A stretch of DNA of 60,019 nt, counting the filler. It is 4 parts of 4 records of this genome, joined end to end, with 100 filler letters (N's around TTAATTAATTAA, not from the genome) between each part and the next. Parts side by side here need not be neighbours in the genome. Positions count along the whole stretch, not along the records: positions 54,481 to 60,019 come from SRR22947727_1577; 3 more parts are not named here. One strand, written 5' to 3'. Below, in pieces: positions 1-60,019 of this stretch. Every line of letters begins with the position of its first letter. Within the stretch, counting starts at the first letter, position 1. The notes under the pieces were generated by a model. That model searched no databases and was not told where the DNA came from. It saw only the letters and a list, made by a program, of their open reading frames with translations. A program made the translations under genes and the position numbers.

Positions 1-1459
1 TTAGTTGAGGTAAACCAAGCTCGTCCCAGATATCCTTGGCGCGTTCCATATATTCCTTGCCGGGCAGGGCCAATGGTGGCATTGGTGATTTCATTGTGGC
101 ATCAATCAGAACGCTTGAATCTTCTTCGCCATCATGTTCGCGTTTTGGACCATGACCCTGACCACGGTGAGGCAGAGTTTGCATATCTTCTGATGGATTG
201 GTGCGATAGGACATTGCCCATAAAAGCGCATCGGCATTATCAACATCAATATCTTCATTCACGGCAATACAGATTTTGCTGCAATCGCCCTTGAAAAACG
301 CCGCGCTGTAAAGCGCGCGCCATATTTCGGTTCGGGGCATATTGGCATCACAAGTGATAACGGTAACGCGAAGCAAGCCGGTCAATGGCTCGTGAAGCGA
401 CACTCTTTTGACGCCTTTGATATTGTTCTCATCGCGAAGATGGCGCAGGAATAACGGCTCATAGGCGACGCGTTTGATGACGCTGGATTCGCTTGGAGCT
501 ACCTGACTGATATAAGATGGAACAATCGCTTTTTGACGGCGGGTAATCGCCGTAATGCGCATTGGCATATTATATTCTTCAAGCGCGATATGACCGTGTG
601 ACTCGCCAAACGGGCCTTCGGGTTCAACTCGCGTTGTGTCGATAAAGCCTTCAATCACAATTTCGGCCTCGGCAGGAACCACCAGATCAATGCTTTTGGT
701 TTTGGTCACATTGATGGGCGCGCCGGCAAGACCGCCAGCAACGGTAAATTCATCAACGCCAAGCGGCAATTTTTGTGGCCCCATAAAGGCAACATAGGGC
801 GGGCAGCCAAGAACAATCGCAACCGGCATTTCGGTAATGCCCATTTGCTGGCATTTTTGATAATGCTGATAACCACCAGCACCGCCAACCCGCGTTGCCA
901 TGCGAACCACCAGCCGGTCGGGTGCTTTCAAGGCACAGCGGTAAGTGCCCATATTCTGCACGCCGGTTTCCGGATCTTTGGTGATGACATTGCCGGCGCT
1001 TAATGTTGGGGCGCTGTCAAATCCGGGGGTTGAAACTGGAATCGGAAGCGCGTCAAGCCCATGCCCGGGCTGGCTAAGGCTGGCACCATCTTCAATGATT
1101 TCATGGCAAGGCGCATTATCGACAAATTGCGGATCAATCGGGTTGGAAATGGCATTATCCCATTTGGCCTGAATGCCTTCGACTGAGCTGCCCATGCCAA
1201 CGCTATAGATGCTGCGATTGGCTGCAAGCCCGCCAACCAGAACCGGCATATCAAATTTACGGCCTTTGCCATCGACGATATTGGTGAATAAAAAGGCCTT
1301 GCGGTCTTCTTCTTTCATCCCACCAATAAACTGCCAGCGGACAAGCGCGTGCATTTCGCTGTCTTTGTCGATCTGACGGTCAACTTCAATCAACAGATTT
1401 TGGTTTTTCAGGGCGGCAATATGGTGATGAAGATCGTTATAGGGTGGCGTCTTTGTCAT
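1..1459 (-). CDS. UbiD-family (prFMN-dependent) decarboxylase, truncated at the left window edge
   Basis: Absent from the ORF track because no stop lies in the window. Manual translation from ATG at 1459 (SD GGAG upstream) gives MTKTPPYNDLHHHIAAL...NMGTYR...VPAEAEIVIEG...EPEGPFGESHGH; EGPFGE is the UbiD signature. The same frame reads ...IWDELGLPQL at the edge. Confidence 0.9.
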   Translation of the reverse strand, partial: MTKTPPYNDLHHHIAALKNQNLLIEVDRQIDKDSEMHALVRWQFIGGMKEEDRKAFLFTNIVDGKGRKFDMPVLVGGLAANRSIYSVGMGSSVEGIQAKWDNAISNPIDPQFVDNAPCHEIIEDGASLSQPGHGLDALPIPVSTPGFDSAPTLSAGNVITKDPETGVQNMGTYRCALKAPDRLVVRMATRVGGAGGYQHYQKCQQMGITEMPVAIVLGCPPYVAFMGPQKLPLGVDEFTVAGGLAGAPINVTKTKSIDLVVPAEAEIVIEGFIDTTRVEPEGPFGESHGHIALEEYNMPMRITAITRRQKAIVPSYISQVAPSESSVIKRVAYEPLFLRHLRDENNIKGVKRVSLHEPLTGLLRVTVITCDANMPRTEIWRALYSAAFFKGDCSKICIAVNEDIDVDNADALLWAMSYRTNPSEDMQTLPHRGQGHGPKREHDGEEDSSVLIDATMKSPMPPLALPGKEYMERAKDIWDELGLPQL

Positions 1460-1477
1460 GTTGCTCTCCAAAGCAAA

Positions 1478-2863
1478 TTAATTTGGCAGGTTTCCACCGG
1501 CTGTGCGATCACTTCGCAGCACCGCAAAATCAAGCGCGGTGGCAAGGCTGATGTCATCAAGCTGCCATAGGTTTTGTAAAAGGCTGTTTGTCAGATCGCT
1601 GCCAAGAACCGGGTTCGTCAGTTCGATAAATTTCGCCTCCAATTCGTCATCTGACAGGGGCAGATCAGGGTCGCCTTTTCGCGTTGGCTGGTAATGCGTC
1701 AATTGGCGGCCATCTTTTGTGGTGACGCTGACATGCGCCGCACGCCGCGCTGGAAATTCGGCATCAACTGCCGGGTCAATGCCAAGATTAATCTGGCCAA
1801 GCATTGCCCGAATTGCCGGATCGGCCATGCGTTCGGCTTCAAAAGCCTCGATACGAACGCTGCTATAATATGCGGCATGGGCAAGGACATATTGCATCGA
1901 AAATTTGCATTCTTGCGGTGTTTTGGGGTCCACCCTGTCGGTGATTGAAACCGCTGGGCCATAGGTGGCGATGGCAATATTTGCAATGTCATTTGCAGTG
2001 ATTTGCGCGTCCCGCATGATGAACAGCAATCCGTCAATGGCCGCAAAAGTATGCCCGCAACAGCCATGATTTTTAAAGGTGATGGCCTCGATATTATAAA
2101 TCTCGCCAAGGCCGGAAGTGGCTTTGCGCCAATCAGCATTGCCACTCATCGCAGCGCCCATACCCGCAGGCCCTTCAAGAACATCAAGCGCACCAGTGAC
2201 GCCTTTGCTGGCGGCGATGGTGGCCATAACGCCAGTTTCGGCAGCATGCGCGGCATGAAGTGGTTTGCTCATGCCATCCGACCGGAACGCCTGTTGCAGC
2301 CCAGCGGCAAGCGTTGCCGAGGTTGCCAGCGCATGCGCTGTTTGGTTACGGTTCAACCCCAAAAGCAGGCAGGCAGCCGCCGCCGCGCCAAAGGTGGCGA
2401 TGGTGGCGGTTGTGTGCCAAAAGCGATAATGATCACGACCCATCGCGGCGCTGATGCGGCTGCTAACCTCATATCCGGCGATCACCGCACGCAGGAATGT
2501 TTCGCCCGACAAATCATGTTTTTGCGCAACAGCAAGCGCAGCGGCAATGGTTGCACAGCCCGGATGCAGCCCGCCATCACGGAAAATATCGTCAAATTCA
2601 GATGTATGGGCGCTAGCGCCATTCAAAAAGGCCGCGGTTTTGATCGTTGTATAATCACCTGTTGGGAACACAATTGATTGTTGGGGGTCGCCAGCCTCGA
2701 TAAAGGCGGCGCGCAACATCGGGTTTGGCTCTTGAACCGATCCCGGATACATGGCGGCAAACCAGTCGATCACCGCGCGTTTGGCGTGATGAATCGTGCT
2801 TGGCGCGAATTGGCGCGTTTGTTCTTGAACAATATAATCGGCAATTTTTTCAATAAGAATCAT
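1478..2863 (-). CDS. MmgE/PrpD family protein
   Basis: AAFLNGASAHTSEFDD...HPG, KPLHA, FK.HGCC, KFSMQY and KGDPD.PLS motifs; 461 aa. Confidence 0.9.
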   Translation of the reverse strand: MILIEKIADYIVQEQTRQFAPSTIHHAKRAVIDWFAAMYPGSVQEPNPMLRAAFIEAGDPQQSIVFPTGDYTTIKTAAFLNGASAHTSEFDDIFRDGGLHPGCATIAAALAVAQKHDLSGETFLRAVIAGYEVSSRISAAMGRDHYRFWHTTATIATFGAAAAACLLLGLNRNQTAHALATSATLAAGLQQAFRSDGMSKPLHAAHAAETGVMATIAASKGVTGALDVLEGPAGMGAAMSGNADWRKATSGLGEIYNIEAITFKNHGCCGHTFAAIDGLLFIMRDAQITANDIANIAIATYGPAVSITDRVDPKTPQECKFSMQYVLAHAAYYSSVRIEAFEAERMADPAIRAMLGQINLGIDPAVDAEFPARRAAHVSVTTKDGRQLTHYQPTRKGDPDLPLSDDELEAKFIELTNPVLGSDLTNSLLQNLWQLDDISLATALDFAVLRSDRTAGGNLPN

Positions 2864-3086
2864 ATCAGCACCAAAGGAATCTGGCCGCGAGGGGAGATCA
2901 TTGTTTCAATAGAATGGCCCTGCGGCAAGGTCAAAATGGGTCTCATTTAAATAAATCTGATCAATGACAAGGGCATTTTTTTACCTTAACCTATTTTCCA
3001 ATATAGCTTTGAACTTAACTATGCCGATCCTCGATATGACGCCTGTAACGGCGCTAGATTCACGAAATCACGAAGGTAGCTCGCTG

Positions 3087-3878
3087 ATGACAAATCCAGA
3101 TTCGCTTATTCATGTAACCCATCTTGATCAGGTGGCAATTGTGACCCTAAACCGTGCCGAAAAGCGCAATGCCATCAATGACGCCATGCGCAATGCGCTG
3201 ATTGATGCGCTGCAAGCGGTCAATGCCGATGATGCTGTTGGCGCTGTTGTTTTAACCGGTGCCGGAAGCAGTTTTTGCGCTGGTGGCGATATTGGCGGGA
3301 TGCGCGAACGCTTAGAGGCACCACGCGGCAAGGTTGGGTTCAATGGCTGGAAGCGGCAAAAACAGACGCATCGGCTGATCTCAACAATCTATCATATGGA
3401 CAAGCCGGTTATTGCGGCGGTGAATGGCGCAGCGTCCGGCCTTGGTTGTGATTTGGCGCTTGCTTGTGATTTCATCATGGCGGGGCCAGCGGCAAGCTTT
3501 TCAATGACCTATCTTCGGCGTGGTTTGATCCCTGATGGTGGCGGGCTGTATTTTCTGCCGCGCCGTGTTGGCACCACCCGCGCCAAAGAGTTGATCTTTA
3601 GCGCCCGCACGATTGCCGCCGATGAGGCTGAACAGATTGGTCTTACTGACCGTCTTGCCGATGCGGACGCCTTGCTTGACGATGCTTGCCAATGGGCCAA
3701 AAGCCTTTGTTTTGGTCCGGCAAGCGCGGTTGCTCTTTCAAAATCAATCTTGAACCGTTCGGTGGATTTGCCGCTTGAGACGGTGTTTGCGCTTGGTTCA
3801 GAAGCGCAATCAATATGCTATGCCAGTGATGAGCATCATGACGCAGTCACCGCCTTTCTTGATAAATCGAGCCGCTAG
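3087..3878 (+). CDS. Enoyl-CoA hydratase/isomerase family protein
   Basis: TLNR.EKRNA, FCAGGD, AAVNGAASGLG, GLIPDGGG. Start moved from 2964 to the ATG at 3087 (MTNPDS). Confidence 0.9.
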   Translation: MTNPDSLIHVTHLDQVAIVTLNRAEKRNAINDAMRNALIDALQAVNADDAVGAVVLTGAGSSFCAGGDIGGMRERLEAPRGKVGFNGWKRQKQTHRLISTIYHMDKPVIAAVNGAASGLGCDLALACDFIMAGPAASFSMTYLRRGLIPDGGGLYFLPRRVGTTRAKELIFSARTIAADEAEQIGLTDRLADADALLDDACQWAKSLCFGPASAVALSKSILNRSVDLPLETVFALGSEAQSICYASDEHHDAVTAFLDKSSR

Positions 3879-3879
3879 C

Positions 3880-5085
3880 ATGAACAGTCTTATGGATGAT
3901 GCGTTTAAAGGCCTGCTTGTTGTTGAATTTGCCCAAGGTGTGGCTGCGCCCTATTGCGGGCTGTTGCTAAGCCGCAATGGCGCTGATGTCATCAAGGTTG
4001 AACCGCAGGGCAATGGCGACTGGTGTCGCAGCCTTGGCCTTCGCAAGGGTGATTTTTCGGCTGAGTCGATTGTGTTGAATCGCGGCAAGAAAAGCCTTGC
4101 GCTTGATATGAAAAGCCCAGATGGCCGCGCCGCGGCGTTTAAATTGGCGGCAAAGGCGGATGTGATTATTGAAAATTACCGGCCGAATGTTACCAAACGT
4201 CTTGGCATTGATTATGCGGCAGTGGCTGCGGTGAATCCAAATGTGGTTTATGCGTCGGTAACCGGATTTGGCGCAACCGGTCCAAAAAGCCATATGCCAG
4301 CAACCGATACGGTGATGCAGGGCTATACCGGCTTGATGAATATTAACCGCGATGATAATGGTCTGCCGCGCCGGATCAATATGCTTGCCATTGATTATTC
4401 AACCGGGCTTTATCTTAGTCAGGCGGTTTTTGCTGCGCTTTACCGGCGCGCAACAACTGGCCGTGGAAGCCATGTTCAGACAAGCCTTCTGGAAAGCGCG
4501 ATGGCCTTTCAAGAAGCACGACTTGTGGCTGAAAAATTTGAAGGCTCAGCGGTGCAGCCGGTTGGCGCTCCGGTTGGCACTTTTGCCACTGCCGATGGCT
4601 ATCTAAGCTTGAATGCACGCCGTGATGCCCATTTTGCTGCCTTATGCGCGCATCTTGGCACAACCCAATGGTTGGATGATGACCGGTTTAATTCGGCCGA
4701 AAACCGCCTTATCAATGCAGGTGAGATGAACCGGCTTGTTGCGCCACATATCCAGCAAAAGCCAACAGCGCATTGGGTCAAAATCCTGTCTGAATCCGAT
4801 ATCCTAAATGCGCCGGTTCATGATTATAATGATTTATTTGACGATGCGCAGATTGCCGAAACCGAAGCGATTGGATGGGTTGAGATTGATGAATTTGGGC
4901 ACTTGCCCGCAGCACGGATTGCCGGATTGGCGCCCGCTTCGGCAAGTGATCACGCAGCAATGGTGCCGCCGCGGCTTGGCGAAGGGGGGCGTGATGGCCT
5001 TATCAAAGCTGGTTTTAGCCGTGATGAGATTAACCAGCTTGCCACCAGTGGCGCAGCAATTTTTAACGATGCAGAGGATCGCTAG
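3880..5085 (+). CDS. Class III CoA-transferase (CaiB/BaiF family)
   Basis: GADVIKVEP..GD..R, NRGKKSLALD, ENYRP, putative catalytic Asp in PATDTVMQ. Start at 3880, immediately after the upstream stop. Confidence 0.92.
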   Translation: MNSLMDDAFKGLLVVEFAQGVAAPYCGLLLSRNGADVIKVEPQGNGDWCRSLGLRKGDFSAESIVLNRGKKSLALDMKSPDGRAAAFKLAAKADVIIENYRPNVTKRLGIDYAAVAAVNPNVVYASVTGFGATGPKSHMPATDTVMQGYTGLMNINRDDNGLPRRINMLAIDYSTGLYLSQAVFAALYRRATTGRGSHVQTSLLESAMAFQEARLVAEKFEGSAVQPVGAPVGTFATADGYLSLNARRDAHFAALCAHLGTTQWLDDDRFNSAENRLINAGEMNRLVAPHIQQKPTAHWVKILSESDILNAPVHDYNDLFDDAQIAETEAIGWVEIDEFGHLPAARIAGLAPASASDHAAMVPPRLGEGGRDGLIKAGFSRDEINQLATSGAAIFNDAEDR

Positions 5086-6255
5086 ATGGATTTCGAACTG
5101 ACGCAGGATCAGCAAATTTTTTATGATTCAGTGAAACGATTTGCCGTCAATGAACTTGGCGACGGTGCGGTTGATCGGGCCAATAGCGATGGCTATTTAT
5201 GGGATGTTGCGGCGCGGTTTGCCGAAATGGGGTTGCTTGGAATCACCATTCCTGAATCCAAGGGCGGTATTGGCGGAAGCCTAACCGATGCGGTGCTGGC
5301 AATTCAGGCGATTGCCGAGGTCTGTCCGCGAAGTGCCGATGTTGTGCAGGCCGGAAATTTTGGCGCAATCCGCACCTTTGCCGAATATGCAAACGCCGAT
5401 CAGCTGGCGCGGTTTCTGCCTGATCTTCTGGCTGGCAGAGGGGTTATGTCGGTTGGCATGTCCGAACCTGATGCTGGCTCGTCAGTGACTGAATTGAAAA
5501 CATCGGCAACGCCTGATGGTGATGATTTTCTGGTGAATGGAAGCAAAGTTTTCGGCACCAATAGTGGTGATGCCGAAGTGTTCTTGATCTATCTTCGCTT
5601 TGGCCCCGGAACCGAGGGCATTGGATCGGCGCTTATCGAAAAAGGCACTGCCGGTTTCGAGATTGGCCCGGGCTATCGCTATATGAATGGTGAATCATGG
5701 TCACCGCTTTATTTCGATAATTGCCGCATCCCCAAAGCCAATATTCTGCTTGGGTCAGGCGGATTTAAAAAACAGATTTCGGGATTCAATATTGAACGGC
5801 TTGGCAATGCGGCGCGCGCCGTAGCGGTGGGGCGCAAAGCCTTTAACGAGGCACGTGACCACGCCAAAACGCGCCGCCAGTTCGGGCGCGATATTTGCGA
5901 ATTTCAGGGGCTTCAATGGAAATTTGCCGAAATGCAAATGCGGCTTGAGGCAGCACAGCTATTGTTGATGCGGGCGGTAACGCGCGCTGATAATGACCTG
6001 CCATCGGCGCAGGATTCGGCACTGGCAAAACTGGCTTGTAATGATGCTGGTTTCTATGCGGCAAATGAGGCCTTGCAAATCATGGGTGCGCTTGGGTTTA
6101 GTGATGATAATATTGTCCAATATTGTATGCGCCGCACGCGCGGCTGGATGATCGCCGGTGGGTCAACTGAAATTCTGAAAAACCGGATTGCCGAAGGTAT
6201 TTTTGACCGTCGCTTTTCACAGCGCCCGCCCAAACCGGCAAAAGATCGCGCATGA
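5086..6255 (+). CDS. Acyl-CoA dehydrogenase family protein
   Basis: MSEPDAGS, NGSKVF, RRQFGR.I.EFQG, GGSTEI motifs. Confidence 0.92.
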   Translation: MDFELTQDQQIFYDSVKRFAVNELGDGAVDRANSDGYLWDVAARFAEMGLLGITIPESKGGIGGSLTDAVLAIQAIAEVCPRSADVVQAGNFGAIRTFAEYANADQLARFLPDLLAGRGVMSVGMSEPDAGSSVTELKTSATPDGDDFLVNGSKVFGTNSGDAEVFLIYLRFGPGTEGIGSALIEKGTAGFEIGPGYRYMNGESWSPLYFDNCRIPKANILLGSGGFKKQISGFNIERLGNAARAVAVGRKAFNEARDHAKTRRQFGRDICEFQGLQWKFAEMQMRLEAAQLLLMRAVTRADNDLPSAQDSALAKLACNDAGFYAANEALQIMGALGFSDDNIVQYCMRRTRGWMIAGGSTEILKNRIAEGIFDRRFSQRPPKPAKDRA

Positions 6256-8423
6256 TCATGGGCGATTTTGCACAGCCACTTATCGCGCCGCAATCGGTTG
6301 CATTGATTGGGGTATCGGGCGATGCCAAAAAACTATCAGCGCGGCCGCTGCAATTTTGCCAGCAACATGGCTTTGCCGGTAACATCTATATTGTAAATCC
6401 GCGCCGTGATGAGGTGCTTGGTCAAAAAGCCTATCGGTCGGTAACGGCCATTCCGGAAAAGGTAGATCACGCCTATATCCTTGTTGGCACAGATCTGGTC
6501 GAGGTGGCGCTTGATGATTGCATTGCGGCGGGGGTAAGGGTTGTTTCCATCCTTGCTGATGGATTTGCCGAGGCTGGCGATGCTGGCATGGCACGCCAAG
6601 CGCGGCTTGTTGCCAAGGCCAAGGCTGCCGATATGGTTCTTATCGGGCCAAATTCGATGGGTGTGGTGAACACGAATAACGGTTTTGTCTGCACCACCAA
6701 TGCCGCCTTTAAAACCGACGAATTACCGCATGGGCGGCTTGCTGTTTTATCGCATAGCGGCAGTTTGATTGGCACGCTGATTTCACGCGGGCAAGAACGC
6801 AATATCGGGTTTGCCGCGCTGATCTCGCTTGGCAATGAGGCGCAATCTTGCGTTGGTTCGCTTGGCCTTGAATTGGTTGAAGATGATCAAATTGATGGCT
6901 TTGTGCTGTTTCTTGAAACCATGCGCAATCCGGAAATCTTTGCCGCTTTTGCCGCGACGGCCAAACGCCTTGGCAAACCGGTGGTGGCTTATATGTTGGG
7001 AAAATCCAGCGATGGTCAGGCTTTGTCAGTATCGCATACTGGCGCAATGACTGGCGAAGCCGAGGCCGTTCGTGCCTTTCTGGCGCATCATAATATTGCC
7101 GAGGTCAGCCAGTTTGATGCGTTGTTTGAAGCGCCAGCATTGCTATTGAAAAAGCCGCAATTGAAATCCCGCCCGCGCCGCGCAACCATTGTCACCACAA
7201 CCGGTGGCGGCGGTGCCATGCTTGTTGATCAGCTGAGTATCCGCGGGGTTAACCTTGCCGGATTAAGCCCCGCCTCAAAGATGTTTTTCAAGGATCAGCA
7301 AATTCCGTTCGGCAGTGGCAAGCTTGTCGATGTAACGCTTGCCGGTGCGCAATATGACATCATGAAAAAAGCGATTACACAGCTCATCAATGATCCGGAA
7401 ACAGGCATTGTGGTTGTAGCGATCGGGTCGTCAGCACAATTCAATCCAGAACTGGCGGTAAAGCCAATCATTGATGCGGCCAAGGAAAATCCGGCCGGCG
7501 CGCCGGTTATTGCCTTTCCGCTGCCAATTGCAAAACAATCAATGGCGATGCTTGAGGCGAATGGCATTCCTTGTTTTGGCAGTGTTGAAAGCTGTGCTGA
7601 CAGTGTTGCTCTTTTGCTTGCTGCCGAATCCAGTGCATTTGATGATCAGCGCGATGATGCCATTGATTTGAAAGACGTCCAGCAGCAACTTGATGCGGTG
7701 ATGAAGGCAGCGGCGATCGGCGGTGATGGCGGCGTGCTGAATGAAGTTGACGGCAACCAGATTTTTGCCAGCCTTGGTTTGAAGGGGCCGCGCCAGCTAT
7801 TTTTGCCATTGTCAGAAATCAAGGCGCAACCAGCATCTGCATCTGTTGCAAAAGCGGGGCTTGGCTATCCGCTTGTCGCCAAGCTTGTGTCGCCGGATCT
7901 GCCGCATAAATCTGATTATGGAGCCGTGGTTTTATCAATCGAAACCGGTGATGCGCTTGATGCGGCGGTGGCGCAAATGCGAAAAGCCATTAATAGCCAT
8001 CTCCCTGCCGCCAACATTGAAGGCCTGTTGCTTCAAGAAATGGCATTCGGGCTTGGTGAGGCACTTGTCGGTTTGCGGCATGACAATCTTGTTGGGCCAA
8101 TCATCACCGTTGGCGCAGGCGGCATTTTTGCTGAAATCTACAAAGATGTCAGCATTCGCCCTGCACCGGTTAGCCTTGCAACGGCGCGCAAAATGATTGA
8201 CGAGGTCAAAGGGTTTGCCGCGCTTCGCGGTTATCGTGGCAAGGCAAAGGGTGATCTCGAGGCGCTTGCCAATCTGGTTGCCAATCTGTCCCAGCTTGCC
8301 AATCTTCGCCGCATTGCCGAAGCCGAAATCAATCCGGTTCTGGTGCAGGCTGATGGGGTTTTGATGCTTGATGCGCTGATCCGTATTCAACCGCAGCCAA
8401 TGCTTGATAGCGCCGCATTATGA
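6252..8423 (+). CDS. ADP-forming acyl-CoA synthetase (acetate-CoA ligase family; CoA-binding, ligase and ATP-grasp domains fused)
   Basis: GPNSMG, SHSGS, SLGNEA, phospho-His motif SHTGAMTG, C-terminal HKSDYGAV...EINPV. ATGA overlap with the upstream gene. Confidence 0.9.
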   Translation: MIMGDFAQPLIAPQSVALIGVSGDAKKLSARPLQFCQQHGFAGNIYIVNPRRDEVLGQKAYRSVTAIPEKVDHAYILVGTDLVEVALDDCIAAGVRVVSILADGFAEAGDAGMARQARLVAKAKAADMVLIGPNSMGVVNTNNGFVCTTNAAFKTDELPHGRLAVLSHSGSLIGTLISRGQERNIGFAALISLGNEAQSCVGSLGLELVEDDQIDGFVLFLETMRNPEIFAAFAATAKRLGKPVVAYMLGKSSDGQALSVSHTGAMTGEAEAVRAFLAHHNIAEVSQFDALFEAPALLLKKPQLKSRPRRATIVTTTGGGGAMLVDQLSIRGVNLAGLSPASKMFFKDQQIPFGSGKLVDVTLAGAQYDIMKKAITQLINDPETGIVVVAIGSSAQFNPELAVKPIIDAAKENPAGAPVIAFPLPIAKQSMAMLEANGIPCFGSVESCADSVALLLAAESSAFDDQRDDAIDLKDVQQQLDAVMKAAAIGGDGGVLNEVDGNQIFASLGLKGPRQLFLPLSEIKAQPASASVAKAGLGYPLVAKLVSPDLPHKSDYGAVVLSIETGDALDAAVAQMRKAINSHLPAANIEGLLLQEMAFGLGEALVGLRHDNLVGPIITVGAGGIFAEIYKDVSIRPAPVSLATARKMIDEVKGFAALRGYRGKAKGDLEALANLVANLSQLANLRRIAEAEINPVLVQADGVLMLDALIRIQPQPMLDSAAL

Positions 8424-9664
8424 TAGCGGACACCTTGCCATTATCGGGTATTCGGGTGCTTGATTTTGGCCATACGGTCATGGGGCCAACTGCGGGTTTG
8501 ATCCTTGCCGATCTTGGTGCTGAGGTGATCCGGATCGAGCCTGTTACCGGTGATCCTACACGCCGGTTAAAAGGGTTTGGAACCGGATATTTTCCGTTTT
8601 TCAACCGCAATAAACAAAGCGTTGCGCTGAATTTAAAAGACCCGCGCGGCATTGCGATTGCCAAACGGCTTTTGGCCGAAAGCGATGTTCTGATTGAAAA
8701 TTTTGGCCCGGGAACAATGGCGCGGCTTGGGCTTGATTATGCGCAGATTTGTGATGAATTTCCGCGCTTGATCTATTTGTCCTTAAAAGGGTTTTTGCCA
8801 GGTCATTATGAAAACCGCATTGCGCTAGATGAGGTTGTGCAGATGATGAGCGGCCTTGCCTATATGACCGGCCCGCCGGGCATGCCGTTGCGGGCAGGCG
8901 CGTCAATTGTCGATATTATGGGTGGTACTTTTGGTGTTGTTGCGGTGCAGGCCGCACTTCTTAAACGACAAGCAACCGGCAAGGGACAGCTTGTCAAATC
9001 AGCTTTGTTTGAAAGCGCGATGTTCCTGATGGGGCAGCATCTTGCCTATGCCGCGCAATCTGATGAACCGATCCCGCCAATGCCAGTCCGGGTTTCGGCG
9101 TGGGCGATTTATGACCAATTTGCCACGCGCGATGGGGCAAAGGTGTTTCTGGGCATCACCTCGGATAGGCATTGGCAGAGATTTTGTGATGCTTTTGGCC
9201 GTGATGATCTTGCCGCTGATGAAACGCTGGCAAATAATAACCAGCGCATTGATGCGCGAACGCGGCTTTTGCCAATCTTGAGCGATCTTGTCGCTGGTCT
9301 GGATTTGGCCGAAATATCGAAAAAAGCGATTGCGGCTGAATTGCCGTTTGCGCATATCGCCCATCCCGAAGCCTTGCTTGATGATCCGCATCTAAATGAT
9401 GGCGGCTATCTTCTTGAAACATCAATGCCCGATGGCGCCAAGGGTCGCTTGCCAAGCTTGCCAATTAGCCTTGATGGTCGCATTTCCACGCTTCGCAGTG
9501 ACCCGCCAGATATCGGCGCAGATACACGGCCATGTCTTGCCAGCCTTGGTTTTTCACCAGCCGAAATTGACCAGCTTTTTGCTGATGGCATCATCGGTCT
9601 TTTTGATGAAAAGGCTGGCAGCATTGAACTATCTGATTCACCACAGAAAGGATCATCATCATGA
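8420..9664 (+). CDS. Class III CoA-transferase (CaiB/BaiF family), second paralog
   Basis: LSGIRVLDF, LADLGAEVIRIEP, NRNKQS, ENFGPG, ALDEVVQ. Confidence 0.92.
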   Translation: MIADTLPLSGIRVLDFGHTVMGPTAGLILADLGAEVIRIEPVTGDPTRRLKGFGTGYFPFFNRNKQSVALNLKDPRGIAIAKRLLAESDVLIENFGPGTMARLGLDYAQICDEFPRLIYLSLKGFLPGHYENRIALDEVVQMMSGLAYMTGPPGMPLRAGASIVDIMGGTFGVVAVQAALLKRQATGKGQLVKSALFESAMFLMGQHLAYAAQSDEPIPPMPVRVSAWAIYDQFATRDGAKVFLGITSDRHWQRFCDAFGRDDLAADETLANNNQRIDARTRLLPILSDLVAGLDLAEISKKAIAAELPFAHIAHPEALLDDPHLNDGGYLLETSMPDGAKGRLPSLPISLDGRISTLRSDPPDIGADTRPCLASLGFSPAEIDQLFADGIIGLFDEKAGSIELSDSPQKGSSS

Positions 9665-10446
9665 CGGATGTAGCAGATTGGTGGCAAACCGATATTATCG
9701 ATATGGCACCCGGGCAAATTCGGCTTCGCGGCTTTGCGATTGAAGATTTGATCGGCAATATTGGGTTTGCCGAAATGGTTTGGCTGATGACGCGCGGCAC
9801 AAGACCCGATGCGGCGCAGGCGGCCTTGTTTGAGGCAGCGCTTGTCTCGGCGGTTGATCATGGCCCGCAGGCACCATCGATTGCGGCGGCGCGGATGGCG
9901 GTTAGTTGCGGTTTGCCATTGAATAACGCAATGGCAACGGCAATCAATATGCTTGGCGATGTTCATGGCGGTGCTGGGGAACAGGCAATGCAGTTTTTCC
10001 ATGCTGTTAAAAACCATGCTGGCACAATGTCACGCGAGGCGGCCATTGATCTTGTGTTTCGCGAGAACAACCAGCTTGTCCCCGGTTTTGGTCACCGGTT
10101 CCACAAAAATGCCGATCCGCGATCGGTGCGGTTGATGAACTTGCTCGAGACAGCAGTTGCCGAAAAAGTCTGTACTGGCAGCTTTGCTGAAATCGCAATG
10201 GCGATCGAGGCCTATCTTTATCAGCAAAAAGGCAAAGCCATTCCGATGAATGTTGACGGTGTTACGGCCGTCATTTATGCCGAGCTGGGTTTTGAGCCAG
10301 CCTTGGCGCGCGGCCTGTTCTGCCTGTCACGTTCGGTTGGGGTGCTTGCGCATGCACATGAACAGGCGGGTCGCAAAGAGCGCAATAAAGGCCCGACACC
10401 GCCGCATTATCTTTGGACCTATGGTGGTGATAACCCAATCAAATAG
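9661..10446 (+). CDS. Citryl-CoA lyase-like protein (citrate synthase fold, short form)
   Basis: DHGPQAPS, HGGAGE, PGFGHRFH, NVDG motifs; 261 aa. Confidence 0.85.
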   Translation: MTDVADWWQTDIIDMAPGQIRLRGFAIEDLIGNIGFAEMVWLMTRGTRPDAAQAALFEAALVSAVDHGPQAPSIAAARMAVSCGLPLNNAMATAINMLGDVHGGAGEQAMQFFHAVKNHAGTMSREAAIDLVFRENNQLVPGFGHRFHKNADPRSVRLMNLLETAVAEKVCTGSFAEIAMAIEAYLYQQKGKAIPMNVDGVTAVIYAELGFEPALARGLFCLSRSVGVLAHAHEQAGRKERNKGPTPPHYLWTYGGDNPIK

Positions 10447-10463
10447 ACGTTGCAGATAGATAA

Positions 10464-11678
10464 TCAGGATGACGCCCTGTCATCCAGAAAATAGCGAAGA
10501 CTTTTGGCAATGAGATCTTGATCCTGATTGATGTCCATTGTCTTTTGCGCCTCGCGAAGACGAAGCCGATGCGCATATCCTGTTGGCAGAAAGGAAAATG
10601 GGTCATCAACGCCAAGTGCCTCAGCCGCATGGGCTGGCCAATCGGCATTCCATAATAATTCGCGTGCCATGGCGATAATATCTGCATCCCCTGCCTGCAA
10701 GATATCTTCGGCCTGCTTGGCGGTTGTGATGCCGCCAACGGCAACGGTTTTGATCTTGGCTTTATGCCGGATACGGCCGGAAAAACTGGCCTGATATGCC
10801 GGAATCCTTGGCACCATCGGCATGTCACTTGATCCGTTCACGCCGCCAGATGATACATCGACAACATCAATATCAACCGCACGAAGCGCCTTTGCCAAGG
10901 CAATTGAATCGGACAATCGCCAACTGCCGCCCTTGCCATCAACGGCTGAAAGCCGGAAAAAAACCGGCTTATCTTGCGGCCATTCTTCGCGAACCGCCGC
11001 GCCAATTTCGATGGCAAAGCGCATACGGTTTTCCAGCGATCCACCATAGGCATCGTCACGCTGATTGGCCGATGAGGACAGGAATTGATGGATAAGATAG
11101 CCATGCGCGCCATGGATTTCGACAATGTCATAACCGGCGTCAATGCTTCGCTTTGTTGCCGTCCGAAATGCCTCAATAACCCGCTTGATATCATCATGAT
11201 CCATTTCTTTTGGCGGAATGGGGCGGGGTGGGCTTATGGCCGCTGATGGCGTCATAATTTGCCATGGTGGCAAGCCATCTTTGGCATCTTCGGCGGTGAG
11301 TGGACGCCAATCTTCAATCGCGCCATGGCATGATCCCTTGCGACCCGAATGGCCAAGCTGGATTGCCGGAACCGCACCATGCTGTTTGATCATATCAGTC
11401 AAGCGGCGATAGGCGGCAATATGACTTTGATGATAAAGGCCAGCACAAGAATGGGTTTTGCGGCCATCGGGTTCGACTGCGGTTTCTTCACCAAACACAA
11501 TGCCGCAGCCACCAATGGCAAGCCTGCCAAGATGCATCATATGCCAATCATTTGGGCCACCATCATCCGAGTGATATTGGCACATTGGCGATGCCATGAT
11601 GCGGTTGCGGATTTCAAGCCCGCGCAATTTTGTTGGGGTGAAAAGCAAAGGGGTATTAGGTGAAGATTGCGCTGTCAC
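10464..11678 (-). CDS. NADH:flavin oxidoreductase (old yellow enzyme, NamA/YqjM-like)
   Basis: NRIMASPMCQY, QLGHSGRK, EIHGAHGYLIHQFLS, NQRDDAYGGSLENRMRF. Confidence 0.92.
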   Translation of the reverse strand: MTAQSSPNTPLLFTPTKLRGLEIRNRIMASPMCQYHSDDGGPNDWHMMHLGRLAIGGCGIVFGEETAVEPDGRKTHSCAGLYHQSHIAAYRRLTDMIKQHGAVPAIQLGHSGRKGSCHGAIEDWRPLTAEDAKDGLPPWQIMTPSAAISPPRPIPPKEMDHDDIKRVIEAFRTATKRSIDAGYDIVEIHGAHGYLIHQFLSSSANQRDDAYGGSLENRMRFAIEIGAAVREEWPQDKPVFFRLSAVDGKGGSWRLSDSIALAKALRAVDIDVVDVSSGGVNGSSDMPMVPRIPAYQASFSGRIRHKAKIKTVAVGGITTAKQAEDILQAGDADIIAMARELLWNADWPAHAAEALGVDDPFSFLPTGYAHRLRLREAQKTMDINQDQDLIAKSLRYFLDDRASS

Positions 11679-11915
11679 GTTGATCGGCCTCGGTAAAAAT
11701 GAATAAAGACATTGAAATGCGCAATGGACAAACCACGCATGCGATTGATCTATCTTTGCTGGTCAAACGACCCAACGCAACAGGATTATCAAAAAACCCT
11801 TGCCGCCCATCATGGCCGGATGATTTGGCACTGACGATCTTGATCAAACCTGTTTATGATCATGGGTAATATAATCGCGCCCAAGCTGATACAATGCCCA
11901 AATGGAGACAGTTTC

Positions 11916-12305
11916 ATGACATTACCTTCCAAATTAGCCAATGCTCAGACCGCATTGATCGAGGTTCGTGATTCAAAGCTTCATGGGCTTGGTGTTTTTG
12001 CTTGTGTCGATCTGCCAAAAGGCAGCGTTATCGAACGCTGTTTCTATCTTGTGATTGATGATGATGATTTGCAGGAAATCAACCGGCTGAATGATTATCT
12101 ATTCATAAGCCCCGATGTGAAAAGCGACTATCTTTGCGTTTTGGGCTGCGGGATGATTTATAATCATGGTGCGCCGCCAAATGCCGAATGGCAAATTGCC
12201 GATGATGATAATCGCTTTATCGAATTCATCGCACTTGCCGATATTAAAGCTGGTGATGAAATCCTGCATGATTATGGCAACGACTATTGGGATAGCCGCA
12301 CCTAG
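11916..12305 (+). CDS. SET domain protein (putative lysine methyltransferase)
   Basis: S..HGLGVFA, YNH...PNA, DIKAGDEILHDYG..YW. SD GGAG precedes the ATG at 11916. Confidence 0.85.
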   Translation: MTLPSKLANAQTALIEVRDSKLHGLGVFACVDLPKGSVIERCFYLVIDDDDLQEINRLNDYLFISPDVKSDYLCVLGCGMIYNHGAPPNAEWQIADDDNRFIEFIALADIKAGDEILHDYGNDYWDSRT

Positions 12306-12308
12306 CGA

Positions 12309-13121
12309 TTATTGTTTCGGCATCTCATCAAGGCGAACCATCAAGCCTTGTTTGCCAGCAACAGCAGGATAGCGTTCCATCACCTTTGGATCATGTCCTG
12401 GAATGATATGATCGGGGCTCGGTGCAACCTTTTTCAGCCGGTCAAAGCTTTCCATCATCTCGCCAACATGAAAGGCAATGGTGAAGGGGCGATAATCCTG
12501 CATATGTTCGTAATAATGGCTGGCATCCGATGCCAGAACAACCCAGCCGCGCTTGGTGTGAACCGAAACAAATTGCAACCCTGCCGAATGGCCACCCGTT
12601 CGGTGCAGCCGCAGCCCTGACGATAAATCACCATCACCGTCATAAAAAGTGACCTTTTGCGCGTAATTAAGCCGAACAATGCCGCAAACATCATCCAGTT
12701 CAAACGCATGTTGTAATTGCGGATAGCGCATATAGCGGCCAGTGGCAAATTGCAGCTCTTGTTCTTGAAGATGGAATTGTGCATTCGGAAACCGGTCAAA
12801 ATTGCCCGAATGATCATAGTGAAGATGCGTCAGAACAACATCATCCACCGCATCGGCAGCGATACCGAAATCGGCCAAAGTCTGGATCGGGCATTGAATG
12901 AAATCGCGCTTGCGCTTGATCGCCATTTCGGCGGTAAAACCGGTATCAATCACCACAATATGATCATCTGACTTGGCCAGCCAAACAAAATAATCCATTG
13001 GCATGGGGCCATCATGCGGATCGCCGCCAATAAAATGTTCGCTTCGTACCGCATCGCGGGCGGCATAGCGGATAGCATAAAGCTCATAAATGGGAAGATC
13101 GGGTGAAGCTGGGTTTGACAT
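12309..13121 (-). CDS. Metallo-beta-lactamase fold hydrolase (N-acyl homoserine lactonase family)
   Basis: IDTG, THLHYDHSG (HxHxDH), GGHSAG, SDASH, PGHD. Start uncertain (13121-13154). Confidence 0.85.
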   Translation of the reverse strand: MSNPASPDLPIYELYAIRYAARDAVRSEHFIGGDPHDGPMPMDYFVWLAKSDDHIVVIDTGFTAEMAIKRKRDFIQCPIQTLADFGIAADAVDDVVLTHLHYDHSGNFDRFPNAQFHLQEQELQFATGRYMRYPQLQHAFELDDVCGIVRLNYAQKVTFYDGDGDLSSGLRLHRTGGHSAGLQFVSVHTKRGWVVLASDASHYYEHMQDYRPFTIAFHVGEMMESFDRLKKVAPSPDHIIPGHDPKVMERYPAVAGKQGLMVRLDEMPKQ

Positions 13122-13385
13122 AAAGGCCATCCGGTTGCCGTAATGAAAAAACAAAGATTAATGTGTTAACTATTAATGTGGTTTTCTTGCCAGCGATGGC
13201 AACAAAAAAATACAGATCTTGCCAAGGCGACGATAAATGCCAGCAACGCTATTTTTGCGCTTGTTTGATTTTGGATAGATTTTTACCAGCAGTGGCGTAT
13301 TGTTCTTAGCATATTGATGCGTAAGCCATGCTGGCGAGCCGAGATAATGCCAGCTCTTAATGATGATAATAAGGAATGCGATAAG

Positions 13386-15710
13386 ATGAGCCTGACCAGC
13401 GCACATTGGGGAACCTATCACGCCCATGTCAAGGATGGTCGTTTGACTGGCCTTAGCCATTTTGCCGAAGATTCTGACCCAAGCGAAATTGGCAAAGGCA
13501 TTGTTGATGTGATTGACAATGAATCGCGTATCATGGGGCCGATGATTAGGAAAAGCTGGCTTGAGTCAGGGCCGGGAAGCCATCCCGAACGGCGCGGGAT
13601 TGATCCATTTGTGCGGGTTAGCTGGGATCAGGCAAATCAGATTGTCGCTGCCGAGCTTGACCGTGTCATCGCCGCGCATGGGAATGAGGCGATTTATGCC
13701 GGATCATATGGCTGGGCAAGCGCTGGCCGGTTTCACCATGCGCCCGGGCAATTGCACCGGTTTTTAAATGCGCTTGGTGGCTATACCAAATCGGTCAATA
13801 CCTACAGCTTTGCCGCTGCCGAGGTGATTGTGCCGCATGTGATCGGCCATTTCCGCAATTATATCTATAATCAGACAAGCTGGACATCGGTTCGTGATCA
13901 TTGCCAGCTATTTGTTGCCTTTGGCGGGGTGGCGCTGAAAAATGGGCAGATTGGGCAAGGCGGTCTTGGCCGTCATATTCAAAAGGAATCGATACTAGAG
14001 GCGCATAAAAATGGCGTTGAATTTATCTCAGTCTCGCCGCTTCGTTCAGACATGATTGATGATGTCGATGCTGCGTGGCTGTCGATCCGCCCAAATAGTG
14101 ATGCCGCGTTGATGATCGGGCTTTGTCATGTGCTGTTTGACGAAGGCTTGCATGACCGTGCCTTTCTTGATCGCTATTGTGTTGGTTTTGACCAATTTGC
14201 CGACTATCTAACCGGTGCCATTGACGGCATTGCCAAAGATGCTGCATGGGCTGGTGCCATCTGCGCAATGGATGCCGAGGCAATCAAAGCGCTTGCCCGC
14301 CGCATGGCAAAATCACGGACGATGCTGTCATTCAGCTGGTCATTGACGCGGCAGGCGCATGGCGAACAGCCTTTTTGGGCGGGGATTACGCTAGCGGCCA
14401 TGCTTGGCCAGATTGGATTGCCCGGAGGTGGATTTGGGCTTGGCTATTCGGCGGTGAATACGGTTGGCAATCATATTCAGCGTTTGCCGGTTGCCGCGAT
14501 GCCGCAAGGCAAAAATGATGTCAAAACCTTTATCCCTGTTGCCCGCATTGCCGATATGCTTCTTCATCCGGGTGATGAATTTGATTATGATGGCGGGCGC
14601 TATCGCTATCCCGATATCAAGATGATCTATTGGGCTGGTGGTAATCCATTTCACCATCACCAAGATTTGACGCGGCTTTTGGCTGGCTGGCGCAAGCCGG
14701 ACACAATCATTGCGCATGAATGGTGCTGGAACGCGCTTGCCAAACATGCCGATATTATTCTGCCTTGCACCACCTCGCTTGAGAGAACCGATATCGCCAT
14801 GTCGCCAATGGATAATTATTTCGTGTCGATGCAGGCGGCGATTGCGCCGGTTGGTGATGCGCGTGATGATTATGAAATTTTCCGCGGCATTGCCGCCAAT
14901 ATGGGTGCCGAAAACGCCTTTACCGAAGGCCGCTCTGCCGAAGATTGGCAACGCTGGCTTTATGATGTCACCAAACAGGCATCAGCCGAGCAAGGCCATG
15001 AATTGCCAAGCTATGATGCGTTTCGCAAAGATGGCTGGTTTAAATTACCACCGCCGGCAACAGCGCATGTCATGTTTGCTGATTTCCGCGCCGATCCGGT
15101 GGCCAATCCATTGGCAACGCCAAGCGGCAAGATTGAGATTTTTTCACAAACTATTGCCGGTTTTGATTATGACGATTGCGCGCCGCATCCATGCTGGTTT
15201 GCACCGCCTGAATGGCTTGGCAGCCCTGATCGTGGCTCGCGGCTACATCTTCTTGGAAACCAGCCAACCGCGCGACTTCATTCGCAGCTTGATCATGGCA
15301 GCATAAGCCGTGACGCGAAAATTGCCGGCCATGAGCCGGTCAAGATCAACCACCAAGATGCCGCCGAACGCGCCATTGAAAATGGCGATATTGTGCGGCT
15401 TTATAATGATCGTGGGTCATGTCTTTGCGGGGCAATTGTCAGTGATGAGGTGATGCAGGGCGTGCTGATCGTCAGTACCGGCGCATGGTTTGACCCCGAT
15501 CCGTCAGGCGCGTCCGGCCTTAGCTGTCATCATGGAAATCCCAATGTATTGACGCCGGATCTTGGCACATCAAATTTGGCTCAGGGGCCAGCCGCCCATT
15601 CCTGTCTTGTCGATGTGGAAAAATGGAACGGTGGTGCGGTTGCGATGACAGCGCATAAGCCGCCCCTGATTGAAGATGGTCGCCGCCAAGATTCAAAGGC
15701 AACATCATGA
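13386..15710 (+). CDS. Molybdopterin oxidoreductase, BisC/DMSO-reductase type, no Tat signal
   Basis: TSAHWG, FVRVSWD, GSYGWASAGRFH, NTYSFAAA (Ser ligand), YWAGGNPFHHHQD, TPSGKIEI, RLHSQL. Confidence 0.9.
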   Translation: MSLTSAHWGTYHAHVKDGRLTGLSHFAEDSDPSEIGKGIVDVIDNESRIMGPMIRKSWLESGPGSHPERRGIDPFVRVSWDQANQIVAAELDRVIAAHGNEAIYAGSYGWASAGRFHHAPGQLHRFLNALGGYTKSVNTYSFAAAEVIVPHVIGHFRNYIYNQTSWTSVRDHCQLFVAFGGVALKNGQIGQGGLGRHIQKESILEAHKNGVEFISVSPLRSDMIDDVDAAWLSIRPNSDAALMIGLCHVLFDEGLHDRAFLDRYCVGFDQFADYLTGAIDGIAKDAAWAGAICAMDAEAIKALARRMAKSRTMLSFSWSLTRQAHGEQPFWAGITLAAMLGQIGLPGGGFGLGYSAVNTVGNHIQRLPVAAMPQGKNDVKTFIPVARIADMLLHPGDEFDYDGGRYRYPDIKMIYWAGGNPFHHHQDLTRLLAGWRKPDTIIAHEWCWNALAKHADIILPCTTSLERTDIAMSPMDNYFVSMQAAIAPVGDARDDYEIFRGIAANMGAENAFTEGRSAEDWQRWLYDVTKQASAEQGHELPSYDAFRKDGWFKLPPPATAHVMFADFRADPVANPLATPSGKIEIFSQTIAGFDYDDCAPHPCWFAPPEWLGSPDRGSRLHLLGNQPTARLHSQLDHGSISRDAKIAGHEPVKINHQDAAERAIENGDIVRLYNDRGSCLCGAIVSDEVMQGVLIVSTGAWFDPDPSGASGLSCHHGNPNVLTPDLGTSNLAQGPAAHSCLVDVEKWNGGAVAMTAHKPPLIEDGRRQDSKATS

Positions 15711-16549
15711 GCTGGCAGGTTTGGCGTGATCACGGCATGGAATCGCAATTCAATCCGCGCGTTGCTGTTGGCGATGCGGCTGCGGCTTGTCTTGCGGCAT
15801 GGGCTGATCAATCGGCAATTCGCAAAGCTGAATTAACCGGTCGTTTTGATCTTGCCTATGGCGCGCATCATCTGATGAATTATGATTTTCATCCGGGGCA
15901 TAAAGACCGGCCAATCATCATCAATTTTCATGGCGGCTATTGGCGGGCACTTGATAAGGCCGATATGAATCATCACATGGCCGATCTGGCAAAAAGTGGA
16001 TTTGGGCTAGTCAATATAAATTACCCGCTTTGCCCCGAGGTAAGCATGACCCAGATGATGACGCATCTTGGCACTGGCATTGACGAGGTGATGAAAATGC
16101 TTGATGCAGGCGGCCATCATCAGCCGATCATCATGTTTGGTCATTCGGCCGGTGCGCATATTGCGCTTCATTTGTCGCATCACCCAAAATTAGCAAACCG
16201 GCTTGCGGGGATTGCTGCGCTATCGGGCATTTATGAAACCGAATTGGTGCGGGAACTGGCGGTTAATGAAGATGTGCGTCTTAGCAAAGACGAGGCGCAT
16301 AAATGGAATTGTTTAACCCATATGCCGGCGGTTGGGCCTGCCTATTATATTGCGGTTGGCGGTGCCGAGCCATCTGGCTGGATTGACCAATCATGGATCA
16401 TGGCAGAGGCGCTTTGCCAGCGTGGTGACAGCGTCCAGTTTCATGGCTGCGGTGGCCTGCATCATTTCAATCTTGTTGATTGTTTATGCGATGCTAATCA
16501 CAATGATGGTGCGCAGCTTCATGACTGGATGAAATCCTTGTCGCGCTAA
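15707..16549 (+). CDS. Alpha/beta hydrolase (arylformamidase-like)
   Basis: HGGYW, GHSAG nucleophile elbow, LSGIY, HHF. Confidence 0.85.
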   Translation: MSWQVWRDHGMESQFNPRVAVGDAAAACLAAWADQSAIRKAELTGRFDLAYGAHHLMNYDFHPGHKDRPIIINFHGGYWRALDKADMNHHMADLAKSGFGLVNINYPLCPEVSMTQMMTHLGTGIDEVMKMLDAGGHHQPIIMFGHSAGAHIALHLSHHPKLANRLAGIAALSGIYETELVRELAVNEDVRLSKDEAHKWNCLTHMPAVGPAYYIAVGGAEPSGWIDQSWIMAEALCQRGDSVQFHGCGGLHHFNLVDCLCDANHNDGAQLHDWMKSLSR

Positions 16550-16555
16550 TCGCAA

Positions 16556-17629
16556 TCAGCCTTTTTTGGCGATATAATCTGACAGGATATCTTCGCCAAG
16601 ACCGGCCACCAATTTGGCCTGACCACCAACCGAAGCAGCATTATCCGCCGACGCATTGCCATCAAGGTGACGTTTTAGAACGCCTTGTAAGATGGCGGCA
16701 AAACGGAAACATTGAAAGGCAATGAGCGCGTCCCAATTTGCCGGACGTTCAAGGCCGGTTTTGGCGCAAAAGGCGGTAACCAGCGCGGCTTCATCCGGAA
16801 TGCCAAGACTGGCTCGATCAATGCCGCCAAGCCCGCCAATTGGCCATTTAGCATCCATGCGAAGCATCGCACACCAATAGCTAAGATCAATGAAGGCCGG
16901 CCCAAGGGTGCTTAATTCCCAATCGATCAAGGCTGCGATTTTGACCTGATCGCGGATCAACAGATTATCCAGCCGGAAATCGCCATGGATGACGCAAAAG
17001 CCGGGAATTTCTAAATCAAGGCAATTTGGCAGTTCGGCAAGCAGAAATTCCATCGCGGCAATCGGCTCGGTTTCACTGGCGCGATATTGGCGCGTCCATG
17101 TGCCAAGCTGGCGGTCAATATAGCCTGATGGTTTACCAAAGCCCTCAAGCCCAAGCGCAATCGGATCAAGCTGTGCCAAAGCGGCAAGAACGTCAATTTT
17201 AGCATGAAACAGGGCGTGCCGATCAGCGCCAGCATAGCCTGCCAAAGCAGGATCAAATAGGGTCTCGCCTTCAACTTCCCGCATGATGAAAAACTTCATG
17301 CCAATAACATCTGGATCATCGCAAGCGGCAATCATCCCCGGAACCGGTACCGCCGTTTTACCCAATGCTTTCATGACGCGAAATTCGCGATCAACCGCGT
17401 GCGCTGATTTCAACAACAAGCCAACTGGCTGCGTGCGAAGAACAAACCGGCCATCCTGTTTGCCAAGATTGGTTTGTAGGCGGTATGTCGGGTTTGACTG
17501 GCCACTTGAAAATTTGTCCAAATTGATCGGTGCGCCAATTTGCGGGGCGGCGGTTTGCAGCCATTCTGTCAGTGATGACAAAAGTGATTCTTCACGCGCT
17601 TTGTCGGGGCCGTCAGGAAAATTTGTCAT
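16556..17629 (-). CDS. Phosphotransferase family protein (APH / ACAD10-11 kinase domain, LvaA-like)
   Basis: GQSNPTY, SAHAVDREFRV, HGDFRLDN, DWELSTLG. Start uncertain (17629-17650). Confidence 0.88.
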   Translation of the reverse strand: MTNFPDGPDKAREESLLSSLTEWLQTAAPQIGAPINLDKFSSGQSNPTYRLQTNLGKQDGRFVLRTQPVGLLLKSAHAVDREFRVMKALGKTAVPVPGMIAACDDPDVIGMKFFIMREVEGETLFDPALAGYAGADRHALFHAKIDVLAALAQLDPIALGLEGFGKPSGYIDRQLGTWTRQYRASETEPIAAMEFLLAELPNCLDLEIPGFCVIHGDFRLDNLLIRDQVKIAALIDWELSTLGPAFIDLSYWCAMLRMDAKWPIGGLGGIDRASLGIPDEAALVTAFCAKTGLERPANWDALIAFQCFRFAAILQGVLKRHLDGNASADNAASVGGQAKLVAGLGEDILSDYIAKKG

Positions 17630-17859
17630 CACATAGCTCTGATTTAACAATGATCGGGTGAAATTGCGATTTGCAAGGTCAACAAAGGGGCAGATGGCAA
17701 GATTGTTTTGACCATCTTGGCTCAGCTAGCGTAAGTTTACTAGGCTGTTTCAAGTGATGAAACGAAAAAGACGCTAACGTGCATGATTGCTATGACTGCC
17801 ATCCATTTTAACTCAACTTCAGGTCACGTCATGATAAATTTTGGTTTTGGAGAAAGTAC

Positions 17860-18594
17860 ATGACCGGAAAACTTCATGGGAAGACGATTGTGGTCACGGG
17901 CGCCGCGCGCGGCCTTGGCGCCCTGTTTTGTCGCGCCATTGCCGATGCTGGCGGAACCATTCTTGCGCTTGGCCGTGATGAGGCGGCATTGGTGGCGATG
18001 ATTGCCGGTTTGTCGGGCACCGGCCATGATCTGGTTCTGGCCGATGTGGCCAAGGCTGATGCGGTTAGAGATGGGCTTGCCAGCCGCCAGTTTGATGGGC
18101 TTGTGAATAATGCCGGCATCGCGGTGACTGCTGCATTACATGCCAGTACCGAAGATGATGTAAGACGCGTCATTGATACGAATTTTCTTGGCAGCCTATG
18201 GACATTGCAGGCGGCGGTTCCGGTGCTAAAGGCCGCTGGTGGCGGGGTTATTGTGAATATCGCATCAGTGCTAGGCCATCGCCCATTGCCGCATACCGGA
18301 ATCTATGCAGCCAGCAAAGCGGCAATCATGCAGATGACACGTTCGGCAGCGATTGAGCTTGCGCGCGACCATATTCGGGTGAATGCGCTGGCACCTGGTT
18401 ATGTGATGACCGATCTAAACCGTGATTTTCTCGCAAGCGATGCTGGCATAAAGCTGCAAAAACGGACCGCGCTTCACCGTTTTGCCAGCCCTGCCGAATT
18501 GATGCCAGCTTTGTTATTTCTGCTGGACCCAGCCAACAGCTATATGACGGGTGAAACCCTGACCATTGATGGCGGCATGAGTGCCAGCCTCTAA
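17860..18594 (+). CDS. SDR family oxidoreductase
   Basis: TGAARGLG, NNAG, YAASK, RVNALAPG. Confidence 0.92.
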   Translation: MTGKLHGKTIVVTGAARGLGALFCRAIADAGGTILALGRDEAALVAMIAGLSGTGHDLVLADVAKADAVRDGLASRQFDGLVNNAGIAVTAALHASTEDDVRRVIDTNFLGSLWTLQAAVPVLKAAGGGVIVNIASVLGHRPLPHTGIYAASKAAIMQMTRSAAIELARDHIRVNALAPGYVMTDLNRDFLASDAGIKLQKRTALHRFASPAELMPALLFLLDPANSYMTGETLTIDGGMSASL

Positions 18595-18606
18595 AAAAGA
18601 TAGGAC

Positions 18607-18645
18607 ACCGAAAAGATATCCTGAAAAGAGATCCCGAAAAGAGAA
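18607..18645. repeat. Three degenerate 13-bp tandem repeats
   Basis: ACCGAAAAGATAT / CCTGAAAAGAGAT / CCCGAAAAGAGAA between the SDR and ACAD genes. Confidence 0.6.
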
Positions 18646-18707
18646 AAAGTCCCAAACAAACGGGCTTAGACAAATGACCGCTTTGAAAAGAATAGGATTG
18701 CCAAAAT

Positions 18708-19916
18708 ATGGATTTTTCAATTGATGCCGCATTACAGGCCGATCACGATCGGTTGCGCGCCTTTGTCCGCGATGAAATAGTGCCGCTTGAAGCTGATCGG
18801 AAGAATTACGATTCCTACGGCAATATTGATATGGCGGTATTGCAAACGCTTCGTGCCAAGGTCAAGGCGGCTGGTTTATGGGCGCCGCAAATCCCGCGTG
18901 AACAGGGTGGGCTTGGTTATGGGCCAACCGGCATGGCAGTGTTGTATGAGGCCATGAATTATTCGATCTTCGGGCCGGTTGCGTTCAATTGTGCAGCACC
19001 TGATGATGGCAATATGTATATTTTGAATAAAGTTGCCACCCAAGCGCAAAAAGATCGCTGGCTGACACCAATTATCAATGGCGATGTGCGTTCATCTTTT
19101 GCCATGACCGAGCCCGCGCCCGGTGGCGGTTCCGACCCAAGCATGATCCAAACAACGGCAAAGCGGGTGAATGGCAAATGGATCATTAATGGCCGTAAAT
19201 GGTATATTACCGGTGCTGGCGAGGCGGCGCATTTTATTTTGATGGCCAAAACAGGTGATGGTGCGCGTGACGGGCTAACCGCTTTTTTGTTTCACCGTGA
19301 TGACCCGGGCTGGCGCATCGAAAGACGGATTGGCATCATGGGGCCAGAAGAACATGGCGGCCATTGTGAATTGGTCTTTGATGGCATGGAACTTGATGAT
19401 GACCGTGTGCTGATGGGCGAGGGCAAAGGCCTGAAGGTAACGCAAATCCGGCTTGGGCTTGCGCGGTTAACGCATTGCATGCGCTGGCTTGGGCTAGCCA
19501 AACGTGCGGTTGATATTGCGGCTGATTATGCGGCGCACCGCACTGGTTTTGGCATCAAGCTGATTGACCGTGAGTCGATTCAGATGAAGCTTGGTCAGGC
19601 AGCGATGGATATCGAGATTGGCCGTGTCATGGTGATGCGCGCGGCATGGCGAATTGAACAGGGGTCAAAGGCACGCCAAGATATTTCAATTGCGAAAATC
19701 CATGTGTCGCAATTATTGAATCGGGTCACAAGCGACGCTATTCAAATTTGTGGCGCGCGTGGCTATTCAACTGATACGGTTTTGGAATGGATCTATCGCT
19801 ATGGGCGTCAGGCATTGCTTGTTGATGGCGCAACTGAAGTGCATCAGATGGTTATTAGCCGGTTTTTACAACAAACAGATCATGATTTCTGGGGCTGGGG
19901 TGTTGGCCATGATTAA
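18708..19916 (+). CDS. Acyl-CoA dehydrogenase family protein (ACAD11/LvaC-like)
   Basis: FNCAAPDDGNM, FAMTEP, NGRKWYITGA, QIRLGLARLTHCMRWLG, DGATEVH. Confidence 0.9.
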   Translation: MDFSIDAALQADHDRLRAFVRDEIVPLEADRKNYDSYGNIDMAVLQTLRAKVKAAGLWAPQIPREQGGLGYGPTGMAVLYEAMNYSIFGPVAFNCAAPDDGNMYILNKVATQAQKDRWLTPIINGDVRSSFAMTEPAPGGGSDPSMIQTTAKRVNGKWIINGRKWYITGAGEAAHFILMAKTGDGARDGLTAFLFHRDDPGWRIERRIGIMGPEEHGGHCELVFDGMELDDDRVLMGEGKGLKVTQIRLGLARLTHCMRWLGLAKRAVDIAADYAAHRTGFGIKLIDRESIQMKLGQAAMDIEIGRVMVMRAAWRIEQGSKARQDISIAKIHVSQLLNRVTSDAIQICGARGYSTDTVLEWIYRYGRQALLVDGATEVHQMVISRFLQQTDHDFWGWGVGHD

Positions 19917-19941
19917 TCTGAATCAAGAGGGGGTTTAAGCT

Positions 19942-21588
19942 ATGTCTGATATGTCATCTGGATCACCATTCGCCGAACTGGATATGCAAGGGGCTGATAT
20001 GCAGCCACTGTCACCAGTGCATTTCATTAACCGTGTTGCCTATGTTTTTGCGACAAAAACGGCCATTGCCTATGGTGCGCGGCGGATAAGCTATGGTGAA
20101 TTTGGCAAGCGTTGCAAACAGCTTGCCGCGGCAATTATCGGTTCTGGCATTGCGCCACAAACCACGGTTTCAGTCTTATGTCCGAATGTGCCGGAAATGC
20201 TGGAATTGCATTTTGCTGTGCCGATGACAGGCGCGGTTCTGAACACAATCAATACACGGCTAGATGCCAAGACAATTGCAACCATTCTTGATCATGGCGA
20301 AAGCCAGATGCTGTTTGTTGACCGCGAATATGCCGATGCTGCTGAGGCGGCGCTGGCGATCTGTGATCGCAAAATCAGGGTGGTTTGCATCGATGATCCG
20401 GCTATCGACCTTGGCCGGATGATTGGTGATGTTGATTATGAAAGTTTTCTTGCTGGCGGGCTGGCAGAAACGCCCCTGTTTGATTTGCAAGATGAAACCA
20501 TGCCGATTTCGCTTAGCTACACGTCAGGAACAACAGGCAATCCGAAAGGTGTTGTCTATTCGCATCGCGGGGCAGCATTGAATGCGCTTGGCAATGTTTT
20601 GGCGATGGGGCTTAGCACCAGCAGCACCTATCTTTGGACTTTGCCGTTGTTTCACTGCAATGGCTGGACGCACCCATGGGCGGTAACGGCGGTTGGTGGA
20701 ACGCATGTTTGTTTGCGGGCGATTGATCCGGCCGAAGTGTTTCGGTTAATCGATGCGGAAAATGTAACGCATATGGCGGCCGCACCAATTGTGCTATCGA
20801 TGTTGATCCATGCACCCGATGAGGCCAAGCCAAAGACCGCCAAAATAATTCCGGTTCAAATGGCCACGGGCGGCGCGGCGCCCCCAAGCAAGGTGATTGA
20901 TGATATGGAAACGATGGGTTTCAAAATCACCCATCTTTATGGCTTAACCGAATCCTATGGCCCGTCTTTGATTTGTGAAATGCAGGCCGAATGGGAAGAA
21001 TTGCCACTTGCCGAACGGGCGCAGAAAATGGCGCGTCAAGGCGTGCCGCATGTTCTGGCAGGCGATTATCGGGTGGTCGACCCGCAAACAAAGGCACCCG
21101 TTCCCGCTGATGGCAAAACCATTGGCGAGATCATGCTTCGCGGCAATACGATTATGAAGGGCTATCTTAAAAACCCTGAAGATACCGCAAAAGCATCGTC
21201 TGGCGGTTGGTTTCATAGCGGTGATCTTGCGGTAATGCATCCCGATGGCTATGCCGAGGTCAAGGATCGATCGAAAGATATCATCATTTCGGGTGGTGAA
21301 AATATTTCCAGCCTTGAGGTGGAAGAAGCGCTGTACCAGCATCCCGATATTATGGAAGCTGCGGTGGTTGCCCGCCCTGATGACAAATGGGGCGAGACGC
21401 CATGCGCTTTCATCACGTTAAAGCCGAATGTGGATCAACCTGATATTGATGATTTGCGCGCTTTTTGCCGCGAGCATCTGGCAAACTATAAATTACCAAG
21501 CCATTTTGTGTTTTCGGTCTTGCCAAAAACCCAGACAGGCAAGATTCAGAAAACCGTACTTCGCGAACAGGCGAAAACGGTCACATAA
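19942..21588 (+). CDS. AMP-forming acyl-CoA synthetase
   Basis: YTSGTTGNPKG, LFHCNGW, YGLTE, GWFHSGD, DRSKDIIISGGENISS, PKTQTGKIQK. Confidence 0.93.
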   Translation: MSDMSSGSPFAELDMQGADMQPLSPVHFINRVAYVFATKTAIAYGARRISYGEFGKRCKQLAAAIIGSGIAPQTTVSVLCPNVPEMLELHFAVPMTGAVLNTINTRLDAKTIATILDHGESQMLFVDREYADAAEAALAICDRKIRVVCIDDPAIDLGRMIGDVDYESFLAGGLAETPLFDLQDETMPISLSYTSGTTGNPKGVVYSHRGAALNALGNVLAMGLSTSSTYLWTLPLFHCNGWTHPWAVTAVGGTHVCLRAIDPAEVFRLIDAENVTHMAAAPIVLSMLIHAPDEAKPKTAKIIPVQMATGGAAPPSKVIDDMETMGFKITHLYGLTESYGPSLICEMQAEWEELPLAERAQKMARQGVPHVLAGDYRVVDPQTKAPVPADGKTIGEIMLRGNTIMKGYLKNPEDTAKASSGGWFHSGDLAVMHPDGYAEVKDRSKDIIISGGENISSLEVEEALYQHPDIMEAAVVARPDDKWGETPCAFITLKPNVDQPDIDDLRAFCREHLANYKLPSHFVFSVLPKTQTGKIQKTVLREQAKTVT

Positions 21589-21660
21589 ATCATCTGGCAT
21601 CACGCTGGAATCATCACGGTGGAAAAGCGTGAGCCACAAAATCATGTGGCATCACGCTGG
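21587..21660. repeat. 22-bp direct repeat pair with 1 mismatch and a 30-bp gap
   Basis: AAATCATCTGGCATCACGCTGG (21587-21608) and AAATCATGTGGCATCACGCTGG (21639-21660). Confidence 0.75.
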
Positions 21661-21687
21661 TGATTGCGGTTTGGCTCTGATCTGTTC

Positions 21688-22618
21688 CTATTTTGGAATA
21701 TAGCGTTCGCCAATTGCGGGTTTATTCACGCCAAGGCCGGGGATTTCCCAAACACCTGCCCCGGGCGGGTTTAGATCGCCGCTGATATTGGCATCGATCA
21801 AATAGGGGCGATTTCTTTTGATCCCTGCCAAAATGGCGTCGCCAAGATCGCCAGCACGGTCAATGCTGACCCCTTCAACACCGGCTGATCTGGCCATTGC
21901 AGCAAAATCGGGATTATAGGGAAGGCCAGAGTCGGGGTGATGAAAATCGGTTGCCAGTTCGCGGTTATCAAGATAGCCCCGTTGCAGGCCGCGGATCGAG
22001 CCATAGGCGTAATTGTTCCAAACCACCCAGACAACCGGAATATTATATTCAACCGCTGTTCCCAGAACATTGGCATGCATAAAGAACGCGCCGTCACCGC
22101 AAACCGAAACACAAGGCCGGTCAGGTGCGGCCAGTTTGGCACCCATTACCCCAGCAACACCAAATCCCATTGGGCCAAATCCCATTGATCCGATCAATGA
22201 ATCAGGTCGGGTCGGGTTGCAAAATTGCAGTAACCAATTGTGATGCACGCCGATATCACTCACCAAAATGGCATCTTCGGGAAGTGCTTTGTCAATTTCA
22301 ACCGCCGCCCGCTGTGGGTTAATGGGGCTGCTGTCATCACTGTAGCCAGGCGCTGTAAAGGCGTTCCATTCAGCGCGATAGCCATCAATTGCTGCCAGCC
22401 ATTTCCGGCTTGCTGCCGTTGGCTCGCCACTATGCCCTCGGCGGTCAAGCTCGGCTAATATTTGCCGGAGAAAGGTACGCACATCAGCCATCAGGCCAAG
22501 TGCAACCGGATAATTCCGCCCAATTTCTTCAGGATCAATATCAACATGGATCAATCTTGTTGGCGGGATGGTAAAAGAATAGCCCGGAATCCAAGAGCTG
22601 GAGGTGCGGTCATCAAAT
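21688..22618 (-). CDS. Thiamine pyrophosphate-binding enzyme (acetolactate synthase large subunit-like), 5' part missing
   Basis: IHVDIDP.EIGRNYP, GPMGFG, GDGAFFM...WNN TPP motif. The frame stays open to the contig edge (FDDRTSSSW...). Confidence 0.88.
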
Positions 22619-22718
22619 NNNNNNNNNNNNNNNNNNNNNNNNNNNNNNNNNNNNNNNNNNNNTTAATTAATTAANNNNNNNNNNNNNNNNNNNNNNNNNN
22701 NNNNNNNNNNNNNNNNNN
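22619..22718. other. Artificial contig linker
   Basis: 44 N + TTAATTAATTAA (stops in all six frames) + 44 N. Confidence 0.98.
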
Positions 22719-22748
22719 TCGGCGGTTCGATCCCGCCTAGCTCCACCA
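22719..22748 (+). tRNA. 3' part of tRNA-Ala (T-arm, acceptor stem, CCA), truncated by the contig start
   Basis: TCGGCGGTTCGATCCCGCCTAGCTCCACCA: GGCGG-TTCGATC-CCGCC T-arm and the TAGCTCCACCA end typical of gammaproteobacterial tRNA-Ala. Anticodon not visible. Confidence 0.8.
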
Positions 22749-24113
22749 TTATTGTATTTTTGATAACCCGAGTCTTTTTTCAAGATAGTCAATTATCATA
22801 GATGCTACATTTATATTATTAATCGTTTCAATGCCTTGAAGACCAGGAGAGCTATTAACCTCTAAAACTTTAGGTCCTTCACTTGAGCGTAAAATATCAA
22901 CTCCAGCGATATTTAATCCCATAGCTTTTGTAGCCTGCTTTGCAATTTTTCTTTCATCCTGAGTTATTTTAACCTTACTTGCTTTCCCACCCACATGAAG
23001 ATTTGAACGGAAATCATCATCAGATGCTGAGCGCATCATGCTTGCAATAACCTTCCCACCTATAACAAACAATCTTAAGTCTGACCCATTTGAATCCTTT
23101 ATAAAGTTTTGAACTATGAAGGGTGCATTAAGTTTTTGAAAAGCGCTTATTACACTCGAGGCTGCTTTTTTTGTTTCAGCTAAAATTACACCTTTACCTT
23201 GAGAGCTTTCGAGCAATTTAACAACCAAAGGTGCGCCAGCAGTTAAATCAATAATATTTTCAGTATCACGAGGTGAGTTTGCAAAGGCCGTATCAGGCAT
23301 AGGAATTCTATTTATTGCTAAAGCTTGATGTGCAGCTAATTTATCTCTTGAAGTACCTATTGATGACGAAGAATTCAAGCAAAATGTGCCCATGGCTTCA
23401 AATTGTCTTACTACAGCCATTCCATACTTAGTTATTGATGGGCCTATTCTTGGAATGATCACATCGTAGTGGGGTAATACCTTACCGTCATAATGAACTT
23501 CTGGCTTATCAGATTCGATATTTAAATAACATCTTTTTGTATTTAGAATTTCACAAAAATGACCATTCTGTTCAGATGCTTCGATAATTTTTAAATTTGA
23601 GTAGTTGTTTGGTTCTAAACTTAATATACCAATTCTTAAAGATCGTCTATGACCGTTCTTCTTAATTTTTTTATATGAGTCATAGCTTAGGACTTTTTGT
23701 AAAAAACTTTTATCAGCTGAAATTTGAAAACCATCAAGAGCACTTCTACCAATGATCATTTTATATTTCATATTTTCACGATTCGTCAAAGTTATGGGTA
23801 TTTTCTTTATAACTCCACCTACTACAATATCTGTTTCAATAACATACCTAAGTTCTGTAATCCCGTTTGAAGATGTTACATTTCTTTGATCAATAATTTT
23901 GGCAGAGCAAAATATTGAAAATCTTTCATCTGTCTCTATAGGGTTAATGCCAAATCTGACCATCTGGTTGTCCTTATTACCAAATGTTTGGATATTGAAA
24001 GCATGAAGTGCTGAAGTGTCAGCACCTGTATCAGTTTTTGCTATAAGAGCGGGAAGATTGAGCTCAGGTAAGCTAACCCATTCTTCCCAACCTACATAAT
24101 TATTTATTTGCAT
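22749..24113 (-). CDS. rimK: RimB-like peptidase domain fused to RimK alpha-L-glutamate ligase
   Basis: N-terminal VGWEEWVSLP...AKTDTGADTSALHA...MIIGR; C-terminal ATP-grasp IPRIG, RDKL, QGKGV.LAET, DFRSNLH.GG, LEVNSSPGL.GIE. Confidence 0.9.
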   Translation of the reverse strand: MQINNYVGWEEWVSLPELNLPALIAKTDTGADTSALHAFNIQTFGNKDNQMVRFGINPIETDERFSIFCSAKIIDQRNVTSSNGITELRYVIETDIVVGGVIKKIPITLTNRENMKYKMIIGRSALDGFQISADKSFLQKVLSYDSYKKIKKNGHRRSLRIGILSLEPNNYSNLKIIEASEQNGHFCEILNTKRCYLNIESDKPEVHYDGKVLPHYDVIIPRIGPSITKYGMAVVRQFEAMGTFCLNSSSSIGTSRDKLAAHQALAINRIPMPDTAFANSPRDTENIIDLTAGAPLVVKLLESSQGKGVILAETKKAASSVISAFQKLNAPFIVQNFIKDSNGSDLRLFVIGGKVIASMMRSASDDDFRSNLHVGGKASKVKITQDERKIAKQATKAMGLNIAGVDILRSSEGPKVLEVNSSPGLQGIETINNINVASMIIDYLEKRLGLSKIQ

Positions 24114-24217
24114 TCGCTATATTTATAGCATTTTTAAATAATTACAAGATTAATTTGTAAAAAAATCTTTACATAATTAAATGTAAAAATAAGCAGTTCT
24201 CAATCAACTCTTTATAG

Positions 24218-24496
24218 TTAACTTGTTTTAAGTATTCCTGAAGTTGACACTGAATCTTCTTTTAAACCTCTTACACTTTTAAATAATGTGCATTGTCTTT
24301 TTTTTGAGTTATAGGTAAAGGCAACGACTTTACTTCTTGTATCAGCATAGGCATTACATTTTTCTAAAGAGGCATACTTTGATGTGTTTCTAGTTGAGGA
24401 TATTGATCCATTAACAGAATACCCTTCTTTTATTTCAATATCGGCTATTAAAAAACCTGGTATTGCTAGCAGAGTTGTTAAAAATATTTTTTTCAT
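24218..24496 (-). CDS. Small secreted protein with a PAN/apple-like pattern
   Basis: Signal peptide MKKIFLTTLLA; SLEKC...AFTYNSKKRQCTLFKS...SG resembles the PAN consensus but has only two Cys. Confidence 0.55.
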   Translation of the reverse strand: MKKIFLTTLLAIPGFLIADIEIKEGYSVNGSISSTRNTSKYASLEKCNAYADTRSKVVAFTYNSKKRQCTLFKSVRGLKEDSVSTSGILKTS

Positions 24497-24640
24497 ATTG
24501 GTCCTTATTAAGTGTTTAATATTTTTATTGATGCAATTCTTATGCCACTTTTTTTTAAGAACATAGATTTTTCAATTAAGAAAAATAGATTTAAAGAAAT
24601 AATCATTTTATATTCTTAGAAATCTATATAATATGAAATT

Positions 24641-25918
24641 ATGAAAATTACAATTTACAAATTAAAGACTTTTTTAATAATCTTCGCAACTTCAATAAAT
24701 TTATTAAGTAATGAATATATCTTAGTACCAAAAAATATTTTAGATGTTCAAACTGGAAAACTAATTGAGGCTAATATCCACATTAAAGAGGGAGTAATAG
24801 TATCTATATCAAATAAAAAACCTACTCTAGGAAAAAATAAAATAATACAACTAGAGGGAATGACTCTTTTGCCAGGTTTAATGGATGCCCATGTTCATTT
24901 AATTGGAAACAATGAGCTTAATGGTTATAGCTCAATGGCTGAATCAACTCAGCTGGCAACTTTATATGGTGCTAAAAACGCTAAAAACACTCTTTTAGCA
25001 GGATTTACAACAGTAAGAAATGTTGGTGCTGGTCAGTTTGCTGATGTTGCTTTAAGAGATGCTATTGAAAAGGGTGTTGTAGATGGTCCAAGAATGTTAG
25101 TTTCCGGACCAACTCTTAGTATTTCAGGTGGTCATGGTGATAACAACCTATTGCCATTTCATAACCACGGTAAATCAGAAAAGCATAGCATTGTTGATAG
25201 TCCTTGGGAGGCCAGAAAAGCTGTAAGAGTTAATAGAAAATATGGTGCAAATCTTATTAAATTTACAGCCACTGGCGGAGTAATGTCTAAAAATACAGAC
25301 CCAAATGCGAAGCAATTTACTTTAGATGAAATGATAGCCATTGTTGATGAAGCTCATAGTCATGGTATGAAGGTTGCAGCTCATGCGCACGGTCTTAAGG
25401 GAATTAAAACAGCCATAAAGGCTGGTGTAGATTCGATTGAGCACGCAAGCTTTATCGATGAAGATACCATTAAATTAGCTATAGAAAATAATGTTTATTT
25501 ATCTATGGATATATATGTATCTGATTACATCCTAGGAGAAGGTGCGAAGAAGGGAATCTTGGAAGAATCTTTAGCTAAAGAAAGAAAGGTTGGACGCATT
25601 CAAAGAGAAAACTTCAAATTAGCAAATTCAATGGGCGCTCTAATGGTATTGGGAACTGACGCTGGTATTTATAATCATGGAGATAATGCAAAGCAATTTA
25701 AATATATGGTTGATTGGGGAATGTCTCCTCTTCAAGCAATACAGGCTTCAACAATCAACACCGCTAAACTTTTTGGTTTGGACAAAGTTGGCCAAATAAA
25801 AGAAGGTTATAACGCAGATATTGTTGGAGTTTATTCAAATCCACTTATGGATATTACTGCTCTTGAGGATATTTCTTTTGTGATGAAAGAGGGTAAGGTT
25901 TATAAAGATTTCAATTAA
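24641..25918 (+). CDS. Amidohydrolase family protein (Xaa-Pro dipeptidase/carboxypeptidase-like), probably exported
   Basis: PGLMDAHVH, GFTTVRNVG, AAHAHG, SIEH, GTDAG, ADIV; signal-like N-terminus. Confidence 0.9.
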   Translation: MKITIYKLKTFLIIFATSINLLSNEYILVPKNILDVQTGKLIEANIHIKEGVIVSISNKKPTLGKNKIIQLEGMTLLPGLMDAHVHLIGNNELNGYSSMAESTQLATLYGAKNAKNTLLAGFTTVRNVGAGQFADVALRDAIEKGVVDGPRMLVSGPTLSISGGHGDNNLLPFHNHGKSEKHSIVDSPWEARKAVRVNRKYGANLIKFTATGGVMSKNTDPNAKQFTLDEMIAIVDEAHSHGMKVAAHAHGLKGIKTAIKAGVDSIEHASFIDEDTIKLAIENNVYLSMDIYVSDYILGEGAKKGILEESLAKERKVGRIQRENFKLANSMGALMVLGTDAGIYNHGDNAKQFKYMVDWGMSPLQAIQASTINTAKLFGLDKVGQIKEGYNADIVGVYSNPLMDITALEDISFVMKEGKVYKDFN

Positions 25919-27006
25919 TGAAAATAGGTGTACCCAAAGAGATAAAAAATAATGAATATAGGGTAGGGTTAACCCCTCGCTCTGTCCAAATTCTCTCAAA
26001 CTCCAACCATCAAGTATATATACAAAAAGATTCAGGTGCAGAAATTGGTTTTTTAGATGAGCATTATCAGAATGCTGGGGCTAAAATTTTAACAAGTCCA
26101 GAAAAAGTTTACGAATTGTCGGAACTCATCATAAAAGTAAAAGAGCCAATCCCTGAAGAATACAAATATTTAAATGAAAATCATACTGTTTTTGCTTATT
26201 TGCATTTAGCAGGCAATAAAAAAAATGCTATTGATTTAACTTCCACAGGTATCTCAGGTATTGCGCTTGAAACAGTTACAGCTGAAGATGGGTCCATGCC
26301 ATTATTGTCACCAATGAGTTCTATTGCTGGCCAGTTAAGTATTATTGTTGGATCCTATCATCTGCTAAAACCATATAACGGTATGGGAACTCTTATCGGA
26401 GAAATAGAAAATATTGATCCGAGAATAGTCACTGTTATTGGTGCTGGGGTTGCTGGAACAGAGGCTATTAAAAAAGCCATCAATAATAAAGCTTATTTAA
26501 AAGTAATAGATCTATCAAAAGAAAAGCTTAAGGATCTTCAAAAAACATTTGGAAACAATAATATTGAATATATTGAATCTACTGAACTATCAATTGAAGA
26601 AGCATTAAAGGTCTCTGACTTGGTTATCGGATCAGTCTACGTTCTAGGCAAACAGGCTCCAAAGGTTGTTACAAACAATATGCTTAGAAAAATGAAACAA
26701 GGGGCAGTTATTGTTGATATTTCAATCGATCAGGGAGGGTGTTTTGAATCCAGCATTCCAACAACTCATGACAATCCAACATATGTAAAAGATGGAGTAA
26801 TTCACTATTGTGTTACAAATATGCCTGGGGCAGTGCCTTTGACTGCCACAGAAGCTTTAAATAAAGCAACCTTGCCATATATTCTTGAGTTGGCTAACAA
26901 GGGTGTTGATCTGGCTTTAAAGGAAAATATCCATCTGGCAAATGGATTAAATATAAAAAATGGTAAAGTTGTTCATAGCTCTGTCAGAGAGGCATTGAGT
27001 TTATAG
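25918..27006 (+). CDS. ald: Alanine dehydrogenase
   Basis: MKIGVPKEIKNNEYRVGLTP, KVKEP, YLHLA, DISIDQGGCFE, HYCVTNMPGAV. Confidence 0.93.
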   Translation: MKIGVPKEIKNNEYRVGLTPRSVQILSNSNHQVYIQKDSGAEIGFLDEHYQNAGAKILTSPEKVYELSELIIKVKEPIPEEYKYLNENHTVFAYLHLAGNKKNAIDLTSTGISGIALETVTAEDGSMPLLSPMSSIAGQLSIIVGSYHLLKPYNGMGTLIGEIENIDPRIVTVIGAGVAGTEAIKKAINNKAYLKVIDLSKEKLKDLQKTFGNNNIEYIESTELSIEEALKVSDLVIGSVYVLGKQAPKVVTNNMLRKMKQGAVIVDISIDQGGCFESSIPTTHDNPTYVKDGVIHYCVTNMPGAVPLTATEALNKATLPYILELANKGVDLALKENIHLANGLNIKNGKVVHSSVREALSL

Positions 27007-27010
27007 GGAA

Positions 27011-27796
27011 ATGGCGACACCTATTTATTATATTGATGCTTTTTCAGACAAACTTTTTTCAGGCAATCCTGCTGCTGTAATTTTTTCACAAATAAACGAT
27101 TCTGTTTTAATGCAAAACATTGCTTTAGAGAATAATTTGTCAGAAACAGCTTTCATAAGAAAAGAAAATGGTAAGTTACATATTCGCTGGTTTGCTCCTA
27201 GCTGTGAAATTGATCTTTGCGGTCATGCAACATTAGCAACTGCATTCGCATATTTTAAATACTATTCTGATGAGTCTTCAAATATATTTGAAGTTAACTC
27301 ACTAAAACATGGAGTTTTGAGAGTGCATAAAGATAATGATTATTATTTTTTAGACTTCCCTAAAGATCTTTTAATTAAAAAAAAGACATTAACAATAATT
27401 GAATCTGCAATTGGGTATAAGTTCGATCATATTTACCGCGGTAGAGATGACTATTTAATTAAATTAGATTCAGAAAGACAAATTCTTAACTTGAGACCTG
27501 ACTTCTTAAAACTTAAAGAAATTGATGCAAGGGGACTTATTGTTACTGGTCCAGGTGATGATTGTGATTTTGTTTCACGATGTTTTTATCCATCTACCGG
27601 TGTTGATGAAGACCCTGTAACTGGATCAGCCCACACATCATTAGTCCCATTTTGGGCAGAGTTAACTGGAAAAAAGAAATTCAAGGCAAAACAACTTTCA
27701 TCAAGAGGAGGCAAATTGTTCTGCGAATTAGAAGGCAGCAGAGTGCTAATCGGGGGCAAGGCTATAGAGTACATGAAAGGAAGTATTAATATTTAA
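27011..27796 (+). CDS. PhzF family isomerase/epimerase
   Basis: DAFS...GNPAAV, NLSETAF, EIDLCGHATLA, EDPVTGSAH. Confidence 0.92.
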   Translation: MATPIYYIDAFSDKLFSGNPAAVIFSQINDSVLMQNIALENNLSETAFIRKENGKLHIRWFAPSCEIDLCGHATLATAFAYFKYYSDESSNIFEVNSLKHGVLRVHKDNDYYFLDFPKDLLIKKKTLTIIESAIGYKFDHIYRGRDDYLIKLDSERQILNLRPDFLKLKEIDARGLIVTGPGDDCDFVSRCFYPSTGVDEDPVTGSAHTSLVPFWAELTGKKKFKAKQLSSRGGKLFCELEGSRVLIGGKAIEYMKGSINI

Positions 27797-28809
27797 ATTT
27801 TAATAATTTGTTTTCCAAAATTTTTACCGCTTAATACGTCTCTCAGTGCTTGTGGAGCATTTTTAAAACCATCGGTAATTGTTTCTCTGTAAAAAATTTT
27901 ATTCTCATTAACTAATTCAAGCAATTCTTTAGTAGCAACTTCCCACTGATCAGCCCACTCAGTTACAACAAAAAATCTATGGAAAGGTTTTGGATTAAGA
28001 TTTCCAAAAACATGAAAAGGGGTTTCTGTATTTAATATATCTTTTTCATTATATTTTGATATATATCCACATATAGGAACTCTTGATCCTTGATTTAACA
28101 ACGGAGCAATTTCTCTAGTTACGATACCGCCCACATTCTCAAAATAAATATCTATACCATTAGAACATGCATGTTTTAAATCATCTGAAAATGTTTCTGA
28201 TTTATAGTCAATACAGTCATCAAAATGTAATTCATTTTTAACAAAATCACATTTTTTTGAACCTCCAGCAATTCCAATTACAAGACAGCCAGCTATTTTA
28301 CCTAATTGTCCTACAATACTTCCAACCGCACCTGATGCTGCAGATACCACTAATGTGTCTCCTTTTTTTGGTTTACCTACATTTTTAAGACCAAAATATG
28401 CAGTTCTTCCAGGCATACCTAATGCACCTAGAAATGACGATAATGTAACTCTTGAATCTTGCGGTACCTTTATTAAAGCTGGATTAGTATCATTTGTTTT
28501 AACATATGTTTGCCAACCACAATGAGCGCATACCCTTTCTCCAACACTAAATAATTTTGATCTGCTTTTAATTACAGTCCCAACGGTCTCACCAACCATG
28601 AGTTCACCAATTTTTACAGGAGATGCATATGAGACTCCATCATTCATCCTTCCACGCATATAAGGATCAATGGATAGATATTCAACTTTAATAAGAATCT
28701 CACCATTTGCTATGCTAGATATAGATTCATTTTCAATAATCCAGCAATCATCTTCTGGCATTCCAAGAGGGCGTTTATTTAATAGATATTTTGTATTTTT
28801 ATAATTCAC
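27793..28809 (-). CDS. NADP-dependent alkenal/one oxidoreductase (CurA / prostaglandin reductase family)
   Basis: LSIDPYMRGRM, LGMPGRTAYFGL, VSAASGAVGS, YFENVGG, GKNFGK. Confidence 0.92.
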   Translation of the reverse strand: MNYKNTKYLLNKRPLGMPEDDCWIIENESISSIANGEILIKVEYLSIDPYMRGRMNDGVSYASPVKIGELMVGETVGTVIKSRSKLFSVGERVCAHCGWQTYVKTNDTNPALIKVPQDSRVTLSSFLGALGMPGRTAYFGLKNVGKPKKGDTLVVSAASGAVGSIVGQLGKIAGCLVIGIAGGSKKCDFVKNELHFDDCIDYKSETFSDDLKHACSNGIDIYFENVGGIVTREIAPLLNQGSRVPICGYISKYNEKDILNTETPFHVFGNLNPKPFHRFFVVTEWADQWEVATKELLELVNENKIFYRETITDGFKNAPQALRDVLSGKNFGKQIIKI

Positions 28810-28986
28810 GTAGAAAATTTATATTGATTACAAATAATTGTATATTTAAAAGAGTGTAAAAATATACATAATTTTTATTGTTATCAAAATGCTTGTAAAA
28901 AAGATGTTTCTTTACTACTATTTGTCATGGGCATGCATTTTTTATGCATTAGCCATATTTATTTTAAATTATATTTGGGGATATTT

Positions 28987-31900
28987 ATGAAAAACCACAA
29001 TTTACTATTAACATTTCTTCTTTCTTTTCCGTTATTTTTAGTTGCTGATGCGCCTGCAGATGAGGACGAAAGTATTAATGTGGTTGCTGAAGAATCAGTT
29101 GATCAATCAAGCTCTGAAGAAGAAGTGCTTGTTGAAGAGGAAGTCTCTGCTTCTGATTCAGTCTTCGTATCTGATGAGGATGTTGAGGAAGTTATTGTAA
29201 CTGGATCGAGGATGAAAAAGAGTACTTTTACTTCGATATCACCCCTACAGATTATTTCTGCTCAAACATCTAGAGAAGTTGGTCTAATTGATGCAACATC
29301 AATATTACAAGAAAGCCCAACAGCTAGTGGTCAACAAGTTGATTTATCTTTTGCTGGATTTAGTTTAGATAATGGACCAGGAACTACTCAAGTAAGTTTA
29401 AGAGGTTTAGGGTCAAATAGAACATTGGTTTTAATAAATGGAAGAAGAGTTGGTCCTGCAGGTGTTGAAGGTGCTCCTTATGCTCCAGATTTAAGTTTAT
29501 TACCTGGCTCACTAATACAAAGATATGAAGTTCTTCTCGACGGTGCGTCATCAGTTTATGGTTCTGATGCGATTGCGGGTGTTACTAACGCTATATTAAG
29601 ATCTGATTTTGAGGGATGGGAAGTTGAAGCTTATGTAGGTGAATCACCTCATCAACATGGTTTTACTGATGACATAACTTTAAATCTTACTTGGGGTAAG
29701 GTCTTTGATAGAGGTTTTCTAGGAATGGGTCTTGAGTATGTAAATAACCCAATGGTTACATATGATGACAGACCATGGACAGAAGATTGTGAGGTTGAGT
29801 ATGAAATCACAAGAGAAGGTGAATATAGAACACAAAACTTATTATACACAGCAGATGGGTATAAAGACCAGCCATTAGATTGTGCATATCAAGGCGATGT
29901 TGGAAGTGTTTGGACGCAGCAAAGTAGAGGCGTTTGGACAATGTACTATAAGGATGGCGCTAATATTAATGATTATATGGACGGTGGTACTTGGCCAACA
30001 ATATATGGTGCTGCTCTTACCGATGCAAATGGTGCAACTGTCTATGGTTACTATGATGCAGATACTGGAGAAGCTTGTGCTGATTTAGCAAGCTGCAGTA
30101 CTAATTATGCTATATGGCCTGTTCCAGATCCTGCTTCAGCAATAGTAACAACAGGTTTTAATGATCAAGATGCTGCAGGTTGGATTGGTCAGGAAATGTT
30201 TTCTGTCGATATTGATCTAGATGGAGATGGTGTTTCTGATGCAACACGTGCAGATTTTAATGTTAATGGTAATGACGGTTTCTCCTCAATGTACCCTGAG
30301 TTTGAAAAAACAAGTTTTATGGCATTTGGTGACTATACATTTGAAAATGGAACTGAGGTCTATTTTGAGCTTCAACATGCTGAAAAAGAAACTTATTCAA
30401 TTAATGGCGGAGTAGTATTATATCCAATGGTGCCAGCTTCAAACCCTTATAATATTTGTAATCCTGCTAATGAAAATGGTTTTGATTGTGGACTTTATGG
30501 TGGTGCAGTAGCTATGGATCCAGATTTTACAGCAGATGCAACAATTGTATATAACAATGCTTACGGCTTTACGGCTCCAGATTACTATGAACAAATATTC
30601 GGTTGGGATAATCATGGAAGTTGTACTATGCAATATGCTAATTATTGTGCACCATACACAGGTTGGTTTGATTATCCAGGTGGGTATTGGAATGGTATTT
30701 TTGGAAGTGGCGTAATTAGAAGTTCAACATACACATCTGTTCACGGAGAGCGTAATCCGGTCCCTATAATGCCTCAGGTTGCTGTTAAGGGTGATAGAAC
30801 AAATGTTGGGACTGAATTCAAACAAACAAGAATGGTATTTGGTGTAAGCGGAGATTTAGATCTTGAGTCTCTAATCCCGTCGGCTAATGGCTTCACATAT
30901 GATGTTTCATATACAGAAACCACATCAAATGGGCTTTCGTATAGAGAAGGCGTCAGAGGAGATAGACTAGCTTTTGCATTAGGCTATGATACTTCTGCTC
31001 CCTACGGAACCCAGCCAGATGAATATCAATATAACGGTTCATTTTACGAGCCCTTAGCATCTCTATTACCTAATGGACCTTGTGATGCTAGTGGTTCAGC
31101 AGGCACTATAGATGCTGACATAGCTGATGGGTGTGTTCCTGTAAATATGTTTGCACCTTCATTGTATAATGGTATTGTTGGAGATTTTGCTACTCAAGCT
31201 GAAAGAGATTATCTTTTTGATACCTCTGTATTTGATACTGAAATCACTCAATCTGTATTTTCTGCATACGTAACTGGGATGCTTGGTTCACTTCAAGGTG
31301 GAGATGTTGGTGTTGTTGCTGGTATTGAACACCAGGATCTGCATATGATGTCAAATCCAGATAAAGTTGCTGATCAGGGTTTATTCTTTGACTATAATGC
31401 TAATGGTGGAGCTAGGGGTGAAACTATTACTGAAGAAGCTTATTTTGAGATTGGGTTACCTCTTTTAGCTGGTTTAAAAGGTATAGAAGAATTAAATGTT
31501 GAAATTTCTGGTAGATCTACATCTGTTGAAACAACTAATTTCTATACTGATGGAACTCAGACTGATTCTGGTAATACTTTCGCTACAAAAATTAGCTATA
31601 GACCTATCACAGACGTTCTTTTAAGAGCAACTAGAGGTTCATCTTTCAGAGCGCCTAATATCAGAGAAGTTGCTCTAAGAGATGAAGAGTTAGTAACAAG
31701 CGTTTATGATTACTGTATTCCTCCCACTGGTGCATGGAGATTAAATGCAGACTCTACAGCTTATATATATGATGAAGAGTTTGATTTCAGAGAGCAAATT
31801 ACTATTGATAACTGTTTTGAAGCTGGTTTAAATCCTTTCAATTTAGGTAACACATTTGCATCTGGCGGTAATACTTATAAATCACCAACAACAAGTATTA

Positions 31901-32811
31901 CTGCTTTAACTGGTGGAGCTACAAATCTAGACAGTGAAACATCAATTTCTGAAACATGGGGAATTGTATGGGATGTTGATTATTCATTATTCTTTGCTGA
32001 TGCAGATGGATCAACTAATACAACTATTGGAATAACTCACTATGATATAGATATTAGTGGAACTATTATTGAACCCTCTGTTGGATATATTAACTATGAC
32101 TGTTTTGTTGGTAAAGCTGGTCTTACAAGTGTTTGGTGTAATAATATTGTTAGAGATCCTACAACAAGTTATATTACTGAAATTAAAGCTGGCTTCTTAA
32201 ATAGAGATTCTGAAATTGCTGCTGGTATAGATTTAAATATTCTTCATACATTTAGCTTTAGTGTTGGCGATACCTTTATTGATGCAGGTATTGATATTAC
32301 AGCTAATAAGGTTAAAGAAAGATCACTATTATATATTAATGATGAGAATGAAAATGATAGAGAGGATTATGTAGGTGAGCCTGGATATCCTGAATACTAT
32401 ATTTATTCAAGAATGTATGCTGATATGGGTGATTGGAGACTCTCTTGGCAAACAACATTCATTGATGATGTTGCTCAAGATGAAGAGGATGCTCTTGATG
32501 ACTGGGGTAATGCATGGGGCTTAGAAAACGACGAGGGAAGAGATATTAAATCTCACACATGTCTCGGTACCGCATATGGAGATACTGACTGTAGAGATGT
32601 TGGATTCATTAAAAACTATGTTGTTCATAATATGTCTATATATTACAGAAAAGATAATTGGAACTTAGGTTTTGGTGTCAGAAATGTATTTGATAAAGAA
32701 CCTCCGATGGTCGACGCTAGTGAAATTACATCTAAGAGTAATGTGCCTTTAGGATATGGATATAATATTAATGGAAGGAATTACTTTATGAATGCATCGT
32801 ATAGATTTTAA
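28987..32811 (+). CDS. TonB-dependent receptor, Cys-rich
   Basis: Signal peptide, acidic linker, TonB box EEVIVTGS, plug SLRGLGSNRTLVLINGRR and DGASSVYGSDAIAGV, SFRAP, C-terminal ...RNVFDKEPP...YRF. Start moved to MKNHN at 28987. Confidence 0.93.
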   Translation: MKNHNLLLTFLLSFPLFLVADAPADEDESINVVAEESVDQSSSEEEVLVEEEVSASDSVFVSDEDVEEVIVTGSRMKKSTFTSISPLQIISAQTSREVGLIDATSILQESPTASGQQVDLSFAGFSLDNGPGTTQVSLRGLGSNRTLVLINGRRVGPAGVEGAPYAPDLSLLPGSLIQRYEVLLDGASSVYGSDAIAGVTNAILRSDFEGWEVEAYVGESPHQHGFTDDITLNLTWGKVFDRGFLGMGLEYVNNPMVTYDDRPWTEDCEVEYEITREGEYRTQNLLYTADGYKDQPLDCAYQGDVGSVWTQQSRGVWTMYYKDGANINDYMDGGTWPTIYGAALTDANGATVYGYYDADTGEACADLASCSTNYAIWPVPDPASAIVTTGFNDQDAAGWIGQEMFSVDIDLDGDGVSDATRADFNVNGNDGFSSMYPEFEKTSFMAFGDYTFENGTEVYFELQHAEKETYSINGGVVLYPMVPASNPYNICNPANENGFDCGLYGGAVAMDPDFTADATIVYNNAYGFTAPDYYEQIFGWDNHGSCTMQYANYCAPYTGWFDYPGGYWNGIFGSGVIRSSTYTSVHGERNPVPIMPQVAVKGDRTNVGTEFKQTRMVFGVSGDLDLESLIPSANGFTYDVSYTETTSNGLSYREGVRGDRLAFALGYDTSAPYGTQPDEYQYNGSFYEPLASLLPNGPCDASGSAGTIDADIADGCVPVNMFAPSLYNGIVGDFATQAERDYLFDTSVFDTEITQSVFSAYVTGMLGSLQGGDVGVVAGIEHQDLHMMSNPDKVADQGLFFDYNANGGARGETITEEAYFEIGLPLLAGLKGIEELNVEISGRSTSVETTNFYTDGTQTDSGNTFATKISYRPITDVLLRATRGSSFRAPNIREVALRDEELVTSVYDYCIPPTGAWRLNADSTAYIYDEEFDFREQITIDNCFEAGLNPFNLGNTFASGGNTYKSPTTSITALTGGATNLDSETSISETWGIVWDVDYSLFFADADGSTNTTIGITHYDIDISGTIIEPSVGYINYDCFVGKAGLTSVWCNNIVRDPTTSYITEIKAGFLNRDSEIAAGIDLNILHTFSFSVGDTFIDAGIDITANKVKERSLLYINDENENDREDYVGEPGYPEYYIYSRMYADMGDWRLSWQTTFIDDVAQDEEDALDDWGNAWGLENDEGRDIKSHTCLGTAYGDTDCRDVGFIKNYVVHNMSIYYRKDNWNLGFGVRNVFDKEPPMVDASEITSKSNVPLGYGYNINGRNYFMNASYRF

Positions 32812-32829
32812 TTTGAATTAAACTTTAAT

Positions 32830-32866
32830 AGTGAGCATAATATAATAATTATGCTCACTTTTTTTT
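32830..32866 (+). terminator. Intrinsic terminator after the TonB-dependent receptor
   Basis: AGTGAGCATAAT-ATAATA-ATTATGCTCACT followed by a T run. Confidence 0.85.
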
Positions 32867-32876
32867 ATCTAAAATA

Positions 32877-33585
32877 ATGAAAAAACTACTTCTAATATCA
32901 ATTTTATTTTTATCATCTCTTGGTAATGCCGAGCCGTATCCAACAGAGTACTGGGCGGTACGAAATGGAGTCTCAAACTTTCAAATATCTTCTGATGGAA
33001 CATATATTTCATATCTATATATTGCTTCTAAAAATTCTGATCCTGTAATTCATATAAAAAATACAAACGACCTAACAAAAGAACCTCAGGTCATTGGTGC
33101 AGATATAATGGAAGTTCAAAGTCATTCCTGGGTAGATAACACTAGAATGGTTATTAATTTCCGTCAAAAAACTCGTGAAAATATTAAAGGATTTAATGAT
33201 GGAATCTATGATTATAAATCCGCTCTACTTGATGTAAAAAAGGGTAAATTCACTGAATTAGAAAAAATGAAAAGTGGTACTGGTCAAAATTCAATTATGT
33301 ATGTTGAAAACTCACTTCCATATGATAAAAATAATATTTTAGTTGGTTACGCGGATACTGCTGGTAAGTCTGGTGGTTCTAGTTACAGCTACTATAAACT
33401 TAACTTAAATAATTTTAAAAAGCGGTTAGTACTAAAGGGAAATAGTGAATTCGGAAATATTAGATTTAATGCAAAAGGAAAACCACTTACAGCATCTTCA
33501 TTTGACTATGCTAAAGGTGATTACGTAAGCTACTATAGAGATTATAACGGAGAAACAGAGGGTAAAGAGTGGATTGAATATCATA
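32877..33585 (+). CDS. Probable S9 (prolyl oligopeptidase-type) peptidase N-terminal region, truncated
   Basis: Signal peptide, P.P.EYWA...ISSDG.Y beta-propeller-like start and position after a TonB-dependent receptor. The catalytic domain is not in the window. Confidence 0.55.
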
Positions 33586-33685
33586 NNNNNNNNNNNNNNN
33601 NNNNNNNNNNNNNNNNNNNNNNNNNNNNNTTAATTAATTAANNNNNNNNNNNNNNNNNNNNNNNNNNNNNNNNNNNNNNNNNNNN
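33586..33685. other. Artificial contig linker
   Basis: N run + TTAATTAATTAA + N run, 100 bp. Confidence 0.98.
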
Positions 33686-33722
33686 ACAGATTGATTTTGG
33701 CAGGCGCAACAATTGTGATCAT
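33686..33722 (-). CDS. ispE: 5' end of 4-diphosphocytidyl-2-C-methyl-D-erythritol kinase
   Basis: ATG at 33722 overlaps the TPR stop (ATGA) and translates MITIVAPAKINL, the IspE N-terminal motif. TPR-ispE order is typical of Alphaproteobacteria. Confidence 0.75.
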
Positions 33723-35371
33723 TGCTTTAATTTGGCGGTAAATTCGGCTTTCAGGTCATCTTCGGTGGCAATCGTCAGCGCATATTGCCATTTGAAATGC
33801 GCTTCGGCATGGCGGCCGGTCTCCCAATAAGCGTCACCAAGATGGCCGGTGATGACCGCATCCATTGGTTCAAGAATGGTTGCTTTTTCCAGAAAGGCAA
33901 CGGCAAGATCATAATTGCCAAGCTTGTAATGAACCCATCCAAGCGAGTCGACAAAATAGCCGCTTCTTGGGCGCAGCCGCACCGCCTGTTCAATCAGTTT
34001 AATGGCTTCATCAAGATTGCGCCCATCATCGGCCCACCAATAGCCAAGATAATTCAGCGTATAGGGATCATTTGGATTTTTTGCCAACGCCGCTTTGAAA
34101 CGATCTTCGGCAAGCTGGTCCTGTTCAAGCTGTTCATAGGAAATGCCAAGATTGCGATCAAGATCGCCCGAAGCCAAACCAAGATCTAGCGCTATCAGAT
34201 AGGCATCACGCGCTTTTTCATATTGATCCGACATCCGGTAAAGATCGCCAAGTTCTTTTTGCAAAAGCGCATTATCACCGTCCTTATCAACGGCGGTTTG
34301 CATCAAGGCGATGGCACCGGTCATATTGTCTTTGCGTTCAAGATCGACCCGTAACAATAATTGTGGTTGCCCCCAAGCCCCCGCAACATCAATGGCGTCA
34401 AGCTCGGTAATGGCGGCTTGATATTGCTCCATTTCATAGAGCGCTTGTGCCAACAAAAAGCGGGCACTGTCGATTTGCGGATCAAGATATAATGCCAGAC
34501 CAAGCCTTGCATTTAACATGCCGCCGGTTTGTGACTGGCTGTTGATCAGGCTTGTATCAATGATGCCAGCGGCAATATGGCTTGCAATTTTTGGTGGCTT
34601 GGCTTGGTTTAAAAGCTGATTCTGCACCGCCTTTTTGTCAAAGCCAGTGGGAAGCCGTTTGATCAATTGCGCCATTTTTTTGGTCTCGCCATGGCGGGCA
34701 TAAAGGCCGGCAAGCTGAAGCAGAATTTGGGATGGTAAATTTTGTCGGTTAAACAGCCCATCGGCAAAACCACGCATTTCGGAATCATTGCCAAGATGGG
34801 CGGATAGGCGCGCCGCCTGCATGGCAAAAACCGAAGGCATCTCCTGCCCATCTGCTGTGCTTGCCTTGCCGATTTTCAGCAGATGCGATAATCCTGCCGC
34901 GCCCTGTCCCTTGGCGGTTAATGCCCATGCCTTGATCACGGCGGCAACTGGCTGGGCATCAAGATTTTCGGCAATATGATCGGCCAGAACCAAAACCGCA
35001 TCCCAGTCCTCAAGCAAAATCGCCTTTGCCGTTGCTGGCTCGCTGGCATAGCTGGTGGCGAGATTCAGCATTTCCATATTGCGTGCAATCGCAGCGGCCG
35101 TATCAATATGACCAAGCTGATATTGCGTATAAAATGCCTGTTGCAACAGGCTTGCATTATCACGATCAAAATTCAGCGCGGTCAGGTAAAATTTAGCCGA
35201 TGCGCCAACATCACGGAAATACAACGCCTGGCGTGCGGCCAGAAAATTCGCCGCAATCGTGCCTTGGGTTGGTTCAAATTTTGTTGACGCAATCGATTTT
35301 GGCGATGGCATGGTGCTACAGCTTGCCGTCAGAACCATGCCAACAAACAACAGCCAATGCCGGTTTTTCAC
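33719..35371 (-). CDS. Tetratricopeptide repeat lipoprotein
   Basis: Lipobox-like LTASC after GTG at 35371; C-terminal LNYLGY...DSLGWVHY...HLGDAYW TPR motifs. The longer ORF start overlaps ETF-QO and is unlikely. Confidence 0.88.
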   Translation of the reverse strand: MKNRHWLLFVGMVLTASCSTMPSPKSIASTKFEPTQGTIAANFLAARQALYFRDVGASAKFYLTALNFDRDNASLLQQAFYTQYQLGHIDTAAAIARNMEMLNLATSYASEPATAKAILLEDWDAVLVLADHIAENLDAQPVAAVIKAWALTAKGQGAAGLSHLLKIGKASTADGQEMPSVFAMQAARLSAHLGNDSEMRGFADGLFNRQNLPSQILLQLAGLYARHGETKKMAQLIKRLPTGFDKKAVQNQLLNQAKPPKIASHIAAGIIDTSLINSQSQTGGMLNARLGLALYLDPQIDSARFLLAQALYEMEQYQAAITELDAIDVAGAWGQPQLLLRVDLERKDNMTGAIALMQTAVDKDGDNALLQKELGDLYRMSDQYEKARDAYLIALDLGLASGDLDRNLGISYEQLEQDQLAEDRFKAALAKNPNDPYTLNYLGYWWADDGRNLDEAIKLIEQAVRLRPRSGYFVDSLGWVHYKLGNYDLAVAFLEKATILEPMDAVITGHLGDAYWETGRHAEAHFKWQYALTIATEDDLKAEFTAKLKQ

Positions 35372-35430
35372 CGGCCGCCGTGACAAGATTTCTGGCTTTT
35401 TTATTTTATCTAGATTGCCCAAAGTCACCC

Positions 35431-37065
35431 TCACATATTGGGGTAATTTGGCCCGCCTCCACCCTCGGGGCTGACCCACACAATATTTTGTGATGGGTCT
35501 TTGATATCACAAGTTTTACAATGAACACAATTTTGCGCGTTAATTTGCAATCTTGGATCACCGCCATCGTCATTTTTGACAATTTCATAAACACCCGCCG
35601 GACAATAGCGTTGCTCAGGTGAATCATATAGCGCCAGATTATGGTTAATCGGAACCGACGCATCCTTCAGGGTAAGATGGGCAGGCTGATTTTCTTCATG
35701 ATTGGTGCCCGATAAAAAGACCGATGAATTGCGGTCAAAACTGACAATGCCATCAGGTTTGGGATAGTCGATTTTTGGCGCGCCGCTTGCCAGCTTTAGA
35801 TTCTCATGGTCGGCATGATGGCGCAATGTCCACGGCGCTTTGCCGAAAAACAAATAGGTGTCAAGCGCTGCATGCGCAAGGCCAAGCCAAAGGCCTTTGA
35901 CAAATCCTGGCCTGATATTACGAACCTTGTAAAGTTCGGCCCATAGCCAGCTATCTTCCAACCGGCTGGCATAGCTTGCTGGCTCGTCACCGGCCTGCAA
36001 TGTTTCGAGCGATTCAAAAATCGCTTCGGCGGCAAGCATGCCTGATTTCATTGCCGTATGGGTGCCTTTAATTTTTGGAACATTCAAAAAGCCTGCCGTA
36101 CAGCCAACAAGACAGCCGCCCGGGAAGGTTAATTTTGGTACCGATTGGAAACCGCCTTCATTCAGCGCCCGCGCGCCATAGGAAACGCGCCGTCCACCAA
36201 CAAATGTATCGCGAACCGCCGGATGATTCTTGAAACGCTGAAATTCTTCAAAAGGCGAAAGATGCGGGTTGCTGTAATCAAGCCCGACAACATAGCCAAC
36301 CGCAACCTGATTGCCATTGAGATGATAAAGGAACGATCCGCCATAAGTGTCGCTTGCCAATGGCCAGCCAACCGAATGCCAAGCAAGGCCAGCTTTGGCC
36401 TTTTCCGGATCAATATCCCATAATTCCTTAATGCCAATGGCAAAGGTTTGCGGGTCTTTGCCTTCACGAAGGTCATATTTTTCAAAAAGATTCTTGGTTA
36501 GATGGCCGCGACAGCCCTCGGCAAAAATTGTCTGTTTGGCGTGTAATTCCATTCCGCGCATATAATTGTCAGTTGGATTGCCATCCTTGCCAATGCCCAT
36601 ATCACCTGTTGCCACGCCTTTGACGCGGCCTTGATCATCATACAGAATTTCGGCTGCGGGAAAGCCGGGATAGATTTCAACGCCAAGCGCCTCAGCCTGT
36701 TCACCAAGCCAGCGACAAAAATTACCAAGTGAAATAATGTAATTGCCGTGATTATTCATGCTTGGCGGTGTTGGCATGCGAAAGCTGCCCGTTTCGGTCA
36801 AAAACATGAATTTATCGGCGGTGACTGGCGTATCGAGCGGCGCGCCGCGTTCTTGCCAATCGGGAATCAATTCGTTCAGGCTTCGCGGTTCAAGAACGGC
36901 ACCTGACAGAATATGAGCGCCAATCTCGCTTCCCTTTTCGATCAGACACACTTCGATGTTTTTGCCAGCTTCATTGGCCAGCTGTTTCAGCTGGATTGCC
37001 GCTGACAGACCCGATGGCCCGCCACCAACAATCACAACGTCAAATTCCATCACTTCGCGTTCCAT
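35431..37065 (-). CDS. Electron transfer flavoprotein-ubiquinone oxidoreductase
   Basis: [65 protein letters not shown]. Confidence 0.95.
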
Positions 37066-37250
37066 CTTTATTCCCACCTATGTCTACATAGTTTTAAATT
37101 GCAGCCGGCTTTATGTTACCATAAGAAGCCTTGAAACCGGCTTCAAGCTAATTGATCTCATTGGCCAATTGATCTAGTTGGATGTCCATGCAAGATTGAT
37201 ATTGCGCATTTTTGCCCTGATGAAACAACCAAAATTCGACGGATTTTTAT

Positions 37251-38198
37251 ATGTTGGCACAAAATGATGACCGAAATGAACTGATTGCGATGCTGGCATG
37301 GCAATTGGATATGGGCATCGACGAGGCTTTGCTTGATCACCCCCAAGCTGATGCGGTGCCATTGCGGCTTGATCAGCTTTTGGCCGTTGCCGCACCAGCT
37401 GGTGATACAGGCGTCAGTCAAACCGTCATGGGTGGTGCTGCGCCGCACCCGTCAGACGCGGTAAAAATGCCCAATCCAGCTTCGGTTAATTCGGGCTTGG
37501 TCAATCCAGCTGCAAACCCAGCTCTGGCTAATTCTGAAGCCGTCCCCCCCGAAGGCAAAATCAATGCCGATGGCGCGGCGCTTGCTGGCATCACCAGCCT
37601 TGCCGATCTGCAATTAGGTCTGGCCAAGCTTGATGATTGCCCGTTGAAACATACCGCCAGTAATCTGTGTTTTGCCGATGGCAATCCGGGCGCGCGCCTG
37701 ATGATTATTGGCGAGGCACCGGGCCGTGATGAAGACCGGATGGGGGTGCCGTTTGTCGGCGCTGATGGCCAGCTTCTTGATAAGATGATTGCCTCGATTG
37801 GTCTTGATCGGGCGTCGGTCTATCTAACCAATCTTTTGCCATGGCGCCCACCTGGCAATCGCAGCCCAACCGATGAAGAAACGGCAATGCTGTTGCCATG
37901 GCTGTTTCGCCATGTGCAGCTTGCCAAGCCTGAATTTGTTCTGCTTTTGGGCGGGGCAGCGGCCAAATTGGTGTTGGGCAGTCATGATGGAATTATGAAA
38001 TTGCGCGGTCGTTGGCGTGATGTTGATTTTGGTGATGGCGTAGCGCGGCCGGTTCTGGCCAGCCTTCATCCGGCTTATCTTTTGCGGTCGCCGGCGCAAA
38101 AACGACTTGCCTTTGAAGATTTGCTTTTGCTGACAAACGGCTTGGCGCGGTACAGTCAAATGACGAAACAGGTTGATCCGCCAGCGGCTGCAAGGTAG
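37251..38198 (+). CDS. Uracil-DNA glycosylase family 4
   Basis: IGEAPGRDED..G.PFVG, WRPPGNR.P, HPAYLLR. Confidence 0.92.
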   Translation: MLAQNDDRNELIAMLAWQLDMGIDEALLDHPQADAVPLRLDQLLAVAAPAGDTGVSQTVMGGAAPHPSDAVKMPNPASVNSGLVNPAANPALANSEAVPPEGKINADGAALAGITSLADLQLGLAKLDDCPLKHTASNLCFADGNPGARLMIIGEAPGRDEDRMGVPFVGADGQLLDKMIASIGLDRASVYLTNLLPWRPPGNRSPTDEETAMLLPWLFRHVQLAKPEFVLLLGGAAAKLVLGSHDGIMKLRGRWRDVDFGDGVARPVLASLHPAYLLRSPAQKRLAFEDLLLLTNGLARYSQMTKQVDPPAAAR

Positions 38199-38264
38199 GA
38201 CATAAAGGTGGGTTTAATTGACGATGATGACTACCAGCCAACGCCATAACGCAAGGGCCTTTCC

Positions 38265-40121
38265 ATGAGTTTCAATTTACCCGCCGATTTCACTAAAAAG
38301 ATGCTTTGGGGTCTCTTGCCCTTCATGACAGGTTTTATGATGCTAAGCCAACGCGCAAATCTGGCCCGTTCAAATATAGCTGGTCGTTATTATATGCGGC
38401 TGGTTTTGCCGGTGATGGCCTTGCTTGTTTTCATCGGGTCAGCGGGTGCTCAATCGCTGCCAGAACCATTGGGCGCGGCTGATGTTATTCAATATAAGCG
38501 TCTTATTGAATTGCAGAAAAACGGCAATATAAAACAGGCCATTCGCGAAATGGGCCGATTGAAAGATCCGGTCTTAAAAGGCCATTTGCTGGCGCAGCGA
38601 TATCTGCACCCAACCGCATGGCGCTCAAGCTATAAGGAATTATCCAGCTGGCTTGCCGCCTATAATGATCATCCGGATGCAAGCCGAATTTATTGGCTTG
38701 CCAAACGGCGCAAACCGAAAAATGCGCGCAGCCCAAAAGCGCCAAAACCCGGTTATTTGAATGGCTATGGTCAAGCTGGCGCGCATGGCTATCGGCCGCG
38801 TATTCCGGCAAGCAATGCTGGTCGGGCCTCGCCAACACGAACCGCTTCGATTGCGCGTTCGATCCGGCGGGCAATCCGTCGTGGCTGGCCATCAGGCGCG
38901 CTTGATATTGTGAATGACCCGCAGAATAAACGCTATTTGACGGCTGCCGAAGAAGGCCAGCTTCGCGGTGAGATTGCCCATGCCTATTTTATTTTTGGTG
39001 TTGATTCAAAGGCCATTCGGCAAGCGCGCTATGCGATTGGCATTGGGCGGGAATATGCGCAATTGGCCTATTGGGCAGGCGGTCTTGCATCATGGCGAAG
39101 TGGCCAGATTGACGTTGCCGGCCAGTTTTTCCGGACGCTTGCCAATCTTGCCGAAGCCAATCCGGGCGAGCGAAGCGCGGCTGCCTATTGGGCGCATCGT
39201 GTTGAAATGCGCCAAGGACGCCCGCTTGAGTCGATCCGTTATCTTGAAGTTTCGGCGCGTGAAATTGACAGTTTTTATGGTGTCGTATCGCGTCATGCGC
39301 TTGGCCAGAAGATCAATATTTCGTTTGACCTGCCTGAAATTGATGCCGGTTTTTATAGCTGGCTTAGCGCCCGCCCGGGGGGGAAACGAATTTTCGCGCT
39401 GTTACAGCTTGGCGAAACCCACTCGGCCGAGCGTGAATTGCGCTATCTCTGGATGGAAATGCCCGAACAATATCGCCTTGGGGTGATGCGCTTTGCGTCC
39501 GAAAACGGCATGGCGGGATTGTCATTTCGGGTTGCTGAAATCATTCGCAAAGATACAGGTGTCAGCTGGTATGGCGCGCTTTATCCGCATCCGCAATTCA
39601 AGGTCGATTATGATATTGACGAAGCGCTTGTTTGGGCGATTTCACGACAGGAATCAGGCTTTAATCCCCGCGCCAAAAGCAGTGCCAAGGCTGCTGGCCT
39701 GATGCAGCTTATGCCCGCCACCGCTTCATTCATCGCGCGGGATCGGGGCTATCGTGGCCGCAAAAGACATCAGCTTTTTGAACCTGAACTCAATCTCAGA
39801 CTTGGCCAGACCTATATTCAGCATCTGCTTGCTGAACCGCTTGTCGAAAGCTCGCTAATTCGGCTTTTGGCAGCGTATAATGGTGGGCCGGGGAATTTGC
39901 GCAAATGGCTTGGCAAGGTTGACCATCAGGATGATCCATTTTTGCTGGTCGAATCAATTCCAGCGCGTGAAACGCGATATTATGTGAAAAATGTCATTTC
40001 CAATCTTGGCATTTACCGGCAACGTTTTGGCGAGACAACGCCTGCCTTGTCAGGTCTTGCCGCTGGCAATGGTGGTAAATTCGTCCCAAGTGAGGCGACT
40101 GATAAGGGTTTGGCAAATTAG
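38265..40121 (+). CDS. Soluble lytic murein transglycosylase (SLT domain)
   Basis: RQESGFNP, GLMQLMP, AAYNGGPG, ETRYYV. True start probably downstream (for example 38394). Confidence 0.9.
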   Translation: MSFNLPADFTKKMLWGLLPFMTGFMMLSQRANLARSNIAGRYYMRLVLPVMALLVFIGSAGAQSLPEPLGAADVIQYKRLIELQKNGNIKQAIREMGRLKDPVLKGHLLAQRYLHPTAWRSSYKELSSWLAAYNDHPDASRIYWLAKRRKPKNARSPKAPKPGYLNGYGQAGAHGYRPRIPASNAGRASPTRTASIARSIRRAIRRGWPSGALDIVNDPQNKRYLTAAEEGQLRGEIAHAYFIFGVDSKAIRQARYAIGIGREYAQLAYWAGGLASWRSGQIDVAGQFFRTLANLAEANPGERSAAAYWAHRVEMRQGRPLESIRYLEVSAREIDSFYGVVSRHALGQKINISFDLPEIDAGFYSWLSARPGGKRIFALLQLGETHSAERELRYLWMEMPEQYRLGVMRFASENGMAGLSFRVAEIIRKDTGVSWYGALYPHPQFKVDYDIDEALVWAISRQESGFNPRAKSSAKAAGLMQLMPATASFIARDRGYRGRKRHQLFEPELNLRLGQTYIQHLLAEPLVESSLIRLLAAYNGGPGNLRKWLGKVDHQDDPFLLVESIPARETRYYVKNVISNLGIYRQRFGETTPALSGLAAGNGGKFVPSEATDKGLAN

Positions 40122-40201
40122 CTGGCAGATAAACCCAACATGCTGGCAAGGCTGGGTACGCCTGCCGCCAGATGATGAGCAAATGATAAGAGGCAAAATA
40201 A

Positions 40202-40762
40202 ATGGATCATGATAAGCGGATTGACAAATCAATTACATTTGTGCCGGTAAATATCGCTATTTTAACAGTGTCAGATTCGCGCAAAGCCGATGATGATCGT
40301 TCAGGTGATTTGCTAGTTGGGCGGGTGCAGGAAGATGGGCATAATCTGGCTGGACGCGCCATTGTCACCGATGATTTTGACGCCATCACCAAACAGCTTG
40401 CTAGCTGGGTTGAGGATAAAACTGTTGATGTGATTGTGGCCACTGGCGGTACGGGTCTGACAGGGCGTGATGGCACGCCCGAGGCGTTTCGGGCAATTTT
40501 CGAAAAGGAAATCGAAGGGTTTGGCGAGTTATTTCGCTATATTTCCTTTGCCAAAATTGGCACATCAACGGTGCAGTCCCGCGCCGTGGCTGGCGTTGCT
40601 GGTGGCACCTATCTATTTTCGCTTCCGGGTTCACCATCGGCCTGCCGCGATGGGTGGGATGAGATTTTGCGCTATCAGCTGGATATTCGTCACCGGCCGT
40701 GTAATTTTGTTGAAATCATGCCGCGGCTTGCTGAATCGCCAACCCAGCGCCGTGGTGGCTAA
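40202..40762 (+). CDS. moaB: Molybdenum cofactor biosynthesis protein B
   Basis: LTVSDSR...DRSG, TGGTGLTGRD, GFGELFR, QSRA, LPGS, HRPCNF. Confidence 0.92.
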   Translation: MDHDKRIDKSITFVPVNIAILTVSDSRKADDDRSGDLLVGRVQEDGHNLAGRAIVTDDFDAITKQLASWVEDKTVDVIVATGGTGLTGRDGTPEAFRAIFEKEIEGFGELFRYISFAKIGTSTVQSRAVAGVAGGTYLFSLPGSPSACRDGWDEILRYQLDIRHRPCNFVEIMPRLAESPTQRRGG

Positions 40763-41400
40763 TGCCTGATCTTGACCATGAACGGCAATTCAACGCGCCG
40801 GTCATTGGCATTGACGAGGCCGGACGGGGACCGTGGGCGGGGCCGGTTACGGTAACGGCAATCTGGCTTTGCCCACCTGCCTATGACGCGCTTCCTGCCG
40901 GCATTGATGATTCCAAAAAAATAAAGCCGCCGCGCCGCGCCGCGCTTGCCGCAGCTTTGATGGCACCGCCGCATCTTTCGCAAACGGTCTCGATCGAGGT
41001 TGCGCAGATTGACCAGATGGGCATTTTGAAGGCCACGTTTGCCGGCATGGTGATGGCGGCATCGGAACTGGCCGATAAAATGGTCAAGGCCGGATGGGGC
41101 GCGCCGGTTCATGCGCTTGTCGATGGTAATTTACTGCCCCCCGACATGCCGTTACCAGCAACTGCGCTGATTAAAGGGGACAGCCGGTCATTATCAATTG
41201 CGGCAGCGTCACTCATTGCCAAAACAGCGCGCGACCAAATTATGCAGGATCTTGCTTTGGCCTATCCTGATTATGGCTGGGCAAGCAATATGGGTTATGG
41301 CACCAAGGCGCATCAGGCTGGTCTTGACCAATTTGGTCTAACACCGCATCACCGGCACAGCTTTAAGCCGATCCGCCGCTATCTGGATGTTGGCGACTAA
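40762..41400 (+). CDS. rnhB: Ribonuclease HII
   Basis: GIDEAGRGPWAGPV, DSKK, LVDGN, KGD..SLSIAAASLIAK, HR.SF.P. Confidence 0.95.
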   Translation: MPDLDHERQFNAPVIGIDEAGRGPWAGPVTVTAIWLCPPAYDALPAGIDDSKKIKPPRRAALAAALMAPPHLSQTVSIEVAQIDQMGILKATFAGMVMAASELADKMVKAGWGAPVHALVDGNLLPPDMPLPATALIKGDSRSLSIAAASLIAKTARDQIMQDLALAYPDYGWASNMGYGTKAHQAGLDQFGLTPHHRHSFKPIRRYLDVGD

Positions 41401-41477
41401 CACACCGACACAGCAGTCACCTTTGATCATTTTTCACGCCAAGACCGGTTTGGCGGCGGCCAGGCAGGGAGCCCCCA

Positions 41478-41576
41478 TCACAAGATAGGCATGTTCATAG
41501 ACAGTTCAGCCACAACATATTGATATCGCTTTAAGAAAGCCTGATAAGTTGTTGACTTATATTGATTCTGTGATTC
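41478..41576 (+). promoter_or_regulatory. ccrM upstream region: two candidate NrdR-like boxes and tandem GANTC sites
   Basis: TCACAAGATAGGCATG (41478) and CCACAACATATTGATA (41510), 32 bp apart; GATTC at 41564 and 41572. Confidence 0.45.
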
Positions 41577-41621
41577 TTTTAGACAGATAGCGCTGGCGTT
41601 TGGCTGGCGAAAGATGAATGA

Positions 41622-42722
<1,101 letters not shown>

Positions 42723-42740
42723 CCGGTTTCTACCGGACAT

Positions 42741-42780
42741 GAAAAAGGCTGTGAAGCGTTGCCGCGTCACAGCCTTTTTC
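42741..42780. terminator. Bidirectional intrinsic terminator between ccrM and glcB
   Basis: GAAAAAGGCTGTGA...TCACAGCCTTTTTC inverted repeat between convergent genes. Confidence 0.85.
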
Positions 42781-42797
42781 GCATTTTGTCAGATGCT

Positions 42798-44966
42798 TTA
42801 AGCCGCTTTGGCTTGTACCTTTTTTTCCAGCCTGCGTGCGTGCAAAACCGGCTCGGTATAGCCTGATGGCTGCTCAATGCCTTTAAAGACAAGATCAAGC
42901 GCTGCTTGAAAGGCAATTGACTCGTCAAAATGCCCAGCCATTGGTTCATAAGATGCGTCACCGGCATTTTGTGCATCGACGACAGCCGCCATTTCCTTCA
43001 TCACATCCATAACAAGATCGGCATCACAGATTTTATGGTGAAGCCAATTGGCAATATGCTGTGATGAAATCCGCAAAGTGGCGCGATCTTCCATCAAACC
43101 AACATTGTGAATATCGGGTACTTTCGAACAGCCAACACCCTGATCAATCCAGCGAACGACATAGCCAAGAATGCCCTGGGCATTATTGCGCAATTCGGCG
43201 CGTATATCTTCATCTGACCAATTTGGACGGCTGGCAACCGGAATCGACAGAATATCTGACCGGCTGGCGCGTGCCTTTCCGGTCAATTCGGCTTGACGTT
43301 TGGCAACATCAACCTCGTGATAATGCAAGGCATGCAACGTGGCGGCGGTTGGTGATGGCACCCAGGCGCAATTAGCACCGGCTTTTGGATGGCCAATCTT
43401 CTGGGTAATCATATCGGCCATCAAATCTGGCATGGCCCACATGCCTTTGCCAATTTGTGCCTTGCCCGAAAATCCACAAGCAAGCCCAATATCGACATTC
43501 CAATCTTCATAGGCTGAAATCCATGCTGCGGCTTTCATATCGCCTTTGCGGATCATTGCGCCAGCATACATTGATGTATGAATCTCATCGCCCGTGCGAT
43601 CAAGGAATCCGGTATTGATAAAGGCAACGCGTGATTTCGCCGCCCGGATACATTCTTTCAAATTAACCGTGGTACGGCGTTCTTCATCCATGATGCCAAT
43701 TTTGATAGTATTGGCAGGAAGCTGAAGAAGCTGTTCGACCATATCAAAGGTTTCAACAGCAAAAGCCACTTCATCGGGGCCGTGCATTTTGGGTTTTACA
43801 ACATAGATTGAACCGGCTGGTGAATTCTGCTTGCTGGCAAAATCAGGCAGCGCCGCGGCAACTGAAATAAACGCATCTAAAATACCTTCGGGAATTTCAC
43901 TCCCATCGGATAAAAGTACGGCCGGGTTACTCATCAAATGCCCAACATTGCGAACCAGCATCAAGGCCCGTCCGCGCAGCGTCTGACGGCTGCCGTCAGC
44001 GGCGATAAAGCTTTTATCGTCATTCAATTTGCGATCCATCATTTCACCATTCTTGGTGAAGCTCGCGGTCAGGGTGCCGCGCATGATCTTGTTCCAATTG
44101 CGATAGGCAAGAACCTTATCTTCAGCATCAACCGCGGCAATCGAATCTTCAAGATCAATGATGCTTGTCAGTGCTGATTCAACCATTACATCATTAATAT
44201 GCGCTGCATCACCGGCGCCAATCGTGCCATTGGCATCAATGATGATTTCAAGATGAAGCCCGTTCTTGATCAGAATAACGCTGCTTGGTGAATCGGCTTT
44301 GCCGGTATAGCCGACAAACTGGTCATGATCGCCAAGGTCTGTATGGCCATCACCCATTGCCACGACAAGCGACTCATCGGCAATGGCAAAACCGGTTACA
44401 TCATTCCAACTGCCCTTTGCCAGCGGTGCTGATTTATTCAAAAGATCACGCGCAAAGGCAATGACCTTATTGCCACGAACCGGATTATAGCTGTTTGTTT
44501 TTTCGGCGCCATCGGCGTCACCAATCGCATCAGTTCCGTATAGCGCGTCATAAAGACTGCCCCAACGCGCATTGGCGGCGTTCAGCGAATAGCGTGCATT
44601 GGTAATTGGCACAACAAGCTGTGGGCCGGCAATGGTGGCAATTTCAGGATCGACATTGCTGGTTTCAATGTTGAAATCGCCGCCATCTGCATGAAGATAG
44701 CCAATGTCACTTAAAAATGATTCATAGGCGACTGGATCAATGCCGTCATTGCTATGTGCTTTTAGCCAGTCATTAATCTGGTTTTGCAGCTTGGCCCTTG
44801 TTTCCAAAAGTGCCTGATTTTTGGGCGCAAGTTGGTGCGCCACCTGATCAAAACCGGTCCAGAAATCTGCAGGCGTGATATTGGTGCCAGCAAGAATTTC
44901 GTCATTCACTAAATCATAAAGAACCGTGGCAATGGTTAAACCGCCATGGATGGTAACATCTGACAT
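42798..44966 (-). CDS. glcB: Malate synthase G
   Basis: [62 protein letters not shown]. Start MSDV at 44966 with SD GGAG. Confidence 0.96.
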
Positions 44967-45162
44967 TATTTGCTCCGCTTTAGCAGGCAACCCGTGACGT
45001 TCATCGGGAAGGGGGGCATGGATGAAATTTTTTTCATCTTTAACCGAAGCGGCCGGTCGTTTCAAGTTGCAAGGCGCGTGTTTTGCTGGAAATCGTCATA
45101 ATTCGGGGGTAGATTTTTCGGTAATTGGTTTTTGATGACCAAACTGTTCAAGGCGGCTGGTT

Positions 45163-46548
45163 TTATGGCCGCTGCCATGCCAGCCCAGCACCAGCCAACG
45201 CATCTTCAATTTGACCAACAAGCGTGTTTAGAATTTCGGGTGTTTTGCCCTCGGCCCGCGCGACAAGCGCCGCCTCGGTGTTTGAGGCGCGAACAAGCCA
45301 CCAGCCGTCATCATTTTGCACTCTTACGCCATCAATAAGGTTTAGGTTTTCTTCGCCAAACCGCGCTTTTGCTTCAATGGCAAGCCGGTCAATAACACCA
45401 AATTTCTGATCATCAGGGCAATCAATGCGTAATTCAGGCGTTGCATGTTGTGGCGGCAAGCCATCAACAAAATCGGTGATGCTTTGGCCGGTCTTGGCCA
45501 TCTGACAAAGAACGCGAAGGCCAACATAAAGCGCATCATCAAATCCGTAAAACCCGTCCTTGATAAAAATATGTCCTGACATTTCACCGGCCAATGGTGC
45601 GTTAATTTCGGCCATTCGGGTCTTCATGTGGCTATGTCCGGTTTTCCAGATTTGCGCATCACCACCACCCTCGGCGATTAAGGCCATCGCCATATCGGAT
45701 GATTTCACATCGAGAATAATTGGCGCACCGGCATGCCGTGCCAAAATATCACGCGCCAGAAAAGCGGTTAAGAAATCCCCTGGCACCTGACGGCCTTTGG
45801 CATCGACAATGCCAATCCGGTCGCCGTCACCATCAAAGCCAATGCCAAGATCTGCGCCAGCATCAGCAACAGCTTTTCGTAAAATGGCTAAAGTTTCTGG
45901 ATCAACAGGGTTGGGGTGATGATTGGGAAATGTGCCATCAATATCGCCAAACAGGACTTTGTGATTGCCACTGATTTTCTGTGTTGCGGCAATTGTCGCT
46001 GGTCCTGATGCGCCATTGCCACAATCCCAAATCACGGTGAAATCGCCGGTATTGGTATCGGCAATCAGGCGACTGATATAATCGTCAAAAATTGGCACTT
46101 CGCTGTGGCTACCCCCTTCTTGAAGTGTGGGGCCATTGGCGCTGATGGCACCAAGGTCTTGAATATCATCACCAAAGAAAACCGTGCCATCCATCACCAT
46201 TTTAAACCCGTTATGTGTTGGCGGGTTATGCGATCCGGTTACTTGGATGGCGGCGTTGGCGTTAAGGGTGACACCAGCATAATAAAGCATCGGTGTAGGG
46301 CCACATCCAATATCACTAACCCGCGCCCCGCCGGCAACCAAACCATCGCAAAGCGCTGCTGCCAGAGCGGGTGATGATAATCGTCCATCACGGCCAACCG
46401 CGACATGATTGCCATAGCCGCGTTGGCGAAGACAGGCAGCAAAAGCAATGCCAATGGCCTTTGCATCATTCAGCGTCAATGTCTTATCAACAATGCCGCG
46501 AATGTCATAAGCGCGTAAAATGCTTGGATGAAAAACATGCTTTGTCAT
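45163..46548 (-). CDS. Phosphomannomutase/phosphoglucomutase
   Basis: AYDIRG, TGSHNP, FDGDGDR, GEMSGH, RASNTE. Confidence 0.94.
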   Translation of the reverse strand: MTKHVFHPSILRAYDIRGIVDKTLTLNDAKAIGIAFAACLRQRGYGNHVAVGRDGRLSSPALAAALCDGLVAGGARVSDIGCGPTPMLYYAGVTLNANAAIQVTGSHNPPTHNGFKMVMDGTVFFGDDIQDLGAISANGPTLQEGGSHSEVPIFDDYISRLIADTNTGDFTVIWDCGNGASGPATIAATQKISGNHKVLFGDIDGTFPNHHPNPVDPETLAILRKAVADAGADLGIGFDGDGDRIGIVDAKGRQVPGDFLTAFLARDILARHAGAPIILDVKSSDMAMALIAEGGGDAQIWKTGHSHMKTRMAEINAPLAGEMSGHIFIKDGFYGFDDALYVGLRVLCQMAKTGQSITDFVDGLPPQHATPELRIDCPDDQKFGVIDRLAIEAKARFGEENLNLIDGVRVQNDDGWWLVRASNTEAALVARAEGKTPEILNTLVGQIEDALAGAGLAWQRP

Positions 46549-46643
46549 GTGAAGGCCTTTGATCGAAATCTTTGCTGGTGGGGTCGGCAACAACGCAATG
46601 CGTCAGAACAATATCTTATGCCAATCAGTGACGCTGCGGGAGT

Positions 46644-47504
46644 TTAGGATAATGCCATGCGGTTTTTAATCCAGCTTGCAAGCGGTTCGGCAAGATCATC
46701 GCGCGACATGGCAAAAGCGATATTGGCCTGTATAAACCCGATTTTTGATCCGCAATCAAACCTTTCGCCTGAAAAGCGAAATCCGTGAAATGGCACTTTG
46801 CCAATCTGGCGCGCCAGCGCATCGGTCAATTGCACCTCGTTACCGGTGCCGCGATCTTGCGTGCCAAGCTGGGCGAAAACCCCTGATTCGATGATATAGC
46901 GGCCAACAATACCAATATTTGACGGGGCATTTGCTGGATCAGGTTTTTCAACAAGCCCTGATACTTCGATAAGCTGTCCATGATCGGCACCGGGGGTGAT
47001 GATTCCATAAGAGCCGGTTTCGGATTTTGGAACATCCATAACCGCAACCATGTTGCCGCCTTGATATGATGCCACCATTTCAGCCAGACAACTTGAACCA
47101 AGGATCAAATCATCAGCAAGAAGAACGGCAACCGGTTCATCATGGATCAAATGACGCGCGCACCAAACAGCATGGCCAAGACCAGCCGGTTCTTGCTGGC
47201 GAACATAGGCCACAGTTCCCGGTTCGTGAATCATGCCGCGCACGGTTTCAAGTGCGGCTGCCTTGCCCTTGGCAAAAAGTGTTTCTTCCAATTCAAAGGA
47301 ATGATCAAAATGATCTTCAATGGCGGTTTTGTTACGGCCGGTCACAAAGATGAATTCTTCGATACCGGCGGCTGCGGCTTCTTCGACGGCATATTGGATT
47401 AACGGCTTATCAACAACGGGAAGCATTTCCTTTGGCAGCGCCTTTGTGGCTGGTAAAAACCTTGTGCCAAGTCCGCCAACGGGGAAAATCGCTTTTTTGA
47501 TCAT
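46644..47504 (-). CDS. galU: UTP-glucose-1-phosphate uridylyltransferase
   Basis: GGLGTRFLPATKALPKEMLP, VEKP, QLTDA, RFDCGSK. Confidence 0.95.
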   Translation of the reverse strand: MIKKAIFPVGGLGTRFLPATKALPKEMLPVVDKPLIQYAVEEAAAAGIEEFIFVTGRNKTAIEDHFDHSFELEETLFAKGKAAALETVRGMIHEPGTVAYVRQQEPAGLGHAVWCARHLIHDEPVAVLLADDLILGSSCLAEMVASYQGGNMVAVMDVPKSETGSYGIITPGADHGQLIEVSGLVEKPDPANAPSNIGIVGRYIIESGVFAQLGTQDRGTGNEVQLTDALARQIGKVPFHGFRFSGERFDCGSKIGFIQANIAFAMSRDDLAEPLASWIKNRMALS

Positions 47505-47729
47505 TCGTGCTGTTCCTTAAAATGCGGCTTATCGAAATGGTGACGCCACCATCATAAAGGCTTACTCTGCAGCGGTAAAATAGGTCAAGTCACCTTTGCG
47601 CGAAACCTTGCCATAAAAAATGCCAAAATCCTAATCGGTGATAATTCTTGCCGCCTTCCCGAACTCTTTGATTGATCAAATTTTGCCTGCCTGTTATCAA
47701 ACCTTAGGGCGATCATAGGAATCAATATT

Positions 47730-49034
47730 GTGAAAATTGCAGTCATTGGCACTGGATATGTCGGTCTTGTCTCGGGGGCGTGTTTTTCCGAATTTGGATT
47801 TGATGTCACTTGCATCGATAAAGACCCGGCGAAAATTCAAAAAATCAACCAAGGTGAAATGCCGATTTACGAGCCCGGTCTGGCCGAGCTTGTGGCGCGC
47901 AATGTCAAGGCTGGAAGGCTGCATTTCGATCTTGATCTCGGCGCGGCGGTTGCCGCTGCTGATGCTGTCTTTATCGCTGTTGGCACCCCGACACGTCGCG
48001 GCGATGGCCATGCTGATTTGTCATTTGTGTATGCTGCAGCTGAAGACATTGCCAAGCATCTGTCAGGCTATACGGTTGTTGTGACCAAATCGACCGTTCC
48101 GGTTGGCACCGGCCGCGATGTTGCTGGCATCATTGCCAAAACAAATCCTGATGCAAAATTTGATATTGCTTCAAATCCAGAATTTTTGCGTGAAGGCGCA
48201 GCGATTGCCGATTTCATGCGTCCTGACCGTGTTGTTGTTGGTGCTGAAACCGACGCTGCCCGCGATGTAATGCGCGCGTTGTACCGGCCGCTATTTCTGA
48301 TCGAAACACCAATTTTATTTACTAATCTGGAAACATCCGAATTGATCAAATATGCCAGCAATGCCTTTTTGGCGGTAAAGATTTCCTATATTAACCAGAT
48401 GGCCGACTTGTGTGAGAAAGTTGGGGCAAATGTCCATGATGTTGCCAAGGGCATGGGGCTGGATAAACGGATTGGCAATAAATTCCTGCATCCGGGGCCG
48501 GGCTATGGCGGGTCTTGTTTTCCAAAAGACACATTGGCACTTGTCAAAACAGCCGAACAGCAATCAAGCGATCTAAGCATTGTTGATGCGGTTGTTGGCT
48601 ATAATCAGGCGCGAAAAACCGCCATGGCCGATCGTGTTATCGCCGCCATGGGTGGGTCCGTTGCTGGCGCAAAGATTGCCATTTTGGGGCTGGCCTTTAA
48701 GCCGGAAACCGATGATATGCGCGACAGCCCATCGCTTGATATCATTGATGCCTTAACCAAGGCAGGGGCAGTTTTGCGCGCCTATGATCCAAAGGCGATG
48801 GATGAGGCACGCCATCTTTTGCCACAAAATCTCACATTTTGTGATGGCGCAACCGATTGCCTGAATGGCGCTGATGCTGCTGTTATTGTCACTGAATGGA
48901 ACGAGTTTCGCGCTTTGACGCCAGCGCAATTTGCCGCCGCAATGCGCGGGCGGGTTCTTGTCGATTTGCGGAATGTCTATGAACCAGGCGCGATGCAGGA
49001 TGCTGGCTTTACCTATTTGTCGATTGGCCGCTAG
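47730..49034 (+). CDS. ugd: UDP-glucose 6-dehydrogenase
   Basis: GTGYVGL, KSTVPVGT, SNPEFLREG, GYGGSCFPKD, FKPETDDMRDSP. Confidence 0.95.
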   Translation: MKIAVIGTGYVGLVSGACFSEFGFDVTCIDKDPAKIQKINQGEMPIYEPGLAELVARNVKAGRLHFDLDLGAAVAAADAVFIAVGTPTRRGDGHADLSFVYAAAEDIAKHLSGYTVVVTKSTVPVGTGRDVAGIIAKTNPDAKFDIASNPEFLREGAAIADFMRPDRVVVGAETDAARDVMRALYRPLFLIETPILFTNLETSELIKYASNAFLAVKISYINQMADLCEKVGANVHDVAKGMGLDKRIGNKFLHPGPGYGGSCFPKDTLALVKTAEQQSSDLSIVDAVVGYNQARKTAMADRVIAAMGGSVAGAKIAILGLAFKPETDDMRDSPSLDIIDALTKAGAVLRAYDPKAMDEARHLLPQNLTFCDGATDCLNGADAAVIVTEWNEFRALTPAQFAAAMRGRVLVDLRNVYEPGAMQDAGFTYLSIGR

Positions 49035-49089
49035 TAGGCCAAAATCACGATAAAGTTTCGTCTCGTTTGGTGCTTTAAAGGAACGCAAA

Positions 49090-49494
49090 ATGCAAAAGCC
49101 TGAAATTCAATCGATTGACCATATTGTTATGCAGGCGGCCGATCTGGCGGCAACGATCAAATTCTACGCTGAAATTCTGGGCATGGAGCATAGCTCATTC
49201 CAGCCGCCAACAGGGGGGCCGGTGCGCCAGTCCTTGCATTTCGGATTGCAAAAGATCAATTTGCATGACGCCGCATCGCCGTTTATTCCACATGCCAAAA
49301 ACCCGGTTGCTGGCAGTGTTGATCTATGTTTCATCACAACGCAGCCGCTTGCCGATTGGCAAACGCATCTTGCCAATCATGGCATTGATATTGAAGATGG
49401 ACCGGTTCGCAAAACCGGCGCAAACGGCCCGCTTTTGTCAGTTTATATTCGTGACCCCGACCATAATCTGATCGAAATTTCCAATTATATCTAA
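49090..49494 (+). CDS. VOC/glyoxalase family protein
   Basis: IDHIV, QKINLH, GSVDLCF, SVYIRDPDHNLIEIS. Confidence 0.9.
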   Translation: MQKPEIQSIDHIVMQAADLAATIKFYAEILGMEHSSFQPPTGGPVRQSLHFGLQKINLHDAASPFIPHAKNPVAGSVDLCFITTQPLADWQTHLANHGIDIEDGPVRKTGANGPLLSVYIRDPDHNLIEISNYI

Positions 49495-49505
49495 CAAGAT
49501 AAACC

Positions 49506-52500
49506 CTATTCGGCAGCCATATCAATTGGCGGTGGCAGAGTTGAGATTTGCGCAATGATTGTGGTGATTTGTGGCGCATAGCGCGAATGATTTGCCGCCC
49601 TGATATGACCATAGCCGCGAACCTTCAGCATCAGCTCCAGCGCTGTTTTGATTTGATCCTGCCGGTCAGGTGATGCCGCCATACCAAGCGCGTCAAGCCA
49701 ATCAATGACCCGTTCACGATAAGCGCGCTCGGCGCGCCGATCGGTTGCATAGCCAAAAGGATCGGCCCAGCTATCGCGCAGCCATGACAGGCGCGCAAGA
49801 CCGCGCAAATAAGGCGTCAACCAGCGGCCAAAACGTATCTTGCGTGGGCTGCCATCACGCGCCTTTAGCCATGCCAGCATCGGCGGGGCAAGATGATAGG
49901 AAATGGCGGCATCCTTGCCAGCCACCGCGGCAATTTTTGTGGTAAAATCGGTGCTGGTTAATTGGCGCGCCACTTCATATTCATCCTTGATTGCCATCGC
50001 CCGATATAGCGCCCGCGCCGCCGCTACGCCAATGTCGTTTGATAGACTATCTTGGCTTTTTAACCGTGTCATAAATTGCGTAATGATTGTTTCATAGCGC
50101 GCGGCATAGGCGGCATTTTGATAGCTTTTTAATTGCGCGGTAAAATAGGCAATCGCCCTATCGGGATCGTTTAGTGCTGTTTCATTTTGTGGGATCGCTG
50201 TAATCGCATCAAGATGGGCAAACAGCTTGTCCGGTGCATGCGCCAGCAACCGGCCCCATCGCAATGCGGCAAGATTATTTTCAAGCGATGTGCCGTTCAG
50301 CCGCAAGGCGGCCTCAACCGCATCAATGCCAAGCGGGATAAACCCTTTTTGAAGCGCCCAACCAAGCATGATGATATTGCTTGACGTCGTGCTTCCCAAA
50401 AGCTGATTGGCAAGCGATGAAATGGCCCATTTGACAATATGATCCGGATTCATGGCTGTGCCAAGACGGGTCATCACAAGCGGCATATCAACAGTGCTTC
50501 CAATTCCGACGCCAGCAACGCCGACCGGATCAATATTATCATTGAGAATGGCACGGCTTTGGGTTTTGTTAAGAAGGCCAAGAACCATATCATTTGCCGC
50601 CACCACCGCATCACAGCCAATCAACAAATCAGCTTCATGGCTTGGCAGCCGCACCATATGTCCATCAAGTGATTGATTGCGGGCAAGCCTGATTTGTGAG
50701 GTGACGCCACCGTTTTTTTGCGACAGGCCGGTTTGATTGACCGCGGTTCCGGCAATGCCATCAACCCGCGCGGCCATAATCAAAATACCGGCAAGCGTGG
50801 AAACGCCGGTACCGCCAATGCCGGCGATGAAAATATTGCAAATATCGCCGCTGGCTGGGGGTGGCATTGGCAGTGTTATATCTTCTGGAAAAGTTGGCTT
50901 TACAAAGGTCTTTGCCGGGGTTGATTGGCAGCTTTTATCGGCTTTTTTGACCGTTACAAAGCTTGGACAAAACCCGTTCAGGCATGACATATCTTTATTG
51001 CATAGGCTTTGGTCGATCTGGCGTTTTTCACCTTCAGGTCGCATCAGGGGTTTGACAGCGACACAATTTGATTTGACTGCACAATCACCACAGCCTTCAC
51101 AGACAGCGTCATTGATCATGATCGTTTCAGGTTTATCGGCAATCAGCCCGCGCTTGCGTTTGCGCCGCAATTCGGTTGCACAGCCCTGAACATAAATGAT
51201 TGCGGTAACGCCCGCGATTGATTTTAGTTCCTGCTGCAATGCCAGCATATCTTGGCGATCATAAAACTGGCAATTGCTGGCCCAATTGGCGCCAGTCAGC
51301 AACGCATCCGGCGTGTCACTGACGACAGCGATTTTGACCACGCCTTCGGCGGCGAGCTGGCGGGAAATAACCCATGGTGGCTGTCCGCCTTCAACAGTCT
51401 GGCCGCCGGTCATTGCCACCGCGCCATTATATAGAATTTTAAAGGTGATATTGACCCCCGCCGCCACCGCCGCGCGAATGCCAAGATAGCCCGAATGGGC
51501 ATAGGTGCCATCGCCGATATTCTGGAAACTATGGTGGTGGCTTGAAAAGGGTGCCCGCCCAATCCAAAAGGCACCCTCGCCGCCCATCTGGGTGAAATTG
51601 GTGATGATGTCAGGTGTTAAAAACCCGCTGATCGAATGACAGCCAATGCCCATCCCAACAATTTCACCGTCAGGAAGCTTGGTGCTGGAATTATGCGGAC
51701 AGCCCGCACAATACCATGGCGTGCGCGCGGCTATTTTGGGAAGGTCGGCGATGGTGATGTCTGGCTGTATTATTGGGCGCATTGCAATGTCATGCGCGCT
51801 CGCACGTTCGCGTATCGCCGCCATCAAAATGGCATGGGTGATTTCGCCAGTTTCGGGCAAAAGGCGTGAACCATCTGGGGCCAATTTGCCGGTGATGACC
51901 GCGCGGTCGGCAAGATTGACCACCGCCCGTGCCATTTGATCTTCAACGATGGGACGTTTTTCTTCGACCACCATCACCTCATCATAATATTTCGCAAAAT
52001 CAACAAGGCTTGCTGGGTCAATTGGCCATGGCATGACAATAGAAAATAGGCCAATGCCGGCTTTTGCTGGATCATCAATGCCAAGGCTGGCAAGCGCGTC
52101 ATTGACCTCATAAGTTGTTTTTCCAACCGTCATGATGCCAAGTTTGCCAATGGCTGGCTGGCTGCCGATTATGCTGTTTATATTTTGCGCTTTTTGAAAC
52201 CGGCGAACGGCTGGAAGCCGAAAATTAAACAGCCGGTCTTCACGAACCAATGCCGGATCATGGCGGCCAATATGAACTGGCCCCGATTCATCATTTGCGG
52301 TGATTTCGGGGCGAATCCGGTCAAGATCAATAATGCTGCTTGCATCGGCGGTATCGACAACAATTTTCATACCAACACAGCATCCCGCCAAACGCGATAA
52401 GGCAAAAGCCTGCAACCCCATGGGAATAATGTCATGGATTGATCGCGGGTAGAAAAATGGCACACCAGCGGCAATGAAGGTTTGTTCGGACTGATAGGCA

Positions 52501-52976
52501 AGGGTTGATGATTTGCCTGTGGCATCATCGCCAACCGCCAAAACCATGCCGCCATATTTGGCAACGCCGCCCATATTGGCATGGCGAATTGCGTCAAGTG
52601 CGCGATCAAGGCCCGGCCCCTTGCCATACCAAAGGCCAAACACCCCATCAATTTTTGGCTGATCATAAAGATGGATATGCTGGCTTCCCCAGATTGCAGT
52701 TGCCGCCAGTTCTTCATTGATTGCTGGCTGGAATGTCACCCCGTCTTTTTCCAGCAGGTCAAGATTGCGATTTAATTCGAGGTCGAGTCCGCCAAGTGGT
52801 GACCCCGGATAACCACTGACAAGGCCACGGCTATTGATTCCCTGTTCGCGGTCAAGACGCGCCTGCTCGAGAAGTAGGCGCACCAAAGCTTGGGTTCCAG
52901 TCATGTAAGCCGGCCCATGATCCTTTGTGTAGCAATCCAGAAGTTTTATTTTGTCCATCAGGAAGTAATTAAACAT
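49506..52976 (-). CDS. Indolepyruvate ferredoxin oxidoreductase family protein (fused alpha/beta)
   Basis: SGYPGSPLGG, WYGKGPG, CAGCPHN, GIGCH, GDGTYAHSG, CEGCGDC...SNC, GIGGTGV, KDEYEVAR, RGYGH. Confidence 0.92.
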   Translation of the reverse strand: MFNYFLMDKIKLLDCYTKDHGPAYMTGTQALVRLLLEQARLDREQGINSRGLVSGYPGSPLGGLDLELNRNLDLLEKDGVTFQPAINEELAATAIWGSQHIHLYDQPKIDGVFGLWYGKGPGLDRALDAIRHANMGGVAKYGGMVLAVGDDATGKSSTLAYQSEQTFIAAGVPFFYPRSIHDIIPMGLQAFALSRLAGCCVGMKIVVDTADASSIIDLDRIRPEITANDESGPVHIGRHDPALVREDRLFNFRLPAVRRFQKAQNINSIIGSQPAIGKLGIMTVGKTTYEVNDALASLGIDDPAKAGIGLFSIVMPWPIDPASLVDFAKYYDEVMVVEEKRPIVEDQMARAVVNLADRAVITGKLAPDGSRLLPETGEITHAILMAAIRERASAHDIAMRPIIQPDITIADLPKIAARTPWYCAGCPHNSSTKLPDGEIVGMGIGCHSISGFLTPDIITNFTQMGGEGAFWIGRAPFSSHHHSFQNIGDGTYAHSGYLGIRAAVAAGVNITFKILYNGAVAMTGGQTVEGGQPPWVISRQLAAEGVVKIAVVSDTPDALLTGANWASNCQFYDRQDMLALQQELKSIAGVTAIIYVQGCATELRRKRKRGLIADKPETIMINDAVCEGCGDCAVKSNCVAVKPLMRPEGEKRQIDQSLCNKDMSCLNGFCPSFVTVKKADKSCQSTPAKTFVKPTFPEDITLPMPPPASGDICNIFIAGIGGTGVSTLAGILIMAARVDGIAGTAVNQTGLSQKNGGVTSQIRLARNQSLDGHMVRLPSHEADLLIGCDAVVAANDMVLGLLNKTQSRAILNDNIDPVGVAGVGIGSTVDMPLVMTRLGTAMNPDHIVKWAISSLANQLLGSTTSSNIIMLGWALQKGFIPLGIDAVEAALRLNGTSLENNLAALRWGRLLAHAPDKLFAHLDAITAIPQNETALNDPDRAIAYFTAQLKSYQNAAYAARYETIITQFMTRLKSQDSLSNDIGVAAARALYRAMAIKDEYEVARQLTSTDFTTKIAAVAGKDAAISYHLAPPMLAWLKARDGSPRKIRFGRWLTPYLRGLARLSWLRDSWADPFGYATDRRAERAYRERVIDWLDALGMAASPDRQDQIKTALELMLKVRGYGHIRAANHSRYAPQITTIIAQISTLPPPIDMAAE

Positions 52977-53153
52977 AAATTTGGATTAACTATAAAGTGA
53001 TTATTAGAACCATGCTGTCTTTAAACTTCACTTTTAAATCCAAAAAGCTTTGCATGGCGCATATGCTTAAACATGTCTAAGAATAGTATTCATCGATAGC
53101 ACCTACATTTCTTTTTTGTTTTTTGACCTCATACAGTGCCGGAAGATTCAATC

Positions 53154-54035
53154 ATGACAACAAGATCTGATCCGCTGAAGGCAACAGTTTGGATGATTGG
53201 GGCGATGGTGTCATTTAGTTTGATGGCGGTTTCAGGGCGAGAGCTTGCAACCAGCTTGAACACCTTTGAGATAATGCTGTATCGGTCTATAATTGGCCTT
53301 TTGATTGTTTTAGTTATTGGTTTCTTTGCTAAAACCCTTAATGAAATTAGGTGTGACCGCCTTGGTCTACATTTGTTCCGAAACTTGGCTCATTTTTCTG
53401 GACAAAATTTATGGTTTTTTGCTGTAGCTTACATTCCATTTTCACAACTTTTTGCATTAGAGTTTTCCACACCAATCTGGGTTGCGTTATTTGCTCCTTT
53501 ATTTTTGGGCGAGGCCTTAACAAGGCAGCGTGTCTTAACTGTTGTATTAGGATTTGCAGGTGTATTGATCGTTGCTAGGCCAGATATGGAACAACTTAAT
53601 TTTACAATTATTGCAGCGGTTGCTTGTGCTATCTGTTTTGCCGGTTCAATGATGGCGACTAAAAAGCTGACGAACGATCAATCTATTACGTGTATTCTTT
53701 TTTGGCTGACCTTAATGCAGCTTTTCATGGGCCTTATGGCAACGTTTTTTTTGGGTATGAACACTTTTCCAGAAGGCATTAATATCATATGGGTTGTGAT
53801 CGTGGGTATAGGTGGTTTGATGGCTCATTTTTGTATCACCAATGCACTGGCACTTGCTCCAGCCATTGTTGTCATCCCCCTGGACTTCATGCGTTTGCCA
53901 TTGATTAGTGTGATTGGCTTTTTGATTTATGGTGAGGCTTTTGAGCTACCAATTCTTTTGGGCGCGGGGATTATTTTCATCGCAATTTTGTTAAATTTGA
54001 AAGCTGAAAAGGAACGTCAGTCCGAGCTGGCCTAA
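53154..54035 (+). CDS. DMT/EamA family transporter
   Basis: About ten hydrophobic segments; LFLGE, DFMRLP, YGE. Confidence 0.88.
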   Translation: MTTRSDPLKATVWMIGAMVSFSLMAVSGRELATSLNTFEIMLYRSIIGLLIVLVIGFFAKTLNEIRCDRLGLHLFRNLAHFSGQNLWFFAVAYIPFSQLFALEFSTPIWVALFAPLFLGEALTRQRVLTVVLGFAGVLIVARPDMEQLNFTIIAAVACAICFAGSMMATKKLTNDQSITCILFWLTLMQLFMGLMATFFLGMNTFPEGINIIWVVIVGIGGLMAHFCITNALALAPAIVVIPLDFMRLPLISVIGFLIYGEAFELPILLGAGIIFIAILLNLKAEKERQSELA

Positions 54036-54163
54036 ATGGTGTTATTTAATAGCTGTGTTTGTCTGGGGCTAATGAATGTGATGTGCAAATCAGACTTGTC
54101 ACTTTAAGACTGATTAGTCACTATCATATATTGCGGGCCTTATTTGAGTTTGAAAGCAGATTG

Positions 54164-54380
54164 ATGTCAGAAAAATATGATTATGTGATTGTTGGTGCTG
54201 GCAGTGCTGGGTGTGTTCTAGCAAATCGCTTGACTGCTTGTGGCACCTATAAGGTTTGCCTTTTGGAAGCGGGTCCGTCTGATTGGAATCCTATGATCCA
54301 TATCCCTGCTGGTTTCATTAAAACACTGGTCAATCCATCAGTAAATTGGATGTATCAAAGTGAGGCTAGTAAAGGAACGA
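54164..54380 (+). CDS. GMC oxidoreductase (choline dehydrogenase-like), truncated
   Basis: [19 protein letters not shown]...LLEAG...IHIPAG. Confidence 0.88.
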
Positions 54381-54480
54381 NNNNNNNNNNNNNNNNNNNN
54401 NNNNNNNNNNNNNNNNNNNNNNNNTTAATTAATTAANNNNNNNNNNNNNNNNNNNNNNNNNNNNNNNNNNNNNNNNNNNN
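54381..54480. other. Artificial contig linker
   Basis: N run + TTAATTAATTAA + N run, 100 bp. Confidence 0.98.
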
Positions 54481-54580
54481 TTTTTTTTTTTTTTTTTTTT
54501 TTCTGGCCTATATACTATAACCGCGTAATTTAAGTTCCGCGGCCCGCGCACTCCGATCCTTGTTCCATCCCCCACAAACC

Positions 54581-54610
54581 AAAGGCCCCACGCATTTAGC
54601 GCAGGGCCTT
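54581..54610 (-). terminator. Probable terminator ending the leftward phage transcript
   Basis: Minus strand AAGGCCCTGCGC-TAAAT-GCGTGGGGCCTTT followed by GGTTTGT. Confidence 0.6.
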
Positions 54611-54667
54611 ATTATTAGAACGCTGGTGCATAGCCATAACGTATTCTCTTAGTGTTTGGCCGTACAT
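54596..54667 (-). CDS. Possible 23-aa peptide MYGQTLREYVMAMHQRSNNKALR
   Basis: AGGAAG upstream of the ATG; overlaps the end of the previous gene; stop lies in the terminator loop. Confidence 0.3.
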   Translation of the reverse strand: MYGQTLREYVMAMHQRSNNKALR

Positions 54668-54951
54668 TGTTGTTCTTCCTGTATTGTTTCGAGCGTGTCT
54701 CGCACTTCTTGCCAGCTTCTACAAAACAGATTGTCGTCCCATCCTTTGGGCCCAACGGCGTCTTTGTAGTATTCTACTATACAACACCAATCGTGGGTTT
54801 TCCGTTCGATGGTTAGTTCGATGTTCATTTCTTTTGCTAATTTCTTAGCGTGGTATCGATCTCTGTTGTTTTTCTTTACTTGCTCTTTTTCCCGTTTTTC
54901 TTTTTCGGGGTCTTTAAGCAAGTTTCCAAACATCAATTCAATGAAGTCCAT
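54649..54951 (-). CDS. Phage hypothetical protein (100 aa)
   Basis: SD AGGAG; first gene after promoter P4. Confidence 0.75.
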   Translation of the reverse strand: MDFIELMFGNLLKDPEKEKREKEQVKKNNRDRYHAKKLAKEMNIELTIERKTHDWCCIVEYYKDAVGPKGWDDNLFCRSWQEVRDTLETIQEEQQCTAKH

Positions 54952-55007
54952 CGTACATTCTCCTAATTGTCAAAAAGCGTTCGAGAGTTGTCCTAACCCT
55001 CAAAACA

Positions 55008-55036
55008 ACCCTACCACAAATATGGGAGAAAGTCAA
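55008..55036 (-). promoter_or_regulatory. Promoter P4 with TCCCATA box
   Basis: TTGACT-ttcTCCCATAtttgtgg (17 nt)-TAGGGT. Confidence 0.7.
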
Positions 55037-55266
55037 CTTACCCGTTTTTTAGTTCGTTGTGCTGTATACTCGAACCGGCCTTTTCCTTTACGTTTTTGCA
55101 CCAGCGAGACGAGGCCAGATCGAGCAGCTTCGAGGGCCGCGAATTTATGTTTACCGCCCGCGTATGCTCCGACGTGGTATATTATTGTGTCTCCCTGTCG
55201 CGTTGTTTTCAGTGCTTCATCGAATGTCATTTTAGCGAGGGCGTGTAGGGATATGTCGAGTATCAT
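55033..55266 (-). CDS. Phage hypothetical protein (77 aa)
   Basis: ATGA coupling with the upstream gene; GDTIIYHVG...LVQKR...FEYTAQR. Confidence 0.75.
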   Translation of the reverse strand: MILDISLHALAKMTFDEALKTTRQGDTIIYHVGAYAGGKHKFAALEAARSGLVSLVQKRKGKGRFEYTAQRTKKRVS

Positions 55267-55466
55267 ATTTGTTTTCCGGCTTTTCGTAGATTTTTAACGA
55301 AGTTGCTTAGTTCTTCTTTTGCGGACCAGAGCTCGCGTTCGATATTTAGTCTGCGGTTATATTGCTCGTTATCTGTTTTATATTTTTCGTCTTGCAGTCT
55401 ATCGACTTGGCGTCTGAGCCATTTCAGTTCGTTTTCTTGAAACGGGTTTAATTTATCGTCATCCAT
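55263..55466 (-). CDS. Phage hypothetical coiled-coil protein (67 aa)
   Basis: SD GGGAG; helical heptad pattern. Confidence 0.75.
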   Translation of the reverse strand: MDDDKLNPFQENELKWLRRQVDRLQDEKYKTDNEQYNRRLNIERELWSAKEELSNFVKNLRKAGKQI

Positions 55467-55478
55467 GCTGCTCTCCCT

Positions 55479-55667
55479 TCAGTGCATTTTTTGTTTATCG
55501 ATTTCCTCATATAGAAATGCCCCTGCCATTTCTGACACGAGGGGCCATATTCTTTCTGAGTTATATGCGGCAACGATGTTGGCTATTATGACGGCGATGT
55601 CTGGGCCGGACAGGTTTGGCGGGCAGACTTCTAAAATGTCTTCCACTGTCTTTTCTAAGTCTAACAT
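55479..55667 (-). CDS. Phage hypothetical protein (62 aa)
   Basis: AAGGTG upstream; fits the gene array. Confidence 0.7.
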   Translation of the reverse strand: MLDLEKTVEDILEVCPPNLSGPDIAVIIANIVAAYNSERIWPLVSEMAGAFLYEEIDKQKMH

Positions 55668-55704
55668 CGTTGCGCACCTTTTGTTTTTGGATTAAGTTAT
55701 TTTA

Positions 55705-55786
55705 GAGGCCAGCTGTACTTTTAACCACTGTTGTTTGTTGGTTGAGCACTACCAGAAAGCGCCACTTTCCGATCATGGCTGGCCTC
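55705..55786. ncRNA. Candidate structured RNA (three-way junction)
   Basis: Perfect 9-bp closing stem GAGGCCAGC/GCTGGCCTC enclosing two hairpins, in the intergenic gap. Confidence 0.4.
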
Positions 55787-55792
55787 ACGATT

Positions 55793-55957
55793 TTATCCCT
55801 CAAATATAAATTTCATATCTTCGAAGGATACTTCTTTTCTAGCCAACATTTGTTCTTCTATTTTCTGTCGGCGCAGTTCTGTTCCGCTTGGTGGCAATTC
55901 GCCGAACACCGCTTTAAACGCCTGATCTAAAGCATAATCCATTTCTTCTCTACTCAT
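55793..55957 (-). CDS. Phage hypothetical protein (54 aa, MSREEMDY...)
   Basis: SD AGGAG upstream of the ATG at 55957. Confidence 0.7.
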   Translation of the reverse strand: MSREEMDYALDQAFKAVFGELPPSGTELRRQKIEEQMLARKEVSFEDMKFIFEG

Positions 55958-55973
55958 AGTAGTACTCCTATAA

Positions 55974-56585
55974 TTATTCATCGTTGAAAAGGTCAAAACC
56001 TTTGCTGGTTAAAGCCTGCCCGCTCTTTAGAACGTGGTCCGTGCGGTAACCCCGTTTCGTAGCATAGCCTCTCATTTTCCGCAGGGCCTTGGCCTCTATA
56101 TGACGAGCCCTCTCCCTCGTAACGCCCATTGCTTTACCCGTTTGTTCTAAAGACTGATTCAGTGCAAAACGTAGCGATATGCAACGGCGCTCTCTTGGTG
56201 ATAATCCGCTGGACAAATCTGAGATCGCACTAAATTGGGCCAGAGTTTTCTCGGTGGACCCGTCTTGCATTATGCTCTTTACGCTGTCCAAACCAACTTC
56301 CATTTCAGATGACGATTTTGATAACTGTAACTCACGAAGGTGTTCGGGCCATAACTCCTCTGGCTCTTTGCCAACCATTGCCGCAACATCCAAAGCTAAG
56401 TCTGTCCAACCGTTGTGGTTAAATGGCTTTAACTTCATCCTAACAAGAGCCCCTAGCTGAGACTTACCTCTGACTAATTGACGAGATAAATCCGAAACCG
56501 AATCATACTTTTCCCTGATCGCACTTAATAGCCTGCCGTTGCGTACCGACACCTTAATGTTGAAATCTTTGTCCTCCTCCATCAT
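55974..56585 (-). CDS. Phage protein with a possible N-terminal HTH and a C-terminal sigma-70 region 4 domain
   Basis: LSPRERRCISLRF...SLEQTGKAMGVTRERARHIEAKALRKMR matches sigma-70 region 4.2; no region 2 recognisable. Confidence 0.85.
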   Translation of the reverse strand: MMEEDKDFNIKVSVRNGRLLSAIREKYDSVSDLSRQLVRGKSQLGALVRMKLKPFNHNGWTDLALDVAAMVGKEPEELWPEHLRELQLSKSSSEMEVGLDSVKSIMQDGSTEKTLAQFSAISDLSSGLSPRERRCISLRFALNQSLEQTGKAMGVTRERARHIEAKALRKMRGYATKRGYRTDHVLKSGQALTSKGFDLFNDE

Positions 56586-56770
56586 TATTCCTCCTCAAAA
56601 ATAGAATTACCCAGATCAATAGGCAATTCGACTGTTGTTATTCTGAAAGAGCATTTCCTACACGCGCGGCGGCGTTTCACGGTTGGAAAGCCGTAGGCCG
56701 TGTGCTCTCGACTGTCTATCGCTTGCATTTTTACTTTGCATTTTGGGCAGTGTGTTACGACGAGGGTCAT
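56585..56770 (-). CDS. Stand-alone NrdR-like zinc-ribbon protein
   Basis: HCPKC...IDSR...VKRRRACRKCSFRITTVE parallels the NrdR N-terminus (CPxC...DSR...RRRRECxxCxxRFTTxE); no ATP cone. SD spacing favours the ATG at 56770. Confidence 0.8.
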   Translation of the reverse strand: MTLVVTHCPKCKVKMQAIDSREHTAYGFPTVKRRRACRKCSFRITTVELPIDLGNSIFEEE

Positions 56771-56795
56771 TAACATTCTCCTGTTTGGTTTTTAC

Positions 56796-56824
56796 AGGAT
56801 ATAAATGGTATGGGATAAAGTCAA
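56796..56824 (-). promoter_or_regulatory. Promoter P3 with TCCCATA box
   Basis: TTGACT-ttaTCCCATAccattta (17 nt)-TATCCT. Confidence 0.72.
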
Positions 56825-56844
56825 CCAAATTTATTCACACAAAG

Positions 56845-56879
56845 AAAAAGCCCTCAGTCAGGACATGAACTGAGGGCTT
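56845..56879 (-). terminator. Intrinsic terminator
   Basis: Minus strand AAGCCCTCAGT-TCATGTCCTG-ACTGAGGGCTT followed by TTTCTTT. Confidence 0.85.
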
Positions 56880-56908
56880 AGTCACTAATTAAACATTGGA
56901 GAATGTCT
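56845..56908 (-). ncRNA. Predicted ~64-nt sRNA with an anti-Shine-Dalgarno loop
   Basis: Lies between promoter P2 and an intrinsic terminator; 5' hairpin AGACAUU-CUCC-AAUGUUU; no ORF with a ribosome-binding site. Confidence 0.6.
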
Positions 56909-56911
56909 AAG

Positions 56912-57088
56912 TCATTTATACGCGACTTTATGGGAGGTGTCAACGTTCTTATCGCGGTTTTGGGCATATACATCGAACATAACTCGGAGTTGTCCACTTA
57001 TTGTACGTCCGTTGGCCGCGGAATCCAGTTTTATTTCCTTGTAAACCTCGATTGGTACAAGAACACTTTTCCATTTTGTCGTATCCAT
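56912..57088 (-). CDS. Ribbon-helix-helix (Arc/CopG-like) DNA-binding protein, 58 aa, missing from the ORF track
   Basis: MDTTKWKSVLVPIEVYKEIKLDSAANGRTISGQLRVMFDVYAQNRDKNVDTSHKVAYK: strand KSVLVP, helix, GRTIS turn, helix. SD GAGG; own promoter P1. Confidence 0.75.
   Translation of the reverse strand: MDTTKWKSVLVPIEVYKEIKLDSAANGRTISGQLRVMFDVYAQNRDKNVDTSHKVAYK
56915..56943 (-). promoter_or_regulatory. Promoter P2 with TCCCATA box, inside the 3' end of the RHH gene
   Basis: TTGACA-ccTCCCATAaagtcgcg (17 nt)-TATAAA. Confidence 0.75.
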
Positions 57089-57115
57089 AAGGCAATCCTC
57101 GTCGCTTCACGGCCG

Positions 57116-57144
57116 ACCATATAGGAGTTTATGGGAACCTGCAA
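57116..57144 (-). promoter_or_regulatory. Promoter P1 with TCCCATA box
   Basis: TTGCAG-gtTCCCATAaactccta (17 nt)-TATGGT. Confidence 0.68.
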
Positions 57145-57159
57145 GAAAAAACCTTTTCA

Positions 57160-57426
57160 TCAATCTGACGATGATTTATTTGGGCCTCTTGTACCTCTAA
57201 AAACTATTTCGTGAATTGATCCCGTTGGGCCGCGTCTTTCTGAAAGAAGGACACCAGCTTGATGGTTTACAATACATAAGTCATCTTTAGAAGTGTTCGA
57301 TGGATCGACTAGCTCATCACAAAAGATTTGTGCTTTTTTTCGTATCGCCGTGTCAAGTTCGCTCGCATCTTCGAAGGTTTTTGCTTCAAAATCAATAACG
57401 ACAACGGCTCTCAAAGAGTTTCCCAT
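57160..57426 (-). CDS. Phage hypothetical protein (88 aa)
   Basis: SD AAGGA; full-length ORF on the gene-bearing strand. Confidence 0.72.
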   Translation of the reverse strand: MGNSLRAVVVIDFEAKTFEDASELDTAIRKKAQIFCDELVDPSNTSKDDLCIVNHQAGVLLSERRGPTGSIHEIVFRGTRGPNKSSSD

Positions 57427-57499
57427 TTTATTTCCTTTCTGGTTACAGGGCTTAACAAATACACCATATAACTAGCACTGTAAATATGTTTATATAAAT

Positions 57500-57531
57500 A
57501 AAAAACCCTCTTGCGGTTTAAGGCAAGAGGG
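57500..57531 (-). terminator. Intrinsic terminator after the polymerase gene
   Basis: Minus strand CCCTCTTGC-CTTAAACC-GCAAGAGGG-TTTTTT. Confidence 0.85.
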
Positions 57532-57574
57532 CAGTTGGAAGTGGTGGGCGTATATCGAGCAGTACGCCAAGCCT

Positions 57575-59470
57575 CTAAACAGCTTCTCCCCAGTTCGGAC
57601 CCACTTCAACATCACATTTGCTAGGGATTTCTAATGGTACTGCATTTATCATTATTTTTGCAATACTCTCGGCCTCTTCTTTTGTTTTTACAGACATACA
57701 AAGCTCGTCATGCACTTGCAGCATTGGAAGATACCCTTCCTTGTACAGATCAACCATTGCTTTCTTGGTCATGTCCGCGGCAGACGCTTGGATTAGCCTG
57801 TTCAAAGCTTTGTAGGTAAACGCCCGTTTGAGGCGGCAGGTGTCTCCATACTCCAGAACAGCCTCTTGGTACGGCAGCGCCTTGGTCATCTCGAACGAAT
57901 CGGGCTCCCAGAGGTTAAAACGACATTTGCGGCCAAGGATAGAGCTTATCGCCCCGCCACTGGCTTTGCTGTTCAGGCGTTCTGTAACCCCGTTCATCAA
58001 CGCTTTTACGAAAGGCACACGGTCATGGTACTGTTTCACCAAAACTTTGGCCTCGCTGGCCTCAATATCCAGCTGATCGGCTAATTTAGCGACCCCCATG
58101 CCGTACATCATGCCCAGATTGATGGTTTTCGCTTGTTTACGAGGGATGTCGGCCATTTCAGCGACCATTGTGTGAAAATCCATGTTCGGATCGTTTTTGT
58201 AACTCTCAACAAACTCTTCGACCCCGCGGAGCGCGATACCCCGGCTTTTACCGTAGACATGAGCGTAATGAACCAAGATGCGCGGTTCTTGCTGCGAGTA
58301 ATCTATTGACGCCCACTGTTCGCCCTCTTCTGGCAGGAACAATGACCGGATAAGGGGCCCGATCTCAGGATCGCGGGCCGGGATTTGTTGTAAGTTGGGG
58401 TTATTCATCGAAAAGCGGCCAGAGACAGTACCCCCATCGTCTCCTCTGATCTGATTGATGTGCGAGTGCACTCGACCATCGCTGTGGCAAAATTTTAGGA
58501 TGTTATTTATAAAAGTTCCGCTGGTTTTGTTAAGATTTCGGGCTTGAACGATTAATTGAGGTAATTTTTCCGGATGTTCGGCCAAAAACTGTTTTTTAAA
58601 CGATGGAGCGCCCTTTTCTGTCTTTGGATATGGTATTGATAACTTATCAAAGGCTTTCGCCACAGAGTTTGCCGCCCATATTTCCACATCATTACCAACA
58701 AGGCTCCTTATTTCTTTTAAAACTGTCTTTTCGCGCTTGAGGATCGCGTCGCGTGTTCTTTCGGTCTTGTCCATGTCAACACGAACACCTCTCCATGTCA
58801 TATTGACCAAGCAGGGGAGCAAATCCAATTCTAGATTGACAATATTCCAAAGATTTTGCTTTCCGACCTCAACTCTTAGATAATCCCATAGCTGTAGGGT
58901 CACTTCGGCGTCCGTTTGGGCATATGGTCCGACGTACATGGCGGGCATTTTCCACATATCGGCCTTTGGATCGAAGCCGAACTCTTTTGCGGCCTCTCTG
59001 AGCAGGCTCTCGTTCTTTGCGAGGCCCAGATATTCGAAAGCTAGTGAGTTTAGTGCATAAGAAAACTTATTTTCGTCCAAAAGGGACGCGACAACCATCG
59101 TGTCGATGATCCGACCGTTAATTTCAAAGCCCATGCGCTTAATCCAGCCCACGTCATACTGGGCGTTGTGCATAACTTTGTCTGCGGGGCACTCAAAAAC
59201 CTTTTTCAGCCACTTGTTGACGATTTTCTCGTCCAAATTACCGCCGCCGCGGTGTCTTGTAGGGATATATCCCGCCCAGTCGGCTGTTGCGACGGCATAT
59301 CCGACCACTTCACCGTCGCCCACAGCCCAACCGGGACCGTTTTTCTTGATATTTGGGTCTCGGGTCTCAACATCGATAGCAATTGTCTTTGCATCGGTAA
59401 GATCGGGCAGTTCTGCGGGTGGAACCCACTCTGAATTCAGGGATGGCGTAGCCATTTTCAAATTTGCCAC
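57575..59470 (-). CDS. Phage family A DNA polymerase with 3'-5' exonuclease
   Basis: ExoI DVET, ExoII HNAQYD, ExoIII YAQTD; GTVSGRFS..NPNLQQIP; motif A DYSQQEPR; motif B RKQAKTINLGMMYG; motif C QVHDEL. Confidence 0.96.
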   Translation of the reverse strand: MANLKMATPSLNSEWVPPAELPDLTDAKTIAIDVETRDPNIKKNGPGWAVGDGEVVGYAVATADWAGYIPTRHRGGGNLDEKIVNKWLKKVFECPADKVMHNAQYDVGWIKRMGFEINGRIIDTMVVASLLDENKFSYALNSLAFEYLGLAKNESLLREAAKEFGFDPKADMWKMPAMYVGPYAQTDAEVTLQLWDYLRVEVGKQNLWNIVNLELDLLPCLVNMTWRGVRVDMDKTERTRDAILKREKTVLKEIRSLVGNDVEIWAANSVAKAFDKLSIPYPKTEKGAPSFKKQFLAEHPEKLPQLIVQARNLNKTSGTFINNILKFCHSDGRVHSHINQIRGDDGGTVSGRFSMNNPNLQQIPARDPEIGPLIRSLFLPEEGEQWASIDYSQQEPRILVHYAHVYGKSRGIALRGVEEFVESYKNDPNMDFHTMVAEMADIPRKQAKTINLGMMYGMGVAKLADQLDIEASEAKVLVKQYHDRVPFVKALMNGVTERLNSKASGGAISSILGRKCRFNLWEPDSFEMTKALPYQEAVLEYGDTCRLKRAFTYKALNRLIQASAADMTKKAMVDLYKEGYLPMLQVHDELCMSVKTKEEAESIAKIMINAVPLEIPSKCDVEVGPNWGEAV

Positions 59471-59649
59471 TAGTCTCTGTCCTCTGTGAAACTATCTGTC
59501 CTTACCCATCTTGCAACCAAAGTTAGCCCTCCAACATCTTTACTTAAAACTATTCCATCTAAAGGCCCTAACTTTGTAGTATTTTTGAACTTCACCCAAG
59601 GCCAATCCCCTTCATACTGTATTTCTTTTGGTATTAGTGGATTATCCAT
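59470..59649 (-). CDS. Phage hypothetical protein (59 aa), missing from the ORF track
   Basis: MDNPLIPKEIQYEGDWPWVKF...FTEDRD. SD AAGGA; overlaps the upstream stop, and its TAG shares a base with the polymerase GTG. Confidence 0.7.
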   Translation of the reverse strand: MDNPLIPKEIQYEGDWPWVKFKNTTKLGPLDGIVLSKDVGGLTLVARWVRTDSFTEDRD

Positions 59650-59971
59650 TGCTTTTTCCTTCCTTAATAATTTTATCTACGGGGCGGGCATCACGCTCGA
59701 CAAATTCCGCTCCCAGACCTGTATATCCGGCTTTATCCACCCAAGAATCCTCGTGATCTATCGTTTCTATCAGGCGGCTTGTTTTAACCCAATCCATCAT
59801 CAACGCAACGTGGGCCGGGGTTAGATAACCGTGGCTTTTTAATGCCCCGCTCATTATAATATTCCACCCATCCGCAATTCGAGCATGATTGTTGTAGGCA
59901 TCCCCGTAATCTGTGGCGCGTTGACCGTTGATAAGCTCTTTGGCGGCTTCTAATACTTCGTCTCGCTTCAT
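59642..59971 (-). CDS. DUF6378-like phage protein
   Basis: L..A..LING.RA.DYGD...N..RIA..W...VALMM...K.SR......HEDSWVDKAGY pattern. Start MKRDE at 59971. Confidence 0.75.
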   Translation of the reverse strand: MKRDEVLEAAKELINGQRATDYGDAYNNHARIADGWNIIMSGALKSHGYLTPAHVALMMDWVKTSRLIETIDHEDSWVDKAGYTGLGAEFVERDARPVDKIIKEGKSNG

Positions 59972-60019
59972 GATTCTTCTCTCGATCTGTATACTAACGT
60001 GTTGGATTGGCATTTCGGA
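59968..60019 (-). CDS. 3' end of an upstream phage gene (...PKCQSNTLVYRSREES)
   Basis: Open frame from the window edge ending in a TGA that overlaps the next ATG (ATGA). Confidence 0.45.
   Translation of the reverse strand, partial: PKCQSNTLVYRSREES

Follow-up and report, generated by a model that had tools for sequence, protein, structure and literature searches.

A predicted small RNA with an anti-Shine-Dalgarno loop, conserved beside RHH genes of uncultured marine phages

The analysed stretch of DNA (the window, 60,019 nt) contains only 5.5 kb of phage DNA. This phage part (54482-60019) is a contig of its own, and an N linker at 54381-54481 connects it to a bacterial one. All genes of the phage part are encoded on the minus strand. 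Between the gene of a small RHH-like protein and the next transcription unit, a promoter-like site is followed by a terminator at short distance. The question raised by this locus is whether a small RNA is encoded here that pairs with the ribosome-binding sites of the phage's own messages. With moderate confidence, we take the stretch to encode a small RNA that acts in trans against Shine-Dalgarno sequences, in a phage that appears to be lytic. An overview of the features is given in Table 1.

Table 1 Features of the phage part around the predicted small RNA gene (positions along the window)
Feature	Position	Strand	Basis
P1, promoter-like, precedes the RHH gene (TTGCAG, 17-nt spacer, TATGGT)	57116..57144	-	read from sequence
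RHH-like protein gene, 58 aa	56912..57088	-	Pfam, PDB profile, AlphaFold/Foldseek
P2, predicted small-RNA promoter (TTGACA, 17-nt spacer, TATAAA)	56915..56943	-	read from sequence
Predicted small RNA, 64 nt	56845..56908	-	fold and terminator scan
5' hairpin (CUCC loop 56901-56898, seed 56906-56898)	56908-56891	-	fold
Linker	56890-56880	-	fold, terminator scan
Terminator, followed by U tail	56879-56848	-	fold, terminator scan
P3, promoter-like, next transcription unit (TTGACT, 17-nt spacer with TCCCATA, TATCCT)	56796..56824	-	promoter scan
Target 1, Zn-ribbon translation start region (9-nt match 56781-56773)	56768..56786	-	word match, duplex
Zn-ribbon (NrdR-like N-terminal domain) gene, overlapping the sigma-gene start	55974..56770	-	Pfam
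Sigma-70 region 4 protein gene, 203 aa, start overlapped by the Zn-ribbon gene	56585-55974	-	Pfam
P4, promoter-like (TTGACT, 17-nt spacer with TCCCATA, TAGGGT)	55008..55036	-	box pattern
Target 2, start region of the 100-aa gene (9-nt match 54963-54955)	54949..54963	-	word match, duplex
100-aa gene, function without assignment	54951-54649	-	second target gene

Anatomy of the locus

The architecture described in the original prediction, namely P2, a strong terminator close to it and a 5' hairpin presenting CUCC, was recovered in full. In the predicted fold of the 64-nt RNA, a 7-bp 5' hairpin, closed by the four-nucleotide loop CUCC, is followed by a linker and the terminator. The folding energy is -22.6 kcal/mol (z = -4.36); none of 200 shuffled sequences was as stable. 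The terminator stem comprises 12 pairs, six of them G-C, followed by a T run. Together with the compensatory pairs seen in relatives, these are the properties of an intrinsic terminator at which a discrete 3' end would be formed. A search for sites complementary to the terminator loop, as a possible second seed, gave nothing convincing. No Rfam family reached its gathering score in the window or in eight related loci. A permissive scan of positions 56700-57000 returned 12 weak matches, the best of which (29.3 bits, cut-off 49) is located on the opposite strand. Four marine RNA-library runs, which stem from two studies, contain 29-40% of the words sampled. Contigs from such libraries cover positions 56697-56969 and neighbouring parts, these assemblies being without strand, ends or level and possibly containing DNA.

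TCCCATA-type boxes had been proposed as a common promoter element and are indeed found in the spacers of P1 to P4. The P1 box is located at 57136-57130, and relatives share the same box and spacing. In P2, the -35 element (56943-56938), the box (56935-56929) and the -10 element (56920-56915) all fall within the final 11 codons of the 58-codon RHH gene. P2 is not reported by a sigma-70 promoter scan because the final base of its -10 element is not T. P3 has 9 of 12 matches in the promoter scan and is kept in relatives; P4 is conserved in a related genome (G002), where it lies upstream of the equivalent target. Among 25 unique RHH genes of class A (see below for classes), codons 48-58 have a synonymous codon entropy of 0.33, compared with 0.88 for codons 1-47 (p = 0.005). 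In classes B, C, G and I, the P2-type box is located 3' of the RHH stop codon. The layout of -35, box and -10 is kept in all classes, inside as well as outside reading frames, with an imperfect -10 in the window. As far as can be judged from these patterns, P2 behaves as a constrained DNA element. In a scan with the promoter-box pattern, the matches listed were mostly due to chance, and only those accompanied by the full module were used.

The neighbouring gene probably encodes a protein of RHH fold. Its Pfam match to RHH_5 (E = 0.012, 15.8 bits) stays below the 26-bit cut-off, and a profile comparison with the PDB yields AvtR (E = 0.002) and Mnt (E = 0.48). The AlphaFold monomer (pLDDT 77.6) has helices at residues 13-26 and 30-56 and an N-terminal segment without a called strand. 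RHH proteins make up almost all of its best Foldseek hits (E 0.4-3, TM 0.5-0.7); CopG is included, and Arc is among the closest fold matches. IMG/VR holds 524 relatives of the protein, and a tblastn search of 50,697 deposited phage genomes gave no match. The four relatives of the gene found in MAGs by a contig scan are spread over four different taxa, so that the host cannot be inferred from them. The phage part gave no match in the nearest genome (G001). Both genes of the downstream unit are above the Pfam cut-off, the Zn-ribbon gene with Zn_ribbon_NrdR (E = 1.8e-8) and the sigma gene with Sigma70_r4 (E = 5.8e-14). According to the DNA polymerase, the nearest cultured phages are DSL-LC04 (56%) and the Pelagibacter phages HTVC023P and HTVC027P (49%). 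The module was not seen beside the polymerase gene in 13 kb each of DSL-LC04 and HTVC023P.

The 9-mer GGAGAATGT occurs three times in the window, at 54955-54963 and 56773-56781 on the minus strand and inverted at 56898-56906 on the plus strand. By chance, 0.34 copies would be expected, and three copies were obtained in 1 of 100 shuffles. As had been claimed, the 9-mer is limited to two ribosome-binding sites and the RNA gene itself. Both targets are located on the same minus strand as the RNA, 64 nt (target 1) and about 1.9 kb (target 2) downstream of its end. For target 1, energies of -17.3 (duplex) and -7.9 kcal/mol (cofold binding) were obtained, and the duplex fold contains the additional pairing across a 2-nt bulge that had been described. 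Its probable start codon is 56770-56768 (56776 in the ORF listing); relatives use the second ATG. Target 2 is the strongest among 11 start regions (duplex -20.7, cofold binding -16.5 kcal/mol). Nine other start regions of the window that were compared, with cofold binding of 0 to -6.1 kcal/mol, are weaker than both named targets. A single 9-nt match is found in about 12% of CUCC-preserving shuffles (p about 0.12; 21 start regions, whole 39-nt 5' domain). The window alone does not show more than chance complementarity, and it is the comparison across relatives that bears the case.

Conservation and target complementarity in related phages

Promoter box, 5' domain and terminator, as called by a heuristic, are present together in 76 of the 78 closest RHH loci (those with at least 200 nt downstream), and the other two show the module by eye. 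Overall, the module was detected in 164 of 304 RHH loci, corresponding to 59 unique 5' domains in eight classes; the sequences within a class are related and the independent lineages number about 3 to 5, so these counts are not independent events. In all 19 representatives that were folded, a single-stranded stretch separates a 5' hairpin from a terminator, and CUCC or UCC is located in a loop or in an unpaired flank. In class I, the variable 5' hairpin was not aligned by MAFFT/RNAalifold, and its presence there is that of single-sequence folds. Compensatory changes were found at seven pairs of the terminator stem in class A (16 sequences) and at five pairs in class I. The seed hairpin of class A is invariant, and its stem is thus without covariation support. 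Three loci that are related through the sigma-like protein (L001-L003) retain the Zn-ribbon and sigma genes, with other genes upstream; the RHH/RNA module is absent from them.

In G002, a class A genome of 56 kb (96% complete), all six sense-strand seed matches of at least 9 nt directly precede start codons. They are located within 7.3 kb downstream of the RNA gene, and four of them comprise 11 nt. On the antisense strand, a single match reaches 9 nt, and none is longer. Shuffled sequences yield a mean of 0.10-0.14 11-mers, and none of 1000 shuffles reached the four observed. The matches belong to six different genes, each the first behind a promoter-like site or a terminator. G003, a class B genome, has a distinct seed. 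Over 13 nt, this seed matches the gene that comes first after the next promoter, and the start-region matches of at least 9 nt number seven in total. When the RNAs of the two classes were swapped, the start regions matched over at least 9 nt fell from six to two (class A) and from seven to two (class B), and those matched over at least 11 nt from four to none and from two to none, respectively.

Seed and sites thus differ together between classes A and B, which is the covariation that had been expected in relatives. A single orthologous pair of targets illustrates this (376 and 375 aa, 64% identity): the site carries U in one and C in the other, and the matching seed carries A and G, respectively. 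In class G, a 15-nt match beside the Shine-Dalgarno sequence is present in two of three loci. Complementarity that changes along with the targets was found for classes A, B and G, but not for I2, I3 and C. In a shuffle test of the 59 unique representatives, 24 reached p ≤ 0.05. These are distributed over classes B (14/15), A (6/20), G (2/3), C (1/3) and I3 (1/3); no significant start-region match was present in the sequence examined of I1 (0/7), I2 (0/6) and most of C and I3. Whole genomes gave one start-region match each for I2 and I3 and none for C. Complementarity at the start region behind P3 is only loose in many relatives of class A, where it covers 6-8 nt or includes a bulge. Mismatches compatible with G-U pairing make up 8 of 26 possible ones in the near-matches of class B, which is about chance. 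Orthology between the 376-aa target of class A and the 397-aa targets of class I was considered and dropped, as blastp at E ≤ 1e-5 gave no support.

Alternative readings and a possible mode of action

The complementarity could be a mere by-product of a conserved start-region cassette, kept as a recombination joint or as an efficient ribosome-binding site, next to a terminator with an accidental hairpin and without any regulation. The chance level of the window match would agree with this, and so would the extended start-region consensus that these phages have in common and their mosaic joints, which coincide exactly with start regions. It is nevertheless the least probable of the readings considered. 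Hairpin and seed are kept from 100% down to about 72% RHH identity, the promoter box is constrained, and the seeds and sites of classes A and B change together. Moreover, the number of 11-mers in G002 was not equalled by shuffling, and controls stayed low across six genomes, both with the reversed RNA (0, 1, 0, 0, 1 and 0 matches) and in coding windows (2, 0, 0, 1, 0 and 0 matches). The 9-11-bp word might also be an operator, bound by one of the several small DNA-binding proteins that the phage encodes (RHH, Zn-ribbon, sigma-like), without RNA pairing. Both orientations are equivalent on double-stranded DNA, and the hairpin copy behind P2, which is nearly palindromic, coincides with the predicted start of transcription. 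An operator is very unlikely, however, to explain a word that always lies on the Shine-Dalgarno sequence, with the start codon 3-5 nt further on, at variable distances from the promoter, as is the case in G002. The sole inverted copy in the 56 kb of this genome sits in the promoter-terminator mini-unit. The targets of class B match the 5' arm and the loop, not the other half of the palindrome, and in class I RNAs the CUCC/UCC motif is found in a single strand that is not palindromic. Furthermore, in a class A variant with an A-to-G change in the seed, pairing with the unchanged site is retained through G-U.

Two further readings accept the hairpin as part of a functional RNA. In cis, hairpin and terminator would form the 3' UTR of the RHH message and the leader of read-through transcripts. 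CUCC would then fold onto the ribosome-binding site about 120 nt downstream so that only transcripts from P3 are translated, or the terminator would serve as a regulated attenuator. The hairpin terminator is the only one of the RHH gene, so the RHH message must contain the small-RNA sequence. One RNA-library contig, which may be DNA, extends from the RHH gene across hairpin and terminator to P3. At several loci of class I (e.g. L225), the Shine-Dalgarno sequence follows within about 10 nt of the terminator with no promoter in between, an arrangement that looks like a leader rather than a free-standing RNA gene. In the window, by contrast, P3 stands between the terminator and the first target. 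A promoter-like site is kept 20-30 nt before the hairpin in every class, also outside reading frames, and most matching sites in class A and B genomes are 3-8 kb distant, behind promoters and terminators of their own. We therefore consider action in cis unlikely. Alternatively, the RNA may be real but bind a protein as a decoy or titrator, with the RHH regulator and host RNA chaperones as candidates, or it may act on host messages. Terminator loops are conserved within classes without a complementary site having been found, in a search that covered phage sequence. It has also been reported in a preprint that RNA hairpins can be bound by regulators of phage early operons (10.64898/2026.07.27.740549). 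Such a role appears quite unlikely, given that the conserved, co-changing part is the CUCC seed opposite phage start regions and that the hairpin showed no resemblance to the TCCCATA box.

For the preferred reading, a small RNA acting in trans, the following course of events is proposed. Host RNA polymerase would produce an RNA of about 64 nt from P2, embedded in the 3' end of the RHH gene, and the RNA would end at its own intrinsic terminator. Its weak, A/U-rich 5' hairpin would display CUCC, and the seed would be composed of this loop, the 5' arm and the two A residues that follow the loop. In several phage mRNAs, mostly at the first cistron after a promoter, the seed is predicted to pair with the Shine-Dalgarno sequence and the bases beside it. 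Pairing would hide the ribosome-binding site and thereby reduce translation, and probably mRNA stability as well. In the window, the Zn-ribbon gene and the 100-aa gene would be the targets, and the sigma-region-4 gene would probably be affected too via its overlapping stop/start with the Zn-ribbon gene. Further targets are likely, because the window includes only 5.5 kb of the phage. The RNA probably acts alongside the RHH protein, which, we infer, represses the TCCCATA-box promoters P1 to P4. Together, the two may brake or time early and middle gene expression in a phage for which no signs of lysogeny were seen.

A two-layer switch of repressor and small RNA over the Zn-ribbon/sigma-4 operon had been proposed originally. 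From this proposal, the discrete and conserved promoter-hairpin-terminator unit remains, with an exposed CUCC motif complementary to ribosome-binding sites at other places in the same phage. The aim at one operon had to be given up, as the first gene after P3 occurs in at least 14 variants among module-sharing loci and the matching sites of G002 precede six different genes. Likewise, a role in lysis-lysogeny decisions or immunity finds no support in the relatives: a tyrosine integrase was found in none of five near-complete genomes, in a search whose control was positive in 14 of 14 genomes.

A more far-reaching and rather doubtful version of the trans-acting model is a lineage barcode. Here, each lineage would tag the first cistrons of five to seven operons by a flank of GGAG peculiar to it, one RNA would read the tag, and the RNA of a resident phage would silence the operons of an incoming close relative. 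If this were true, RNA-based exclusion between lytic phages would be added to the temporal control of a phage's early and middle genes. Escape from cross-silencing would have left its trace in the way seeds and tags have diversified (A, B, G, I). The system would resemble the c4 heteroimmunity of P1 and P7, but would be genome-wide and without lysogeny. The highly variable first gene after P3 could be an anti-defence cassette under a double brake of RHH protein and RNA.

Relation to known systems

The locus had been put forward as an undescribed system, and no description of the RNA family was found in Rfam 15, in the 50,697 deposited phage genomes or in the full-text literature searched. Taken together, the sequence comparisons point to a large, apparently undescribed small-RNA family in abundant uncultured marine phages of lytic appearance. 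The base-pairing phage RNAs known to us come from a handful of temperate model phages and mostly guard one antirepressor gene. If confirmed, RNA-based post-transcriptional timing would be a common device in environmental phages. The family would also provide a natural set of orthogonal pairs of RNA and ribosome-binding site, and the conserved promoter-RNA-promoter module would help to locate early regions, with their hypervariable early genes, in uncultured phages.

The sar RNA of P22 is transcribed opposite its single target and overlaps it. Unlike sar, the predicted RNA is encoded on the same minus strand as both of its targets, 60 nt to several kb away from such sites, and would reach several genes via a short seed. 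In addition, P22 is a temperate phage; among relatives of the phage studied here, the search returned no integrase. The likeness lies in other features: sar is encoded in immI of P22, the region of the RHH repressors Arc and Mnt, and according to the cited account it blocks translation by pairing with the ribosome-binding site (PMC12197685). Its size of about 65-70 nt, its position beside an RHH repressor gene, the pairing with a ribosome-binding site and the control at both transcription and translation would all be shared with the predicted RNA.

The c4 RNA of P1 and P7 is trans-acting, as the predicted RNA would be; it is encoded just upstream of the genes it controls and pairs with the ribosome-binding region through exposed loops, and differences in its seed between related phages give specificity. 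The heteroimmunity of P1 and P7 is described in the same account (PMC12197685). Membership in the Rfam C4 family was rejected, as no covariance-model match at or near the gathering score was obtained in the window and the eight related loci, and none of the weak matches of the permissive scan was C4. c4 is excised from an operon transcript, the same one that carries its downstream target. In the window, the terminator and P3 separate the RNA from the first target. In contrast to c4, the predicted RNA has a putative promoter and a terminator of its own and many predicted targets, with no antirepressor or lysogeny context.

Bacterial small RNAs of the RsaE/RoxS type use C-rich loops to pair with Shine-Dalgarno sequences. 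The mechanism would be the same, with an unpaired C/U-rich motif that occludes GGAG in several messages and an intrinsic terminator. RsaE/RoxS-type RNAs are chromosomal and serve host metabolism, whereas the predicted RNA is phage-encoded, has its putative promoter inside a regulator gene, and its seed reaches the lineage-specific flanks of the phage's own start regions. In the copy control of plasmid pMV158, the RHH protein CopG is combined with antisense RNA II. Here as there, an RHH repressor and a small RNA blocking a ribosome-binding site would share one gene set; RNA II, however, is a counter-transcript with full complementarity to a single target, and the pMV158 system sets the plasmid copy number.

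A further relation exists to the Aca regulators of anti-defence operons. In the description given of these in a preprint, the second brake is the protein itself, bound to 5' leader hairpins, whereas it would be a separate RNA here. The RHH gene is also located upstream in its own unit instead of at the end of the regulated operon, and no known anti-defence gene was identified among the phage genes examined. The Aca regulators include an RHH protein, Aca14, and control of translation is described for Aca2 (10.64898/2026.07.27.740549). On the basis of this description, the two arrangements would have in common a small repressor, several strong early promoters with a common box and a second brake at the ribosome-binding site; the first gene behind the promoter is highly variable.

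Layout of the phage part and the predicted small RNA gene

Two contigs make up the window, with an N linker between them at 54381-54481; the first is bacterial and the second (54482-60019) is a phage fragment. Since they are merely joined by the linker, integration of the phage beside bacterial genes is not implied. The linker contains a stop-codon spacer, and a run of 24 T, perhaps a contig-end assembly artefact, opens the phage part (linker and run together, 54381-54505). No tRNA genes are found in the window. For the Zn-ribbon gene, ORF calling places the start at ATG 56776, inside the Shine-Dalgarno spacer; relatives and spacing point to the ATG at 56770 as the true start, which would give 61 aa.

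Features of the phage part in the direction of transcription
Feature	Coordinates	Strand	Position
DUF6378 gene, then family A DNA polymerase gene with its own terminator		minus	5'-most in the phage part
88-aa gene		minus	after the polymerase terminator, before P1
P1, promoter-like	57144-57116	minus	
58-aa gene, RHH-like (ribbon-helix-helix)	57088-56912	minus	
Predicted small RNA	56908-56845	minus	
P3, promoter-like	56824-56796	minus	
Zn-ribbon gene overlapping sigma-70 region 4 gene		minus	after P3
Several small genes		minus	between the sigma-70 region 4 gene and P4
P4, promoter-like	55036-55008	minus	
100-aa gene		minus	after P4

All elements of the original prediction, namely the promoter P2, the hairpin, the terminator and the 9-mer sites, are borne out in the window sequence. 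P2 consists of TTGACA (56943-56938), a 17-nt spacer with the TCCCATA box, and TATAAA (56920-56915). The final 11 codons of the RHH gene contain the whole of it, and the stop codon comes directly 3' of the -10 element. A consensus promoter scan reports P3 and not P2, because the final -10 base of P2 is not T. Predicted folding of the 64-nt RNA gives a 7-bp hairpin whose loop is CUCC, then an 11-nt linker, then the terminator (-22.6 kcal/mol, z = -4.36), and this terminator is among the three strongest in 12 kb scanned.

Codon usage shows P2 to be under constraint: in class A, the RNA lineage of the window, synonymous codon entropy is 0.33 at the promoter box vs 0.88 in the remaining RHH gene (25 unique genes, p = 0.005). 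The RHH gene is shorter in classes B, C, G and I and also in one class A branch (L072), and there the identical arrangement of -35, box and -10 is found 0 to 180 nt past the stop codon. The -10 hexamer of class I is a perfect consensus. A conserved promoter immediately before the hairpin favours synthesis of the RNA in its own right, and not only as the tail of the RHH message. In class I promoters (L214-L273), an inverted repeat spans the -35 region with the box as its right half, a layout that would be expected of an operator bound by a dimeric or tetrameric repressor.

Seed and target sites

The 9-mer complementary to the seed occurs in three copies in the window, two before start codons and one inverted in the hairpin (expected 0.34). 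Predicted RNA binding to both start regions, those of the Zn-ribbon gene and the 100-aa gene, exceeds that to nine other start regions of the window. With CUCC-preserving shuffles, a single 9-nt match among 21 start regions has p ~0.12, and the window by itself is suggestive, not conclusive.

Near-complete relatives extend this picture. In the class A genome G002 (56,049 bp, 96% complete), six sites on the sense strand are complementary to the 19-nt hairpin region over 9 nt or more, each immediately before a start codon and no more than 7.3 kb downstream of the RNA gene. Four of the six are 11 nt long, compared with a shuffle mean of 0.10-0.14 (0/1000 shuffles with four); the antisense strand has one 9-mer and none longer. 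The target ORFs span 49 to 376 codons, each is the first after a promoter-like site or terminator, and function searches gave no assignment for them. Two later target genes have another type of promoter-like box ahead of them, along with a G+C-rich leader hairpin (43800-43937 and 45080-45203; loci L370); these boxes may be middle promoters recognized with the help of the sigma-like protein of the phage.

The class B genome G003 (57,751 bp, 98% complete) has matches of at least 9 nt at seven start regions. Its second hairpin has a different stem and the same CUCC loop, and the 5' arm and loop form a 13-nt match at the first gene after the next promoter. When the RNAs of G002 and G003 are exchanged, start-region matches of at least 9 nt fall from 6 to 2 and from 7 to 2, respectively, and those of at least 11 nt from 4 to 0 and from 2 to 0. 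One target gene has orthologues in both genomes (376 and 375 aa, 64% identity), and their sites differ at a single base: U for class A, C for class B, facing the exact seed position that is A in class A and G in class B. In two of three unique class G loci, a 15-nt match adjoins the Shine-Dalgarno sequence of a gene lying 1.4-1.5 kb downstream.

Across a six-genome matrix, own-genome matches number 6 (A), 7 (B), 4 (I1), 1 (I3), 1 (I2) and 0 (C), with 0, 1, 0, 0, 1, 0 for reversed RNA and 2, 0, 0, 1, 0, 0 for coding windows. Sequence support for seed-target pairing is thus strong for A and B and fair for G and I1, and is absent for I2, I3 and C within the sequence examined. Covariation of seed and targets, proposed as a check on the candidate, is seen in classes A and B, where exchange loses matches, and in class G, and not in the I2, I3 and C sequence examined.

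Pure chance is an unlikely source of these matches, given the losses on RNA exchange, the promoter constraint, the six-genome controls and the 11-mer shuffle test. That the shared word is instead a DNA operator is disfavoured: it keeps a fixed spacing to start codons, the class B match is one-sided, the sole inverted copy sits within the promoter-terminator unit, and one seed variant retains pairing solely via G-U. Over near-matches in general, G-U-compatible mismatches are about as frequent as chance in class B (8 of 26 possible). Action in cis on read-through transcripts, or a role as attenuator, is a real possibility and fits some class I loci, which have no promoter between the terminator and the next gene; it leaves unexplained the distant targets behind their own promoters.

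Proposed function and known systems

Most likely, and as the simplest reading, the RNA is a trans-acting small RNA that would lower translation of the cistrons that come first in several phage operons. Its 5'-terminal seed would cover the Shine-Dalgarno sequence and lineage-specific flanking bases. In the window, the putative targets are the Zn-ribbon gene and the 100-aa gene, and probably also the sigma-region-4 gene, because the Zn-ribbon stop overlaps the next start. The neighbouring protein has a predicted RHH fold and is the obvious candidate binder of the TCCCATA boxes in the P1-P4 spacers.

The original prediction of a small RNA with ribosome-binding-site matches stands; its interpretation is supported in part, and an immunity switch over a single operon is not supported. 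A tyrosine integrase is found in none of five near-complete relatives (the control was positive in 14/14 genomes), which favours control of early and middle genes in a lytic cycle, as a brake or a timer, over an immunity switch. Nor does the RNA appear dedicated to the Zn-ribbon/sigma-4 operon: the first gene after P3 has at least 14 different forms among loci sharing the RHH-RNA-P3 module (L015-L073), so that a position rather than a particular gene appears to be regulated. The mosaic joint falls either within the P3 leader or on the ribosome-binding site (window 56768-56800; L015-L073), and an RNA-library contig also departs from the window at 56792.

Blocking of ribosome-binding sites, as proposed here, is likewise the mode of P22 sar and P1 c4, and bacterial C-rich-loop RNAs work similarly. 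Sar-type membership was rejected because the small RNA and its targets share one strand without overlapping; C4 membership was rejected because no model matches and the RNA has its own terminator. In CopG/RNA II, an RHH repressor is reportedly paired with a translation-level brake, as proposed for the phage RHH protein and small RNA. Aca regulators (preprint 10.64898/2026.07.27.740549) also resemble this pairing of repressor and translation-level brake.

In agreement with the suggestion of an undescribed RNA, no Rfam family reaches the gathering score in the window, and none matches eight related loci of all classes. The part considered of a 2025 review of phage small RNAs covers sar, c4, OOP and others, with nothing comparable (PMC12197685), and no description of such an RNA was found in the literature, compared largely at abstract level. 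None of the deposited phage genomes encodes the RHH protein. Of the cultured phages with the nearest DNA polymerases, two (DSL-LC04 and Pelagibacter phage HTVC023P) have no module next to the polymerase gene. The RNA appears to be an anti-Shine-Dalgarno RNA that has several targets, co-varies with them and is widespread among uncultured marine phages, its transcript and effect being predicted.

Structure and spread of the module

All 19 representatives, which cover all classes, fold into a 5' hairpin and a terminator separated by an unpaired stretch; 0 or 1 of 200 shuffles fold equally well in 18 of them, and 14 in L228. The hairpin loop of class A and class B RNAs holds the CUCC. Class I RNAs instead have a single-stranded motif with UCC directly after the hairpin, and the stem sequence varies by lineage. 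Compensatory changes are found in terminator stems (7 pairs in class A, 5 in class I). The class A seed hairpin is invariant and hence uninformative on stem pairing, an invariance that would follow if the sequence itself serves as seed. Terminator loops are kept within classes, G/U/C-rich in class I (L214-L287) and with a loop of its own in class A (window 56871-56856); no sites complementary to the class A loop were found. Class B RNAs (L078-L094, L262) carry an additional 5' hairpin with a second CUCC-containing loop; one 9-nt match to a start region is seen in G003.

The comparison drew on the best 80 of 524 IMG/VR relatives of the RHH protein and on further scans, two with diverged RHH proteins and one with the promoter box. 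By a heuristic call (all elements no more than 480 nt downstream), the module of promoter box, 5' domain and terminator is present in 164 of 304 RHH-bearing loci, with 59 unique 5' domains in classes A, B, C, G, I1, I2, I3 and 'other'. Its frequency drops with distance from the RHH protein of the window, from 76/78 in the closest set (the remaining two have it by eye) to 36/78 around L156 and 2/77 in the most distant set, around L108. The module thus belongs to one branch of the RHH family, not to the whole family. Three relatives found via the sigma-like protein have neither RHH gene nor module.

In L018, L022, L024, L025 and L034-L046, an ORF without Shine-Dalgarno sequence opens right after the terminator T run (ATG, GTG or TTG), with no P3 in between. 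In a further lineage (L101, L109, L115, L132, L141, L155, L163), the promoter box recurs behind a small Cys-rich ORF in place of the RHH gene, followed by a short hairpin RNA, a terminator and the next promoter; the single-stranded part of its RNA is complementary, with bulges, to the ribosome-binding region of the next gene.
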